Shown here: piece after piece, positions 1 through 64,000 of the stretch
Layout of the letters: each line of letters begins with the position of its first letter
Position numbering within the stretch: the first letter of the stretch is position 1
Source: Nitrospinaceae bacterium
Lineage (GTDB): Bacteria > Nitrospinota > Nitrospinia > Nitrospinales > Nitrospinaceae
Reading direction: 5' to 3'
Assembly: GCA_965223665.1 (NCBI GenBank)
Contig: OZ245011.1
Coordinates: 1,824,001 to 1,888,000 of the forward strand
Length of the DNA: 64,000 nt
Translations under genes and position numbers: made by a program
The notes under the pieces: generated by a model
Told to the model about the DNA's origin: nothing
What the model saw: only the letters and a program-made list of their open reading frames with translations
Database searches by the model: none

Positions 1-73
1 CGGGAAGAGAAATGGGTTAGAAAGAGGAAAGTAATATCGGATGCACTTTATTTTTGTTATGAAATTTTTTTCT

Positions 74-478
74 TTAATCACCGCCACCATCACAGCCCCC
101 AAAATCACCTGCCGAAAACCCTCCCCCATCGGTCCCGTCAAATGAAAACCCGGAATCTAATTGGCTTCCCCTATAATTCACATCCATTGCGTTAAAATCA
201 CAATTTCCGTCAAAATACTTATCGCCAAGTTCCTGTCTCAGAGTTTGGTAATCCAACCCGATTCCACTTCCCTTTAATGCTTCGTTAAACGTGTCCTCCA
301 TACAAAACAGCGCATAACCGTAGTGAATATAGTTATCGTTTAAGCCGACGATTCGGCTGGATGATTTAACTTGCTGAGGGGTATACGCACTGGACTTTCC
401 ATACCTTTTTTCCAGCATGGGACCCAGTTTTTTTAAATACCCTTTTAAAGCAAAATGTTTTTTGATTCGCTCAAACAT
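74..478 (-). CDS. Hypothetical protein, DUF6559-like, with Gly/Asp-rich C-terminal tail
   Basis: ATG start at MFERIKKH; the 'LxKRYGKSxxYTPQQV' N-terminus and GGFS/GGCDGGGD tail are recalled as typical of this family. Confidence 0.55.
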   Translation of the reverse strand: MFERIKKHFALKGYLKKLGPMLEKRYGKSSAYTPQQVKSSSRIVGLNDNYIHYGYALFCMEDTFNEALKGSGIGLDYQTLRQELGDKYFDGNCDFNAMDVNYRGSQLDSGFSFDGTDGGGFSAGDFGGCDGGGD

Positions 479-733
479 ACTAATCACTATTTGTTAAAAA
501 AAGTTTTGTTGGCTTGGTAATACTAGAATAACAAAAGATTTAAGAAGAGATAGGGCAAATTGGGCTACGACCTTTTTTTATTATCATCATTCCAATTTTT
601 TGCGGACTTAAGTTTTGAGGAAAGCATTCTAATTGCGGTGGTTCCAAAGACTTATAAACTATGTGTCAGAACACTTAAAAAAATATCGAGTAGGTTCTAT
701 AATATAGAAACACAATTCAATTTTCTCTCATCT

Positions 734-764
734 CAGGTCCGGTAAAAATCGGAACCGGGACCTG
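734..764. terminator. Hairpin, probable terminator for the 781..1206 gene
   Basis: CAGGTCCGGT...ACCGGGACCTG inverted repeat just past the stop codon. Confidence 0.4.
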
Positions 765-780
765 CTCTTTTTTCGAACCA

Positions 781-1206
781 TTAAAACCTCAACTTGAAAA
801 GTGTGGCGGCCTGGGAATGGGAACTTGGCTTCTCCGGAATGAAAGGATCCACAATATTCGGTTCAGAGGTTGGACTTAAAAAGGTGGAGGGTTGTATTTT
901 TGACATGGACATTTCAGAATCCACTTCTTTATTTTTACCCACGGTCTGAGCCTTATCTCGGCTCACCGTAAATTCATTCTCTGTCATTCTTTGGGGACCC
1001 AGCAATTCCCAAATAGAAACTTTTCTTTTCTTTGGCTTGGCTTTTACATCCAGTCTGGCCACTTCCACTTCATTTTGTATTTTGCGGTTCTTTGAGGCAA
1101 TCCCTCGGGTGGGCTCTTCTGCACCGGCAACGCCTAACCCGCAACCAGTTGAAATCGTTAGCGTTATTAAGGTGGAACTGAGTATATTTTTTGTGGTGGC
1201 TTTCAT
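781..1206 (-). CDS. Secreted hypothetical protein (141 aa)
   Basis: AAGGAG RBS before the ATG at 1206; signal-peptide-like N-terminus. Confidence 0.7.
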   Translation of the reverse strand: MKATTKNILSSTLITLTISTGCGLGVAGAEEPTRGIASKNRKIQNEVEVARLDVKAKPKKRKVSIWELLGPQRMTENEFTVSRDKAQTVGKNKEVDSEMSMSKIQPSTFLSPTSEPNIVDPFIPEKPSSHSQAATLFKLRF

Positions 1207-1280
1207 TTTTGTACTCCTTTCGTTTTCATTTTGAAACCGAATATAGAGTAGTCTGATTAGCCGAATGATTCCTTTCATAA

Positions 1281-1308
1281 AAGTAACGATTTGTTTCATT
1301 TTGTAACA
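1281..1308 (-). promoter_or_regulatory. OmpR/CpxR-type direct-repeat operator
   Basis: GTAAC-N5-GTTTC-N5-GTAAC; 26/28 identical to 13032..13059. Confidence 0.7.
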
Positions 1309-1556
1309 AATATGTGGGAGGCGACTGGGAAAAGGGGGACTTTCGGTTTGGCCGCAAAGAGAGGAACCGTACTCAAAAAAATAGAAACGCTACTTGGCGT
1401 GGGGACCGGTGATGGCGCGACTGTCCGGGTCAGCAAACGGAATGAGGCAACAGAGGCTATCTAATTTTCGATACGATACTAACTGTCAGCGCTTACCGTG
1501 GAAGGGTGGAGCCAATCTGCCAGGCATCTATCGCATAACCTCAGCATTTGGATATT

Positions 1557-2135
1557 TTATTTCTTGTGACCGGAAACTACGCACTCGCCGCTGTCCAGAC
1601 TTTCCTGCATCGGGTTTCTTATTTCCTTGCCCTCAATGAAATAACGATTTTTCGTGACCGGCTTGCCATCAACAAAATGGGTCGAGGATTTTATACGGGC
1701 ATTTTTGTAACGGGTGCTGTTTTGGAAGTAGTCCGCCATGTCGTTGAGCCGGTCTGGCGGAAAATGACAATCCATCTTTCCACCCTTGGGCATGCTAACC
1801 ACGTAATTGCATTTCTCATTTTTCATGCCGGTGATGCGCCGTTCCAATTTTTCACCGGTCCACGGGTGGACATAAGGCTGTACGAAGGCAGCGCAATCTT
1901 TAATTTTTGATGCAAGCACTCGCAATTCTTTCGCTTCGCATTCATCTGCTTGAGAGTCCCAGATTTCATCTGAGAGACTTTTGGACAATTCCATACAGGC
2001 CGGCGCCAACGGGTCCTGCCTGGTCATGTTAAGACATTCACACACGGTGACTTTATTTTTACCGGCCTCGGATGTCGAAGTGGTTCCAGACCAGGGTGCA
2101 AGAAATATCAGAGCAATAATTAACAATCGTTTCAT
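1557..2135 (-). CDS. Secreted Cys-rich hypothetical protein
   Basis: Signal peptide, 8 Cys, AAGGGAG RBS. Confidence 0.75.
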   Translation of the reverse strand: MKRLLIIALIFLAPWSGTTSTSEAGKNKVTVCECLNMTRQDPLAPACMELSKSLSDEIWDSQADECEAKELRVLASKIKDCAAFVQPYVHPWTGEKLERRITGMKNEKCNYVVSMPKGGKMDCHFPPDRLNDMADYFQNSTRYKNARIKSSTHFVDGKPVTKNRYFIEGKEIRNPMQESLDSGECVVSGHKK

Positions 2136-2228
2136 AATCGACTCCCTTCTTCAGTTTCTTCACAGGCAATAAATTTTATATAGTGGTTGAAAGCTCAATT
2201 AATCCAGAAATAAAAAGGACACGAAAAA

Positions 2229-4664
2229 TTATTCGCGCTCTACCATAATGACAACAGAACCGGTTTGAGCTTTCTTGCCGGCTATCTCGATAACATGTGG
2301 TCCGGAGGATTGCAAAGTCACTGGTTTGGCTTTTAAACAAACCGGCGCTTCGAACAGGCGTTTTACCACATCGCCCTTGGCATCCGGGCCGATGATCCGC
2401 CAGACAATGTTACAGTCCTTGTTACTACTCGTCGGGTCCGCTAACGTCAGTTTCTCGCCCGCCTTGCCGTTAAAAGAAAATTGTACGCGTTGGCCCGGTG
2501 CTGCAATTGAACCGTCGAGGTTCTCGCCAAAGCGCAACGCTTCGACCTTTGGCTCAGGCACCTTAAAGGTTGTGACTGAAACCTTACCCGTAGCCGCCTT
2601 TTTGCCATCTATTTCCAGAATATGGGAGCCGGTGCCGGGTACCGTTACCGCACCGGTATCAAGGCAAACCGGCCCTTCGAAAACGGTGTTACGTTTGTCA
2701 CCGATACTGACAATCCGCCAGACGATTTTACAATTCTTGTTTCTTCTCTCGGGATTAACCAGCACCAGCTGATCACCGGCATTAGCATTAAAACTAAACT
2801 GCGCAACCGCGCCGGGTATATTGATTGAAGCGTCCTGCGGTTCACCGAACTTCAAATCCGCTTTCCGCGGTTCCGGCACGCGAACCATCTCGATACTGTA
2901 GGGACCTGTCTTTTTACCCGCATCGATAGTAACGGTTATAGTTTCCCCGCTGGGTATATCGATCGGGTCCGTCGCCAGACAGCTTGTACCCTGAAACAGT
3001 TGCGTTTCCCCGCTGAGCACGGCCCATTTGAAACCGCAATCGTTATCGCCTTCGGGGTCCATCAACAGAAGTTGATTCCCGTTTTCGACACGCAACCTGT
3101 AGGTATCCACCTGGCCGGGCGTTAACAGGTTACCATCATAGCGTTGCCGCTCGCCGAGACGCTCTGTATTTGAGCTTCCTTCAGCAGTTTTTCCCAGCAC
3201 AAAACCACCCTTGATACCGGCCGGAATATCGATCTCGAATAGCTTCGCATCCTCAACCTGCAGACGAGGCTCGGCGATGCACAGTGAACCCGTCGCTAAG
3301 ATCTTCTCCTTGCTATCAAGAATTGACCAGCGTGCAGCGCAGATTGACGCGTTGGTCCCTTCGACGACCTCAAGCCCCGTGTTGCGAAAAAATAATGTAC
3401 TGCCGTCGGATTTTTCCAGCGACCATCGCTTCCGTTGTCTGACTTTAGCTGCAGAGATTTCGACAGGCACGTTCAGTTTAAGCGCACCCCCATCGACTGT
3501 AGTAACTTCAGGAGGTGCAGCCGCGTTTTTATCCACATCCGCAATATTAGCCATATCTACAATATCAGTATTTGCCCATAACACATCACCGGTGAGTCCA
3601 ACGTCAAAGATGCATCCATCCTGCACCGGCCCCGGAGGAAGCCCCAGGTCTCCACACGTTTTGGACGCCTTGGCAACCGCATCAGCTGGCAGTGATTGGC
3701 GAGTCACAATCGTTTGTGGTTGGATGGACCCGAGGTCCGCCGACTCAAAAGGTTTTTTGAATAAAGAGCGCTCGCCGCTAGCCAACCAGTCCTCCAGAAA
3801 TTCGCCATAAAGCGCGTCGGTGTCAGCCGGGTCAATGGTTTTTCCATTATTTAACGCTACATCGTTGGCGGGATCTCCATCCCCGTTTCCCAGTAACCCG
3901 GCAAAGTCCCCCGACCATTCAGATGGGACTCGCAGGTTGATCGTGCGGCCACCTACAGTCGACAACGCCAATCCATTTTTAAACCGAAGCAAAAACCACT
4001 GTCGAAACCTTTGAATATGAATATCGTCGTCTTTGTAGGTGCCACCATCCAGGAACGGAATTGGTCGTCCATCCACAACGATCGGTACTGAATCCTCCGG
4101 CCCTGCTTCGAACAGGGTGACCACGCGATCTCCAACTCTGACCGCCAGGCCACGTGCAAAGGTAGCCCCGGGATTTACGGTTAACCTGGCAAAGCGCGCC
4201 TGCACTTCCACGTTACCCGCGGTATTACGTAACAACACATAATCGCCGGCACCCTGAAAATCGTAATAGCGTCCATCGAGTGTCTTCAGGTGCGGATCCC
4301 CAAACAGCCAGGCTATTAAGCCCTCCTCTTCTTCCTCCTCTGGTTCACCTCCGGGATAGTTTCTCGGATCATCAACAGGCCTCGGGGCAGATTCACCCAT
4401 CCCCTCCTCGAAGCAGCGCTTGACCATATCGCCCGGACTCTCAGTTATTTCAAGGCCGACCGCACCCCCTACTACACTACCCCACGGACCGAATCGGCCA
4501 AACGGAGCGGGAATCACGCTACCTGCGATTTGTTCGGCCACTTGCGCCATACTGCCGCACTCGGTTTCCGCCTTAGCGGATTGGACGACCAGCAGACAGA
4601 ATCCAAACACCATAAGCGCAAGTTGCGTTCGAAAGGACAATTTGTTTTGCGTGGACCTACTCAT
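2229..4664 (-). CDS. Secreted VWD-domain protein with C-terminal beta-sandwich (PPC-like) repeats
   Basis: Signal peptide; FGDPHLKTLDGRYYDFQGAGDYVL and GLLGN motifs; CIFD motif; about 100-aa repeats each with C..W...C. Confidence 0.85.
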   Translation of the reverse strand: MSRSTQNKLSFRTQLALMVFGFCLLVVQSAKAETECGSMAQVAEQIAGSVIPAPFGRFGPWGSVVGGAVGLEITESPGDMVKRCFEEGMGESAPRPVDDPRNYPGGEPEEEEEEGLIAWLFGDPHLKTLDGRYYDFQGAGDYVLLRNTAGNVEVQARFARLTVNPGATFARGLAVRVGDRVVTLFEAGPEDSVPIVVDGRPIPFLDGGTYKDDDIHIQRFRQWFLLRFKNGLALSTVGGRTINLRVPSEWSGDFAGLLGNGDGDPANDVALNNGKTIDPADTDALYGEFLEDWLASGERSLFKKPFESADLGSIQPQTIVTRQSLPADAVAKASKTCGDLGLPPGPVQDGCIFDVGLTGDVLWANTDIVDMANIADVDKNAAAPPEVTTVDGGALKLNVPVEISAAKVRQRKRWSLEKSDGSTLFFRNTGLEVVEGTNASICAARWSILDSKEKILATGSLCIAEPRLQVEDAKLFEIDIPAGIKGGFVLGKTAEGSSNTERLGERQRYDGNLLTPGQVDTYRLRVENGNQLLLMDPEGDNDCGFKWAVLSGETQLFQGTSCLATDPIDIPSGETITVTIDAGKKTGPYSIEMVRVPEPRKADLKFGEPQDASINIPGAVAQFSFNANAGDQLVLVNPERRNKNCKIVWRIVSIGDKRNTVFEGPVCLDTGAVTVPGTGSHILEIDGKKAATGKVSVTTFKVPEPKVEALRFGENLDGSIAAPGQRVQFSFNGKAGEKLTLADPTSSNKDCNIVWRIIGPDAKGDVVKRLFEAPVCLKAKPVTLQSSGPHVIEIAGKKAQTGSVVIMVERE

Positions 4665-5533
4665 TTCTCAACCCTATACTCATGCTCAACGACTTTTGAT
4701 ACCTGCATATCGACTTCTTCACCGTTCCGGGTTGTCTTTGCCTTGAAGAAAACATTGACCTGGCTCTTGACCTGCCGGGCGATGAGCAAATGTCGGTCCC
4801 AGGTTCCTGAAGCCACAACGCTGACAGTCGAATCCTTCATTTCATTTTGCATCGATACTTTTGCGGTCAGTTCGAGTTCGTTTATAGAATCCAATTGGAT
4901 CTCTACGGGGGACGGGTACTCTGCGTCGGCGTATGTCCATTTGGCACCAGAGCCGACAGGTTCGCCGGGAACCATTAAGAACAGAGCCGGTGTATTGAGG
5001 AGTTCAGAGTGCCGATCCTTACTTAAAACCGATGGCGGTTCCACTTTCGTCAGTACGCCATTAGAGCTCAGTCGCCATTCCCAGGATCCTGTGTTGCCCT
5101 TGCGGCTGCCGACTTTCGTTGCCTGGAACCGCGCTACAAGGTCCCTGGAGGTTTCTGGCCCAACCAGGCGCACTCCCAGTTGGTAGCGAGAGTCATAGGC
5201 ATCGCTAAATGGCTTATCGCCTATCGTTCCTTCAGTCACACTGCTTGCCGAGACATTTACTTTGACCGGTGTGGTTTGATCGATGCTTATTAAGAAGCGC
5301 GGTTCCGAGCCAGCCTCTATGAGGCGGACACCGTTGAAGTCAACCCGATCCCGATTGACGTTTGTTTCTGATTTGGTCTCAGGTTTTGGCTCGGGTTTTT
5401 TCTCTGAGGCCGCTTTATCTTTGCTTGCACCGGGTTCATCATGGTTGTCGTCTTTGCCTGAGCAGGCACTCAGCGTTAAAACGACGGCCGAAGCTATGAA
5501 TAAATGCAGTATCTTTAATGGTAAGTTATTCAC
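4661..5533 (-). CDS. Lipoprotein of unknown function
   Basis: LSAC lipobox; stop overlaps the VWD gene start (ATGA). Confidence 0.8.
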   Translation of the reverse strand: MNNLPLKILHLFIASAVVLTLSACSGKDDNHDEPGASKDKAASEKKPEPKPETKSETNVNRDRVDFNGVRLIEAGSEPRFLISIDQTTPVKVNVSASSVTEGTIGDKPFSDAYDSRYQLGVRLVGPETSRDLVARFQATKVGSRKGNTGSWEWRLSSNGVLTKVEPPSVLSKDRHSELLNTPALFLMVPGEPVGSGAKWTYADAEYPSPVEIQLDSINELELTAKVSMQNEMKDSTVSVVASGTWDRHLLIARQVKSQVNVFFKAKTTRNGEEVDMQVSKVVEHEYRVEK

Positions 5534-6091
5534 TTGAGTATGGCAGCGTTAAAGAAAAGTATTTTACTGACTGGAAAGCACTTCGCACTACGGCAATGGA
5601 AACCTATTACCGTCAGCGACGAATAAAGCGATTATAAACACCCTCTCTCCCGGAATCAACCGCCGGATTTAACTCCGTTTAAGGACATGGCCGAACGCGA
5701 TCTTGAATGTATCTTCAACTACGTACAAATCATTAGCAGCTTCCTGTGCCTCTGTCAGCTAAATACCAGCACTCAACAGGAAGATAAAGCAGACGTAGTT
5801 ATTTTTTGAGACAAAATGATTTAGGAAACAGAGAGCGTTTTGGCACAATCTATCTGTCGCTCACCTCAATAAAAGGCTTATTTTGAAACAGAATTGGGTA
5901 TTCCGGGTAAAACATGTTAGGCATTGGATTACTTGCTGCCCAATTTGTTTTCTATCTAATCAAGTTTTTTCCAAAAACTTTTATGGGATTCATCATTGGG
6001 TTTCCGGAGGTTTTAAAATTAAAACAGAACTTCTCAGTTCTGAACAAAACCTAATAAATTTGAAATAAGGATACCGCCCCGAGTTCTTGGC

Positions 6092-6463
6092 CTAGGGCTT
6101 CGTTAGCCATAGTCGTATAATGACACCATTCCGACGGATTACAACATCATTGGACCTGCGAATCTCGTAATCAATATTGACCCGCCAATTGTTGTTAAAT
6201 GCATCACGCAACAAATCCAACATTCCCTGCCGAACTAGTCGGTTTTGGTCATTTCGCAGTTGAAAGCCGAATGCGCCTTGGTGCCCTGCAAATTTGGCCA
6301 CAACTTCGACGTCAATCTGATCACCATTAGGGCCAAACCCTGTGCCCATATTATGGACACGGAGCAGTGTCAACTGGGCATTGCTAATGTTGCGAAGCTC
6401 GGCCTCAGCCGTACCTGTGTTTAACAAAAGTATGGCCAAAAAAGCTAAAATAAAAGTCTTCAT
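6092..6463 (-). CDS. Small secreted protein homologous to the C-terminal domain of the upstream 1079-aa protein
   Basis: Signal peptide ending AEA; GGAG RBS; shared LTxLRVHxxGTGFGP...FGxQLR...MLDLLRxAF...VxIxYE. Confidence 0.85.
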   Translation of the reverse strand: MKTFILAFLAILLLNTGTAEAELRNISNAQLTLLRVHNMGTGFGPNGDQIDVEVVAKFAGHQGAFGFQLRNDQNRLVRQGMLDLLRDAFNNNWRVNIDYEIRRSNDVVIRRNGVIIRLWLTKP

Positions 6464-6503
6464 AAAGTTATGCTCCCAAAAGAGGAACTCAATAGATTAA
6501 ATA

Positions 6504-9500
6504 TTAAATCCGGGTCACACGTATAATGCGCCCAGATCTGGGACCGATACGTTCATATTCAATTCGAACTGGTGTATTTTGACGGAATGCATTGCGCAGC
6601 AGGTCAAGCATCCGACTGTTTACTGCCTCGTTTGGGCCACCACGAAGTTGTAGCCCGAATACCTTTTTCGCATCACTGTCCAACCTAACAATCGCTTCAG
6701 CATCCAAAAAATCGAAGGGTGGGCCGAATCCGGTCCCAACATCATGCACACGTAAAAACGTTAGACGCCCCTTTGCAGCCAAAACGGTACCCAGTGGCGT
6801 ATCTGTTTGGACCTCATATGCGCCACGACCAAAGGTTGCAGCACGTAACACACCAGTTGTTGGGTGCACCTGCAGTTCCATAACGTTTGTTGCCGAATGC
6901 ATTCCATTCACATAGGGTGTCCAAGTCCAGGTGGCCCAGTTATCATTCGACTGGCCCTTGAAAACGCCGGATCGACGAGTCGCCACATAAATTGTATCGT
7001 CGAGCAAGAGGTCGACCGCAAGTGAGTTGATTCCTCCCGCTGGCAATCCTTGACTCAAATCCGTCCCGGTCAGTTCCGCTGACCCACTGTTATCACGGGT
7101 TAACCGCATCACTCGTCCAAGGTTGTTTCCAGTAAAAGCGGCATACATCACATCAGATTGAAAGATGTCTCGCTCCAAATCAACCAGTTGTCGGATTTCT
7201 GGATGCTTATAAACTTGCTGAAAGCTGAGCCCACCGATACCGGCAAAAATAGCACCTTGAGTGGAGCCAGCAAAATACGTATCGCTTTGAGGGTCAATCG
7301 CCAGGCGGGTAAGTCTGCCTGCTTGGGGCGCGAAGTCCTGTTTCCACGGCAAACCTTTCCACAGCCCGTTACATGTGGCCAATAGAATTTCTGAATCTCG
7401 CGGATGCACCATGAAATGATTAGGATGCGGGCCAAATTCTGCTGAGACCGGGCAACCCTCTGGGAGGTCTTCGCTAATGTTTGAGAAATCAGAACGTGTC
7501 GAGTTCGATCCTTTTGCGGATTTTTTAAGCTGGCGCATTTCTTGTCCCAGTTCAAAAAATATATTTGAATCATGGTCATCAATTTCGACCCCTTCTGAAT
7601 CGCCCCCGACCAAGTAATGCCAAGTCGTATCGTTTCCATCATAGACACTGGCTCCATTGTCTTGTGTACCCCCATAAACAACGTTTGGTTGCTTGGCTGA
7701 GTCAGCGATTGTATAAAATTCTGTAATCCTTAGGCCCTCACCTATAAATGACCAAGTCCCGTCTTTTCCGCGACCGTTTGATCGGTAAAGCCCTCCGTCA
7801 CTTCCTGTAAAGATTATCTCCGGGTTATTAGGATGAAATGCAAAGCCGTGGTGATCTACATGCGGTTGTTTAGCTCTTTTAAAAGTGTCACCGAAATCGC
7901 TGGAGTGCCATAAATCAGTACCAGCCGCATAAACAAACTTGGGATTTATTGGATCCACGTAGATCGCGCTCCATAACCAGCGGTGCACCGGAACACCGCC
8001 AAGTGAATGTTGAGGATTCCATGCGAGTTCCCAACTTTGTTCAGCAACACCGCCTGTCTGACAGCTGACATTGGTAGTTCGATAAAGAGCCCAGCTGTCA
8101 GGCTCCTTATGACTTGCGAATAGGCGCCCTTTCGAAAACGCAAGTTTGATGCTAACATCTTCGCTCACTTGGGGCAAACGTGCTCCCGGACACCCGTTCA
8201 GTCGGCGCCAGTTCATTGGTGCCGTCCCCGTCAAAGGAGCAACGTAGATCCCCGACCGCCCGACCGCTGTGCCGTTCACGGACATCCAAGCACGGCTTAA
8301 CGTATCAGTGTCAAAGGCAAAAGCCGAAATGCGCTCGCTTCCCAAAATAGGGAAAACAATAGTCCAATCGGTACCTCCGTTGTTCGAATATCGCAATCCG
8401 CCACGCGACGTCAGGAACATCTGATTGGGATCGGTTGGATGGATAAACAATCCATGCCCATCAGAGCCAGTTGCGTCCAAATCGGTCATCGTCACTGCAA
8501 ACCAAGTCGCACCTGAATCATCGGAGCGGTATATTCCATTGTTCTTTGTCGTTACAAATACAGTTGATGAGTCGACGGGCGACAGATCAACATCTTCGAT
8601 TCTGAGTGTTGGTAATGCATCTGCGACTACCGCCCAATTTGCACCGCCATCTGTTGTTTTCCAAACCCCAGCTGCTCGCGCCGCAACATAGATGATCTCT
8701 GGATTACTGGGGTCGATTGCAACAGATCCCAGTCGCCCAACAGCTCCTAAACCGTCGTCGATCAACGTCGGTCCAATAGATTGCCATTCCCCAACCGGAC
8801 CAGACGGTTGCACGAACGCCGCAATCCCCCCCGGAACAGTCACATCAAGATTTACGTCAGGTGCAACGCGATAGTATCCGCGCACCCCTTTGATTGAACC
8901 TGACACTTGAAGCGTTGCAGTGGAATTTGGCAAAAGGATACGGCCTGGCGCTTCTAAACAGGGTTGTGTGCTGGCTTTTATAGGCTGTTCGAAGGGTTTC
9001 CCAGCTGGCCAAGGGACTCTAATTTCAATATCACTACCTGGTTCGACGAACTTGGTCAGATTATGGTAAATCGTACGATCCCCAAATTTGATAGAAACAG
9101 GAATTCGCATGCGATCCGCCCCTGGGTTTCGCAATCGCAATTGGATCGCAACCGGCTGAGCATTTATACTCAAGATATCGAGTGCGTCGATGGAGGCTAC
9201 CGCCTCGGGCTTCTCCATTTCGATAAAAACAGGAAGCTCGACAATATTGTCCGCTCGATCCCGATCAATAATGGAGAATTCCGGATCGACGATCATAGTC
9301 AGCAGAAGTGTTCGTGGGTCCGGCGCTGCAGACCATTCGAAACGAAGTTCTTTAGTTTCGAAACTGTCGAAATCCAATTTTTGGCGCCCTACTAAGGCGC
9401 CATTGGCGATCAAAACAACTTCAACTTTCTTCAGCTTTTTCCTTGACGCGTTTTGGACGCGTCCATACGCCAAAAAGGGACTGTTGGATTTCAAACAAGA

Positions 9501-9743
9501 CTGTCCAATCTTCAGTCCCAACGCTGACAAGTTAGCTTTTTGGTCCGTTCGAATACCTTCTATTGGATTAGGTTCTGCTACGGTTTGAGTATGTGCCACG
9601 ATCACTGAAAAGACGATGCCAATGGCGTAGAACATATTACGATAGCCTACCATCTTGATTTTTCGGAGCAGTGAGGTTCTATAAATATTTAGAAAACTAT
9701 GCTTTGTATACTTTGCAAAAAACATTGATAACCCTCCTTGCAA
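6504..9743 (-). CDS. Large secreted protein: CARDB-like domain + BNR/Asp-box beta-propellers (GH74/VPS10-like) + C-terminal small domain; true start probably about 30 codons downstream
   Basis: 'VDPEFSIIDRDRADN' CARDB-like motif; repeated (S/T)xDxGxxW Asp boxes; HVDHH and GGTQDNG motifs. Confidence 0.85.
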   Translation of the reverse strand: MQGGLSMFFAKYTKHSFLNIYRTSLLRKIKMVGYRNMFYAIGIVFSVIVAHTQTVAEPNPIEGIRTDQKANLSALGLKIGQSCLKSNSPFLAYGRVQNASRKKLKKVEVVLIANGALVGRQKLDFDSFETKELRFEWSAAPDPRTLLLTMIVDPEFSIIDRDRADNIVELPVFIEMEKPEAVASIDALDILSINAQPVAIQLRLRNPGADRMRIPVSIKFGDRTIYHNLTKFVEPGSDIEIRVPWPAGKPFEQPIKASTQPCLEAPGRILLPNSTATLQVSGSIKGVRGYYRVAPDVNLDVTVPGGIAAFVQPSGPVGEWQSIGPTLIDDGLGAVGRLGSVAIDPSNPEIIYVAARAAGVWKTTDGGANWAVVADALPTLRIEDVDLSPVDSSTVFVTTKNNGIYRSDDSGATWFAVTMTDLDATGSDGHGLFIHPTDPNQMFLTSRGGLRYSNNGGTDWTIVFPILGSERISAFAFDTDTLSRAWMSVNGTAVGRSGIYVAPLTGTAPMNWRRLNGCPGARLPQVSEDVSIKLAFSKGRLFASHKEPDSWALYRTTNVSCQTGGVAEQSWELAWNPQHSLGGVPVHRWLWSAIYVDPINPKFVYAAGTDLWHSSDFGDTFKRAKQPHVDHHGFAFHPNNPEIIFTGSDGGLYRSNGRGKDGTWSFIGEGLRITEFYTIADSAKQPNVVYGGTQDNGASVYDGNDTTWHYLVGGDSEGVEIDDHDSNIFFELGQEMRQLKKSAKGSNSTRSDFSNISEDLPEGCPVSAEFGPHPNHFMVHPRDSEILLATCNGLWKGLPWKQDFAPQAGRLTRLAIDPQSDTYFAGSTQGAIFAGIGGLSFQQVYKHPEIRQLVDLERDIFQSDVMYAAFTGNNLGRVMRLTRDNSGSAELTGTDLSQGLPAGGINSLAVDLLLDDTIYVATRRSGVFKGQSNDNWATWTWTPYVNGMHSATNVMELQVHPTTGVLRAATFGRGAYEVQTDTPLGTVLAAKGRLTFLRVHDVGTGFGPPFDFLDAEAIVRLDSDAKKVFGLQLRGGPNEAVNSRMLDLLRNAFRQNTPVRIEYERIGPRSGRIIRVTRI

Positions 9744-10136
9744 GAAAAGACATCAGTGTGCTTGTTCTCTAATTCTGCGTGCTCCGTCATAAAGAGCCTT
9801 AGCTTTTTTATAATAATTTCTGTCTATTTCCTACTGCTCTAGCACCTGTGCTAGCTGACATACTGGGCAATGATTGAATAGGAGATTGGTGTTTTAATTT
9901 GGTAATAATTCCGAATTTCACAAATATTATCAAAAAACTATTTGTTTTTACACCTAATTTATTGGAAAGACGAAAAAAAGGAAGTTCTCGTTAGCTTTGA
10001 AACAGAATTAGGTAATCTGGGTAAAACTTGTTGGGTATGGGATTACTGGCTATTCATTTTATTTTCTATTCGGTCAAGTTGCTTCCTGAAACGGTCAGAG
10101 GATTCATCATTGGGTTTTGGAATTCTAAAGTAAGAC

Positions 10137-11441
10137 TCAACTAATTGGCAAGGTCACCAGTATTTCAGTTCCCTTTTCCGGCTGGCTTTTTATTTCTAAC
10201 GTTCCCTGGTGGGCTTCGGCGATGATACGGCACAGATACAACCCTAAACCGTATCCTCCCGTTTGTCGCTGGCGAGCCGGGTCGACTCGGTAAAACGGTT
10301 CCGTTAAAAAGGGAATGTTTTTTTCATCAATTCCCTTTCCATAATCCTGAACGGTCAACGTTATTTCATTTTCAGATTGTTTTAACGATAGCTTCGGAGG
10401 GTTGGCACCTTTTGGAGTGTAACGCAGGGCATTATCCAAAAGGTTTTTCAGTAGCAACTTAATGCGCACCGGATCGACATTGGCTTTAATGTCGGACTTC
10501 GGCAAATGGAGTTCCGGCGGTCGGTCTTTAAAATATTCGTTCACCAATTCGGTGATCAAATCGTTTAGTGAAACATGGGTAAGATTTAAAACGCGATGTC
10601 GTGTGTTCAACCGTTCCGTTTCCAGCAACTCGGCGATCAGGTTATCCATTTCCGACAATTCCCGGTTGATATCCTCACGCGCTTTTTCATCCTGCAACAT
10701 CTCCGTGGAAACCTTCACCCGCGTCATCGGCGAGCGCAGTTCGTGGCTGATGGCCAGCAGCAACTGTCGCTTGGCTTCCAGCATTTGACGAATATCCCCC
10801 GCCATGAGGTTGATGCTGTTGGACAAATCTCCAAACTCGTTACACTGATTTAACTCAATCTTGTGTTCGAGGTCCCCTTCCCCAATCTTTTTAACACCGT
10901 CCTTAATCACCTGTATCGGAGAAAAAATGCGACGCGTCCGGTGATAAAGGATCATCAATAAGACGAGCGCAATTAACAGTGGCACTGCAATGCGCCAACC
11001 CCAAAAGTGCCGGGGATGCGGAACCGAAAACGCGATTGTGTAATCCTGATGTTTTCTTACCAGAAAATCCTGCCCTTCCAGTTCTCCCAGCGCATAATCG
11101 ACACCACCCTCAGAAAATTGTTTGTAGTAGTCCATGTTCTTAAAGTCCAGCAAAGTGTCCGTGGACGACCATTGCTTTTGATCGAACATAAGGTGAACGT
11201 CCACGGGAAGTCGTTCGACAAGTTCTTTGGCTCTATTAAAATCCGGAGGGGTTCCAATATCTTTCTGAATGTATTCCATATAAAGGAACAAGTGCGGCAG
11301 AATGTTTTCCTTAAAGTTGGAACGGAAAGCAAACCGCATGGAGGCCCCCACAAACACCATTAACAAAATTGCAATCACGATAAACAAAAAAACGAGTCGT
11401 GCCGTAAGCGAATGATTTTTTCTTTTGAACAATGATTTCAC
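10137..11441 (-). CDS. HAMP-domain sensor histidine kinase (CpxA-like)
   Basis: Two TM segments, HAMP, SHELRSP H-box, NLLDNA, DYGKG and GYGLGL boxes. Confidence 0.95.
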   Translation of the reverse strand: MKSLFKRKNHSLTARLVFLFIVIAILLMVFVGASMRFAFRSNFKENILPHLFLYMEYIQKDIGTPPDFNRAKELVERLPVDVHLMFDQKQWSSTDTLLDFKNMDYYKQFSEGGVDYALGELEGQDFLVRKHQDYTIAFSVPHPRHFWGWRIAVPLLIALVLLMILYHRTRRIFSPIQVIKDGVKKIGEGDLEHKIELNQCNEFGDLSNSINLMAGDIRQMLEAKRQLLLAISHELRSPMTRVKVSTEMLQDEKAREDINRELSEMDNLIAELLETERLNTRHRVLNLTHVSLNDLITELVNEYFKDRPPELHLPKSDIKANVDPVRIKLLLKNLLDNALRYTPKGANPPKLSLKQSENEITLTVQDYGKGIDEKNIPFLTEPFYRVDPARQRQTGGYGLGLYLCRIIAEAHQGTLEIKSQPEKGTEILVTLPIS

Positions 11442-12115
11442 CGGGCTTTTCCTATAAAGCAGTATCCTGTCCCGCGGATGGTTTTAATAAGATCTTTCGG
11501 TTTCAACTTTTGCCGCAGGCGGCTGACCAGAATATCCACCGAACGGGAATACACTTCCGTTTCGATTCCCTGAAGATGATTGAGGATCTCATCGCGCGTG
11601 AACGTTTTACCCGAGTGAGACGCGAACAACTCCAGCAACTGATACTCCATGGAAGTCAGGGTCAGTTCCTTATCATTCAAAGTGGCCTGTTTCAAATCCC
11701 GGTCCACCACTAATCCATCAAAACGCAGGACCTGACTGTCCTGCGCCTGCCGGGTGGACCGTTTCAAGATATTCTGAATACGCGCTAACAGTTCACGCGG
11801 CTCAAATGGTTTCGGTAAATAATCATCGGCACCCAATTCAATACCAACAATGCGGTCCATCACCTCGCCACGCGCCGTCAACATGAGTATCGGAATGTCG
11901 CTTTCCTTGCGAATGGTTTTACACACTTCAAATCCATCCATCTCCGGAAGCATGACATCCAGAATCACCAGATCAAACCCACCCTGCTTTAACTGGGCGA
12001 ACCCTTCGCTGGGACTGAAGGCACATTCCAGTTCAAAAGAAAACTTTTGGAAATACTTTGTCAGTAATTCCGCCAGTCGTTCGTCGTCGTCAATGAGTAA
12101 TATGCGTGACATCAA
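11438..12115 (-). CDS. OmpR-family response regulator (CpxR-like)
   Basis: LIDDD, LDVMLP and KPF receiver motifs; winged-helix RSVD...SRLRQKL; overlaps the kinase. Confidence 0.95.
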   Translation of the reverse strand: MMSRILLIDDDERLAELLTKYFQKFSFELECAFSPSEGFAQLKQGGFDLVILDVMLPEMDGFEVCKTIRKESDIPILMLTARGEVMDRIVGIELGADDYLPKPFEPRELLARIQNILKRSTRQAQDSQVLRFDGLVVDRDLKQATLNDKELTLTSMEYQLLELFASHSGKTFTRDEILNHLQGIETEVYSRSVDILVSRLRQKLKPKDLIKTIRGTGYCFIGKAR

Positions 12116-12189
12116 TTTTTAAATAAGAGTTTTTCATATGTAAGAAAATCAGATTAAAGAGTCAATTGCAAATGAGTTTGTAAAAGAAA

Positions 12190-12222
12190 AAATCCCCCCA
12201 GCCCCTTCATGAAAGGGGGAGC
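12190..12222. repeat. REP-like GC stem-loop
   Basis: AAATCCCCCC..CCCCTT-N5-AAGGGGGAG; only one copy seen in this window. Confidence 0.35.
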
Positions 12223-12505
12223 GCATCAACCCCTTTCCGCATTTTCTTCTAAAGGCAAACTCAACTTGGGAAGAGATTCTGTAGATCCGGCGCTTGCCAC
12301 CGATCATCGAAAATAATTGCTATCCCTGGCGGTTACGCCAGTCATCGCCAACCTGCGGTTGGAGGCAGCATTTCTTCTCGAAAGTTTTGCCAGAGCTCCG
12401 AGGGTTAATCAACTCTTGAACATCAATTTTGCCCCTCACGGCCAGTGAGTCCCTCCGGGCGTGGCCCGGAACGCCGGGCCCAACACACCCGGCGCATTGA
12501 TTAAA

Positions 12506-12958
12506 TTAATAACGCTTCCATGCATGCCTTCCGTGCTCCATTTTTTCCTTCACGTTTTCACGCAGGGTCTGTTGCTGTTCCGGCGACAGGCTATCATAAA
12601 AATCCGCCAGCGCTGCCACAACTTGTGGAGCCTTGTCATTCACGTTACGCGTTTTCTCTTCCACTAAGGACAACACCCGTTGCTGGTCCAACTTCGGCTG
12701 CTCCAGCATTTCCAAAACGGAAGTTTTCATGTCCTGTCGTTTAGATTTCATTTCCTGCCTTATCTTTAGAAATTCATCTTTAACCGCTTTCAGTTTTACA
12801 ACCTGTGCTTCATTCAAGCTCAACTTTTTTGTCACCTTGTCGACCATGTGGTCGGCACGCGCTTCCGGGCTCTTGTGTCGAAATCCGCAACCGGTAAAGG
12901 CACCCATTAAAACCACGGTAGTGATGAAAAGTCCCAAAACGATCATTGCAGTTTTCAT
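12506..12958 (-). CDS. Spy/CpxP-family periplasmic chaperone (probable lipoprotein)
   Basis: LNEAQ and LSPEQ (LTxxQ-type) motifs; FTGC lipobox; AAGGAG RBS; next to a CpxRA-like pair. Confidence 0.85.
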   Translation of the reverse strand: MKTAMIVLGLFITTVVLMGAFTGCGFRHKSPEARADHMVDKVTKKLSLNEAQVVKLKAVKDEFLKIRQEMKSKRQDMKTSVLEMLEQPKLDQQRVLSLVEEKTRNVNDKAPQVVAALADFYDSLSPEQQQTLRENVKEKMEHGRHAWKRY

Positions 12959-13031
12959 GATTGTACTCCTTTATGTTCATGGTTTAAATGAAAACAGCAT
13001 ACGCCGAACTCACAGGGGAATCCTTTCTCTC

Positions 13032-13059
13032 AAGTAACGAATTGTTTCAGTTTGTAACA
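13032..13059 (-). promoter_or_regulatory. OmpR/CpxR-type direct-repeat operator of the cpxP-like gene
   Basis: GTAAC-N5-GTTTC-N5-GTAAC with 10-bp period, resembling the CpxR box GTAAA-N5-GTAAA. Confidence 0.7.
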
Positions 13060-13196
13060 GGGGATGGAAACTAACCAGGATGCAGCCGGTGGGGCGATTG
13101 GAAAGGGTTTAAAGAATCCAAGCCCATGGCCCCAATCCTTGGTTCCATGGGCAGATTCCATTTCAGGACTATTTCAAATCACTGACTCATTCCCTG

Positions 13197-15017
13197 TCAG
13201 TGCTTGGAATAGTATTGCTTCAATCCCTGCTTCTCAATGGTTTCATTTTCGCGCACCGCTTCATCAATCAAATCACTATGCAGTGCTTGAAATTCACGTG
13301 TGCTCTGACTACCACTGACTTTCATGTTTTGCAGGGTTTCACGCGCTTTTGAGTTTCCGGTCAACGCCAACCCTAAAGTCACCTTCGTGGTCAGGTCGTC
13401 ATTGCGTTGAGCCATACTGGCTTGAAACTCGGAACGGCCGACCTTTTTACTGCTCCAGAACTGAGGATCGGTAGCAGCAATCAAATAATCGAGCGCTTTA
13501 GAACTGCCGGACCGGTTCACCGCATAGCCCAGCGCCAATGGAACAACGGACTTCGCTGAGTAATGGGACCTCTCAAGCGGACCATTGCCATTGTTTTCGA
13601 GAAACTCAATAAGTGGATCTACCACACTCTCATCACCAATCATCCCTAAGGTAGCGACAATGTTCGGCCACCATTCCATTTCCTTTGGATCTTTCAGCAT
13701 CTCCAGCAGAACGGGAATCGCCTCGGTGCCATAAGTGGTCGCCTGTTCGTAAGGTGTTCCGTGAAAAAAGTGTTGGCGTACAAAGTCTCGAACATCCTCC
13801 GGTGCTTCCGCAGCGGAAGTGTCAAACTGAAGCGAAGTGTCAGCTGCAAGCACTGACGGATCACCTGCCAACGCCACTAAAGGAGAAGTCCTGAAGGCGT
13901 TACACTCGTCAGTGTTGACACCCAGTCGATCTGCACCAATAGATGGATGCATAACGTTGCTGGTACCGTTTCTGTGGCTACGACCTTTGTTGTGGCCAAA
14001 TTCGTGTAACCATAGAATCCCTTCCAGGTTGGTCGTAAATCTCACCACTACGAGAGAGTTCCCGGGTACTGGAGCACAACCAATAATATTGGCTCCAATC
14101 GTACTGCACCAGTTAATCTGGTTCACGACTTTGATATTTCCGGGAAGTCCATTCACCGCAGAGAACTCAGCCCCACTGTCAATGGATCCATCACCGGTCG
14201 TAAATGCCGTCACCGTACCATCCCGAAGCATTCTGACATTACAAGCGATATCGTTCGGACCATCGTCCGTCTGAATCACTCTTGAAGCATCTCCAAAAAT
14301 TCGATCCGCATCTGCATTCGTCAGACCGGTATTTTGGAACCGTCGCACCTGTAACCTGTAGGTCACTTGTGGTTGGCCGGGTGGTGTACCTGTAGAACTT
14401 GCAAGATCATGGGCACACCAATACCCTCGAACATTATTTTTATTACAGGTACCCTCGAAGTTATCCCGGTCCGGATCTCCGTTGAAAGTGATCGAGCGAT
14501 TGCCGCACAAGGCATTATCGTCTGCGACCATATTTCCAATCCAACGACCATTCGGATTGTAAGACGCATCGAGATTGGAGTGTATGTAGAGATAATACAA
14601 ATCTTCGTAACTCGCCATACGACCTCGCTGCACACGGCAGCGCCGTTGCGCCCAGGGATAACGGGTGGCATTCTGAACATTGGTAGAAATACAGAGTCGT
14701 GATCCTACCTGGCGATAACCCGGACGACACGCTGTGGTCGGAAAACCCACGGCTTCCACATTAGTGGAATTAGCCGCTTCGAGTTCGCCATGGACGCCCT
14801 GAAAGTCACTCTTGTCGTTTGGATTAGTGCCTTCAAGGGTTTCCGTTAAATCCGGAATTCCATCTCCATCGCTGTCTTTCAGAATCATGTTGCGATCGGT
14901 ATCGAACATGGCATCTGACATCGGCGAATTAGATGCAAACTGTGTTGCGTAAGCATTTTGTGTCGTCATGACCACAAAAAGAAACATATAAAATAAACAA
15001 AAGTTTTTCGTTTTCAT
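13197..15017 (-). CDS. Secreted multidomain metzincin metalloprotease: TSP3-like Ca-binding motif + Cys-rich C-type-lectin-like domain + protease + HEAT repeats
   Basis: Start MKTKNF after GGGAG; DSDGDGIPD..E..GTNPND; HEFGHNKGRSH with Met-turn NVMHP; LGMIGDESVVDPL HEAT-like repeats. Confidence 0.85.
   Translation of the reverse strand: MKTKNFCLFYMFLFVVMTTQNAYATQFASNSPMSDAMFDTDRNMILKDSDGDGIPDLTETLEGTNPNDKSDFQGVHGELEAANSTNVEAVGFPTTACRPGYRQVGSRLCISTNVQNATRYPWAQRRCRVQRGRMASYEDLYYLYIHSNLDASYNPNGRWIGNMVADDNALCGNRSITFNGDPDRDNFEGTCNKNNVRGYWCAHDLASSTGTPPGQPQVTYRLQVRRFQNTGLTNADADRIFGDASRVIQTDDGPNDIACNVRMLRDGTVTAFTTGDGSIDSGAEFSAVNGLPGNIKVVNQINWCSTIGANIIGCAPVPGNSLVVVRFTTNLEGILWLHEFGHNKGRSHRNGTSNVMHPSIGADRLGVNTDECNAFRTSPLVALAGDPSVLAADTSLQFDTSAAEAPEDVRDFVRQHFFHGTPYEQATTYGTEAIPVLLEMLKDPKEMEWWPNIVATLGMIGDESVVDPLIEFLENNGNGPLERSHYSAKSVVPLALGYAVNRSGSSKALDYLIAATDPQFWSSKKVGRSEFQASMAQRNDDLTTKVTLGLALTGNSKARETLQNMKVSGSQSTREFQALHSDLIDEAVRENETIEKQGLKQYYSKH
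14406..14756. repeat. Direct repeat copy 1 of a Cys-rich domain coding sequence (copy 2 at about 15074..15424)
   Basis: Colinear, near-identical DNA; differences mostly synonymous. Confidence 0.9.
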
Positions 15018-15064
15018 AATATTCTCCCGGTTTTTGGTATTTAGTAATGACTGAGTTGGATGAC

Positions 15065-15667
15065 TCAGAAACGATCGTGAGCACACCAATAACCGCGATT
15101 ATTATTTTTGTTACAAGTGCCCTCGAAGTTATCACGGTCCGGATCTCCATCGAAAGTGATCGAGCGATTGCCGCACAAGGCATTATCATCTGCAACCATA
15201 TTTCCGATCCAACGACCATTCGGGTTGTAGGACGCATCGAGATTGGAGTGTATGTAGAGATAATACAAATCTTCATAACTCGCTACACGGCCCTGCTGTA
15301 CCCGGCACCGTCGTTGCGCCCAGGCATAACGGGTGGCATTCTGAACATTGGTAGAAATACAAAGTCGTGGTCCCGCTTGACGATAGCCAGGGCGACACGC
15401 TGTGGTCGGGAAACCCACCGCTTCTAAATCATCGGAATTTTGAGCTCCCTGAAAATCCACAGGGTCATTGGGGTTGGTGCCTTCAAGACTTTCGGTTAGA
15501 TCCGGAACTCCATCCTTATCACTGTCTTGAAGCACCATGTTGCGATCAGTGTCAAACATGGCATCCGTCGTCGGCGGATCAGAAGGAGAATGCGCATTAG
15601 CAAAGTTTTGCGACGTTAAAACCACCAAAAGAGATAAACAACAGATTAATAATGATTTCGTTTTCAT
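15065..15667 (-). CDS. Secreted protein consisting only of the TSP3-like + Cys-rich lectin-like module
   Basis: GAGGAGG RBS; signal peptide; near-identical to the N-terminal part of the downstream protease. Confidence 0.85.
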   Translation of the reverse strand: MKTKSLLICCLSLLVVLTSQNFANAHSPSDPPTTDAMFDTDRNMVLQDSDKDGVPDLTESLEGTNPNDPVDFQGAQNSDDLEAVGFPTTACRPGYRQAGPRLCISTNVQNATRYAWAQRRCRVQQGRVASYEDLYYLYIHSNLDASYNPNGRWIGNMVADDNALCGNRSITFDGDPDRDNFEGTCNKNNNRGYWCAHDRF

Positions 15668-15984
15668 AAACCCTCCTCAAGTTAAATTAAAATTAAGAGC
15701 TTTAGTCATTCCTCCTCCAAAGGAATCTAAAAGACTAAAACTCAACTTTGACTAATTTAGGGTTTTATTCGAAATTCGGATATCGTTTAAACCATGGTTT
15801 TCTTGTGGTAGCTTGTATTACAAACTTCATGAGTTGAACAAACCGGTTTTAAATAAAATCTTTTAATGAAGTTTAGCTGCTTAAAATACAATCCTTTACT
15901 CTTCTCCAAAAAAATACCTCCCCACCATCCCAAGAGGACGATGAGGAGGCAAAACATAAGATGCTTTTTATTACAACCGATTGG

Positions 15985-17751
15985 CTAAAAAACCGGTAAT
16001 CGCAAACTACTGAGGAAGGTGATGACTTTGGTTTGATCCGCTTTCGACAGATTTTTAAAGTTCTTCGCCGAATCGGAACCTTCGCTGTTTTCACTGTCAT
16101 GCATTTCAATGGCTTCCGTCAAAGTAAGCGCCCGGCCATCGTGCATCCAGGGAGCCGTATCCGCAACCCCCCAGAGAGGCCGCGTCAAAAACTCTTCTTC
16201 AGGAATTTCCTGGCCGCCATCGGTGGTTTGAGTCACTCCCTTACCGCTACTTAAGCCGACACCCATGTTGTGCCGTTTCAAATCACTATACAAAGGCACT
16301 TTCACTTTGCCATGATGATGAGGCAATCGCGGTAAAGTTTCAGGTGGCCCGTCTTGTCTATTCAGATTACGCACAAACCCTTTCAACTTTTTCGACAATT
16401 CCAAAGCAATCGTTTCGTTTGTCAGTTTTTCTTTTCGATCCTTTTTAAGAATAGATTTTTTGAACAGATACTTTTCAAGCGAAGGGGTTACTTTATGCCT
16501 GCGAGTCAGCGCAAACGATCTCTTTTTTGATTGAGAAGACAAGAGTTTTGAAACCTTAGAGGAGGGTTTGTAAAATTGTTCCACCTTTTGGGCCAGCCCT
16601 TCATCAATTCGCGGATCCCTTACTGTCACGTACGGCAGGTCAATTGGCAACTTAGGAATGTGGCATTCCGCACAACCTATTTTTTTAAACAACCTCTTTC
16701 CCTTTTTCACGTGTCTTTCGTTCAGTCCTTTGGAAGATTCTACCGGAGGTCTTAATAAAGCGAGAAAGCCGGCCACGGCACTGATCTGCCCTTCACTGAT
16801 TTCATTTTTCAGATCATCCATATCGTCCTCGCCCGGTTTTTCAGCAAGAAACTCCGTCGGCTGAATACTGAAATGAAAATTCATCGCATCGCGAATAAAG
16901 TTTCTTAAATTGCTGGCAATGCCTTTCCATTGAAATGGCCGCACCACCAGGTCTTCGCTCACACCTACAATATTGGTTTTGTCTTCGATAATTTGATTGT
17001 TGGCATCGACGGCAATTTCTCCAAAAGAAACTCCCTTTGCCACCAGTTTCATGACCACTCCAGGATTAGCGTGCGCTTTCTCCCGAATTTTGGCCAAATC
17101 CCATGTCATTTCCTCGGCAAGAGTTTGAGTGTAACCTGCACCAAAGGCATGCGGCGGGTTGCGAATGACGCCTTTGGTCGTTTCACATTCATTATTCTCA
17201 TCTTTATCCTTACAATTAAAATTTTCCAATCCAAACGCATTCGATGCAAAACCAGCTCCACCGCCGGTGATTCCCGGTTGCTTAATGAAACGGACCTGAT
17301 TGGGGCCGGTCGATTTATGTTGTGAAGAAAACCCGATCGCCAGATGACACTCCAGGCAGGATTGGGAATCCAGACCATTGAAGCGAAGAAAAGGATAGTT
17401 TTCCCGATCGGCCATCTTATAAACACTGCGACGAGGGCCGGTGGGGCCTTCTCCAAAGTGATCCTCCGAAGTGAACCGATTCGAAAAAATATGCTTGCCG
17501 GCGTAGAACAGTTTTTCAAACGCAATATCTCCTTCATTAATTTTGTCCTGATCAATCTCGACCGCGGGTATCAAATTTCTCTGATCTGCCAGAGGCTGAT
17601 AAGAATGCGGCGTGAACGGCTGAGGAGTATAAAGATGCTGATGCTTGGAATCTGGAAGCTTGGCATGATGGTTATGATTCTTGTAGCAACCTGCAATTAA
17701 AACGGGTGCAAAACAAAATAACAACAAACATAACCTTTGGACTTGTCTCAT
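15985..17751 (-). CDS. Di-heme oxidoreductase family (DHOR/DUF1111-like) lipoprotein
   Basis: Two CxxCH (CLECH, CAECH); LYSDLKRHNMG, TRPLWG and MHDGRA motifs; IAGC lipobox. Confidence 0.85.
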   Translation of the reverse strand: MRQVQRLCLLLFCFAPVLIAGCYKNHNHHAKLPDSKHQHLYTPQPFTPHSYQPLADQRNLIPAVEIDQDKINEGDIAFEKLFYAGKHIFSNRFTSEDHFGEGPTGPRRSVYKMADRENYPFLRFNGLDSQSCLECHLAIGFSSQHKSTGPNQVRFIKQPGITGGGAGFASNAFGLENFNCKDKDENNECETTKGVIRNPPHAFGAGYTQTLAEEMTWDLAKIREKAHANPGVVMKLVAKGVSFGEIAVDANNQIIEDKTNIVGVSEDLVVRPFQWKGIASNLRNFIRDAMNFHFSIQPTEFLAEKPGEDDMDDLKNEISEGQISAVAGFLALLRPPVESSKGLNERHVKKGKRLFKKIGCAECHIPKLPIDLPYVTVRDPRIDEGLAQKVEQFYKPSSKVSKLLSSQSKKRSFALTRRHKVTPSLEKYLFKKSILKKDRKEKLTNETIALELSKKLKGFVRNLNRQDGPPETLPRLPHHHGKVKVPLYSDLKRHNMGVGLSSGKGVTQTTDGGQEIPEEEFLTRPLWGVADTAPWMHDGRALTLTEAIEMHDSENSEGSDSAKNFKNLSKADQTKVITFLSSLRLPVF

Positions 17752-18268
17752 TTTCGTTTCTCCTTTTTGAAGTTATGTCTTAAAAAAGCATTTACCCTTT
17801 TGCTGTTAACAGACATACGGCCTGATGTTTTCTTCCTTTAGTCCACTCCACTGAATTTTGGCAATGTGAAAATATTCAGACTAAAGTTTTCCCCTAAAAA
17901 CAAAGAGCAAACTTATTGAGATTCAACTTTAGAGAAATTTTCGGGATAAGGATATCATTAAAACTGTGCTTTTTCTGTCGTATTTTGTATTACAAAATTT
18001 GGAAGTTAAATAAATCGGTTTTCATTAAAATCTTTATTAAACCAAATAAAAACATTAACTCAGGGAATTACAATAGAATTGGAGGCAAACTTAAGAAAAT
18101 CTGATATTTAAATTATTTCAAAATTGTGTGTTCAGTTCTTTGTGTAGACCCGTTTTTTAGGTATTGAATTAAAGAGCAATCGGTCTTAAAAAGAATTTTT
18201 TATCTCCAAATTCGTTTTTGTTTCCATTCAGTATTCCCCTTGCATCCGAAAACCGAAAGGGTTAAGGT

Positions 18269-19873
18269 TTGGACGCACTCTATGAACCTGGAGGTATTTG
18301 TTTCGTGATTCAATTCCCTTCTTTAAAAAAACAGCACTCTTTGAAACTACTCTCACTGTTTCTATTATTATTTGTTTGGTGGATTTCACTTGGATTGTGG
18401 TGGACTCCTTCAATTGCATTGGCAGATGGGAATTCTAATACCGGGGGCAATCAAACAGGAGATATTCGTAATAATCAGGGAAATATTCATGTTGGCAATA
18501 TTGGCATCACTTTAGCTGAACATAAAAGCGCACTAGAAAAAGAAGTCAAAAAAGTTCGCGAGCAAATAAAACGTGAGTATGAAAAAGGACAACAACGTGA
18601 CAAAGAAAAGATAGCGCTTTTAGAAAAGGTATTAGTATTTACAGAAGACCGACTCCAAAATGCTGAACAAGATTTGGAGAAAACCAAAATCCTGTTGGCC
18701 GAAGCGCAAGAAGCACTGGAACGCCAACCAACCATTCCGCAGGATCAATTGGCCCTAGCCCAGGCTAATTTAAATCAAGGCAAAACTGAACAAGCCGAAG
18801 CACTTTTTCAAAAAGCATTGGATCAAAACACTAAATCAGCAGCAGAAGCGGCTTATCAAATTGCAAGGCTAGCAGAAAACAAAATTCAATACAGCAAAGC
18901 TTTAAAATACTACGAACGTGCCTCGCAACTGGAACCTGAGAATGCGGATTATTTGACTTCGGCGGGAATTACCAATGTTATTTTAGGAAAATACGAAAAA
19001 GGGATTGAATATTATGACAAAGCATTAAAGTTACATAAACAAACTCCAGGTTCTGAACATTCAAAGGTGGCGGATGTTTACAACCACTTGGGCGTTGTTT
19101 TTGGTAAAAAAGGAAAACTCGATAAATCAATTATGTACTCTGAGAAAGCATTAAAATTACATAAACAAGCTCTTGGTTCTGAGCATTCAAAAGTGGCAAA
19201 TGATTATCGAAGCCTAGGGGTAGCTTCAACTATTAAAGGAGAGTTCGACAAGGCCATTAAGTACCATGAAAAAGCATTAAAATTACATAAGCGGACACTA
19301 GGCCCTGAGAATCCGAAGGTCGCGACCGACTATCAAAATCTGGGAATTGCCTGGGATAGCAAGGGCCAACATGACAAGTCTATTGAGTATTTTGAGAAAG
19401 CGTTAAAGCTACACCAACAATCCCTTGGCTCTGAGCATCCCAAAGTTGCGGGTGACTATAATAATTTAGGAATCGCCTGGTATGGAAAAGAACAATATGA
19501 CAAGGCCATTGAACATTTTGAAAACTCATTATTATTGCACAAGCAAACTCTAGGTTCTGAGCATCCTGAGGTGGCTAATAATTACAACAACCTTGGACTC
19601 GCTTGGCGTGGCAAAGGACAACACGACAAGGCCATTAAGTATTATGAGCAATCGATAGAGTTAAATTTAAAACTGTTGGGGGCAGAGCATCCATCCGTCG
19701 GAGATGGCTATTATAACCTGGGAAACGTCTCGACCAGTAAGGGACAGTACGATAAAGCCATTGAATATTACAAGCAGGCTTTAACAATTTTTAAAATAAA
19801 TCGACTGGAACATAGAATCCAATCTCTTGAAAATGCAATCAACAGACTTCAAAAAATGACCCAGCAATCATAA
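18269..19873 (+). CDS. Exported coiled-coil + TPR protein with 42-aa kinesin-light-chain-type repeats; start uncertain
   Basis: Repeated 'LGSEHPxVAxxYNNLGxAWxxKGQxDKAIxYYEKAL'; N-terminal hydrophobic segment. Confidence 0.9.
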   Translation: MDALYEPGGICFVIQFPSLKKQHSLKLLSLFLLLFVWWISLGLWWTPSIALADGNSNTGGNQTGDIRNNQGNIHVGNIGITLAEHKSALEKEVKKVREQIKREYEKGQQRDKEKIALLEKVLVFTEDRLQNAEQDLEKTKILLAEAQEALERQPTIPQDQLALAQANLNQGKTEQAEALFQKALDQNTKSAAEAAYQIARLAENKIQYSKALKYYERASQLEPENADYLTSAGITNVILGKYEKGIEYYDKALKLHKQTPGSEHSKVADVYNHLGVVFGKKGKLDKSIMYSEKALKLHKQALGSEHSKVANDYRSLGVASTIKGEFDKAIKYHEKALKLHKRTLGPENPKVATDYQNLGIAWDSKGQHDKSIEYFEKALKLHQQSLGSEHPKVAGDYNNLGIAWYGKEQYDKAIEHFENSLLLHKQTLGSEHPEVANNYNNLGLAWRGKGQHDKAIKYYEQSIELNLKLLGAEHPSVGDGYYNLGNVSTSKGQYDKAIEYYKQALTIFKINRLEHRIQSLENAINRLQKMTQQS

Positions 19874-19921
19874 TAACCACAACCTTTATATTTTTCCTAA
19901 TAAGATCTTTTCGAAGTGGTT

Positions 19922-21742
19922 TTATAAATTACAGGTGTTGCAGACGGTGGCGAAGGGAATTTGTTGGATGATAGATATTCGCTTTTCTTTTTGAGTCAAG
20001 GTGGGAAACAAGTCTGCGGCTTTTTTCGTAAAACCTTTCCAATATAAATTTTGCAGACGCGCCCGCTTATAAAAATGTTCGTGTTTTCTATATTGAGGAT
20101 GTCGTTTTAGGATTTCGACTCTTTGCGGAGGCGCGGTATACCCGTATAAATAAAAAATGTCCATATACCGGTAACTCTTTCCAAATCTCCTTTGGGATTC
20201 GTCGGCAAACCGCATCGCTTCATCATATTTTCTGACTTCCACCAGGGCCGAAACCAGATTGCCGTAGTCATACCATTGAAAGCCATAAGCGTTCCATTCC
20301 TGAATGGAGAACCTGCTTTTCAAATGCGCCGCCATGACCTCATAAAATTCCTTAATGGTCAGCCTCAGTGATTTACGTTCCTTAGCGCTCGATTTTTTCA
20401 AAAGGGCATAGGTTTCCGCAATCAACTGAGGCAACTCTTTATAATACTGAACCGTCGACCCGACAGAACTCCTGGAGTTGGCACTTTCTATGATTAAGTC
20501 CAGCATGGACCGAAGAGGTTTTTTGCTGAAATACTTTTGAATGGTCTGGCGCCCCTTTGGAATATCGCCGATCGCCCCATAGGCTTTGACCAGACTGCGG
20601 GCGAGGATCGGCCGAATCAACGGGCTTGCCTTTTCAGTTTGATGTTTCAATTGCTCTACCATCTTTAAAACCACCTTATCCTGTTGAGCCTTTTTAAATA
20701 ACCTTATGAAAATCAGGTTATCCTCATTCGTTTTAGAGGTATGAACTCCGAAAATAAGGTTCATTATGATAGAGGCCGATTTGAGATCCTCATTTTCTAT
20801 GTATTGCAAAAACGCGGCCTCCAGCATTTTGCTTTTCCATTCCGATTTGTAATGTTTGGACTTTAAGTAGGAAGTGATCCAATCATTTTTTTCCGTGGCG
20901 GCCAGAGCCCTGCCCAATCTTCGGGAATAACTTTTTATGAGACCGGGAGAAGTTTTTGCGGCATCCACTACCAGGTTTAAAAACATCATGGCAGCTTCTT
21001 TATATCCTGCTTCTCCAAAATATTCTGTGACTGACAATAGATCACTGACATTCACCTTACCGTTTTTTAAATGCAATTTATTTTTGGTGTACTTCAACAA
21101 TCTTGGGTCAGGAGATTCACCCATTTGATGCAAAGCCCTTACCATTGAACCCACTTTATACGTAATTTTGGGCAACTGAAAATATTTCCTTTTGGCTTTT
21201 TCAAGCTCCGATTTCGCAAGGTCCCGCCGGTTCAGTCTCAATAGATTTTGCACATTGGAAGTATGGGAAGAAAACTGTTCCTGAATACTGGTTTGTTTTT
21301 CAGGTTTCATTATGGTGTTCACAATGCAGTCCGCGGTAGGAGACAGGTAGCAGTCCGATAACGGATCGGTTCCCTTTTGTTTTATCCAACTTCTGAGAGG
21401 TTTGCGTGGGTCCACCTTAATGACAACTAACACTCCCCCGCGGGTCACCACAATATTAAAAGGCTTATCTTTCTTTTTGCTACTAAGATGCGCTTTGACT
21501 TGATATGTAAACGCCGTAGGCGCATAGCCTATTTCTTTAATGTGGTCCCCTATGAGTAGTCCTGAAGATGCACCCAGACCGTTCACATCCAGGTCAGCAA
21601 TATAAGGGTCGACCCCTTGCTTGATTTGGATACCCAGTCTCACCTCTCCCGGTGGGGGAATGGTTTGTGCCAGCGCACTGGACGCTGCACCAATGAAAAA
21701 TGTGATCACTATGAAACATAAAGCGAGTTGAAGTGTTTTCAT
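19922..21742 (-). CDS. Secreted PDZ-domain + helical-repeat protein
   Basis: Start MKTLQL with signal peptide; 'LGIQI...GLLIGDHIKEIG...IVVTRGG' PDZ pattern; C-terminal CNTC. Confidence 0.7.
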   Translation of the reverse strand: MKTLQLALCFIVITFFIGAASSALAQTIPPPGEVRLGIQIKQGVDPYIADLDVNGLGASSGLLIGDHIKEIGYAPTAFTYQVKAHLSSKKKDKPFNIVVTRGGVLVVIKVDPRKPLRSWIKQKGTDPLSDCYLSPTADCIVNTIMKPEKQTSIQEQFSSHTSNVQNLLRLNRRDLAKSELEKAKRKYFQLPKITYKVGSMVRALHQMGESPDPRLLKYTKNKLHLKNGKVNVSDLLSVTEYFGEAGYKEAAMMFLNLVVDAAKTSPGLIKSYSRRLGRALAATEKNDWITSYLKSKHYKSEWKSKMLEAAFLQYIENEDLKSASIIMNLIFGVHTSKTNEDNLIFIRLFKKAQQDKVVLKMVEQLKHQTEKASPLIRPILARSLVKAYGAIGDIPKGRQTIQKYFSKKPLRSMLDLIIESANSRSSVGSTVQYYKELPQLIAETYALLKKSSAKERKSLRLTIKEFYEVMAAHLKSRFSIQEWNAYGFQWYDYGNLVSALVEVRKYDEAMRFADESQRRFGKSYRYMDIFYLYGYTAPPQRVEILKRHPQYRKHEHFYKRARLQNLYWKGFTKKAADLFPTLTQKEKRISIIQQIPFATVCNTCNL

Positions 21743-21801
21743 AAAATGACTCTCTGAATAATACGAACAATTATGGATAATTGACCCAGCCTTACTGACG
21801 T

Positions 21802-23157
21802 TTACCGATTGCCGTAATGGTTTTTGTAAACCCAGATGGCGTCCTTCAGGGTGCGAACGATTACATAGTCTCCCCCACTTATGGGATCCGTTTTTTTGAT
21901 GCATCGAACGAAAGAACAATCGCTTGCTCGAAGCTCTATTTTTCTACAAATCCGTTTCTTTTTTCTCCCGGGGGGAATGGAACTTGAAGAAAAAATGTCA
22001 GGAGCCCAAGCCGGGACCTTCTTGGTTTTTTGAACAACCTCTTCATACATTACCGGGTAAGACCAGTTCCATTCCGACCAACCCCATTCGCATTGATGAC
22101 TCCCTTCAAATCTCATCACAGCATAAAATTGCTGGCTGTCCGGGTACCAGTGGCCATGTTCTATATAATCATTGCGGAGAACGTGGCGGAATCCCCAGGG
22201 GTCAGATTTAAATTTTCTAAATCCTTTATACTCGTAGGAATCTTTATGTTTTTTGTACAGTTTAAATTGGATTATTTCATTCGACGATACGGAATAGTAT
22301 CCATCAATCGATTCGATTCTGGGTCCCTTAGGTTTGTTGTTCCTCTGCCAACTGTATTTTTGGGGTTGTGGTTTAGCAGTTTGACCTGTTCCTGGAGTGG
22401 CGGCGGGTTTCTGGGTCGTTGTGGTTTCTTTGGAAGATTGTTTTTCCGCTTCCAGTCGCTTCTTTCGTTTCTCCAGTTCCTTTTTTTCTTTTTCGGTCAG
22501 CGCCTCATCAATTTTTTTCTCAACAATTCCTTCCGGTTTAGAATTGGATTTTATAAAAGTACTTACTTTCTCGTTCTGAAAAATTGACTGAATGTTTTCT
22601 TTTAAATAGGTTAAATATTTTTCAGTCGGCAACGGATCTCTAGGCTTGGCAAAAACTTCTTTTAAAGCTTTCTTACTGGACGAGGGAAGGTAAAACTCCA
22701 GAGCCTGTCCATTCTTCTTGATAACAAACAAATGATTTTTGTGGGAAGCCGATTCCACTTCGTTTTTGGGAACAGAAATCATCTTCCCATCTTTTCGGAA
22801 TCGAATCGTTTCTCCCGGAACTCCTACCAGAACGAAATCGCTTTCTGGGATTCGGGACAGAATTCCCACACCTTCAAAATGAAAGGGAATGGATCCGCCA
22901 TTTTTATAAATAACGTTGGTAGAAATAAATTGTTGCGTCCCGTTTTGAGAATTCCAGGTGGCGGATCGAGGTTTGATGGATAGGCTGTTAAAGTTTCCGT
23001 CGTTATCCAATAAATGGTAATGACCGATGAGCGCGTCGATCTCCGTTTGAGAAAGCAGAGAATTTTTATAAACCGCAAGCCGGTCCGTAGTCACCAGGCA
23101 GGAAGCGAGCAGTGGCAACAATAACAGCAGGAAACCTGCACGAAAGTTATATTTCAT
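21802..23157 (-). CDS. Lipoprotein of unknown function
   Basis: LASC lipobox; long ORF with a charged linker. Confidence 0.75.
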   Translation of the reverse strand: MKYNFRAGFLLLLLPLLASCLVTTDRLAVYKNSLLSQTEIDALIGHYHLLDNDGNFNSLSIKPRSATWNSQNGTQQFISTNVIYKNGGSIPFHFEGVGILSRIPESDFVLVGVPGETIRFRKDGKMISVPKNEVESASHKNHLFVIKKNGQALEFYLPSSSKKALKEVFAKPRDPLPTEKYLTYLKENIQSIFQNEKVSTFIKSNSKPEGIVEKKIDEALTEKEKKELEKRKKRLEAEKQSSKETTTTQKPAATPGTGQTAKPQPQKYSWQRNNKPKGPRIESIDGYYSVSSNEIIQFKLYKKHKDSYEYKGFRKFKSDPWGFRHVLRNDYIEHGHWYPDSQQFYAVMRFEGSHQCEWGWSEWNWSYPVMYEEVVQKTKKVPAWAPDIFSSSSIPPGRKKKRICRKIELRASDCSFVRCIKKTDPISGGDYVIVRTLKDAIWVYKNHYGNR

Positions 23158-23307
23158 AGAAAGATATCAATTTCAAAGAAGTGATGATGTGTACGCACTT
23201 ATTTAACACTACGGAAAACCACTATGTCAAGAAGGACAATTTTTAATACAGATTAAAAACTCTTCCTTCCCGGAGACTGGCAACAAATTAGCAGAGTGTC
23301 TTTTAAA

Positions 23308-24216
23308 TTAAGAGGTGCTTTGAAAAAGCTCATTTAATCGAGCGTCTAATTCCTGGAAATTTTTGATGGGTTTTATTTTTTTGTTATCGATGAATGCAAT
23401 CAGGTTTTTGATGGCCTGCCCTCCAATCCAAACATCACAAATCGGCACCAGGTTCTTGGAAATTTCTGCCAGGTAGATTCTTCCATTGGAGTCGCTGACA
23501 GGAGCCGTAAAGGAAAGGATCACCACTTCCGGTTGCGTGCTTTGGCAAAATTGTATGAGATCTTCCGTAGGCAGGTTCGCCCCTAAAAAGATGGACTGAC
23601 ATCCCACACTAGTGGCATGAAAGGCAACCATTTGCGAACCGATTTCATGAAGCTCCCATGGCGGGCAGGCCAGCACCACTTTCGGTCCCTTCTCATTTGA
23701 CATCATGTTCATCACGGCAAACAATTTTTGTTTGACCTGCGCGGTCACATAATGTTCTGTCGCAATACTTAATTTCCCTTCAAACCATAATTCTCCGACA
23801 CGGATTTGCAAAGGAACCAGCACACGCTGAAACACGTCCGCAAATGGCAGAAGTGAAAAAATTTCATTCAGCTTTTTCTCAAAACTGATTCGATCCAGAG
23901 GAACCAGAGTCGCCTCCAGATCTTTAATCAGGGAATCCGTCACCGGAATTTCAACGGAGGGCTCGACGGTGGTTTCCTGGTTCATTCGGCGGATCAGTTC
24001 TTCTCGCCCCAGTATTGCCAAATCCCCAATGGTTTGACCCTTCTGCGTTTCCTGCGCTAAATAAATCAACAGGTTAACGTCCTCTTCTGAGTAAATTCGA
24101 TATCGATTCGGCCCTCGCTCCGGAGACACCAAACGGTAGCGCTTTTCCCAAACCCTCAACACCTCTTTCGACAACCCCGTTATTTTTGAAACCTGCTTGA
24201 TTCGATAGGTCTTCAT
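23308..24216 (-). CDS. CarH/LitR-type MerR-family regulator with B12-binding domain
   Basis: MerR HTH (LRVWEKRY); W-x9-EH (WFEGKLSIATEH); ExHxxG (ELHEIG); LGANLP and WIGG Rossmann motifs. Confidence 0.9.
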   Translation of the reverse strand: MKTYRIKQVSKITGLSKEVLRVWEKRYRLVSPERGPNRYRIYSEEDVNLLIYLAQETQKGQTIGDLAILGREELIRRMNQETTVEPSVEIPVTDSLIKDLEATLVPLDRISFEKKLNEIFSLLPFADVFQRVLVPLQIRVGELWFEGKLSIATEHYVTAQVKQKLFAVMNMMSNEKGPKVVLACPPWELHEIGSQMVAFHATSVGCQSIFLGANLPTEDLIQFCQSTQPEVVILSFTAPVSDSNGRIYLAEISKNLVPICDVWIGGQAIKNLIAFIDNKKIKPIKNFQELDARLNELFQSTS

Positions 24217-24236
24217 ACTCCAAATCCTACCAATCT

Positions 24237-24325
24237 TGTCCAATGTTTGTCAATTCTTTTACAAAAAACATTTGACAAACTATAGACATATTGTCTATAA
24301 CTGTGAACATAACATTAAACAAACA
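24237..24325. promoter_or_regulatory. Divergent sigma70 promoters overlapping CarH-type operator repeats
   Basis: Plus strand TTGACA(24272)-N18-TATAAC(24296); TnnACA repeats 11 bp apart on each strand; palindrome TATAGACA-TAT-TGTCTATA at 24281..24299. Confidence 0.75.
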
Positions 24326-24349
24326 TTGTAATGGATAAGGAGAAATACA

Positions 24350-25399
24350 ATGAATATGGGAAAAACAATTAAAACCTTGATATCGGCCGTGGCGGTCACC
24401 AGTCTATTTGTGATTCCTAACGCCTGGTCCAAAACGCAAATTCCGGAAGACATGGCCTTAATTCCGGGAGGCCCTTTCCTAATGGGTGTAGACAAAAAAG
24501 TAAACCGCGACACCGAAAAAATGTCCAAACGCCAGCAACTCAGATACGCCGTTTCTAAAGAAGCGTTTCATGATGAGGGCCCGGCCCACAATGTGATTTT
24601 AGATCCCTACTTTTTAGATAAGCATGAAGTGTCTAATAAAAAGTATGGGGAATTTATGAAAGCCACCGGTCACCCCGCTCCTGCGTATTGGGACGACCAT
24701 CGTCGTAATAAACCTCAACAACCTGTCAGCGGGGTGAACTGGCACGATGCCAATGCCTATTGCAGTTGGGACAACAAACGTTTACCTACGGAAGCGGAAT
24801 GGGAAAAAGCGGCTCGGGGTCCGGAGGGGTTTATGTACCCCTGGGGAAATGATTTGGACCCCACCAAAGCCAATTTTGGCCGCAAGCAAGAATTCACCGC
24901 TAATATCGATGCCTACCCGGACGGGAAAAGCCCTTATGGAATTTATAACATGGCCGGAAATGTTTTCGAGTGGGTACAGGATTGGTATGACCCGAACTAC
25001 TATAAAACTTCTACCGTCACAGTAAACCCAACGGGTCCTAAAGAAGGGGTTTTCTTAAGCGCCACCGGAACGTATGTCGACAGAATTGCTACCGGCAAAA
25101 AACGGGTGATTCGTGGCGGGTCCTGGTATGCCCCAGCCCAAAGCGTCACCAACACACATCGTTTTTGGAACGATCCCATGAACAACAGTTACGGTGTGGG
25201 CTTGGGATTCCGTTGCGCGCGTTCGGTGGAAGACAGTGCCATGCTGCAAGCGCGTACGTTTTACATGGACGCTCTCGTGCACATGGGTGCTGAAAAATAT
25301 CAACAAGCGATGACTGCTATTGATAAAGCCTTAACCCTTGATGCTTCCAATGCGGAATATCAGCAAGTGAAAAAAATGATTACCAAACAAATGCAGTAA
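24350..25399 (+). CDS. Secreted FGE-sulfatase (SUMF1/EgtB/PvdO) domain protein with C-terminal TPR
   Basis: IPGGPFLMG, RLPTEAEWEKAARG, NMAGNVFEW, RGGSW and GFRCA motifs. Confidence 0.9.
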   Translation: MNMGKTIKTLISAVAVTSLFVIPNAWSKTQIPEDMALIPGGPFLMGVDKKVNRDTEKMSKRQQLRYAVSKEAFHDEGPAHNVILDPYFLDKHEVSNKKYGEFMKATGHPAPAYWDDHRRNKPQQPVSGVNWHDANAYCSWDNKRLPTEAEWEKAARGPEGFMYPWGNDLDPTKANFGRKQEFTANIDAYPDGKSPYGIYNMAGNVFEWVQDWYDPNYYKTSTVTVNPTGPKEGVFLSATGTYVDRIATGKKRVIRGGSWYAPAQSVTNTHRFWNDPMNNSYGVGLGFRCARSVEDSAMLQARTFYMDALVHMGAEKYQQAMTAIDKALTLDASNAEYQQVKKMITKQMQ

Positions 25400-25405
25400 G
25401 TTTTT

Positions 25406-25445
25406 GCGGCCCCTGGGGAAGGGCAGCGTCCCTTCCCGTCGGCCG
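25406..25445 (+). other. Intra-operon GC stem-loop
   Basis: GGGAAGGG-N6-CCCTTCCC with flanking CGGCC/GGCCG; no U-tract. Confidence 0.4.
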
Positions 25446-25467
25446 TAATAACAACAGAAAACAAGGA

Positions 25468-25857
25468 ATGGAATTCATGAAAGCGATCACTCATTTACTC
25501 AAACCAATATCTACATTGCAAAAATTTCTTTTTTGTACTGCATTCGTTCTTTCATTCCCGGTGGCGAGTCTGGCGGAAGACTTACAAAATGAAATGCTTT
25601 TTCAGCAAACTTCTGAAGCACGGTTGAAAGTGGAACACGCCTGGGAGGCCTACCATCACGCGGCACTCGGCGGCACTTTGGTATCACCGGCCATACAAAC
25701 CGAGTTAGAGACCCATCTCCATCAATCGCGGGCGTTGTTGGCCCAGGCTTATGATGCCGCGGACCATGGAAAGGCACAAGTCGTCGAAAAGTTAACTCGG
25801 GAAATTACGAAAATCACTCAGAAAGTAATTTCTGAAAGTCGGGAGACCAAAAAATGA
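25468..25857 (+). CDS. Secreted helical hypothetical protein, His-rich
   Basis: Signal-peptide-like N-terminus; overlaps the next gene (ATGA). Confidence 0.75.
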   Translation: MEFMKAITHLLKPISTLQKFLFCTAFVLSFPVASLAEDLQNEMLFQQTSEARLKVEHAWEAYHHAALGGTLVSPAIQTELETHLHQSRALLAQAYDAADHGKAQVVEKLTREITKITQKVISESRETKK

Positions 25858-26669
25858 AATTACTGACAAAATTTTTACTGGCGCACTTTTTTATTTATCT
25901 GGTTTTTGTGACTAATGGGTTTTCCCTTCACGAAGAACCGGATTTATCTTCTAAAAAGAAACGCGATTCAGTCACTATGATTGTTATTCCTGCAGGCGAA
26001 TTTTTAATGGGCAGTAAATCAGGGGAAGGCCGTGCGGATGAACGACCGCAACGCAAGGTGAAGTTGGATGCGTATGCCATCGATATTCACGAAGTCACCA
26101 ACTCCCGTTACCTGAACTTCATACACAGTACCGGGCGTAAAGAGCCCCCCAATCCTTACAGCAATAAATTGTTATCAGAAGAAACTGGCACCAGCGAGTT
26201 GCCCGTAGTTCAAATCACCTGGTACGACGCTGTGGACTACTGCCGTTGGGCGGGCAAGCGATTACCCACAGAGGCGGAATGGGAAAAAGCCGCACGTGGG
26301 AATCATGGGGCCAAATTTCCCTGGGGTTCCGATGCGCCTCAGCGGGAGTGGGTCAATTTCGAACGCAATTGGAACGAAACGAAAACTCTGTGGCCTGTGG
26401 GTTCCTCACCGCAGACGGTATCTCCTTATGGAGTCCATGATATGGCAGGCAACGTTCGCGAGTGGGTTCAGGATTGGTATGCCGTGGATTTTTATATGAA
26501 CGGTCCCCACATCAATCCCCACGGGCCACAACATGGGATTTTAAAAGTCATTAAAGGTGGATCCTGGCACAGTTATGAATCCGACATTCGAGCGGCTTCC
26601 CGAGGCAAGGGAGGGTTTGCCCTCAAAACTGATGGAATTGGATTTCGCTGCGCTCAGTCTATTTTATAA
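25854..26669 (+). CDS. Secreted FGE-sulfatase domain protein
   Basis: IPAGEFLMG, RLPTEAEWEKAARG, DMAGNVREW, KGGSW and GFRCA motifs. Confidence 0.9.
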   Translation: MKLLTKFLLAHFFIYLVFVTNGFSLHEEPDLSSKKKRDSVTMIVIPAGEFLMGSKSGEGRADERPQRKVKLDAYAIDIHEVTNSRYLNFIHSTGRKEPPNPYSNKLLSEETGTSELPVVQITWYDAVDYCRWAGKRLPTEAEWEKAARGNHGAKFPWGSDAPQREWVNFERNWNETKTLWPVGSSPQTVSPYGVHDMAGNVREWVQDWYAVDFYMNGPHINPHGPQHGILKVIKGGSWHSYESDIRAASRGKGGFALKTDGIGFRCAQSIL

Positions 26670-26685
26670 AATGGAGGAAAGAATC

Positions 26686-27033
26686 ATGAGTCCTTTAAAG
26701 TTTATACCTATACTTTTTGCACTACAATTTGTATTCACGGCTTGCGCTGTGGAACCCAAAATTGAAGTTCCCGAAGCTGTCCAGGTGGGACAAAAACATT
26801 ATCATCGCGTTTGCGGCAACTGTCATGGGCCGGATGGGATGGGAGGCAACAGAGCGCCGAAATTAACACAAAAGTCTTTTACTTTGGAAAACTATCCCGA
26901 TGAAAAATTAGTTGAAACCATTTTGAACGGCTCCAGTTCGGGTGCCATGCCGGCACAAAAGAGTCGTATTTCTAAGCAAGAAATTCAGGAGCTTGTTAAA
27001 TATTTAAGGTATATGCAAAACACCGTCAGTTGA
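26686..27033 (+). CDS. Monoheme cytochrome c lipoprotein
   Basis: GGAGG RBS; FTAC lipobox; CGNCH with distal MP. Confidence 0.9.
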   Translation: MSPLKFIPILFALQFVFTACAVEPKIEVPEAVQVGQKHYHRVCGNCHGPDGMGGNRAPKLTQKSFTLENYPDEKLVETILNGSSSGAMPAQKSRISKQEIQELVKYLRYMQNTVS

Positions 27034-27164
27034 ACAGGATCGACTGAATTAAAGCGTTAAAATGACAGAATCCTGTCCTGAATTGATTAGATATTTTATG
27101 GTGTTCCCGAGCAAAACAAGGTGATCTGAAAATGTTAAAATAAGTTTTTACTGTGGAGTTTGAG

Positions 27165-27431
27165 ATGAAACCAATGAGAGTCACCCTAATATTGCTGGTT
27201 GCTTTGGTTTTTGCAATTACCGGTTGTTTTCAGGAAAAAAATTATTCGGATTACAACGATCTCAAGCAAAAAGGAGAACCGACTTTCCAGAAAGACTGGG
27301 TCGCGTGTCACCGCATGTCCCGAGAAAATGCCAAACCCAGCGAAGGCAGTGAGGCGGCGGGACGAACCGCGCTGCGCCAGCAGGCCCTCTTTAAAAAATG
27401 TATGGAAGGGAAATTTTGGGAATTAAAATGA
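27165..27431 (+). CDS. Small lipoprotein
   Basis: ITGC lipobox; 'FQKDWVAC...FKKCMEGKFW' two-Cys pattern. Confidence 0.7.
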   Translation: MKPMRVTLILLVALVFAITGCFQEKNYSDYNDLKQKGEPTFQKDWVACHRMSRENAKPSEGSEAAGRTALRQQALFKKCMEGKFWELK

Positions 27432-27931
27432 AAAATAAAATTTTTATTTTCAGATCTATCGGTTTTAAATTTCTCCTTACGGTACATGCGTTCCTATTCA
27501 TCTTTGTGGTTTTAGCCTTCGGAGTTGAACGCGGAGGGAGTGCTGAGGAAACTCCCTTGGCACTTCCCAAAAGCGAAGGATCCAAAAGCTTTGATATGGA
27601 AATCAACCAGATCAATCGTCAGGGTTTGAAATTGTTTAAGCAAAACAACTTTAACGAAGCTGTCTCGCAGTTTGACAAGGCGTTAAACCTGGCAATATCA
27701 TTACGCGATCCGGCTCGTGGCATTTTGCATTACAACCTGGCTTTAACTTTACACCATGCGGGAAACCATAAAGAGGCGTTGGAACAATTTTATGAAGCAC
27801 GCCGCTGGGCCCGAGGCTATAAGAAAATTTTAAATTCAAAATTATTTAAAATGCATGAATGTGGGCTCAACCCGAGTGTCACCTGTGAAACCCCAGTTCC
27901 TTTGGAACTCAATATAGAAGGGTCTCATTAA
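27428..27931 (+). CDS. TPR protein
   Basis: N-terminal TM/signal; 'NFNEAVSQFDKAL...HYNLALTL...EALEQF'. Confidence 0.75.
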   Translation: MKNKIFIFRSIGFKFLLTVHAFLFIFVVLAFGVERGGSAEETPLALPKSEGSKSFDMEINQINRQGLKLFKQNNFNEAVSQFDKALNLAISLRDPARGILHYNLALTLHHAGNHKEALEQFYEARRWARGYKKILNSKLFKMHECGLNPSVTCETPVPLELNIEGSH

Positions 27932-27935
27932 TCCA

Positions 27936-28550
27936 ATGAAAATTACCAAAAAACTTTTTTGCATTGCCCTGATAGGCTGGATAGCCCTGACGGGAAGTGC
28001 CGTTGCTGTTCAAGCTGAATCGGGAACCGATCCGTTTACGTTAGGTTATAAAGCTTATTTGATCAAAGACTATAAAACAGCACTCCAACATTGGCAGCCT
28101 CTCGCAAAGGCGGGAAACGCAGAAGCACAATATCAATTGGGCATGATGTATTACAACGGACAAGGTGTTCCGGTCGATTATGTTTCTGCTTCGAAATTCT
28201 TTCGCGCCAGTGCTAACCAGGGGGATGCGGGAGCGCAGTATTTAATAGGAGAGATGCGTCTTAAGGGAATGGGTGTGGCGCAGAATGCACGCCTTGCCGG
28301 AGACTGGTTTAGAAAAGCGGCGCAGCAGGATTATCCTGACGCGCAATATGAATTGGGAGACTGGTATTTGGCCGGTAAAGACGGTGAACCTGATTTTGTA
28401 AAAGCTTATGTCTGGTTTTCACTTGCCGAAACAAACGGAATTAAGATTGAAGATGCGAAACGTAAAACAATTCTCAATGCATTAAGTGAACCGGAAATCG
28501 AGATGGCTCAGCAACTGGCCGACCAGTGGTGGCAGCGTTGGGGGCATTAG
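27936..28550 (+). CDS. Sel1-repeat secreted protein
   Basis: Repeated 'GNAEAQYQLGMMYYNGQGV' Sel1 motifs; signal peptide. Confidence 0.9.
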   Translation: MKITKKLFCIALIGWIALTGSAVAVQAESGTDPFTLGYKAYLIKDYKTALQHWQPLAKAGNAEAQYQLGMMYYNGQGVPVDYVSASKFFRASANQGDAGAQYLIGEMRLKGMGVAQNARLAGDWFRKAAQQDYPDAQYELGDWYLAGKDGEPDFVKAYVWFSLAETNGIKIEDAKRKTILNALSEPEIEMAQQLADQWWQRWGH

Positions 28551-28731
28551 ACTTATTTCCGGTAAAACTTTTGCGTTTTGAATCTGGTTTTTAAGGATAT
28601 AATCGCATTAAGTACCCATTGCCTTTTGTTTCTTAATGTTTGCAAAAGAAACTTCTGCCTCTGGTTTTTTCATTTATGAGTTCATTTCGGTGGATTACAA
28701 TCAAAACTTATTAATATGAAAGGATAAATTC

Positions 28732-29085
28732 ATGCAGCTCATTCTAAAATTAAAAGCATTCATTCTAATTGTTTTTCTTATTCTTCCCAGCTTATCCTTT
28801 TCAGGTTCTGAAGGAAAAATCATTGATAATGACGGTTCCAAATTGCGTATCATTTCACCTGAAAATGGAACCATTGTAGGAGACACCGTAGAGATTCTTT
28901 ATGAACTCCAAAAAGGAACCCAGGCGGATCATGTTCATGCTTATGTGGATGGAAAATATCAAAAAGGGTTTAAAGGTATCTTGAATGGCCTTTCCAAAGG
29001 TCGACATGAAATTGTCCTCAAAGTTGCAAACTCTGACCACGATATTATTGCCGTATCTGCAAAGACAATAGTTGAGGTTAGATAG
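28732..29085 (+). CDS. Small secreted Ig-like protein with conserved His residues
   Basis: Signal peptide; 'IISPENG...DHVHAYVDG...GLSKGRHEI...SDH'. Confidence 0.7.
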   Translation: MQLILKLKAFILIVFLILPSLSFSGSEGKIIDNDGSKLRIISPENGTIVGDTVEILYELQKGTQADHVHAYVDGKYQKGFKGILNGLSKGRHEIVLKVANSDHDIIAVSAKTIVEVR

Positions 29086-29298
29086 TTATATTCTAGGCAT
29101 TTTTAGCCGGGTTTGAAATTGGGTCTTAATCTCAATTGTGCTGTAATTTTTCATTCTGCTTTAGGACTAAATGGGAAACTTTGGGGAGGGGTTTTGTATC
29201 TAATATATAAGCGGGTATTTGAACTGGAAACGCTTTGAATCAAATACCTTGCAAGAGGAGGGTCGTTATTTCTTAAGTCTATTTTAAGGAGAAATATC

Positions 29299-29703
29299 AT
29301 GAGCAAAGAATATTTTCCCTCTTACTTTAAGAAAGATTTGAAATCTTCTCAAACTGCAACTCAAAAAGTATTCAATAATATCTCCACTTTAACAAGCACC
29401 TCAGTAAATTTTTACCAAAGATCCAGAAACAAATTATTTATAACGCTGGGGATTTTAGTATTTATTTTCCTGAGTGGATGTGCCGGTTCTTCGACTTTTT
29501 ACGCAAATAATGGAGATGACTTTTATGCAAGAAAAGCCGAGCGGGAAGCCTATTGCAGAGAATTTTCCCATCAACTTCATCCGGCGTATCCCACTCGAAG
29601 AGGTGTAAAAACTAATTTCTGGTTCACCAGAGATTACGACTTATGTTTAGCAGGACATGAGAGACAAGCGGAGAGATTGAATCGAGAATTGTCGATTAAT
29701 TAA
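29299..29703 (+). CDS. Hypothetical membrane/lipoprotein
   Basis: AAGGAG RBS; internal LSGC lipobox-like segment. Confidence 0.55.
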   Translation: MSKEYFPSYFKKDLKSSQTATQKVFNNISTLTSTSVNFYQRSRNKLFITLGILVFIFLSGCAGSSTFYANNGDDFYARKAEREAYCREFSHQLHPAYPTRRGVKTNFWFTRDYDLCLAGHERQAERLNRELSIN

Positions 29704-29814
29704 TATGTAATGAAATAGATTTTCTAAGATCCCAGTTCAATCTTACATTGAGAAAACACTGGATTGGCGGGGTGTTATCGCTTACTTTTTGGCAAGCGCT
29801 CTTAACATACAGGA

Positions 29815-30300
29815 ATGAATATTTTTGTTTTAGATTTAAATATAAATCGGTGTGCCCGCTATCATTGCGATAAACATGTGGTGAAAATGGTTTTAGAATC
29901 AGCACAAATGCTCAGTGCCGCATTTCGAATCAATGGAGTGGATGCGGGGTATAAATTGACGCATAAAAATCATCCCTGTACCCAGTGGGCCTGCGCTTCT
30001 CTCTCCAATTGGAACTGGTTACGGGAACTGGCCAAAGAACTGAATGAAGAGTTTAAGTTTCGTTTTAATAAAAATGAGAATCACATGTCCTGGGATTTGA
30101 TAAACTCCCTGCCCCTTCCTCCTATTAAGGATTTAGGATTGTTCCCTTTCGCTCAAGCCATGCCGGAGCAATATAAAAATAAAAATCCTGTTAAAGCCTA
30201 CCGTAATTTTTACATCGGTGAAAAACACAAACTGTTTCAATGGACCAAAAGAAAACCGCCTCGTTGGATTCCTAATCTTTCCATTAAAAAAAGTTCTTAA
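29815..30300 (+). CDS. Pyrimidine dimer DNA glycosylase/endonuclease V family protein
   Basis: MNIFVLD...CARYHCDKHVVKMVLESAQML, THKNHPCTQW and FAQAMP...YRNFY motifs. Confidence 0.8.
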   Translation: MNIFVLDLNINRCARYHCDKHVVKMVLESAQMLSAAFRINGVDAGYKLTHKNHPCTQWACASLSNWNWLRELAKELNEEFKFRFNKNENHMSWDLINSLPLPPIKDLGLFPFAQAMPEQYKNKNPVKAYRNFYIGEKHKLFQWTKRKPPRWIPNLSIKKSS

Positions 30301-30821
30301 AGAAATTTTTCCATGTCTCCCTCACAAACCAACTTCAAATAGTGTGGGATATTTTTTTTGTTAATGGATTCTGTTTTTTTTGGGAGGAGGATTTTTTAAT
30401 CAAATCCAAATGCACCGTTCCATCGCTCACTCAAATCGGGTGAATCCTGTCATTCTGAATAAATGTCAGAAGTGGCTTTCCCTAGTTTGAACACCTTTGA
30501 AAAACGCGCAACTATCTTTGTCCATTCTTCCCAACTCGAAATAAGATTTGAGGACTCAAAGCAAAACATTTTTTTGTTCGCGGTTTCCACATATAGCCAT
30601 CCCGAAAATTTTAAATTATTCAAAGTTGTATTGAGGCATAGTCCTTTTCGTTCAGACGGGGCTTGGGATTGCCTTCTTAATTTAAATTTGAAATAATCGT
30701 GCTCAACTTTAAAATTTCACCATGGAATAGTTTCCATTGCACGTGACAATTCTTTGTTAACCTGCAGGACAAAATTGTTTTTTGCTGGGAAAGGTCACCA
30801 ATCAAAGCACAAAGGTTTTAA

Positions 30822-31127
30822 ATGAAGATTGCTTCGTATTTTAAATTTTTATATAAAATTCCTGCCTTACTGGATTTATTGAAGCTTCCCCGGAAAGTGA
30901 AAGCCCTGGAAGAAAAAGTAGGGTCACTGGAAAAACGTTTCGCCGCTTTGGAAAATCAATCCAAAGAAGATTCCAATTCAAAAGATGACCAGTCTCTGTG
31001 CAACGTCTGTGGGAAATATACGCTGAAAAAGGATCCCAATATCCCACCCAAGTTAAGTCCGAAACCAGGGAAAAACATTACCGTGTATTTCTGGACCTGC
31101 GAATGTGGAAATAGAGGTTATCGTTAA
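30822..31127 (+). CDS. Small coiled-coil + zinc-ribbon-like protein
   Basis: CNVC...CEC; ORF ends before a bidirectional terminator. Confidence 0.55.
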   Translation: MKIASYFKFLYKIPALLDLLKLPRKVKALEEKVGSLEKRFAALENQSKEDSNSKDDQSLCNVCGKYTLKKDPNIPPKLSPKPGKNITVYFWTCECGNRGYR

Positions 31128-31200
31128 ACAGCCTTTCCATCCAACCTGCATTAACTGAACCCCGGGAAAAGATTAAAATGACCTGAACAGAATCCACAAA

Positions 31201-31235
31201 AAAAAGCCTGCGCTCGAAGAAAACGCAGGCTTTTT
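31201..31235. terminator. Bidirectional intrinsic terminator
   Basis: AAAAAGCCTGCG-N11-CGCAGGCTTTTT. Confidence 0.9.
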
Positions 31236-31328
31236 GGTTCAAAGGTTAGGTTGTAACTGGGCCTCGTAAAATTTAAATCTCCGAGCCAAACCCGTTCCCG
31301 GGGCACAGCTCGCAGACAGTTACATATT

Positions 31329-31775
31329 TTAGGAGCCGCCCTGGATTTCGACCTTCACGGTCTTTGGAACAATTTCCTCTCGTTTGGGGAGAACTAAAGT
31401 TAAAATTCCATGTTCCAACTTTGCGGAAATTTTTTCCGGGTCTACTCCATCACCCAGCACAAAGGAGCGTTCAAAATTTTGATTCAGGAATTCGCGCATA
31501 AGATATTTATTTACTTTTTGTTCTGCCTCTTCTCCCCATTGGCCTCGAATGAACAATTTACCATCGCGCGTTTCCACGTTGATGTTTTTATCGGTCATTC
31601 CCGGCACTTGTGCTGTTAAAATAAAGCTATTCTCTGTTTCCACCAAATTCACTTTAACCGATTCATTTTTGGATGCCGCCCATTCCGGTTGCCTGGAAAC
31701 CTCAGTATTAAAAATAGGATCATTTTCAAAAAAACGATCAACTAAATTATTGGGCTTAAAAGTAATAATGTTCAT
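31329..31775 (-). CDS. Hsp20/alpha-crystallin small heat-shock protein (copy 1)
   Basis: FERSFVL and AKLEHGILTLVLPK motifs; about 66% aa identity (my count 98/148) to 35609..36055. Confidence 0.95.
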   Translation of the reverse strand: MNIITFKPNNLVDRFFENDPIFNTEVSRQPEWAASKNESVKVNLVETENSFILTAQVPGMTDKNINVETRDGKLFIRGQWGEEAEQKVNKYLMREFLNQNFERSFVLGDGVDPEKISAKLEHGILTLVLPKREEIVPKTVKVEIQGGS

Positions 31776-32043
31776 AATTGACCCCCTTTCACTATCCTTA
31801 AAAAAATTTTTAAAATTCGGTTGCGTTTTCGAGTCGGTACTCATTCAACTCGTTATGATTTTTAAATAAAATTGGCGGAAATAAATGTCAAGGTGAGAAG
31901 AATTTTTTTTTGAGAGAAGATGGATCCAATAAAAAATTCCGAATAATTCCTTATAAAACAAAAGCTTAAAAACATGAGCTTTTGCAATAAAATTTTTTTT
32001 ATATGACCTTGACTGTATCGAAAAGGATTTTATTAATCTTATA

Positions 32044-32188
32044 ACAAACCCGAGTAGCCGGATAGCTACAACCTAATAATAGGGGTTGAAAGTAAGACAT
32101 GTTGATTTCTTAATTAATGATTAACTTCGGGTTTGGGTCCCACAATTTCCGGCTATAACTTTTCATTTATTTTTTTAAGGAGGTTACC
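32044..32188 (+). ncRNA. Candidate structured 5' leader (copy 1)
   Basis: Interleaved stems conserved, with compensatory changes, in copy 2; lies just downstream of a TTGACT..TATTAA promoter. Confidence 0.55.
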
Positions 32189-32428
32189 ATGAAAAAACTC
32201 TTATTTTTATTGATCACCGTTTCATTTTTAATTGGAATTTCCTCAGTCAACGCATTTGCCAGCGAACCGGCACCCGATCCTATGGACCGCCATGCAGTCT
32301 GGACTAATACCTCCACTGTTGGAAAGGGCGGCACGGCACCCATGCCTATGACCACCAAAGGTGACAAGGGAAAAACTTTTGACTTTATTCGTGAAACAAA
32401 GTCTTACGAATACAATAAAAATTCTTAA
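32189..32428 (+). CDS. Small secreted protein (79 aa), paralog of 38822..39064
   Basis: AAGGAGG RBS; signal peptide ending AFA; terminator follows. Confidence 0.85.
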   Translation: MKKLLFLLITVSFLIGISSVNAFASEPAPDPMDRHAVWTNTSTVGKGGTAPMPMTTKGDKGKTFDFIRETKSYEYNKNS

Positions 32429-32447
32429 TTAATCGTTAACCTGTTTT

Positions 32448-32481
32448 ACGGCTCCTCCTAAAAGAGGAGCCGTTTTTTTTT
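32448..32481 (+). terminator. Intrinsic terminator
   Basis: ACGGCTCCTC..GAGGAGCCGT followed by a T-tract. Confidence 0.9.
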
Positions 32482-32581
32482 ATCTGTTCGCAAAAGTTTT
32501 GCGGGTGGATGTAGAGGACTTCTTTATATCGGGTTGAGTTTTGTCCTCATTTTTCAGGCTAAAATCTGTTAACCGATTTTG

Positions 32582-33745
32582 TCAGGAAGAAGATTCCAAT
32601 ACAAGAGGAATTTCAATATGTTTACCTTCACGCCACAATTTCACTTTCACAGTGTCGCCAATCTGGTAGCGATTAATTACCTTAACCAGGTCATCCATCT
32701 TTCCTATCTTTTCATCATTGATGGCAAGGATGATATCGCCTCCTACAGCAAAACTTAAATTGCCAATGATTAAATTCGTGTGGCCTCCTTTAATACCACT
32801 TTTACGTGCCGGGCTTCCCGGAAAGGTTTCCACAACCAAAACACCGGTTTCCAGACTGATATTGAGAATCTTTCCCAATTCGGGGTTCAGGTTTAAACCC
32901 GAAATGCCTATCCAGGGTTTCGCGTACTTCCCTGTGGTGATCAGCTGTATGGCTACCGCCTTGGCACGATTGACCGGGATGGAAAATCCAATTCCCTGAT
33001 ACCCGCCGGACAAACTGAAAATAGCGGTGTTGATTCCGATCACTTCACCGCTGGAGTTGAGTAACGGTCCCCCTGAGTTTCCGGGGTTGATGGCCGCATC
33101 GGTTTGGATGAGATCGTACAACACGCCGCCGTCATTACTTTGGATTTGTCGATTCAGCGCACTCACGATACCCACCGTCATGGTGTGGGACAGTCCGAAT
33201 GGGTTTCCAATCGCAATAGCTTTTTGTCCTACTTTAATCTTGTCCGAATTCCCCAGAACCGCAACACGGGTTACATATTTCTCCGGAATTTTTATTACCG
33301 CCAAATCAGAGGAGGGATCTCGGCCAATTAAAACCGCATCCACTTTTTTCTGGTTTCCCAGCGTAACAGTGATAATCTTTGCGTTTTCTACCACATGGTT
33401 ATTCGTCAGAATATAACCCTTTTTATCAATAATGAATCCCGTGCCCTGCCCCTGTTTCGGAATAATGTTCCTCCAGTAGTTCATGGTCAAGGTGGTAGCA
33501 GCAATATTCACCACCGCTTCATGCACCTGTTCGAATACATCCGTAGTGATTTTTTCATCGGGCGAAATAACGAGGGGACGGTCCAATTTTTCAGGCCGAT
33601 TGAAATCCAGTTCCTGAGCCGACGGCGAATCCACCACTGCTAAAGAAATTTTTTCCCATTGGCCCCACAGGGTCAGCAACAGGGCAAACAGCATTAGAAT
33701 CCAGAAGTGTGATTTTGAATTTTTAAATGATGAAAATAAGTTCAT
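32582..33745 (-). CDS. HtrA/DegP-family serine protease with one PDZ domain
   Basis: TNNHV, DLAV and GNSGG catalytic-triad motifs; PDZ C-terminus. Confidence 0.95.
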   Translation of the reverse strand: MNLFSSFKNSKSHFWILMLFALLLTLWGQWEKISLAVVDSPSAQELDFNRPEKLDRPLVISPDEKITTDVFEQVHEAVVNIAATTLTMNYWRNIIPKQGQGTGFIIDKKGYILTNNHVVENAKIITVTLGNQKKVDAVLIGRDPSSDLAVIKIPEKYVTRVAVLGNSDKIKVGQKAIAIGNPFGLSHTMTVGIVSALNRQIQSNDGGVLYDLIQTDAAINPGNSGGPLLNSSGEVIGINTAIFSLSGGYQGIGFSIPVNRAKAVAIQLITTGKYAKPWIGISGLNLNPELGKILNISLETGVLVVETFPGSPARKSGIKGGHTNLIIGNLSFAVGGDIILAINDEKIGKMDDLVKVINRYQIGDTVKVKLWREGKHIEIPLVLESSS

Positions 33746-33923
33746 TTTTTTCCTGTTTTTTTCAGCCCCTAACTTGACAGAAAATCTAGTGGGTATTATT
33801 TAATTTATAGGAAGGTAATAAAATGTGTCCGTTTGTATGTCAAGAGAAGGAATCTGTTTTGTGCAGTGGTTAACACTCATGGGCTAACAAGCCATGAAAT
33901 TTCAATAATTTTTAATTGGAGGT

Positions 33924-34436
33924 ATGACCATGAACCTTAAAGAACTGATTCCCTGGTATCGGGATAAAGATGGAAATTTGTTGAAAAACACCGATGATAA
34001 TCCTTTTTTGACTTTACAACGGGAAATGAATCAGATGTTCGACAGTTTCTCCCGATCCATTTTCGACGACTCCTCCTTTTTTAAGGGAAGAGGATCCGGG
34101 ATGGTATCCACTAAAATGGATGTTAAGGAAACTGATAAAAATATCCAGGTGACATTGGAACTACCCGGAATCGAGGAAAAGGATATTGATGTGAATGTTA
34201 CCAAAGATCTGCTGACGATTAAGGGGGAAAAACAAGCAGAAAAGGACGAAAAGAAAGAGGGCTATCATTTGATTGAAAGATCCTTCGGTTCTTTTCATCG
34301 GTCTGTCCCTTTACCACCGGGTGTAGAAACAGATCAGGTGAAAGCGAATTTTAAAAATGGAGTGCTGAAAATAACGCTTCCTAAATCTGAGGAAGCACAA
34401 AAAGAAACAAAAAAAGTCGAGATTAGTTCCGACTAG
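33924..34436 (+). CDS. Hsp20 small heat-shock protein
   Basis: ERSFGSFHRSVPLP and FKNGVLKITLPK motifs; GGAGG RBS. Confidence 0.95.
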   Translation: MTMNLKELIPWYRDKDGNLLKNTDDNPFLTLQREMNQMFDSFSRSIFDDSSFFKGRGSGMVSTKMDVKETDKNIQVTLELPGIEEKDIDVNVTKDLLTIKGEKQAEKDEKKEGYHLIERSFGSFHRSVPLPPGVETDQVKANFKNGVLKITLPKSEEAQKETKKVEISSD

Positions 34437-34542
34437 AAAAAAATGAGGCAATAGCAAAAGTGGGCCTGCCCTCTTATCTCTATTGCCTCAGCTTTATGCG
34501 AAAGATAATTTGGGTCTCAATGTTTTTAAAAGGGGCAATGTG

Positions 34543-35235
34543 ATGAAACCAAATGATTTTTCAAAAACAAATATTTCAGACACACCACCTGAAGCCAACG
34601 ACGCAGAGATGCATCGGATGAATGAATCCTACATGAACGATTTCGAGTCAAGGCGGCAATTTAAAATTAATCAGTGGCTGTGGGTAGCCATCGTGGTACT
34701 CTCTGTGATCATTGCAGTGCAAAGTTACCTGTTGTGGAAACCGCTGCAGCAACAATCTAAAGGGGATTCCTCGTCTTTAGGTTTAAAAATGGATGATTTG
34801 TTTAAACAAAAAGATCCGATAGGTCAATGGGACGCATTTGATGAATTTCAGAAAATGCAAAAGCGAATGGATGACTTTTTTAAAGAGTCTACTTCCCAAT
34901 GGGAAACCCACGAACCCCCAATGAAAAGTTTTTCCTTCGGCGGGCCGTTTTCTCAACAATACGATTTAAAAGAAACGGATGATCAAGTCATCGTTTCTTT
35001 AAATCTGCCAGGGTTAAATGAAACGAATATCGATGTGACCGTTCAAGAGGGTACTTTAAAAATCAGTGGAACCCTGCGGGAAGAAAAGAAGCGAAGCAAA
35101 GACAACTCCACCTTTCAAAGCAAAAGATCTTCTCATTTTGAGCGTTATCTCACCCTTCCCCAACCGGTTAAGGAAAACTCCCTGAAAGTAGACTACGAGG
35201 ACAATACCTTAACTGTTCAATTGGATAAAAAATAA
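34543..35235 (+). CDS. Membrane-anchored Hsp20-domain protein
   Basis: TM helix WLWVAIVVLSVIIAVQSYLLW followed by an alpha-crystallin domain (FERYLTLP). Confidence 0.85.
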   Translation: MKPNDFSKTNISDTPPEANDAEMHRMNESYMNDFESRRQFKINQWLWVAIVVLSVIIAVQSYLLWKPLQQQSKGDSSSLGLKMDDLFKQKDPIGQWDAFDEFQKMQKRMDDFFKESTSQWETHEPPMKSFSFGGPFSQQYDLKETDDQVIVSLNLPGLNETNIDVTVQEGTLKISGTLREEKKRSKDNSTFQSKRSSHFERYLTLPQPVKENSLKVDYEDNTLTVQLDKK

Positions 35236-35480
35236 CCTGCGAAAAGACATCTTGCCGTTTAACAGAAAAGGTTTTTAAGAAGTTGACGGCGAATCTCCAT
35301 TTGTCCTGGAGGCTCCTGTATTTTCCAGTGTCTGCGACAATAACAAACCGGAAAGAATTTAAAAAATAAAGTTGCCTCCTCCAGTTTAAGTTTTTTTAGG
35401 ACAAATACTCGGGGTAAGAAAGGCTCTTCAATTTTAAGACAAAATCAAAGTTAATGGTAAGCTCTGAATTTTCCACAAAA

Positions 35481-35512
35481 AAAAAGCCTGCGCTCGAAGA
35501 AAACGCAGGCTT
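35481..35512 (-). terminator. Intrinsic terminator, duplicate of 31201..31235
   Basis: Identical stem and loop. Confidence 0.9.
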
Positions 35513-35608
35513 ATTGGTTCAAAGGTTAGGTTGTTAAAGGACCTCGTAAAATTTAAATCTCCGAGCCAAACCCGTTCCCGGGGCCTGGCCCGCAGACAGT
35601 TTCATATT

Positions 35609-36055
35609 TTAGGAGGTGCCCTGGATTTCGACCTTCACGGTCTTGGGTTTCACTTCCTCACGCTTGGGCAGAACCAGAGTCAGAACTCCGCTGTCCAGCT
35701 TCGCGGAGATCTTCTCCGGGTCCACTCCATCACCTAGCACAAAGGAGCGTTCAAAACTTTGTGATGCAAATTCACGCATGTGATAGTTTTCCTCTTGCTT
35801 CTCAGTCTTTTCTTCTACATGACCTTTGAGGAACAGTTTACCGTCGCGAGTTTCCACACTGATGTCTTTTTCAGTCAATCCGGGAACCTGCGCCGTTAGT
35901 GTAAAGTTATCTTCGTTTTCTACCACATTCACTTTGACAGAACTCGTTTTCGCAGGAGCCCACTCAGGGTTCCAGCGAAACGCATTATTAAAAAATGGAT
36001 CGTCATCAAAAAAACGATCAATAAAATGATTTGGTTTATAAGTTACTACATTCAT
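35609..36055 (-). CDS. Hsp20 small heat-shock protein (copy 2)
   Basis: Alpha-crystallin motifs; GGAGG RBS. Confidence 0.95.
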   Translation of the reverse strand: MNVVTYKPNHFIDRFFDDDPFFNNAFRWNPEWAPAKTSSVKVNVVENEDNFTLTAQVPGLTEKDISVETRDGKLFLKGHVEEKTEKQEENYHMREFASQSFERSFVLGDGVDPEKISAKLDSGVLTLVLPKREEVKPKTVKVEIQGTS

Positions 36056-36469
36056 TTGGGACCTCCAGTTATGTAATTCATCCTAAAAATAAAACAATTT
36101 TTTGTTATTGATTAATTTTTAAGAGCCGGCACTCATTTAACTTGTTCTGCTTAATAAATAAAATCGCCATTTTCACCTGTCAAGGTGACAAGTCATTTTT
36201 TTTATTTTCTGAAATTTCAAACCATTGAAAAAACCTTAAAATAAGGGCTGTTTCGACGATCCCCCTAAATTTCCAATCACTTACCCTCTCACCAAAATTG
36301 TAAAATTCTGACAAAAAATTAAAACTTTTCTGTAATTTTTTTCAGAGTTTTTCTGATTGTCGAAACTAAACCGTTTTTTTTAATATAAAGAACGTTCCTT
36401 ATATAGGGCAGGATTTTAGGGTTTTTTTAATTGATAGAATTCGTTTTAAAACATTCCATTTGAGAAAGG

Positions 36470-37003
36470 TTGTATTGCATGTGTGGTCAGGATCACTTAA
36501 CTCCCATTTATGAGTCTGGTTTAAGTAAAATTGAAAAATGGTCCGGGAGTTTGCACACTCTGCTATCTTACGATTCGGACTATTTATCGCTGAAAATCTG
36601 GCAGAATATTTTACACCTGCAAGGTCAAATGCTTCAGGAATGCATTGCCAAAGAAGCTCCTATATATCTCTTTCTTCCGCCTTCCAACTCCAGAGAAAAT
36701 GAAATTCAAATTCAAAACAGGGCTCATGTAAAAAACATTTCGATGAGCTCTGTCTTGAATTTATCGATTGTTTCCAAAAACAGTGGAAAAGAAATTTTGT
36801 CCGTAAGAGAACTCTCTCCCCACAAAGAGTTGCAGTTTGAGTTTAAGAAGGAAGGAGCCTATGAATTGATTTATTCCTTCGTAAATCAGCAAAAATTCGA
36901 GAAACAAATTATTAAAGTGGTTCCCAGGCGCGATTCCTCCCAACCCTATCCACCCAACTATAACCCGGACCTCAATCCCAACTGGGCCAAACGGATTTAT
37001 TAA
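36470..37003 (+). CDS. Hypothetical protein, paralog of 52221..52673
   Basis: Shared IWxNIL, IYLF, SMxSxLNLSI, EFxKEG and QxIKVxP motifs. Confidence 0.7.
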   Translation: MYCMCGQDHLTPIYESGLSKIEKWSGSLHTLLSYDSDYLSLKIWQNILHLQGQMLQECIAKEAPIYLFLPPSNSRENEIQIQNRAHVKNISMSSVLNLSIVSKNSGKEILSVRELSPHKELQFEFKKEGAYELIYSFVNQQKFEKQIIKVVPRRDSSQPYPPNYNPDLNPNWAKRIY

Positions 37004-37050
37004 ATTAAATACTTTCATTCTGGCCTATCCGTTCTAAGCAGAATAAACTT

Positions 37051-38052
37051 TTATTGGGGAGAGTCTATGGAATCTCGAATTTCTTCAATCCAGGGACCGG
37101 AAAGGAGTTGGTCAAAATGTTGAATGTATTTAAGGGACATTTCTTGGAGCAAATCCGAATTGTGCGCCAGGCGTTCGACTTGAACCCACAAATTCCATTC
37201 CTTTCGTAAGCTCCAATTCGGATCGTTCAATCTTGAATCCGGCAAACGGTAATGAAAAGTTGGCCGCGCAGAAGTCAGGTCGTCATTTAGCTGTTTTTCA
37301 ACTTTTTCTCTATTCAAAAACGTAAGTAACGGTAGTAAATCCAATTCTCGATTACGGGTCGAATTATCCGACAAATAATCATCTATAAATTGATTTAAAT
37401 CGGGTTGATACGCACTATTCATTATCTTAAGGCAATACGATTCCGGAAACGAATTAATATAGGGAGATATTTTTCGAGCCACATCCACATCAATGGCCTC
37501 GTGAAGCCAGTCACTTAACAGAAGAAATGCCCGCAAATGATTTAGGATCGCCTCCACCTTCCTGGAAGGAACTTCAGGATTGATATGAACCCCAAAGGCA
37601 AATATAAAAGCTTCATCGGTACCTTTAACATCCAGTTCCTTTAAGCCGTCGACTAAAGCATCCAACTCATTTAAGCGATCCAGCGGGATGGCATCGGTAA
37701 TCACTTCATACGGAACGACGGATTTGCTAATATCCCCAACAATTTCGCACAACTTTTCCACTGCTTCATATTTAAGAAACCGTTCCAATTCACTTTCGTC
37801 CAGTTGGTCTTCGGAAGATTTTTCAGGATGCACCAGTTGCGTATCGAGTTGCACTGAAAAATCACCCAACTTGCTTTTCAGAATTTTATAGTAATGTGCA
37901 TTGACGGTTTCGAGACGGCCACCAAAAATATCCTTAATTTTCTCTGCCACTTCCAACGGGTTTTCTGCAGCAAACTCGATTTCAAAACCAACGGTTCGCG
38001 TTTTGCCCTTATCGTTTTGGATAATGGGAGGCAGTAAAAAGGAATCATTCAT
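37051..38052 (-). CDS. Putative amidoligase (Amidoligase_2-like, COOH-NH2 ligase fold)
   Basis: GFEIEF, PYEVIT, AFGVHINPE, TRNRELDLLP and RPTFHYRLP motifs. Confidence 0.85.
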   Translation of the reverse strand: MNDSFLLPPIIQNDKGKTRTVGFEIEFAAENPLEVAEKIKDIFGGRLETVNAHYYKILKSKLGDFSVQLDTQLVHPEKSSEDQLDESELERFLKYEAVEKLCEIVGDISKSVVPYEVITDAIPLDRLNELDALVDGLKELDVKGTDEAFIFAFGVHINPEVPSRKVEAILNHLRAFLLLSDWLHEAIDVDVARKISPYINSFPESYCLKIMNSAYQPDLNQFIDDYLSDNSTRNRELDLLPLLTFLNREKVEKQLNDDLTSARPTFHYRLPDSRLNDPNWSLRKEWNLWVQVERLAHNSDLLQEMSLKYIQHFDQLLSGPWIEEIRDSIDSPQ

Positions 38053-38158
38053 TCACTTCTCCTTTATTTTTTGTGATCACAAAAATCTAAATCTTCCCCA
38101 GGACACCGGCCCACATCGTAGAAACCTTTATGGTCAGTTTCGCTTCCTCCTTCATACC

Positions 38159-38473
38159 TCACAGTATTTTACTTTTCACCCAATCCTTAATTCCTTCAAA
38201 AGTCGCGTTCAGGTCTTCACCCAAACCATCCAGCTTGGCTTTCAATCCTTCCAGGGCACTGTCTTCCGCATTTATAAGTAGACTTTGCAGTTCCTTAATG
38301 ACGGCAATTTGTTTTCTAAGGTTAACGATATGCTCCTCATATTGTTCTTTAATTTCATCCGAGGCATTTTCCAGGTCTTTTTTTAGAACCTCAATATTAA
38401 ATGTATATTGTTCCAGCTTTTGATCCAGCTGGTCCAGATACTCTTGTTTTTTAAACATGGTTTCCCCTTGCAA
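38159..38473 (-). CDS. Small coiled-coil stress-type protein
   Basis: Amphipathic heptad pattern, 'KQEYLDQLDQKLEQY'; start may be the ATG at 38458. Confidence 0.65.
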   Translation of the reverse strand: MQGETMFKKQEYLDQLDQKLEQYTFNIEVLKKDLENASDEIKEQYEEHIVNLRKQIAVIKELQSLLINAEDSALEGLKAKLDGLGEDLNATFEGIKDWVKSKIL

Positions 38474-38674
38474 AAAAGTGAACTCCTTATCCTTTTATCA
38501 CTAAACAGATTTAAATTGAAAGATTTTTAATTCAGGTATTTAAGAGAGACCCTTTCCAATGAAAAGTAATTCCTATAAAAGCCGAGACTATCAACCCAAA
38601 GGGCATCCTGAATTTTTTTTAATTTTTTTTCTACTGACCTTGACAATTTTCCAGTCCATTTTATAAATAAATTA

Positions 38675-38821
38675 ACAAGCCTGATTGGCCGGAATATTTG
38701 CAACCTGACTTTAAGGGTTGAACTAAAACCATGATGATTTCTTAATTAATGAATTATTTCGGGCTTTAATCTTTTTTGGTTCCGGCTGTAACTTTTCATT
38801 TTTTTTCTTTAGGAGGTTACC
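38675..38821 (+). ncRNA. Candidate structured 5' leader (copy 2)
   Basis: Same stems as 32044..32188; lies downstream of TTGACA..TATAAA. Confidence 0.55.
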
Positions 38822-39064
38822 ATGAAAAAACTCTTATTTTTATTGATTGCAACTACCCTACTCATCGGATTTTCAGGAGTCAGCGCTTTTGCCAAAGACC
38901 CCGCTTCCCCCGAAGTAGACCGTCACGCCGTATGGACCCATGCCACTTCATCTGGCAAATGGAGTCAAGGCCCCATGATCTCAAAAGACCGCAAAAGCAA
39001 TCCTTTTGACTTTATTCGTGAAACAAAATCTTACGAATATAATAAAGGCAGTAAACAATCTTAA
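38822..39064 (+). CDS. Small secreted protein (80 aa), paralog of 32189..32428
   Basis: AGGAGG RBS; signal peptide; shared DRHAVWT and FDFIRETKSYEYNK. Confidence 0.85.
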   Translation: MKKLLFLLIATTLLIGFSGVSAFAKDPASPEVDRHAVWTHATSSGKWSQGPMISKDRKSNPFDFIRETKSYEYNKGSKQS

Positions 39065-39077
39065 TTAATAACCTATG

Positions 39078-39108
39078 AGCGGCTCCTCTCAGGAAGAGGA
39101 GTCGCTTT
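39078..39108 (+). terminator. Terminator-like hairpin homologous to 32448..32481
   Basis: AGCGGCTCCTCT..AGAGGAGTCGCT with a short T-tract. Confidence 0.7.
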
Positions 39109-39171
39109 AAAATTTAACGTGCCCTAAAAATAATCCGGTTTTAAACTTTCTTTTAACAAAAAGGAGGAGCC

Positions 39172-39357
39172 ATGACCGTTGCGGAAATAACTCGAAATGA
39201 AGAAACGCGCGCCGTGGAAGAATCACAGGCGGATAACCTGAAACAAAAAATTGAAGGTAGCTTTAAATCCGAGAAAGACGAATTTCACCAACCGAAGTGG
39301 CAAAAGCGCTCTCTCATTCAGGACGCGTTTTACCGATACGGCGGGTATTATTCCTGA
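39172..39357 (+). CDS. Small hypothetical protein (61 aa) with aromatic C-terminus
   Basis: Strong AAGGAGGAG RBS before the ATG. Confidence 0.65.
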   Translation: MTVAEITRNEETRAVEESQADNLKQKIEGSFKSEKDEFHQPKWQKRSLIQDAFYRYGGYYS

Positions 39358-39371
39358 ATCGTTAATACGCT

Positions 39372-42300
39372 TCAACTTTCAAGGGAACTCAGGTTTTTTG
39401 CCAGATATTCGTCAATGGTTTTTAAAAAATGGGGAATAGAAAATGGCTTCGTTATATAAGCTTCAAATCCACACGACAAAGCTTTTTTCTTATCCGTTTC
39501 CATTGCATTGGCACTCACAGCAATCACAGGGATATTTTTTGTTTCTTCATAAGATTGAAGATATTTGAATGCTGTAATCCCGTCTATTTCCGGGAGGTTT
39601 ATATCCATAAGAATTAATTCAGGCTGGTGTTTTTTTGCTAATTCAATACCTATATCTGCTTTGCCGGCTGAAACAAAGCGAATTTCATCACGATTAGATA
39701 GTATTTCTTTTACAAGAAGATGATTAGCTGGATTATCTTCAATATAAAGCAGAGTAAACTTTTTATCAGCCGGCAAAATATTTTTTCTCACCTTGGGTTG
39801 CCCCATGGATACTGAATTTTTGTTTACAGGATTTTTTCCCATTGGAAAATTAACCATAAAACAACTTCCCTTGCCAGGCGTACTGTCTACCCCAATGGTT
39901 CCATTCATCATTTCAACTAAAGATTTTGTCAAAGAGAGACCTATCCCCGTTCCTTCAATCCCCGTGGTTTCGAAACCTATCCTATTAAAGGGCTCAAATA
40001 TTTCCTTCTGTTTTTCTTTTGAAATCCCTGGTCCTGTGTCACTAACTTTTATTTGAACCTGATCGCTTTCCATGAGGGAATAGTCAATTGAAATCGTCCC
40101 TCCTTCTTTGTTGTATTTAACTGCGTTGGAAAGTAAATTCAGCAAAACTTGTTTAAATCGAAGCCGGTCCACATTCACGAAAATTTCTTCGTTTGGGTCC
40201 ATCAGGTTAAAAATATCAATATCCCTCTTTTTCGCCATAGGGCGAAGCAGTGTTAAGGATTCCGAAACTATTTCTTTTAGATTTACATTTTCAATAGAGA
40301 AAGTTGTTTTGCCCGATTCTATGGATGCCAAATCAAGAATTTCATTGATGAGCGCCAATAAATGATTTCCCGCATTTATTATTTCTTTACATCTATCCTG
40401 CTGAGCAGGAGATAAGAGCATTTTGGAATCATTTTTTAATAACTGTCCAAATCCTAAAATTGCATTTAAAGGAGTTCGTAATTCATGACTCATGCTGGAT
40501 AAAAATTTAGATTTTGCGTAATTGGCTTTTTCGGCGTCTTCTTTGGTTTTGATTAATTGCTTTTCAATTTCTTTTCGTTCTGTTATATCTCGGACAATAC
40601 CCACAAAATATATTTTTTCCCCAATGACCATTTCATTAATTGCAAGATCCATAGGGAAAGTTTTTCCAGCTTTAGACAACCCTCTGACTTCGCGTCCAAT
40701 TCCAATTATTTTTGACTTTTTATTTGAAAGGTATTGTTTTAAATAGTTATCGTGATCTGAAGCATAGGGCTCCGGCGCTAGATATGAAATATTCTTTCCA
40801 ATAACCTCAGAAGCCTCATACCCGAAAATTCTTTCTGCACTTGAATTGAACGACTGAATGATTCCCTTGTCATTGATTGTGATCAGTCCGTCTGCAATAT
40901 TTTCGATTATCGAATTGAGCCTCACCTGATTTTCTGCTAATTGAACATTTGTGGAATTAAGTTCTTTAGTCCTTTCATTGACCAGTTGTTCAAGGTGATT
41001 TTGATACTCTTCCAATTCCTGCAAGTATTTTTTTTGCTCGGTAATATCCCGAATAATACAAACATAGAGCAAATGTTCCTCAACATGCATGGGCTTTATC
41101 CGCAATTCAACAGGGAACATGTTCTGATCTTTTTTTATTCCCATGCCTTCCAATTCTTTGGAGGGTTGGGACTCAGCCCATTGAATTAATTTTTTAATGA
41201 GAATATTTTCAGAGATTTTTTCCGAAATCGTAAAAAGACGGTTCAAATTCTTCCCAATAATTTCATTCGAACTGTAACCAAACATTTTTTCTGCAGCCGG
41301 ATTAAAGGATTCCACTACACCTTTTGGGTCGAAAATAGCTACTCCTTCTGTTAAATTATCTATGGTTGCAGAAATCAGTGCTTCATCTCTTAATAATTTT
41401 TCTTCCAGGGCTTCCAAATTGTGTTCTGAAATATCCAGACCAATTCTTTCTTCCTTATAATTCACCCGAAGAGGAAAAACTTTATTTATTCCCCATAAAA
41501 ATACATAGGCAGTACCAAAAGACCAAACGAAACAAATACCCACACCTTCCATTTGTACCCAAAGCTGTTCTAAAACACTGTTCCGGGACCCCCAGGAGGA
41601 GGGATCTCCAAATAATGCAACGGCTAAAGTTCCCCAAACCCCGTTAACACAATGAATGGGAATAGCGTTGACCACGTCATCGATTTTTTGTTTCTCTAAA
41701 AATTGGGTGGCAAAAAAACTTAAAAGACCCGCCACCAGCCCAATAATGATTGAGGATTGATCATCTACAATGTTACAGCAAGCAGTTATAGCCACTAAGC
41801 CCGACAAACTTCCGTTGATTAGAGTTTCCGGGCTGGGGCGTTTCAGTATTATCCAGGATATAAGGAGAGAAGATAAACTTCCGGAAATGCCGGCTAAAAG
41901 AGTATTGAGAATAATGTTGGGTACTTCTTGATTAAAATGTAAGGTACTTCCCCCGTTAAAACCAAACCATCCAATCCATAATAACAATCCGCCCAACACG
42001 GCCAGGGGAATATTATTCGGCTGAAAAAATTTCTTTTCACGATTATACCTTCCAGTTCGAGGCCCTAAAATAATTAATGCGGCCAGGGCGACCCATCCCC
42101 CAACACTGTGAACTACAGTCGACCCGGCAAAATCTATAAAACCTCTTTCCGCTAGCCAACCCACCGGCTGCCCGGATTCCAATCCCGCCCACGCCCAATG
42201 CCCAAATAGGGGATAAATAATTCCTGAAACTATCATCCCGATAATTAGATAGCCCAAAAACCGGACGCGTTCGGCGATTGCTCCTGAAATAATAGTGACC

Positions 42301-42626
42301 GCCGTCCCGCAAAACATCAACTCAAACAGAAAAAATGTTTTTTGCCAGGGATCATATATTTCGTTTAGGAAAAATCCAGTGGTGCCTAATAAACCGTTAT
42401 GGGAAACACCAAACAGGAGAGCAAAACCCCATATCCAAAAAATACTGGAAGAAATGGTAAGATCGGCAAAATTCTTTAGAGCAACATTGATTGCGTTTTT
42501 TCTTCTAACCAATCCCGCTTCAAGACAAGTAAAGCCCGCTTGCATAATTATTAGAAAACCAGTGCAAACAATAAGCCAAATTAAATCCTGATTGGAATAG
42601 ATTAAATTATTCAAAACTATGTCCAA
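39372..42626 (-). CDS. Ammonium transporter (Amt)-PAS-PAS-histidine kinase-receiver fusion
   Basis: MQAGF, SGAIAER, DFAGSTVVH, GWFGFN and DD..AIPIH Amt motifs; two PAS; MSHELRTP; YIEDN..MDINLP receiver. Confidence 0.95.
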   Translation of the reverse strand: MDIVLNNLIYSNQDLIWLIVCTGFLIIMQAGFTCLEAGLVRRKNAINVALKNFADLTISSSIFWIWGFALLFGVSHNGLLGTTGFFLNEIYDPWQKTFFLFELMFCGTAVTIISGAIAERVRFLGYLIIGMIVSGIIYPLFGHWAWAGLESGQPVGWLAERGFIDFAGSTVVHSVGGWVALAALIILGPRTGRYNREKKFFQPNNIPLAVLGGLLLWIGWFGFNGGSTLHFNQEVPNIILNTLLAGISGSLSSLLISWIILKRPSPETLINGSLSGLVAITACCNIVDDQSSIIIGLVAGLLSFFATQFLEKQKIDDVVNAIPIHCVNGVWGTLAVALFGDPSSWGSRNSVLEQLWVQMEGVGICFVWSFGTAYVFLWGINKVFPLRVNYKEERIGLDISEHNLEALEEKLLRDEALISATIDNLTEGVAIFDPKGVVESFNPAAEKMFGYSSNEIIGKNLNRLFTISEKISENILIKKLIQWAESQPSKELEGMGIKKDQNMFPVELRIKPMHVEEHLLYVCIIRDITEQKKYLQELEEYQNHLEQLVNERTKELNSTNVQLAENQVRLNSIIENIADGLITINDKGIIQSFNSSAERIFGYEASEVIGKNISYLAPEPYASDHDNYLKQYLSNKKSKIIGIGREVRGLSKAGKTFPMDLAINEMVIGEKIYFVGIVRDITERKEIEKQLIKTKEDAEKANYAKSKFLSSMSHELRTPLNAILGFGQLLKNDSKMLLSPAQQDRCKEIINAGNHLLALINEILDLASIESGKTTFSIENVNLKEIVSESLTLLRPMAKKRDIDIFNLMDPNEEIFVNVDRLRFKQVLLNLLSNAVKYNKEGGTISIDYSLMESDQVQIKVSDTGPGISKEKQKEIFEPFNRIGFETTGIEGTGIGLSLTKSLVEMMNGTIGVDSTPGKGSCFMVNFPMGKNPVNKNSVSMGQPKVRKNILPADKKFTLLYIEDNPANHLLVKEILSNRDEIRFVSAGKADIGIELAKKHQPELILMDINLPEIDGITAFKYLQSYEETKNIPVIAVSANAMETDKKKALSCGFEAYITKPFSIPHFLKTIDEYLAKNLSSLES

Positions 42627-43004
42627 ATATTTTCGAAGTCAAACTTTTTAAACAGAAAAATATTCCATGGCCCCTACCCAGAGATGAGCTAAACCATTAA
42701 ATTATTTAAATTTACCTGAATTTTCATTGTAATTTATTATTAGACAAAGATGAATATTTTTATCAAACTTTGTCAAAATAATGGACCAGACGTTCCAAAA
42801 TATTGGAACACCGTAAAAGTTCCTGAAGCGGAAAATTGTTTGCGTTGGGTCAATTAAGGGGTAGCAGCCTATTATATATTTACATTCGGTTTCACTATAT
42901 TATAAAATAGATAGAACCCCGAAATGCCTTAGGGAAAGGCTGAATATTTCCACACCATCGTGTGTTTTGACTAAAGCATTACGAGAAAATTATAGGGAGA
43001 GGCT

Positions 43005-44147
43005 ATGAAGATTGAGCAAAGAGTTTGGACTGAAGAAAAAGGATGGAATTCTCCATCTTCCTCTTTATTTACCGAAAAAAGCCAACTGGTTATTTTATTT
43101 TGTGGCAGCAATATCGTAAAAAATGACAAGGTCTTAAACGAAGTTAAGGAAAGTTACCCAAACTCAACCATCGTGGGTTGTACTTCTGCAGGAGAAATTT
43201 TAGAAACTCAGGTTTATGATGACTCTCTGGTAGTCACTGCCGTGGTTTTTGAAAACACTCCCATTAGTTCCCATTTAGAAAAAATTGAGAGTCCCGAAAA
43301 TAGTTATCAAACCGGAAAAGATTTAATTCAAAAAATTCCTTCGGAAAACTTAAAACACGTCATAATTTTTTCAGAGGGAATCCATTTGAATGGGAGCGAA
43401 CTGGTCCGGGGAATCCGAGAGAATATCCCTGCCAACGTGGGTTTGTCCGGAGGACTTGCGGGGGACGGGATTTCTTTTAAAGAAACCTTTGTATTTTACA
43501 ATGGCGAGCCTATAAAAAACGGAGTGGTGGCAGTCGCTTTTTATGGAGACCGGATCCAGATTGGACATGGTTCCATGGGAGGATTCAGCCCCTTTGGACC
43601 CGAGCGATTGGTCACCAAATCCAAAGGAAATATTTTGTATGAACTGGATGACCAACCGGCCGTTGAATTGTATAAAAAATATCTGGGAGAAGAAAAATCC
43701 AAAGACCTGGCAACCAATCAATTCTTCTTTCCTTTAAGTTACCGAAACAAAGATATGGAAGAAAGTGTGGTTCGAACGATTTTAACCATTGACGAAGAAA
43801 ACAACTGCATGGTGTTTGCCGGGGATTTAAAAGAGGGTGGATATGCCAGGTTAATGAAGACCAATCCTTTTAAATTGGTGGAAGGATCAGATAAAGCGGC
43901 GCAATTCTGTGTGGACAGTTTAGATTCCGATACTCCAGACTTAGCCATCTTGATCAGTTGCGTGGGAAGAAAGATTATTTTAAAACAGAGAGTCGAAGAA
44001 GAAGTGGAAGCCGTTCGGTTCCATTTTAAAAATGGAATTTCTATGACGGGTTTTTATTCTTATGGCGAGATCGCCCAGTTTAATTTTATTAAGTCCTGTC
44101 AACTGCACAATCAAACTATGACAATTACCGTGTTCAAGGAAAATTAA
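43005..44147 (+). CDS. FIST N/C-domain sensor (NosP-like)
   Basis: GCTSAGEI, GGLAGD, SCVGRK and GFYSYGEI motifs. Confidence 0.9.
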   Translation: MKIEQRVWTEEKGWNSPSSSLFTEKSQLVILFCGSNIVKNDKVLNEVKESYPNSTIVGCTSAGEILETQVYDDSLVVTAVVFENTPISSHLEKIESPENSYQTGKDLIQKIPSENLKHVIIFSEGIHLNGSELVRGIRENIPANVGLSGGLAGDGISFKETFVFYNGEPIKNGVVAVAFYGDRIQIGHGSMGGFSPFGPERLVTKSKGNILYELDDQPAVELYKKYLGEEKSKDLATNQFFFPLSYRNKDMEESVVRTILTIDEENNCMVFAGDLKEGGYARLMKTNPFKLVEGSDKAAQFCVDSLDSDTPDLAILISCVGRKIILKQRVEEEVEAVRFHFKNGISMTGFYSYGEIAQFNFIKSCQLHNQTMTITVFKEN

Positions 44148-44149
44148 AA

Positions 44150-45526
44150 TTGCATCGATTACTCGCTAAACAGGTCGACCGCTATTTAATGGATGGGAAT
44201 TTGTCCAAAGAAAACCTGGATAAATTTTTAGAAGCAGTGAGCGAAGCTTACGAGCAATCCGATGAAGACTACAAAACTCTGGAAGCGGCAATGGATCTTG
44301 CCTCCGAGGAGTTAACCGAAAGATACAATGCCCTTCACAAAGAAATTGATGCTAAGGAAAAAGCCGTACAGGCAGACCGCGCAAAAACTGATTTTCTCTC
44401 CAGAATGAGTCATGAATTACGAACTCCCATGAATGCCATTCTTGGATTTGGCCAACTGTTGGCAAGGGACTCGAAGGATCCACTGACTCCGCAGCAAAAT
44501 AAAAATATTCGAGAAATTTTAAAAGCCGGTAAGCACCTTCTTGAACTGATCAATGACGTTCTGGATTTATCCACCATTGAATCAGGAAAACTTTCCCTCT
44601 CTATTGAAAACGTAAACCTGTTCGAAGTGGTGAAAGAGTCTTTAGAACTGGTGATGCCTTCCGCTGAACAAAGAAATATCAGAATCATTAATGAAATCCA
44701 CTCCAATAACAATTCTTATGTAAAGGTCGACCGCACTCGATTTAAACAGGTCCTGCTGAATTTATTGACGAATGCGATTAAATATAATAAAGAAAATGGT
44801 CAGGTCATTATAAAGGTAGCTGATTCTGAACCTGAGCAATTTCTTGTCACCATTGAAGATACGGGAATAGGTATCCCTGAAAATCAGCATGAATATATTT
44901 TTGAGCCTTTCAATCGAATGGGGGCGGAAGAATCTTCTGTTGAGGGCATTGGCATTGGCCTGAGTATTTCCCACCGACTCTTACACCTTATGAAGGGGAA
45001 AATTGACTTTGAAAGTGAAGTCGGGAAGGGAACCACATTTTCTCTTCAATTAATCAAAGGAGAAGCTCCGGAATTACCTTGTCCGGAAACTACCGAACAA
45101 ACTTCTGAGAAAGATTGTGTATCCTCAGAAAACAATAAACTGGTCCTTTATATAGAAGACAACCCTGCCAATCTAAAACTGGTCGAAGAAATTTTTAAAG
45201 TACTGGATGGAGTTTCGCTTCTTACCGCTCCGCAGGCAGCCATGGGGATTGAGCTTGCCAAGAGCCATTTACCGGATTTAATTTTAATGGACATCAATCT
45301 TCCGGAAATGGATGGGCACACCGCCTTAAAGTTATTAAAATCTTATGAAGAAACGAAAGATATTCCCACCATCGCCATCAGCGCCAATGCCATGAAGGGA
45401 GATGTTGAAAAGGGACTGAAATCAGGATTCCTCAGTTACATCACCAAACCCATTCAAGTGGACACCTTCATCAGTACGCTTAAAAAATATTTGGACGAGT
45501 CGATCTACTCCAACCCCATCTCCTGA
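44150..45526 (+). CDS. Soluble hybrid histidine kinase-receiver without its own sensor domain
   Basis: MSHELRTP, NLLTNAIKY and GIGIGL boxes plus receiver; 2 bp after the FIST gene. Confidence 0.95.
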   Translation: MHRLLAKQVDRYLMDGNLSKENLDKFLEAVSEAYEQSDEDYKTLEAAMDLASEELTERYNALHKEIDAKEKAVQADRAKTDFLSRMSHELRTPMNAILGFGQLLARDSKDPLTPQQNKNIREILKAGKHLLELINDVLDLSTIESGKLSLSIENVNLFEVVKESLELVMPSAEQRNIRIINEIHSNNNSYVKVDRTRFKQVLLNLLTNAIKYNKENGQVIIKVADSEPEQFLVTIEDTGIGIPENQHEYIFEPFNRMGAEESSVEGIGIGLSISHRLLHLMKGKIDFESEVGKGTTFSLQLIKGEAPELPCPETTEQTSEKDCVSSENNKLVLYIEDNPANLKLVEEIFKVLDGVSLLTAPQAAMGIELAKSHLPDLILMDINLPEMDGHTALKLLKSYEETKDIPTIAISANAMKGDVEKGLKSGFLSYITKPIQVDTFISTLKKYLDESIYSNPIS

Positions 45527-45842
45527 ATTGGGTTACATCCATTTGTTTTTCTTAAGAAACCTAAACTGAACCACAATTACAATGATCAGCAAACTACATG
45601 AAATGCAAACCTGTATTCTGCACCCGGAATTCCATCCACGTTGATTCCCAAAAGCCCTGTAAAAAATCAAAGGGGAAGGAATAGGACGGTTATGATGGAC
45701 AGCACATATGTTTTCCTATTAAGTTGTTTTGAAAATCGGTTCATCAAATCCTGCTGAGAGACCGGGGCCCGATTGCGATCCGAATCTATTTTTCAATATA
45801 TGAAACGATTCGATCACATTCCCGCTTTAAGATGGTTATTTT

Positions 45843-46496
45843 CTATTTGATTAAATTATTTTGAAATGCGTAACGCGTGATTTCTGAATTGCTGCTCAAA
45901 TTTAATTTCTTCAAAATATTAGTGCGGTGTGAGTTGGCGGTATTGATACTGATGGAAAGTTCACGAGCAATTTCTTTAATTTTTTTACCTGATGCAATCA
46001 TAAAAAAGATTTGATGTTCACGATTAGACAAAGTTTCATGGAGTAAACCATCTGAACTTTTTCCTAGATTCATTGCCAACTTTTCGCTAAGCGCTTGAGT
46101 AATGTATTTTTTCCCATCCGCCACCTTTCGAATGGCTTCTAATAACTGCTCTGGAGGGCAGGTTTTTGACAGATAAGCTGAAGCTCCTGAATTTATTAAT
46201 CGCAGTCCATATTGTTCCTCCTCAAAAATACTAAGTATAATAACGGGAAGTTCCGGATACTGAGTTTTTAGCTGAACCAAAACCTCGATCCCCGTTTTTC
46301 CCGGCATTTCAATATCCATTAACACTACATCGATTTCCAAGGTACGCAATTTATCTAAAACCTCAGAACCGTCTTCTGCTTCACCTGCGATTATAATACT
46401 CGAATCCTGAGAAAGAATATGGCGCAAACCATGCCGTACGACTGCATGATCATCTACAATTAACACCTTAATGAATTTTTCGAAATATGGGCTCAT
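45843..46496 (-). CDS. NarL/LuxR-family response regulator
   Basis: IVDDH and MDIEMP receiver; LSNRE...IKEIARELSIS HTH. Confidence 0.95.
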   Translation of the reverse strand: MSPYFEKFIKVLIVDDHAVVRHGLRHILSQDSSIIIAGEAEDGSEVLDKLRTLEIDVVLMDIEMPGKTGIEVLVQLKTQYPELPVIILSIFEEEQYGLRLINSGASAYLSKTCPPEQLLEAIRKVADGKKYITQALSEKLAMNLGKSSDGLLHETLSNREHQIFFMIASGKKIKEIARELSISINTANSHRTNILKKLNLSSNSEITRYAFQNNLIK

Positions 46497-47865
46497 AATT
46501 TTTTAAGGGTATGGAAACATGAAGAGTGGTCCCCTCTTGCGATTTTCCGTTTATATTAAATTTTCCTTTCCAATAATTAACGCGTTCTTCAATACCGAGT
46601 AATCCCAGAGATTCATAATTAGGGTACTGATATTTTTCAATTCCCACTCCGTTATCCATAATTTTTAAATTTAAATTTTCGCTATCAATTTGCAAAAGCA
46701 CTTCAATCTTGTTGGCCTTTGCATGTCGAGCTACATTGGTGAGAGCTTCCTGAAAAATTCTAAAAATTGAAGTCTTCAGGTTTTTATCCAATTTAACTTC
46801 CTTATTGGGTATATTGACATTGCATTGGATTCCCGTTCTTTGTTGATAGTCTTTCGCCTGCCATTCAATAGCTTCTGCCAACCCCAATACATCCAAAATC
46901 TGCGGCCTAAGTTCCGTTGCAATTCTACGGACTGAATTTATTGTGGTTTCGGTAAGTTCCTTCATCGACAATATTTTTTCATGCAAACAACCTGGGTCCT
47001 CTTTCAGATCATTCTCCAGGCAGGATAATTCCATTTTTAATCCAGTTAACATTTGCCCCAATTCATCATGAACTTCCCGGGCAATTCTGGTCTTTTCATC
47101 TTCTCGAATTGATTGCAGTTGATTGCTTAATTTCCGCAAACTTTCTCTTGAGTTCCTTAAATCTTGATCCGTACGCAGTCTTTCTTGAATTTCATTTTCT
47201 AAAATTTCATTTGTTTTCTTTAAATTTTGAAAATCTTTGGCCCGCAATTTTTCCAATTTATACAAAGTGATAACTACAAACAAGGCTAAAATAATTCCTG
47301 TAGTTATGAGAGCAAACTGAGTGAAACGAAATCGGTTTAAATCCTCTGCCATCACCTTTTGTAAATTTCTTTTGACTTCTTTTGCTTCCTTAAGAAAAAC
47401 AGCAAAAATGCGGTTGTATTTTTTATCGATTTCGGTCCCAGGTCCTGATGTTTCCCTTTGTGATAACCGAATTTTAGATATTTTTTTAAACTCAGATAAC
47501 CGTCTTATCAAATCTTTAACAATTGTCCGCATTTCTTTACTTTTGAGTGGCAAAATTATGGTTTCTTTATTTTCACCTCCCTGAAGTATTGCATTGGCAT
47601 ACCATTCGGCTTGAGCATAATGTTCCCAGACCAAATTTTCCTCAAATTCATCTCCGTTTAAAATTTCTTCAACCAAAAGATGGGCCATGGTCACATTTAA
47701 TTCCACCTCAACACTGGAATAAATTAGGGGAGCGTATAAGGTATTCATCCGAACCGCTTTGTTGTAACTATACACCATGGTTCCAACAATGATTAAGCCG
47801 ACAACGCCCATCAGAAAATAAGTACCCCAGGATATGGACAGATTTTTGATTTTGTGTTTAATCAT
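46468..47865 (-). CDS. HisKA_3 (NarX/UhpB-type) membrane sensor kinase
   Basis: Two TM segments; IAREVHDELGQ, QEALTNVARHA, DNGVG and GLLGIEER. Confidence 0.95.
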   Translation of the reverse strand: MIKHKIKNLSISWGTYFLMGVVGLIIVGTMVYSYNKAVRMNTLYAPLIYSSVEVELNVTMAHLLVEEILNGDEFEENLVWEHYAQAEWYANAILQGGENKETIILPLKSKEMRTIVKDLIRRLSEFKKISKIRLSQRETSGPGTEIDKKYNRIFAVFLKEAKEVKRNLQKVMAEDLNRFRFTQFALITTGIILALFVVITLYKLEKLRAKDFQNLKKTNEILENEIQERLRTDQDLRNSRESLRKLSNQLQSIREDEKTRIAREVHDELGQMLTGLKMELSCLENDLKEDPGCLHEKILSMKELTETTINSVRRIATELRPQILDVLGLAEAIEWQAKDYQQRTGIQCNVNIPNKEVKLDKNLKTSIFRIFQEALTNVARHAKANKIEVLLQIDSENLNLKIMDNGVGIEKYQYPNYESLGLLGIEERVNYWKGKFNINGKSQEGTTLHVSIPLKNYEPIFRKIH

Positions 47866-48285
47866 GGTGAAGTCTGTAGAAGGTAAAGTTAAGAAGTTTT
47901 CCCTTCAAGAAATCCAAGTTTATTGCGTGAATTAAAATAATTCTGATTTTTTTATGGGTTAGTTTAAAAAAATTTTGGACTTAGGACAATCCCTGACTCT
48001 TTTAAAAATTGTGTGATTTCTCTCTATAAAAGAGGAAAAAGATTTTAAGCCCTTAAGAAAGAATTACATAAAATTTTAAGGGCTTTTCTCTAGCAAAATC
48101 TATTAGATAGAAATCACAAAAATTGTTAGGTTGAAATCACTAATTTTGGGATTCCAGCAAAAATCTTTGAAATATATGGTGATACAAATACTTCAATTTT
48201 TGGTATGACAAGTTTGGGGTTGCAGGGAACTTCATACAAGCAATATTTAGGTAACCTAACGGTAGGTTTAAAGGAGATTGTAAGA

Positions 48286-49500
48286 ATGCCTGGATTTAAG
48301 GATTGGTCTTTGCCGAAAAAAATGGGATGGGCTTTTGGAATAAATGTTCTCATTCTCATTGCAGTTGTTTCAGTTGTCATTTTCCATACCAAAAGCTTGG
48401 AAAATGTCACAAAAAAAATCCATCAAATCCGTGTTCCCACCTCACATACTAGTATGGAGATGTTGAATGGTATCAATCATTCTTTGGCTGCTTTGAGAGG
48501 TTGGGTAATTTTGGGAGAAGAAAAATTTAAAAGTGAAAGAATTGTAGCGTGGAACGACCAAATCGAACCTTCATTAAATCGCATGACTACCCTATCCAAA
48601 CTGTGGACCAACCCTGAGAATAGAGAGCGGTTGAATAATATACAAAAGGACACCCATAATTTTAAGATTATTCAGGAAAAAATTGAGTCTATTGCACACA
48701 CGGCTCAAAATAATCCTGCAAAAAAAATGTTTTTTGAGGAGGTTGCTCCTTTAGAAACCCTCATAATGTTGGATTTAAAAAAAATGATTACTCAAGAAAT
48801 CCAAAACTCTATCCCTTCGTCCTTCGAAAAACTTCAAAAGTTAACAGAATTGGAAGTCACTTTTCCTTTGGTAATGACGAATGTGGACCAGTTTTTACTT
48901 TCTGGTAAAAAAGAGTTCAGGTCTTTGTTTTTTAAAAATTTGCAGAAATGTAATAAATTACTTTTGCAAGTGAAAAAAATTCAAACTACCTTTAGCAAAC
49001 CACAACAAGCCGCCCTTAATCAGTTTGAGCAGTCCTTTAAAAAATTTGATGCCAGTGTCAATAAGGTTATTTCTATTCGAGCAGGTGAAAAATGGAACCT
49101 TGCTCAATATGGGTTAGAAATTGAAGCCATTCCTACCGCTTTAAAAATTAAAGAGAACTTGAAAAGAATGGTGGAAAACCAGGACTTGCTTTTGAATGGG
49201 GATGTTGAAGACCTTTCAAAGAATATCCATTTCCTGGTGGTTGTCTTGGTATTGTTATTATTCTTATCCACTTTGTTAAGTGGATTAGTGGGCTCAAAAA
49301 TTACCAGGGATATTAAAGATCGTATTCGGACCTTAAGCACCCGCGCGACTAACCTTGCAATGGGCAAATATAGAAATAAGCCTTTGTCGGACGATTCTAA
49401 TGATGAGTTTGGGCAACTGTCCAACCATTTAAATACAATTATGAATAAATTAATTTCCACAAAAAAAAATGGAAATTTGGACAAAAACGGTTTGACGTAG
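48286..49500 (+). CDS. Membrane protein with chemoreceptor-like periplasmic domain and HAMP but no output domain
   Basis: AAGGAG RBS; TM-helical domain-TM-HAMP (DEFGQL), then stop. Confidence 0.75.
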   Translation: MPGFKDWSLPKKMGWAFGINVLILIAVVSVVIFHTKSLENVTKKIHQIRVPTSHTSMEMLNGINHSLAALRGWVILGEEKFKSERIVAWNDQIEPSLNRMTTLSKLWTNPENRERLNNIQKDTHNFKIIQEKIESIAHTAQNNPAKKMFFEEVAPLETLIMLDLKKMITQEIQNSIPSSFEKLQKLTELEVTFPLVMTNVDQFLLSGKKEFRSLFFKNLQKCNKLLLQVKKIQTTFSKPQQAALNQFEQSFKKFDASVNKVISIRAGEKWNLAQYGLEIEAIPTALKIKENLKRMVENQDLLLNGDVEDLSKNIHFLVVVLVLLLFLSTLLSGLVGSKITRDIKDRIRTLSTRATNLAMGKYRNKPLSDDSNDEFGQLSNHLNTIMNKLISTKKNGNLDKNGLT

Positions 49501-49560
49501 TTTGATTCAATATGGTTTTAAAATCTAATCCGTAATTTATCAATTTTTTAGAAAGACCTT

Positions 49561-51312
49561 GTGAGTAATTATTATTTATCTACAACCCAAAATGCCGTTA
49601 AAAACTTTTTTAAAAGATTCCCCCTTTACAATTGGAGAGGCGATTTTGCAGGGGGTATTTCGGCAGGCATCATAGCCATTCCTTTGGCTCTCGCCTTTGG
49701 AACACAATCGGGCTTAGGTCCAGTTGCTGGGCTTTATGGAGCCATTTCGTTAGGAATTTTCGCATCCGCTTTTGGAGGAACTCCAACCCAAATTAGCGGA
49801 CCCACGGGGCCTATGGTCGTTGTAGCCGCAATGGTGATCGGAAACTCCATTGAAAAATTTGGGGGATTAGAAGCGGCGTTACCCAATATTATTTTTACTT
49901 TTTTTCTTGCAGGTGTTTTTCAATTTTTGTTTGGGATCATCAAAATAGGAAAATATATCCGCTACATTCCCTACACTGTAGTCTCAGGGTTCATGACGGG
50001 AATTGGGATCATCATCATCCTACTCCAAGTTTTCCCCTTGATGGGAAAGGAATCTCCCAAAGATATAGTTAGTATTTGCACTCACATTTCCGAAGCATTT
50101 CAAAATTTTAAGCCAGAGGTAGCGGTATTGGGAATTGCCACTATTTCAATAATTTATTTGTTTCCTAAAATTACCAGATCCGTTCCCAACATTTTAGTCG
50201 CCCTGATTTCGGTTTCGGTTGTAGCAATATGGACTGACCTGGATGTACCTGTTGTAGGCCAAGTTCCCAACCAACTTCCCGAACTCAAATTGTCTCTGCT
50301 TGCAGATTTTTCTTTATTGGATTTAAAAGATGTTTATCTTCCGGCTCTAACTCTGGCTTTACTGGGTTCCATTGACTCTTTATTAACCTCAGTTATAGCA
50401 GACAATGTGACCAAAATACGACACGATAGCGACAAGGAACTAAAAGGTCAGGGCATTGGGAATATGTTGTCTGCTTTGATCGGTGGGATACCGGGAGCTG
50501 GTACCACAATGTCCACTTTGGTCAACACAAATTCCGGCGCAAGAACTCGACTTTCCGGTCTGGTTCATGGAATCTCATTAATAATTGTGTTGTTAATCGC
50601 GGGAGAATTTGTTGAGAAAATTCCCGTACCGGTTTTGGCGGGAATCCTTATTACCGTAGGAGTGGGAATTATAGATTATAAAGGATTAAAAAATTTAAAA
50701 AATTGGCCAAAAGCAGAAGCTATTGTCATGTTAATTGTTTTGTTTTTGACTGTATTCGTGGATCTCATTGAAGCAGTAGGCATTGGTCTATTTTGTTCCC
50801 TTTTCATATTTATGAAAAAAATGGGAGATATGGTTGAAAACCAGGCAGAAATTTTACCGCTTTCTGAAAAACTTAAATCGCTTGAAAAGCATCCACAGCT
50901 TTTGGCAAATGCCCAGGTTTGCCTTACAGATAATCTCAGAAAAGAAATTTTGGTTAAAAAATTTCAGGGGCCTTTATTTTTTGGAGTGGCAACTACTTTG
51001 CAAGATTTAGCCAAACAGGTAAAAAATATTCGAGTGGTCATCCTGAAAATGAACGAAGTACCTTATATCGATCAAACTGGATTATATGCATTGGAAGAAA
51101 TGGTTATGGAACTAAAAACCCGAAAAATTGCCGTTTTAATCTCGGGCCTCCGTGAACAACCTAACGATATGTTAAGGAAAATTGATTTGATTCCCAGTTT
51201 GGTAAAAGAAAAATTTACTTTTGGAAACTTTTCGGAATGCATTACTTTTTTAACAAAACAAAAACATTTGGAATTTTTAAACGAAGAAAACGAAGAAATG
51301 GAGTTTGCTTGA
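49561..51312 (+). CDS. SulP/SLC26 anion transporter with STAS domain (BicA-like)
   Basis: AIPLALAFG, QISGPTGPM and LGSIDSLLT motifs; GPLFFG and VPYIDQTG STAS motifs. Confidence 0.9.
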   Translation: MSNYYLSTTQNAVKNFFKRFPLYNWRGDFAGGISAGIIAIPLALAFGTQSGLGPVAGLYGAISLGIFASAFGGTPTQISGPTGPMVVVAAMVIGNSIEKFGGLEAALPNIIFTFFLAGVFQFLFGIIKIGKYIRYIPYTVVSGFMTGIGIIIILLQVFPLMGKESPKDIVSICTHISEAFQNFKPEVAVLGIATISIIYLFPKITRSVPNILVALISVSVVAIWTDLDVPVVGQVPNQLPELKLSLLADFSLLDLKDVYLPALTLALLGSIDSLLTSVIADNVTKIRHDSDKELKGQGIGNMLSALIGGIPGAGTTMSTLVNTNSGARTRLSGLVHGISLIIVLLIAGEFVEKIPVPVLAGILITVGVGIIDYKGLKNLKNWPKAEAIVMLIVLFLTVFVDLIEAVGIGLFCSLFIFMKKMGDMVENQAEILPLSEKLKSLEKHPQLLANAQVCLTDNLRKEILVKKFQGPLFFGVATTLQDLAKQVKNIRVVILKMNEVPYIDQTGLYALEEMVMELKTRKIAVLISGLREQPNDMLRKIDLIPSLVKEKFTFGNFSECITFLTKQKHLEFLNEENEEMEFA

Positions 51313-51377
51313 CCTCAGAACCACTAGAATAAACCAAGCTAAAATAAACTCCATTCTTTAACCAACTTTAAAAAACA

Positions 51378-52016
51378 ATGAAACAAAAGACAATTCAATT
51401 AATCATTGCAGAAGGTCACCCCATTTATTTAATTGGATTGATAAATATTTTTAACGAAGTGGCGGATATTCATATCCAGGCAAAAGTTAACAATGAAAAA
51501 GATTTATTCAAGAAACTTAGCGAAAGAAATTTTGATTTAGTTTTACTTGATTCTAATTTGCCGGGCAATTCTTGTTTAGATATTTTAAAAAAATTAAAAA
51601 CTAAATATCCTCGGTTACCCATTTTTGTTTTAAGTAACTCTCCAGAAGAACGTTTTGGGCGAAATATAATGAATGCCAATGCATCAGGTTTTTTGACCAA
51701 AGAAGCGCCAGGTAAACATATTTTAGAAGGCGTTAGAAAAATTGCCGATGGAGGAGTTTTTGTTAGTCCCAGCATACTCGAAAGATTTGCTTTTGATTTT
51801 TCACCTATTAATCAGGTTTTACACGGAACTCTCTCCCGGCGAGAATATCAGGTGTTTTGCTTGATTGCGCGGGGATGTGCTCTGGTGGAAATAGGTGAAA
51901 TATTAAACTTGAGTGTCAAAACCATCAGCACATATCGCACACGAATATTAGAAAAAATGCAAATGAAAAAAAACGCAGAACTCATACATTATGCATTGGA
52001 CCAGAATTTAATTTAA
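51378..52016 (+). CDS. NarL/LuxR-family response regulator with atypical acidic pocket
   Basis: IAEGH in place of xxDDH; LLDSNLP; LSRRE...SVKTISTYRTRILEKM HTH. Confidence 0.9.
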   Translation: MKQKTIQLIIAEGHPIYLIGLINIFNEVADIHIQAKVNNEKDLFKKLSERNFDLVLLDSNLPGNSCLDILKKLKTKYPRLPIFVLSNSPEERFGRNIMNANASGFLTKEAPGKHILEGVRKIADGGVFVSPSILERFAFDFSPINQVLHGTLSRREYQVFCLIARGCALVEIGEILNLSVKTISTYRTRILEKMQMKKNAELIHYALDQNLI

Positions 52017-52220
52017 TCGAATTTATGTATTGCTATTCTTATGTAAAGCTAATCTCAATTCTCCCCCCTAAAAATATTTTAACCAAAAAAACGATTCAGA
52101 AATTTTCCGACATGGTCTTAAGTGGATTTCCTATGCAAGCATTTCAGGAGTCGATTTCCAATTTTATGAGAAAAGGGTCACCCCATCGAATTAAAGAGTT
52201 ATTGTTGAGGAGTAGTTTTT

Positions 52221-52673
52221 ATGGATGAAAAGTCTTTAACCGCTTCCATAGATTTCAACCCCATTATAATTTCCACGAGAATTTGGACGAATATTCTCCA
52301 AATAGAAGGGAAATTGATTCCAAATGTCAGAGAAAAAGAAACAACAATTTATTTATTTCAAACAAGAAATGATCCGCTGGAAGTTGAGGTTCCTGTTCAC
52401 CAATGGGTCCATTTTAGAAATAATTCAATGAATTCCATTTTGAACTTGTCAATACTTTATAAAAAGACCCGAGAAGAAGTATTAACTTTGAAAGAACTCC
52501 CAGCCCAAAAAACAATAGGCCTTGAGTTTAGGAAAGAAGGATTTTTTGAAGTTATTTATTTATTTGCCAACTCTCAAAAGTTTTTGAGACAGTTTATTAA
52601 AGTTATACCTGGTGACCAGGAATCTAAACGACCCTCTCCTAATTTTCACCCTAAATTAAAACCTTTTTGGTAG
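52221..52673 (+). CDS. Hypothetical protein, paralog of 36470..37003
   Basis: GAGGAG RBS; shared motifs with the paralog. Confidence 0.7.
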   Translation: MDEKSLTASIDFNPIIISTRIWTNILQIEGKLIPNVREKETTIYLFQTRNDPLEVEVPVHQWVHFRNNSMNSILNLSILYKKTREEVLTLKELPAQKTIGLEFRKEGFFEVIYLFANSQKFLRQFIKVIPGDQESKRPSPNFHPKLKPFW

Positions 52674-52759
52674 TGCTGTGGTTACTAATTTCTTAAGGAA
52701 AGAAAATAGGAGGTCAGCAGACAACAAAAAGTAAATTCCCACTATATTGAGGCTTATCA

Positions 52760-53521
52760 TTAAAAAAACAGGTCCAGTGTATTCAGGAAGTTTGCCCTTA
52801 ATTGGTGTAATCGTTCTTTTTTAATTTCCAATGTGTCGCGATTGAACCAGGGGTCGGATAAATAGAGTTTGCGGTTCATTTCTATTTGTATCCAGGGCAG
52901 GGGTCGGTACCCGTAAACCCGGGTGATGAAACCACCCGCAAACGGTTTGTTGATGGTAATATCGCTTTCGTTTAATTTAAAAGCGGTTTGAAAGCAGGTT
53001 GCCAGGTGACGGACCGTTTCTTCCGGACAACTTTGATGGTTGTTGCTTCCCAAACAGATTAAAGGGCGCTCGGAGCCTGAGTCCGGTGCAATTTCAGGGC
53101 CTACGGGTTCCATGGTATGACAATCCAGACAAAGCTGGATTCTTTCCGAACTCACAGAAAGATTCATAATATTGTCATGATAGGGTTGGTAGTAATTCTT
53201 TATCAGCGTTTCCGTCAACGCTCCATCCGGGTGTGAATCTTCATGGTAAATCGGTTTTCCATGACAGGTCATGGATTTCACAATACCGTCTGGATTTTTG
53301 GGGGGACGGTCATCGACATCTCGATTTAAATCAACAAACGCCCGGGCAATCGATGTATCCAAAAACGCATCAACGTGATCTTCGATCCCGTAAATTTCTC
53401 TCGTAAAGGCATCTCCATCTTCAAACAAATCAAGTGGAGTGATGCAGGTTCTCCCCTCAAGTTCTTTGGGAGTTTCGCTGCCTCCGTGTGGAATGGAGAT
53501 AAGAACGGGATGTTTAGACAT
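52760..53521 (-). CDS. N-formylglutamate amidohydrolase family protein
   Basis: SIPHGG, RAFVDLNR, YYQPYH, DCHTM, NKPFAGGFIT and QIEMNR motifs. Confidence 0.9.
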   Translation of the reverse strand: MSKHPVLISIPHGGSETPKELEGRTCITPLDLFEDGDAFTREIYGIEDHVDAFLDTSIARAFVDLNRDVDDRPPKNPDGIVKSMTCHGKPIYHEDSHPDGALTETLIKNYYQPYHDNIMNLSVSSERIQLCLDCHTMEPVGPEIAPDSGSERPLICLGSNNHQSCPEETVRHLATCFQTAFKLNESDITINKPFAGGFITRVYGYRPLPWIQIEMNRKLYLSDPWFNRDTLEIKKERLHQLRANFLNTLDLFF

Positions 53522-53524
53522 AAA

Positions 53525-55156
53525 TTAGTATCCCGCGGCGGTGCCGTCTCTCCGGATTTCGGCCACACCCTGGAACTCATTTTTGGTTTGGCATTTCAGA
53601 ACGGCATGGATCGCGCCCAGATAAAATGAATACGGTTCCCTTCGATCCAGTTTATAACCGACCTGTTCCAGATAGCTGAGAATATCCGGGTCGACTCTCT
53701 CCGCTTCAATGCTCAGTTTACCCCCGACAGTACAATGAAACCGTGGTTCCAACATGGCTTCGCCTATGGAAAGACCCGAGTCCACGATATGGGAAATAAA
53801 CTGACTCATCGCAGAAAAGATGCGCTCACTGCCGGGACTTCCCGCCACCAACCAGGGTCTATCTTTATACAACGCTATGACCGGGGCGACCGAACTCCAG
53901 GGAATGGCGTTCGGCCTCAAATAATAAGGATGTGAAGGATCTTGTGTGTCCAGTGAACTCATGTAATTATTGTATATAAATCCTAACCCACGTGCGGCCA
54001 CTTTCGAACCGTATACCAACTCAATTGACTGTGTGATACCGATAGCGTTGCCCTCCTTATCCATAACGGAAAGATGAGTTGTGTCATTTCCCAGGGTAAA
54101 CAGTTCGGTTAAAGGCAGAGAGGGATCGATGCCGTCCCGAATCGTAGAAGAAAGATACCGCGCAAACGTTTGACTCAGTATTTTTTTATCATCCGGCAAC
54201 TGTGAATAAATATTCGGATCGAAAGGACGTTCCTTATGATTCAACAGACCTTTTCTGAAAATTTCCGCCATGAAATGGTACGTCTGCGCATTCCTGCGCT
54301 TCAGTATTTTGGACGGAAGGTTCTTTAAAATTTGCAACACTAAAAGCAAGGTTCGTCCTGCACCAGGCGGTGGGCTGGTAAAAACCTTCAGTTTTCGATA
54401 ACTTCTGCTGATGGGTTTTCTTTCAACCGGCCAGGGAATTAAAGCTAAATCTTCAGCCCGCAAAAACCCTTCATGAAACCGCATGTCTTCATCGATTTGT
54501 TTGGCAATGTCTCCCGTGTAAAACGATTTCACTCCATGGCGAGACAAATGCTCCAGTAGCTGTGCATAATCTTCCTGCACAAACCGGTCCCCCACCGAAT
54601 AGGGAGTGGCGCCATCCTTTAAAAAATATTTCGCTCCGGAAAGCGAGTCCACACTTAGAAATTTTGCGACTTCTCTTTTTTGAAGATCATGCTGAAGTTG
54701 GGTGATGGCGTAACCTTCACGAGCAATACGCAAGGCCGGTTCCAAAATGGTCGACCATTCCAGTTTACCGTAGTGGAAATTCAAATACCCGAGCAAGGCC
54801 GGAGTGCTGGGAACCGTAGTGGCTTTGTAACCTTGAAACCGATGTGTCTTTTTATCGATCCGATCGATATGCGCCAGCGATGGAACGCGACTGGAACCGT
54901 CTAAAGCAATGGTCTTTCCCCGAAAATGAAGGATGGCCATGCTTTGGCCGCCAATTCCGCTTGCCTGCGGTTCACACACTCCCAGCGCAAACGCCGCCGC
55001 GCAGGCCGCGTCAACCGCATTGCCACCCCGTCGCAGCATCTCGACGCCGGCTTCCGTCGCCTCAGGAAATGCTGTTGATACCATACCATTTTCGGCAGCG
55101 GCGCACTTCTTGTCTTCTGTCGGGGAAAACCTGTTTTCAATCTTCTCTAGTTTCAT
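53525..55156 (-). CDS. ggt: Gamma-glutamyltransferase, no signal peptide
   Basis: GGNAVDAA, EPQASGIGG, catalytic DTTHLSV and GSPG motifs. Confidence 0.9.
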   Translation of the reverse strand: MKLEKIENRFSPTEDKKCAAAENGMVSTAFPEATEAGVEMLRRGGNAVDAACAAAFALGVCEPQASGIGGQSMAILHFRGKTIALDGSSRVPSLAHIDRIDKKTHRFQGYKATTVPSTPALLGYLNFHYGKLEWSTILEPALRIAREGYAITQLQHDLQKREVAKFLSVDSLSGAKYFLKDGATPYSVGDRFVQEDYAQLLEHLSRHGVKSFYTGDIAKQIDEDMRFHEGFLRAEDLALIPWPVERKPISRSYRKLKVFTSPPPGAGRTLLLVLQILKNLPSKILKRRNAQTYHFMAEIFRKGLLNHKERPFDPNIYSQLPDDKKILSQTFARYLSSTIRDGIDPSLPLTELFTLGNDTTHLSVMDKEGNAIGITQSIELVYGSKVAARGLGFIYNNYMSSLDTQDPSHPYYLRPNAIPWSSVAPVIALYKDRPWLVAGSPGSERIFSAMSQFISHIVDSGLSIGEAMLEPRFHCTVGGKLSIEAERVDPDILSYLEQVGYKLDRREPYSFYLGAIHAVLKCQTKNEFQGVAEIRRDGTAAGY

Positions 55157-57345
55157 ATATTGAAATTCTTGGAAGATTGATAAATGGTATAAGCGAGAAG
55201 AACCCCGCGGTCGATTAAACTGTCACGCACCACATGCTCATTGTTGGAGCCATAACCTCCAGTGACCGGACCAAATCCATCCAAAGCCGGAATACTATCA
55301 GTCACATTTGCCGTGCAGGAGACGATGCTGTTGTCTGCTTTTTTAACGCGGACTTCCAAAATCTTAGCCATCTTTTCGACTTTTTCAAAAAACTGAAGGG
55401 ATTTTTCCGTTTCCATAAACGGTTTTCTTTGCGCTCCCTTTGTCACATGCACTTTTATACTGTCTTGTGGTTTAGTCGCAAAAATCTGATTGATCTGATC
55501 CTCCAGTTTTTTCCTTTGGTTGGAACTTCGGTAACTCACCATAAAAGACAACGCTGCATGATAAGTTGGCTGGTCTTCCATGCCTTTGGTTTGCAAACCG
55601 GTGATGGAAATATAAATTCCATCCGACTCTGAATTTAGTTTCCTTAAGGAGTTTATTTTCTGGGAAGCATACAGAACCGGATCACTGGCTTCCGCGGATG
55701 CCTTGAGACCTTGCTTGTTTTGTGCACGGTTGATTTCAATTTCATATCTTAAGGTTCCAAAGCAGGAGGTCATAATCTCCCCACTCAACCCGGCGCCTCT
55801 TAGTCCCACCACAAAATTTGATTTTTTTGAAACCTCTTCGATGACCGGTTTGGAGGATCGTTGCCCCAACGATTCATCGGTGATCAACAGAACACCCAAC
55901 TTCACCCTTTTTAAACTTCGAGTGTAACGCAAGGCTTTTATGGCACCCAATAAAACAGCGATGCCGCCTTTTCCCCGCGCCACTCCGGTTCCATACAGGC
56001 GGCCCTTCTCTTCATAGAAAGCGTGGTAGTCTTCAAAATCCACCGGGTTGTCCAGATTTCCTATGATAAGAATATCGTTATGGTCTTCCATATGATTCGT
56101 GAGATATAAAATATTTCCAAACTCCGCTCGCGAGTACACATGCCGATGAAACCCGAGAGCACTCAATTTATTTGCAATCCACCGACCGAGAGAATTGATA
56201 CCTTCAATATTTTGAACATAGGAATTGATATCGACCATTTTTTCAAGGTCGTCTTCCATCGTTTTCAGATTGCCGCGGAGATAACTTCTTAATCGTATTC
56301 GCAGCGGATCTTTTTTGGTTTTGGATTCAGGCTCTTGAACCGCAACTTGATCCAATTGTTGTCCGCCAAAATAACGTTCTACCGCAACATCCAACATTCG
56401 ATTCACCATAGTGTCGTAAGTGTAGCCGGCGACTTCCGCCGCATGAACGTAAGACCCCGTCCGACCAAGACTCGCCATGGAATTCAATTCCAGGATATAT
56501 AATTTGCCTTCACTGTCCATTCGGTAATCGACGCGGCAAAAATCATAGATGCCCAAAACCCGGAAGGTTTCTTTCGTCAGGCGTTGCAGCTCTTCTTTAG
56601 TTTTGTCATCCACTTTAGCAGGACAGATTTTTTCTTTAGGTTTTTTAAGTTTATCCTCGAGGCTTTGAATCGCATCCGGGTCGCCCTGCAGATCAATTTC
56701 AAGAATAGGAAGAATTTCAGGGTTTGTGTTGCCCAACAGTCCGACCGCAAACTCTCTTCCCGGAATAAACTGTTCGACCAAAATAGGTTGTTTAAACTGT
56801 TCCACCAGATCGGCAATGGCGGTTTTTAAAGACGGCAGATCATGGATGACCTGAATCCCCATAGAAACCGCTTCCATTTTCGGTTTTGTAATCACCGGGA
56901 ACGGCATATCCTCAGGAATCTGATCCGCATTATAAAATACCCAGTACGGTGCGGTGGGCAGTCCCGCCGCTTCGATCATCACTTTCGTGGTCACTTTATC
57001 GAGCGCCACTCCATGCCCGGCAGGGCTCGACCCCACATAAGGCACTCCCAGCATTTCAAGTAAGGAAGGAATGTGAGTATAGCGGCTCACTCCCTGGAGG
57101 CCGTAAGCCATGTTGAAAACCATTCCGGGTTGTTCGCCCTGCACCACCCGCGGCATAAAATTCTGCAACTGTTCAATGACATTAATATTACCGTCAATGA
57201 CTCGAACGTTGTGGCCTCCTTTTTCCAAAGCGGAAGCGACTATTTCGACCGTTTTTGGGTTATACGTTTCCTGGTTTTGCATTCCGAAAACGTTGAGCAC
57301 TCCCTGAACGTCTTTGGATTTATTGTAAATGACAGCAACTTTCAT
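55153..57345 (-). CDS. D-Ala-D-Ala-ligase-like ATP-grasp fused to a degenerate M20 peptidase domain
   Basis: LEMLGVPYVGS, DKVTTK, VEQFIPGRE, RVDYR and LELNS; the C-terminal half follows the M20 layout but lacks the metal ligands. Confidence 0.9.
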   Translation of the reverse strand: MKVAVIYNKSKDVQGVLNVFGMQNQETYNPKTVEIVASALEKGGHNVRVIDGNINVIEQLQNFMPRVVQGEQPGMVFNMAYGLQGVSRYTHIPSLLEMLGVPYVGSSPAGHGVALDKVTTKVMIEAAGLPTAPYWVFYNADQIPEDMPFPVITKPKMEAVSMGIQVIHDLPSLKTAIADLVEQFKQPILVEQFIPGREFAVGLLGNTNPEILPILEIDLQGDPDAIQSLEDKLKKPKEKICPAKVDDKTKEELQRLTKETFRVLGIYDFCRVDYRMDSEGKLYILELNSMASLGRTGSYVHAAEVAGYTYDTMVNRMLDVAVERYFGGQQLDQVAVQEPESKTKKDPLRIRLRSYLRGNLKTMEDDLEKMVDINSYVQNIEGINSLGRWIANKLSALGFHRHVYSRAEFGNILYLTNHMEDHNDILIIGNLDNPVDFEDYHAFYEEKGRLYGTGVARGKGGIAVLLGAIKALRYTRSLKRVKLGVLLITDESLGQRSSKPVIEEVSKKSNFVVGLRGAGLSGEIMTSCFGTLRYEIEINRAQNKQGLKASAEASDPVLYASQKINSLRKLNSESDGIYISITGLQTKGMEDQPTYHAALSFMVSYRSSNQRKKLEDQINQIFATKPQDSIKVHVTKGAQRKPFMETEKSLQFFEKVEKMAKILEVRVKKADNSIVSCTANVTDSIPALDGFGPVTGGYGSNNEHVVRDSLIDRGVLLAYTIYQSSKNFNI

Positions 57346-57363
57346 AATGAATTCCCCCAATGA

Positions 57364-58089
57364 TTAAGCCCACTCGAGTGCCTCCAGAGATTTTTTTAAT
57401 TCTGATATATGTTTATATTTTTTAAGAATCAGACTTTTCTTCAGGCCGCAGCAAATATCTTTTACGATTTTGGGTTGTTGAGCATAGTTTTTTTTGCCAC
57501 CTAAAACTTCATAAAAAATATGGATCAACCCGATCAGATCTTCTTTAAAAAATATGGGCTTTGCTGACCCATAGTGGAACAGGTCCAAAAGTTTGAGTTC
57601 CACCGTCAGGCCAAATTTATTAACAATGATATTATCGGTATGCAAATCTCCGTGGTATTCCTTTTTTAAGTGGATTTCTTCAATGCCCTGGGTGAGAGCG
57701 TACAGCAAATGAAGCGCTTTATAAGGTTCCAGCTTGTTTCCCCTAAAGTTTTTCAGAAATTCCGATAAAAGGATACCTTCAACATACTCTGATATTAAAA
57801 CAGAAATTGGGGTTTTTTTAAAAATAATTTCTTCCTGATTCAGATATTGGATGAGTAAAGAACAATTGCGCAGGTGGTAGAGTTTTTTAGCATAGATTTT
57901 GGAGGCTCGCTCCCGGATGTTTCTTTGTGGAAAAAATAACTTGGCAGCTCTTTCTAAACCTGTTTTGGTCTCCCTTACTTTATAGACCTCACCTTCCCAA
58001 CCGGCACCCAGTTTTGAAATCACTTTATATTTCCCGGCAATGGACCTTCCCGGTTGGAGGTTGAATTCATGAATTTGGGGAAATTTCAT
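57364..58089 (-). CDS. Short Ser/Thr protein kinase-like protein
   Basis: GAGWEGEV loop, AAK, HGDLHTDNI, DLF. Confidence 0.85.
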   Translation of the reverse strand: MKFPQIHEFNLQPGRSIAGKYKVISKLGAGWEGEVYKVRETKTGLERAAKLFFPQRNIRERASKIYAKKLYHLRNCSLLIQYLNQEEIIFKKTPISVLISEYVEGILLSEFLKNFRGNKLEPYKALHLLYALTQGIEEIHLKKEYHGDLHTDNIIVNKFGLTVELKLLDLFHYGSAKPIFFKEDLIGLIHIFYEVLGGKKNYAQQPKIVKDICCGLKKSLILKKYKHISELKKSLEALEWA

Positions 58090-58817
58090 TCAAATATCCA
58101 CAAGGCAAATCGAGGTAAAAAGTTGTTTCATTTTAACGAAAAATTTTAAAATAGAACCAAAAAAACAACACCCTCGTCGAAAAAATTATCAAAAAGAGGA
58201 ACCGTTGAGATCTGTAGAAATAAATTAGAAAATGAGAGATTCTGCTTTTCCGAACTTTTCTATAAGGCAGTTTTGGATTTCATTCATTAAAGAAATTTAA
58301 TAAAATCACCCGTTTTACTCAAAATTTTTTTACTTTCGATTATGAATTTTATTGCTTTTCTTTTTAGAAATGTAGGATACTTATTGTCCTTCATCCAATT
58401 CTTTATTAGGAGTTTCCAAAAGTGAATTTGGGAAAGTGTGAATATATAATGAATATCCCTAAACAACTTGGGTTATTCTTCAAACCGGTAATATTCCAGA
58501 CAAACTTTTCCATAGTCGACAAATTGGAACAGACCTACTTTTCCAAAGGGTTCATGTAAAACCCTCTTACCTTCTTTTTTTCTACTTAAAAATTTTTTTG
58601 TTTATCTCAGGTTCATCAATCGTTCACCCGCAAAGAACCCAATAGTTTGTAAACTTTCTTTGGCCTAAGATCCATTTTTCTTTCGGTTAATTCCGATTGT
58701 TTTTCCACAGCCTAATTAAAGAGTAACTTTTTAAGGAGAATGGCACTGCCTAAACGGGGCCGGGCAGACACAACAAAGTGGTTAACTATTTCATTAATTT
58801 TTTTGGAGATCAAACTA

Positions 58818-59006
58818 ATGCCTAAATTTAAATTATTCGCAATTCTTTTCACATTAATGGCTTTTCTTCTTTCAGCTAACCTCGGATTTTCATCCCCACA
58901 AACTCTAGTTGTGGACAATGAAGCTCCGGTAAAATCACTCATCGTTAAAAGTGACGACAAAGACGATGATGATAAAGATGATGATGACCACGAAGAAAAC
59001 AAGTAA
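58818..59006 (+). CDS. Small secreted protein with Asp-rich tail (62 aa)
   Basis: GGAG RBS; signal peptide; SDDKDDDDKDDDDHEENK. Confidence 0.6.
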   Translation: MPKFKLFAILFTLMAFLLSANLGFSSPQTLVVDNEAPVKSLIVKSDDKDDDDKDDDDHEENK

Positions 59007-59115
59007 ACAACCCGGTTTTATTCAGGTTTTTACTTAAGGAAAAAACTGTTTTCCAGGGAGCAGGATGCTCCCCGGAGAGCACTGAACCAATCTTCTCTCA
59101 AGGAGTTCCGATTCA

Positions 59116-59292
59116 ATGAATACCCATGACCAAATAGTGGTTGCTTACAATACTTATGTGGAAGAAAACGATAGCTTCGAACAAAAGAACACCAAAGCCG
59201 CCGCAGCCCGAGCCCGAAAAGCCCTGGCTGAATTAGGAAAACTGGCTAAAACCCGACGCGCCGAAATTCAAGAAAAGAAAAATAATCTTTAA
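59116..59292 (+). CDS. Histone H1-like (Hc1-family-like) small protein, 58 aa, absent from the ORF track
   Basis: AAGGAG RBS; MNTHDQIVVAYNTYVEENDSFEQKNTKAAAARARKALAELGKLAKTRRAEIQEKKNNL. Confidence 0.8.
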   Translation: MNTHDQIVVAYNTYVEENDSFEQKNTKAAAARARKALAELGKLAKTRRAEIQEKKNNL

Positions 59293-59317
59293 TTCCTTGT
59301 CCGTTCTTTTTAATCAT

Positions 59318-61054
59318 TCAGTACCCCAGGGTCAGCGCGCCCGGTCGTCGTGGGTCCGAGGCACCGTAATAAATACCATTCTTTTTGAGAACCGATTGCG
59401 TGGAACCCATGGCATTTTTTTCAACGATTCGGTGGCCTCTCTTTTCCAACAACCTAAGCGTGTCCGGGCTAATACCCTGTTCCACCCGTAGCTTGTCCGG
59501 TCGCCACTGATGATGAATACGTCTCGAATTGGTCGCGTCCGAAATGTTCATGTCATGATCAATGACATTGATGATGACTTGTAGAATGGCATTGATCAAC
59601 CGCGGTCCTCCCGGACTTCCCGTTGCAAGAAACGGTTTTCCGTCTTTGAGCACCATCATCGGAGCCATCGAACTTAAAGGACGTTTCGTGGGTTGAATGG
59701 CATTCGCCTGGCCGCCGAGCAGTCCATAAGCATTGGGAACACCGGGTTTGGCGGCAAAGTTGTCCATTTCATTATTCATCAAAATCCCCGTTCCTTCCGG
59801 AACCATGCCTGAGCCGAAACTAAAGTTTAGGGTGGTGGTATTGCTTACCACATTCCCGAACCGATCCATCACAGAAAAATGAGTGGTCTCCTCACTTTCA
59901 TACGGACTCGGGGATTCCGGATGAATTTCTGAAGAGGGCCGTGTTTTTTCAGGATCAATTCCTTCTCTAAGTTTTTCTGCATACTTTTTAGAGGTGAGTC
60001 CTTCAATAGGAATGTGCCACCAATCCGGGTCTCCCAAATACTTACTGCGATCGGCAAACGCCAGTTTCATTGACTCTGCCATCAAGTGCATGCTTGCGGC
60101 ACTGAGCGCGCCCATCTCTTTTAAAGAATACCCTTCCAGAATATTCAACATTTGAATAATATGAATGCCACCGGAACTGGGAGGCGACATGCCGATAATC
60201 TCATAACCGCGATACGTGCCGCGAACCGGCTCTCGAACCGCAATGTGATAATTTTTCATATCCTCTTTTGTGATGAGTCCTCCGTGCTTCTTCATGGAAG
60301 CGAGAATTTTTTCGGCAATTGCACCCTCATAAAAAGCTTTCGGTCCGTTCTCTGCAATTTGCCGTAACGACCACGCCAGATCCTTGAAAAACATTCGTTC
60401 CCCTACCTGGTACACCGAGCCATCTGGTTTGAAATAGATCCTGCGGGTTTCCGGCCACCGTTGCAACCGCTCTTTGCCTTTGGTCAACGTGAATACCTGA
60501 TCTTTGTTAACGATGATGCCTTCTTCGGCAAGCTTAATAGCCGGGGCAATCACGGTTTTCAAAGGCAGCGTTCCATAGGTTTTTAAAACATGGGCCAGCC
60601 CTGCCACTGAACCGGGAACCCCCATCGACTTGAAACTCGATTGCGCCAATTCAACATCTACTTTTCCTTCTTTGTCGAGATACATGTCGAACGTTGCTTT
60701 AAGGGGTGCCATTTCCCGATAATCAATAGCAACGGTTTCCCCGGTCTCCCCGATATGCACCAGCATGAATCCGCCGCCTCCTATATTTCCTGCACGCGGC
60801 AACGTGACGGCCAGAGTGAACGCAACCGCCACAGCAGCATCCACAGCGTTACCACCTTCTTCAAGAATCCTTAATCCCACGCGGGTGGCTGTGGCTTCCT
60901 GGCTGGCCACCATGCCGTTTTTACCCATGACCGGATGAAACACATCTTTTTGGGAATAGATTCCTCCCTGCTGAGCCAATCCGGGGGAAAGAGAAAATAG
61001 AATCATAAGTAAAAGCGAACTTAGGGTCGCAAAAATTATTTTTTTATTAAACAT
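59318..61054 (-). CDS. ggt: Periplasmic gamma-glutamyltransferase
   Basis: Signal peptide; GNIGGGGF, DYRE, ETTHFSV, NNEMDNF, PLSSM and GSPGG motifs. Confidence 0.95.
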   Translation of the reverse strand: MFNKKIIFATLSSLLLMILFSLSPGLAQQGGIYSQKDVFHPVMGKNGMVASQEATATRVGLRILEEGGNAVDAAVAVAFTLAVTLPRAGNIGGGGFMLVHIGETGETVAIDYREMAPLKATFDMYLDKEGKVDVELAQSSFKSMGVPGSVAGLAHVLKTYGTLPLKTVIAPAIKLAEEGIIVNKDQVFTLTKGKERLQRWPETRRIYFKPDGSVYQVGERMFFKDLAWSLRQIAENGPKAFYEGAIAEKILASMKKHGGLITKEDMKNYHIAVREPVRGTYRGYEIIGMSPPSSGGIHIIQMLNILEGYSLKEMGALSAASMHLMAESMKLAFADRSKYLGDPDWWHIPIEGLTSKKYAEKLREGIDPEKTRPSSEIHPESPSPYESEETTHFSVMDRFGNVVSNTTTLNFSFGSGMVPEGTGILMNNEMDNFAAKPGVPNAYGLLGGQANAIQPTKRPLSSMAPMMVLKDGKPFLATGSPGGPRLINAILQVIINVIDHDMNISDATNSRRIHHQWRPDKLRVEQGISPDTLRLLEKRGHRIVEKNAMGSTQSVLKKNGIYYGASDPRRPGALTLGY

Positions 61055-61069
61055 GATGGTTGACTCCCT

Positions 61070-62377
61070 TTACAACATCCCCGAAAGCAGAGTGGCAATT
61101 CCTAAAAAGGAAAAGAACCCGGCAATATCCGTTACCGTAGTGAGAATAATCGAAGAAGCCGTTGCCGGGTCCTGACCTAATCGCGTCAATATAATTGGAA
61201 CTGAAGCGCCTGCGAACCCGGCGGCGACCATAGACAGAACCATTGAGATGGCAATCACCAACGCCAAACCAATTGAATGACTCCAAAAGTAAACACCGAT
61301 GGCGGTCGTCAATGCGATGGCGATTCCGTTTATCAGCCCCACCCACACTTCTTTGAAAACCACAGCCGCCCATTGGCGAACACTGATTTCTTTTAACGCG
61401 AGTCCGCGCATAGTGACGGCCAAAGCCTGGGCACCGGCGTTTCCCGATTGACCCGCCACTACGGGAAGTAACACCGCCAGAGCAGTAAACTTTGCGATAG
61501 TAGACTCAAAAATACCAACCACACTGGCCGCTAAAAAGGCGGTTACAAGATTGATCTCCAACCAGGGCAATCGTTTCTTTACTGAAAAAAGAGGTTTGGA
61601 AAGAGCGCGTTCATCCTTACTCGCTCCAAACATCGTTTGGATATCTACAGTGGCTTCTTCTTCAACCGCTTTGACTAAAGCATCGTAACGAACGACTCCA
61701 ACCAGATTTCCGGAAAGATCCAACACGGGTAAATTTGAGATTTTAAACTCTTCCATTTTGGTGACAATTTCTTCACGCGGGTCCATCGGGTTCACAAATG
61801 CTTTGATGGGTTGCGCTAATTCTTTAAGCGTTTGCAATGGTTCAGCCAGTGCAAGATCCTGCATTTCCAGTCTTGAAACCAGTTTGTTTTTGTCGTTGAT
61901 TAAAAATAATGTGCGCGTTGGTTTGAACTTGAGCTGGCGAAGTCGTTTAACACATTGCCGAACGGTCATGGAATCACGAAAAGGATGGGCACGTGTGTCC
62001 ATCAACCGACCTGCTGAGTCTTCCGAGTAGGTCATCATGTTTCGATAATCTTTTTGCAACGTGGCATCGACTAAACCTAAAATCCGATCCATGTTTTCTT
62101 TTTCCAACTTGACCAACAGGTTAAGAATTAAATTTGGGTTGGATTCATATAAAAGAGTTCGGAGAGTGGTGTCGGGCAACCTAGAAAAAATTTCCGTTGC
62201 AATATCCGGACTGAGCAGTTCCAGAATTTTGACAATCAAAGGAATCGGCTGAGTCTCTAATAACTTCCCGCCCACTTCCGGTTCCAGCAACTCCAACTCT
62301 TTAACCGCCTCGGAAGGATAATCCGTGAAAAACCGATGATTTAATTTTGCAACAGCATTGCCGGAGTTAGCGATCAT
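61070..62377 (-). CDS. mgtE: MgtE-family magnesium transporter
   Basis: MgtE_N + CBS pair; RLPWL, GNAGAQ, DPATAS and TVTD motifs. Confidence 0.9.
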   Translation of the reverse strand: MIANSGNAVAKLNHRFFTDYPSEAVKELELLEPEVGGKLLETQPIPLIVKILELLSPDIATEIFSRLPDTTLRTLLYESNPNLILNLLVKLEKENMDRILGLVDATLQKDYRNMMTYSEDSAGRLMDTRAHPFRDSMTVRQCVKRLRQLKFKPTRTLFLINDKNKLVSRLEMQDLALAEPLQTLKELAQPIKAFVNPMDPREEIVTKMEEFKISNLPVLDLSGNLVGVVRYDALVKAVEEEATVDIQTMFGASKDERALSKPLFSVKKRLPWLEINLVTAFLAASVVGIFESTIAKFTALAVLLPVVAGQSGNAGAQALAVTMRGLALKEISVRQWAAVVFKEVWVGLINGIAIALTTAIGVYFWSHSIGLALVIAISMVLSMVAAGFAGASVPIILTRLGQDPATASSIILTTVTDIAGFFSFLGIATLLSGML

Positions 62378-63224
62378 ATTTGGACTCCTTGTGAGTAGTA
62401 CTGCTGTCCGGCGAAGCACCGGTTACAGATCCGACCAGCCACTTTAGTGCAGAAATGTAAGCCTTGATCCCATCCATGAAAACGGAATCCATTTGCTCAG
62501 AATCGGTTTTCTCTCCGGAGATAGCCATGGCCCGGTTCAAGTTATTGAGCGTCAACATCCCCACGAACTTGGATTTGCCGTCCACCACCGGCAACGCCTC
62601 AAAACGATCCCAATAAGGAGAAGGAGCCACGGATTGGATGGTGGCTCTATCGGAGAGGGTGATAAAGTCACGCTCCATAATTCTAGAGACAGGAGTAGAA
62701 TCTTTTGTCGTAATCAGTTTAGCAATATGCAGTGTGCCTATCACCAACCCATGGGAGTCCACCACGCAGGGCGCATAATCAATTTCTTTTTTTGCCAGAC
62801 GAAAGGTTTTGCGAATTTGTTCCACTAAGGTGGTTTCCGTTACCGCCGGAATTTCAGAATCCATCCACGAGCCCACCAAATGAGAAGGATAGGATAATTT
62901 CTTTTTGATTAAAGCTTTCTTTTCCGGTACCAATTCTTTCAAAATTACTTTAGACATAGAATTAGGTATAAAACGAAACAGCGAGATTCCTTTATAAGCT
63001 TTCATACTGTTAAGGAACTCGGTACCTTTTTCGGGAGGAAACCTAAGAAAACATTGGGCGGCATATTGCGGCGCCAGAATTTCCAGCGTTTGAGCTGCCA
63101 GGTCCGTAGGCAATTCTTTTAACAATTCCACGGTGTCTTCCACCGGAAGGCTTTCCAAAGCATTCGCCGAATTCCTGGGATGCAGTTTTAAAAAATTTAT
63201 TGTAAACGCAGTGACCTCATTCAT
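62367..63224 (-). CDS. Soluble MgtE N-terminal/CBS domain protein
   Basis: Helical MgtE_N-like repeats and a CBS pair (LPVVD..FVGML); no TM region. Confidence 0.8.
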   Translation of the reverse strand: MNEVTAFTINFLKLHPRNSANALESLPVEDTVELLKELPTDLAAQTLEILAPQYAAQCFLRFPPEKGTEFLNSMKAYKGISLFRFIPNSMSKVILKELVPEKKALIKKKLSYPSHLVGSWMDSEIPAVTETTLVEQIRKTFRLAKKEIDYAPCVVDSHGLVIGTLHIAKLITTKDSTPVSRIMERDFITLSDRATIQSVAPSPYWDRFEALPVVDGKSKFVGMLTLNNLNRAMAISGEKTDSEQMDSVFMDGIKAYISALKWLVGSVTGASPDSSTTHKESKYDR

Positions 63225-63996
63225 TCGGATTCTCCTCTTTAATGATCAAAAAAGAAGGATCGGTATGAAAAAATTTAGCAGGGACGATCACACGTCCTTC
63301 GGTGGTTGATAACACCATGGAAGTTGGATTCAATTCGAGCACGGTTCCTTCTATACTGCCAAACCTCAAATTTTGACCTGGCTGATAGACCTTCTTTAAC
63401 TGGTGACCGCTGATCAAATTACTGGCCAGGTCTTTAGTTCCCAGGCCCAATGCCAGCGCCAGACTGCCTAAAACTGCACCGAGTATGATTGATAACAGTG
63501 TGACAATAAAGTCGACCGCAATTCCCACCTGGTCCAGTCCAATGATAATGGCAGAGATCAAAATGGTTCCCTGGACAATGCCGCCTAGTAATTTCGAATA
63601 AGAAATTTGAGAAGCTTCGGTCGCAGAAAGAGTCAATTCTTTCCCGAGAGCGCTTAACAGGACCCCGAATACAATGATCAAGATTCCGGCAAAGATTTGC
63701 GGGAAATAGGCGATAAGCCGATTCACCCAAATAGAGAACGCAGTCAGCCCGAGAATTTCGGCAGATAAAACTGCAAAGAAAATAATGGTTCCCCAAAACA
63801 CAATCTTGCTGAACAGGGTAGTGATTGTGCTCGACAATTCAAAGCGCGCCAGGTTTCCTTTGGAGAGCAGTTGTTTTAAAACTCGGTTGAAAATGCTTGC
63901 CAGTCGTATACTCAGTGCCTTCAACATGCGAGCCACAAACCAACCAAAAATAATCAGAATGACGGCACCAAACAGTTTAGGAGAAAACTCAATCAA
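63217..63996 (-). CDS. MscS-family/TM-helix mechanosensitive channel protein (5' end may lie beyond the window)
   Basis: Multiple TM segments; 'ALALGLGTKDLASNLISG'; 'EGTVLEL...VIVP' beta domain. Confidence 0.8.
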   Translation of the reverse strand: MIEFSPKLFGAVILIIFGWFVARMLKALSIRLASIFNRVLKQLLSKGNLARFELSSTITTLFSKIVFWGTIIFFAVLSAEILGLTAFSIWVNRLIAYFPQIFAGILIIVFGVLLSALGKELTLSATEASQISYSKLLGGIVQGTILISAIIIGLDQVGIAVDFIVTLLSIILGAVLGSLALALGLGTKDLASNLISGHQLKKVYQPGQNLRFGSIEGTVLELNPTSMVLSTTEGRVIVPAKFFHTDPSFLIIKEENPNE

Positions 63997-64000
63997 TTGT

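What the first reader, a model, noticed from the sequence alone, without database searches (positions are those of the whole stretch)
32044..32188. Duplicated pseudoknot-like 5' leader with compensatory changes: candidate new cis-regulatory RNA
Seen: two paralogous small secreted genes each carry a ~145-nt leader between a sigma70-like promoter and the RBS. Stem A is AAACCCGA(32046)/TCGGGTTT(32127) in copy 1 and AAGCCTGA(38677)/TCGGGCTT(38759) in copy 2, i.e. one A-U to G-C covariation and one C-G to U-G change. Stem B is TAGCCGGA(32055)/TCCGGCTA(32148) versus TGGCCGGAA(38686)/TTCCGGCTG(38780), with changes only to G-U. The order is A,B,A',B', so the stems form a pseudoknot or are mutually exclusive. 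Both copies also keep a CAACC/GGTTG hairpin with a divergent loop, an invariant TGATTTCTTAATTAATGA and a 4-codon uORF (MLIS*/MMIS*), while the linkers diverge. I do not recognise it as a known riboswitch. Inference: riboswitch, thermometer or protein-binding leader.
Basis: partly seen in the sequence, partly recalled or inferred. Interest (0 to 1): 0.8.

Follow-up and report, generated by a model that had tools for sequence, protein, structure and literature searches.

The report
Conserved structured leader on heat-shock-island genes
Two copies of a small secreted-protein gene in a Nitrospinaceae heat-shock gene cluster carry a conserved ~145-base untranslated leader that probably folds and tunes translation, but with only four examples known its shape and trigger remain unproven.

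Summary
Both leaders, all four stem arms, the hairpin, the invariant box and the mini-uORF sit at the stated coordinates. The leader is more conserved (72-79%) than third codon positions of its own gene (48-57%). The conserved complementarities exceed every one of 300 column shuffles. No Rfam family matches.

The claimed covariation is thin. Only four leaders exist, in two genomes of one genus. One of 37 pairs changes on both sides, no better than shuffles (171/500).

Three things are new:
- Both genes lie in a heat-shock island. Their CTTGAC-N14-TTTTAT promoter also precedes dnaK, two hsp20 genes and htrA.
- A third conserved helix pairs the invariant box with the Shine-Dalgarno sequence and start codon. 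It crosses both stems A and B.
- Homologous genes in other Nitrospinota genera carry different long leaders with supported covariation. One group has an equivalent SD-masking helix.

Best reading: a lineage-specific translational control leader, possibly a thermosensor (confidence 0.4). No TSS or expression data were available.

The parts
32008..32033 (+). Promoter of copy 1: CTTGACT-N13-TTTTAT. Heat-shock-type motif; the TSS is inferred 0-5 nt before stem A.
   Evidence: the same motif precedes dnaK, two hsp20 genes, htrA and copy 2; not called by the sigma-70 scan. TSS unmapped.
32046..32053 (+). Stem A, 5' arm (AAACCCGA)
32055..32062 (+). Stem B, 5' arm (TAGCCGGA)
32069..32088 (+). Hairpin P2: CAACCT / GGGTTG. 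The stem is invariant in 4 of 4 leaders; the loop diverges.
32098..32120 (+). Invariant box CATG-N-TGATTTCTTAATTAATGA, the anti-SD/anti-start strand. It contains the 4-codon uORF at 32099-32113.
   Evidence: RNAalifold pairs it with the SD and start codon; 15 pairs, 14 of them invariant.
32127..32134 (+). Stem A, 3' arm (TCGGGTTT). It can alternatively pair with TCCGG of B'.
32148..32155 (+). Stem B, 3' arm (TCCGGCTA)
32158..32191 (+). G-poor tract ACTTTTCATTT..., SD AAGGAGG (32177-32183) and ATG (32189). TTTTCA is complementary to TGAAAA at the start codon.
   Evidence: helix 125-160. TTTTCAT lies upstream of 2 of 55 other GGAG..ATGAAAA genes.
32189..32428 (+). Copy 1 gene: 79-aa secreted protein P0001
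32448..32483 (+). Intrinsic terminator of copy 1
38639..38664 (+). Promoter of copy 2 (CTTGACA-N13-TTTTAT)
38675..38821 (+). Leader of copy 2: A 38677-38684, B 38686-38694, P2 38701-38720, box 38730-38752, A' 38759-38766, B' 38780-38788, SD 38811-38816
38822..39064 (+). Copy 2 gene: 80-aa secreted protein P0002
31329..31844 (-). HSP20 gene divergent from copy 1, with the same promoter motif on the minus strand (near 31892-31867)
32582..33745 (-). HtrA/DegP-like protease (Trypsin_2 + PDZ), with the same promoter motif
33924..36055 (.). Three further HSP20 genes: 33924-34436 (+), 34483-35235 (+), 35609-36055 (-)
   Evidence: the promoter motif precedes the last one.

Best explanation
The element is a selectively maintained, structured 5' leader of two monocistronic heat-shock-regulon mRNAs. 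Each mRNA encodes a small, probably disordered, periplasmic protein that accompanies HtrA and small heat-shock proteins in Nitrospinota.

I think it acts in cis on translation initiation. The invariant box (CAUG-N-UGAUUUCUUAA) pairs with the SD and start codon (UUAGGAGGUUA-N-CAUG) in a long, G-U-rich, imperfect helix capped by a small A':B' hairpin. That would be the OFF state. The G+C-rich 5' strand A-B pairs with A' and B' in an interleaved, pseudoknot-type arrangement. That takes the cap apart and competes topologically with the masking helix, giving the ON state. Because the masking helix is A-U/G-U rich and A and B are G-C rich, warming should shift the balance towards ON. This would add a post-transcriptional layer to a heat-shock promoter.

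Shown: conservation, non-random complementarity, the regulon context, and the existence of three mutually crossing conserved helices.

Inferred: that any of them forms in the cell, that they alternate, and that temperature is the signal.
For: (1) Purifying selection. Leader identity is 72-79% between the three diverged lineages, against 48-57% at third codon positions. Blocks are invariant and linkers are scrambled.

(2) Conserved helices B, A, box:SD and P2 score 20, 18, 15 and 14. The mean maximum over 300 column shuffles is 11.1, and 0 of 300 reach the top three values.

(3) 5 of 64 cells in A and B, and 5 columns of the box:SD helix, are G-U or U-G. They pair only on the sense RNA.

(4) RNAalifold's consensus for the four leaders is the SD/AUG-masking helix plus A':B'.

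(5) Heat-shock context:
- Four HSP20 genes and an HtrA gene lie between and beside the copies.
- The promoter motif also precedes dnaK (1041 bits against the DnaK model), two hsp20 genes and htrA.
- A sigma-32-subfamily sigma factor is encoded (249.6 bits, cut-off 241).

(6) In the same taxonomic family, leaders of homologous genes in genera g2 and g4 have a 23-pair long-range helix. It joins a U/C-rich box (UUUCUUUUAA-like) to the SD and AUG. In that alignment 15 of 55 pairs change on both sides (0 of 500 shuffles reach this; slid controls give 2-9).

(7) In the nested-only ensemble the masking helix of c2 falls from 0.84 at 20 C to 0.17 at 45 C. That of G001_a falls from 0.25 at 10 C to 0.013 at 37 C.
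Against: - Covariation in the four leaders is not significant: 1 compensatory pair, matched by 171 of 500 shuffles.
- The masking helix never varies, so it has no covariation support. Its invariance could simply reflect the SD.
- Predicted SD accessibility is no lower than in shuffled leaders. Unpaired probability native/shuffled: c1 0.26/0.31, c2 0.02/0.18, G001_a 0.24/0.19, G001_b 0.25/0.27. Across the 31 leaders tested there is no family-wide masking.
- In c1 and G001_b the masking helix holds at most 0.003 of the ensemble at every temperature.
- MFE z-scores are weak, -1.2 and -1.6.
- There is no TSS, expression or probing data.
- The pseudoknot could not be scored energetically.
Confidence: 0.4

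Rival explanations
1. The leader is structured but constitutive. A 5'-terminal long-range helix (A:A' and/or B:B') closes a roughly 100-nt domain that protects the mRNA 5' end. The G-poor A/U-rich tract plus a strong SD acts as a translation enhancer. Nothing is sensed.
For: Stem A starts about 0-5 nt from the inferred TSS. Sister leaders of other genera also have a long closing helix at a similar position with compensatory changes: 8 of 28 pairs, 0 of 500 shuffles reach this. The SD is not predicted to be masked in 3 of the 4 leaders. A and B folds dominate the ensembles of c1, G001_a and G001_b.
Against: It does not explain why the box complementary to the SD and AUG is the most invariant part of the leader. 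It also does not explain why A' and B' can pair with each other.
Confidence: 0.25
2. Protein- or sRNA-bound leader. A trans factor binds the conserved single-stranded blocks and controls translation. Candidates are CsrA at GGA motifs (GCCGGAU in B and the SD), a small heat-shock protein as reported for IbpA in E. coli, or an sRNA.
For: CsrA is encoded in the genome (86 bits). GGA lies in B and in the SD of all four leaders. Four sHSP genes are adjacent. IbpA is reported to control translation of heat-shock mRNAs (PMC10410725; only the search listing and the start of the abstract were seen).
Against: A hairpin loop that presents the GGA of B is predicted only in c1. There is no evidence for any binding. 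The complementarity of the blocks to one another is not needed for this model.
Confidence: 0.12
3. Ligand-binding riboswitch whose aptamer is the A/B pseudoknot with P2, and whose expression platform is the box:SD helix.
For: Interleaved conserved helices next to an SD-masking strand. Invariant single-stranded blocks. No known family matches.
Against: The motif occurs only upstream of one gene family in one genus. The gene is a stress-island secreted peptide with no metabolic or transport link. Leaders of orthologous genes in other genera have different sequence and architecture, which is unlike a conserved aptamer.
Confidence: 0.1
4. DNA-level element. A/A' and B/B' are inverted repeats bound by a transcription factor downstream of the promoter.
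For: Both pairs are inverted repeats containing CCGG/CCCG cores. Heat-shock operators such as CIRCE lie in leaders (recalled, not tested).
Against: The arms are 73-93 bp apart and interleaved. 5 of 64 cells are G-U pairs, which would be A-C mismatches between half-sites. The motifs are not found at the other promoters of the regulon.
Confidence: 0.05
5. No function. The similarity is left over from a recent duplication or gene conversion, and the complementarities are incidental.
For: Only two genomes carry it. c2 and G001_a are 90% identical overall.
Against: Between diverged lineages the leader is 15-26 points more conserved than third codon positions. The conservation is block-wise. The complementarities exceed 300 of 300 shuffles.
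Confidence: 0.05

Closest known systems
RNA thermometers of heat-shock mRNAs (ROSE elements, fourU, the ibpA leader); properties recalled, families tested through Rfam
   Same: Sits in the 5' UTR of a gene with a heat-shock-type promoter next to sHSP genes. The SD can pair with a U-rich strand through weak A-U/G-U pairs with mismatches.
   Different: No Rfam hit in any of the four leaders, even at E<=10. The anti-SD strand lies about 75 nt upstream, not in a local hairpin. Two G-C-rich interleaved helices are added. Predicted masking is inconsistent among the four.
Switch-type thermosensors with alternative long-range pairings (cspA mRNA, lambda cIII, rpoH mRNA); recalled
   Same: Two or more mutually exclusive folds, of which one frees the SD and start codon.
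   Different: No sequence relation. Here the alternative fold would be pseudoknotted. Nothing has been shown experimentally.
H-type pseudoknot riboswitch aptamers near the SD (preQ1-II, SAM-II, fluoride); recalled, with Rfam tested
   Same: The stem order is S1-S2-S1'-S2' close to the translation start.
   Different: The loop between B and A' is about 65 nt with its own hairpin. There is no ligand-related gene context and no Rfam match.
Leaders of the homologous genes in other Nitrospinota genera (alignments A8, A9, A10 made here)
   Same: Same gene family. Same promoter motif in 16 of 30 distant entries. Similar length (about 110-180 nt). Long-range helices with compensatory changes. A U/C-rich box masks the SD in A10.
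   Different: Not alignable in sequence. Model R1 scores at most 15.2 bits (E 0.36) on the 27 loci searched, against 127-135 bits for the four. Their helices are nested, not interleaved.

Membership tests
Any Rfam 15 family (incl. ROSE, fourU, riboswitches) | Covariance-model score at or above the family's gathering threshold | tested here: not met
   0 matches in the window at gathering. At E<=10 there are 13 weak matches in the four loci, none overlapping a leader.
RNA thermometer (functional class) | SD and/or start codon held in an imperfect helix | tested here: inconclusive
   A conserved 15-pair helix is possible. It is predicted to dominate only in c2, and SD unpaired probability is no lower than in shuffles.
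RNA thermometer (functional class) | Controls a heat-shock or virulence gene | tested here: met
   HSP20/HtrA island and a promoter motif shared with dnaK. Induction by heat itself is not shown.
RNA thermometer (functional class) | Helix melts in the physiological range and frees the ribosome binding site | not testable with these tools
   Needs probing, toeprinting or reporters. One search is a nested-only model.
H-type pseudoknot | Stem order S1, S2, S1', S2' with both stems formable | tested here: met
   A 9-16 with 91-98 and B 18-25 with 113-120 on alignment A4, 100% of cells paired.
H-type pseudoknot | Both stems supported by covariation or probing | tested here: inconclusive
   One pair changes on both sides in A, none in B. 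171 of 500 shuffles reach the observed values.
Sigma-32 (RpoH)-type promoter | CTTGAA-like -35 and CCCCATNT-like -10 about 13-17 bp apart (consensus recalled) | tested here: inconclusive
   CTTGAC/CTTGCC and the spacing fit, but the -10 is TTTTAT, not CCCCAT. It could equally be a sigma-70 promoter.
Sigma-32 (RpoH)-type promoter | Precedes canonical heat-shock genes, and an RpoH is encoded | tested here: met
   Precedes dnaK, two hsp20 genes and htrA. The sigma factor scores 249.6 bits against NF005143 (cut-off 241) but falls below TIGR02392 (323).
Translated upstream ORF (leader peptide) | SD 5-10 nt upstream and a conserved reading frame | tested here: not met
   No GGAG-like motif within 5-10 nt of the uORF ATG in any copy. 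The ATG is part of the CATG that pairs with the main CATG.

The most novel reading that the evidence does not exclude
The three mutually crossing conserved helices (A:A', B:B', box:SD/AUG) form a new kind of RNA thermosensor. In it a G-C-rich pseudoknot, rather than simple melting, captures the cap of a weak SD-masking helix as temperature rises. It would switch on a previously unknown HtrA/sHSP-associated periplasmic stress peptide family found only in Nitrospinota in these searches, and related leaders would do the same across the phylum with different sequences.
Probability: 0.15. Interest if true: 0.75.

Novelty: new variant of a known kind. Interest (0 to 1): 0.5.

Why it matters
Nitrospinota are the main marine nitrite oxidisers. 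My two searches found nothing in print on their stress regulation. 'Nitrospina' with 'RNA thermometer' gave 0 papers. Among the 10 papers listed for 'Nitrospina', 'heat shock' and 'sigma-32', none contained the word Nitrospina.

If the leader is a sensor, it gives three things:
- a first cis-regulatory RNA for the phylum;
- a candidate heat-shock promoter motif;
- a handle on an unannotated periplasmic protein family that travels with HtrA and sHSP genes.

If it is only a stabilising leader, it is an ordinary lineage-specific 5' UTR. Either way the specific motif is confined to two genomes, so its general reach is small.

Tried and rejected
- **Expression and TSS.** No RNA holder listed: 4 runs of one study, none on record as RNA.
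- **More copies of the motif.**
  - BLAST in 61 related genomes found only the same-genus genome G001.
  - Model R1 over 102 genomes of the order found the four known leaders, plus 5 hits of 24-31 bits that look like chance. Only the best was examined further, and it is not upstream of a homologue.
  - R1 with filters off on 27 homologue loci gave a best score of 15.2 bits. Two insignificant hits overlap the leader position: L039 at 12.5 bits and L041 at 11.3 bits.
  - The metagenome scan gave only 2 loci, both of other leader types.
- **Protein relatives.** The word-index search found only 4 proteins. The profile search was needed to find the wider family.
- **Family-wide SD masking.** Not seen in the 31 leaders tested with 25 shuffles each.
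- **Attenuator.** No terminator-like site on the + strand inside either leader.
- **uORF as a gene.** No SD upstream.
- **Antisense small ORFs.** A 33-aa ORF at 31999-32100 and a 23-aa ORF at 38661-38732 start at the same CATG. They lose the common frame after a 1-nt indel, so they are not conserved coding.
- **Repeat or mobile element.** The composite motifs are unique to the two loci, with one chance 14-mer elsewhere.
- **Protein function.**
  - No Pfam or NCBIfam family.
  - AlphaFold2 mean pLDDT is 65. Apart from the signal-peptide helix there is only a low-confidence C-terminal helix.
  - The Atlas gave no usable hit. No fold search was run.
- **Technical.**
  - The c1 anti-SD constraint was out of register, so use.
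  - timed out and was rerun smaller.
  - One search failed because the alignment was too diverse and was rerun with A7.

Full report
**1. What is there**

- Each has a CTTGAC(T/A) -35-like element and a leader of about 145 nt.
- Each has a strong SD and a gene for a 79- or 80-aa protein with a signal peptide.
- Copy 1 ends in a clean terminator.
- All arm coordinates of stems A and B, the CAACCT/GGGTTG hairpin, the invariant TGATTTCTTAATTAATGA and the 4-codon uORF check out.
- The own genome holds exactly these two copies.
- The only other genome with this leader is the same-genus genome G001, again with two copies (L004, L012).
- By the titles of related records, the organism is a Nitrospinaceae.

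**2. Is it more than chance?**

Three results say yes.
- Between the three diverged lineages (c1; G001_b; c2 with G001_a) the leader is 72-79% identical. Third codon positions of the downstream gene are 48-57% identical. Conservation is block-wise, with scrambled linkers.
- On the four-leader alignment, helices formable in all four sequences score 20 (B:B'), 18 (A:A'), 15 (invariant box with SD) and 14 (hairpin P2). The mean maximum in 300 column shuffles is 11.1, and no shuffle reaches the top three values. This null does not preserve the clustering of G+C.
- Several pairs are G-U, so they pair only on the mRNA strand.

The covariation itself is weak.
- 32 of 37 pairs never vary.
- One pair changes on both sides and three change to wobble pairs.
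- 171 of 500 shuffles do as well.
- MFE z-scores are unremarkable, -1.2 and -1.6.

**3. A third helix**

RNAalifold on the four leaders does not return A or B.
- It pairs CAUG-N-UGAUUUCUUAA with UUAGGAGGUUA-N-CAUG: 15 pairs, five of them G-U columns.
- It extends that helix through AAUGAA with UUCAUU.
- It caps the helix with an A':B' mini-hairpin (UCGGG with UCCGG).

So the most invariant block of the leader is the complement of the ribosome binding site and start codon. The 'uORF' ATG is part of that pairing and has no SD of its own.

A:A' (columns 9-98), B:B' (18-120) and box:SD (62-156) all cross one another. They either alternate or form a complex pseudoknotted fold.

Nearest-neighbour ensembles (nested only) do not settle it.
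- The masking helix dominates in c2: 0.84 at 20 C, 0.17 at 45 C.
- It is minor in G001_a: 0.25 at 10 C, 0.013 at 37 C.
- It is negligible in c1 and G001_b, where A or B folds dominate.
- SD accessibility is no lower than in shuffled leaders.

**4. Context**

The copies flank a heat-shock island.
- HSP20 genes lie at 31329-31844 (-), 33924-34436 (+), 34483-35235 (+) and 35609-36055 (-).
- An HtrA-like protease lies at 32582-33745 (-).

The motif CTTG[AC]C-N13-15-TTTTA[TA] occurs 30 times in the genome. My rough composition estimate expects about 14 by chance, so not all hits are promoters.
- 12 hits have an SD and an ORF of at least 50 aa within 300 nt.
- Those 12 include both copies, two hsp20 genes, htrA and dnaK.
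- DnaK was confirmed at 1041 bits.
- A sigma-32-subfamily sigma factor is encoded: 249.6 bits against NF005143 (cut-off 241), though below the proteobacterial RpoH cut-off.
- The tool's sigma-70 scan does not call the promoter.

I read it as a heat-shock-type promoter. Whether RpoH or the housekeeping sigma uses it is open.

**5. The gene family and its other leaders**

The word-index search found only the four proteins. A profile search then found 33 representatives of about 100 aa. They share a signal peptide, LDRHAVWT, a variable spacer and FDFIRETKSYDYSKD.
- 27 of the 120 Nitrospinota genomes searched carry a homologue.
- Of 23 loci examined, 6 have an HtrA-like gene next to it and 5 have an HSP20 gene. 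Others have PspA, BON, YfdX or an M48 peptidase.
- 16 of 30 distant entries keep the CTTG[ACT][CT]...TTTTA promoter motif. Many also have an AT-rich palindrome (ATTAAAAATTTTTAAT-like) just upstream.

Their leaders are 80-180 nt long but cannot be aligned with ours. Model R1 scores at most 15.2 bits on them. They are nonetheless structured.
- Alignment A8 (4 sequences): a long closing helix, with 8 of 28 pairs changed on both sides. 0 of 500 shuffles reach this; slid controls give 0-3.
- Alignment A10 (5 sequences, genera g2 and g4 of the same family): 15 of 55 pairs changed on both sides. 0 of 500 shuffles reach this; slid controls give 2-9.
- A10 includes a 23-pair long-range helix between a UUUCUUUUAA-like box and the SD and AUG.

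Those structures were derived from the same alignments, so the controls are somewhat generous. They still show that structured leaders, and at least once an SD-masking long-range helix, are a property of this gene family. That raises the prior for the four leaders here.

**6. Mechanism**

My best reading (confidence 0.4) is a cis-acting translational control leader on a heat-shock-regulon mRNA.
- The weak A-U/G-U masking helix gives the OFF state.
- The G-C-rich A:A'/B:B' pairing competes with it and gives the ON state.
- Warming therefore favours translation.

Rivals:
- A constitutive stabilising or enhancing leader (0.25).
- A protein- or sRNA-bound leader (0.12). CsrA is encoded and sHSP genes are adjacent.
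- A ligand riboswitch (0.10). This is disfavoured by the non-metabolic gene and the non-conserved 'aptamer' across genera.
- DNA operators (0.05).
- No function (0.05).

**7. Comparison and novelty**

It is not a member of any Rfam family. It resembles ROSE, fourU and ibpA-type thermometers in context and in weak SD pairing. It resembles switch-type thermosensors in having alternative folds. It differs from both in the distal anti-SD strand and the interleaved G-C helices. These comparisons rest on recalled properties.

I found nothing in print linking Nitrospina with RNA thermometers. One search returned 0 papers. The 10 papers listed did not contain the word Nitrospina.

I rate it a new variant of a known kind. 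It is real and selected, but it is known from only two genomes and its fold and signal are unproven.

**8. Limits**
- No TSS or expression data.
- Four sequences only.
- Pseudoknot energies were not computed.
- The heat-shock regulon is inferred from a shared motif and gene neighbourhood, not from induction data.

Noticed in passing
window 31867-31892 (-), 33819-33844 (-), 36159-36184 (-), 32008-32033 (+), 38639-38664 (+); genome C1:610367 (-): A candidate heat-shock promoter motif, CTTG[AC]C-N13-15-TTTTAT, precedes two hsp20 genes, htrA, both small-protein genes and dnaK. There are 30 hits genome-wide, against roughly 14 expected from base composition (my own rough estimate).
   Followed up: partly
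L031, L033, L034, L036, L037, L040, L043, L044, L058, L059: about 5-25 nt upstream of the CTTGAC element: An AT-rich palindrome (ATTAAAAATTTTTAAT and close variants) sits just upstream of the -35 in many distant homologue loci. It could be an UP element or a regulator site. It is only degenerate in the window's two copies.
   Followed up: no
window 32189-32428, 38822-39064; proteins P0001-P0036: An unannotated small secreted protein family, seen here only in Nitrospinota (LDRHAVWT ... FDFIRETKSYDYSKD). It is predicted to be largely disordered and is often adjacent to HtrA-like and HSP20 genes. No Pfam or NCBIfam model matches.
   Followed up: partly
window 31198-31481 and 35478-35761: A 284-nt direct repeat at 87% identity. 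It reflects two paralogous hsp20 genes (31329-31844 and 35609-36055, both minus strand) that also share their promoter region.
   Followed up: partly
window 39372-42626 (-): A 1084-aa fusion of an ammonium transporter with PAS domains, a histidine kinase and a receiver domain, directly downstream of copy 2.
   Followed up: no
window 37051-38052 (-) and 38159-38473 (-): An Amidoligase_2 gene and a small apolipoprotein-like helical protein lie upstream of copy 2. Upstream of its orthologue in G001 (L004), the amidoligase is present too.
   Followed up: no
L032 and L037 leaders (alignment A8, columns about 48-95): The roughly 55-nt core inside the closing helix is nearly identical between two genera, while the helix itself covaries. 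It contains tiny ORFs (ATG CTG TAG, and a 6-codon ORF with conservative changes). It could be a separate conserved RNA core.
   Followed up: no
L035, L042, L046 (genus g9): about 60-260 nt upstream of the homologue: In these genomes a short upstream ORF (MFHEVKILD...) precedes the gene. The leader is short and has a local AUUUCUU...AAAGGAG hairpin instead of the long leader.
   Followed up: no
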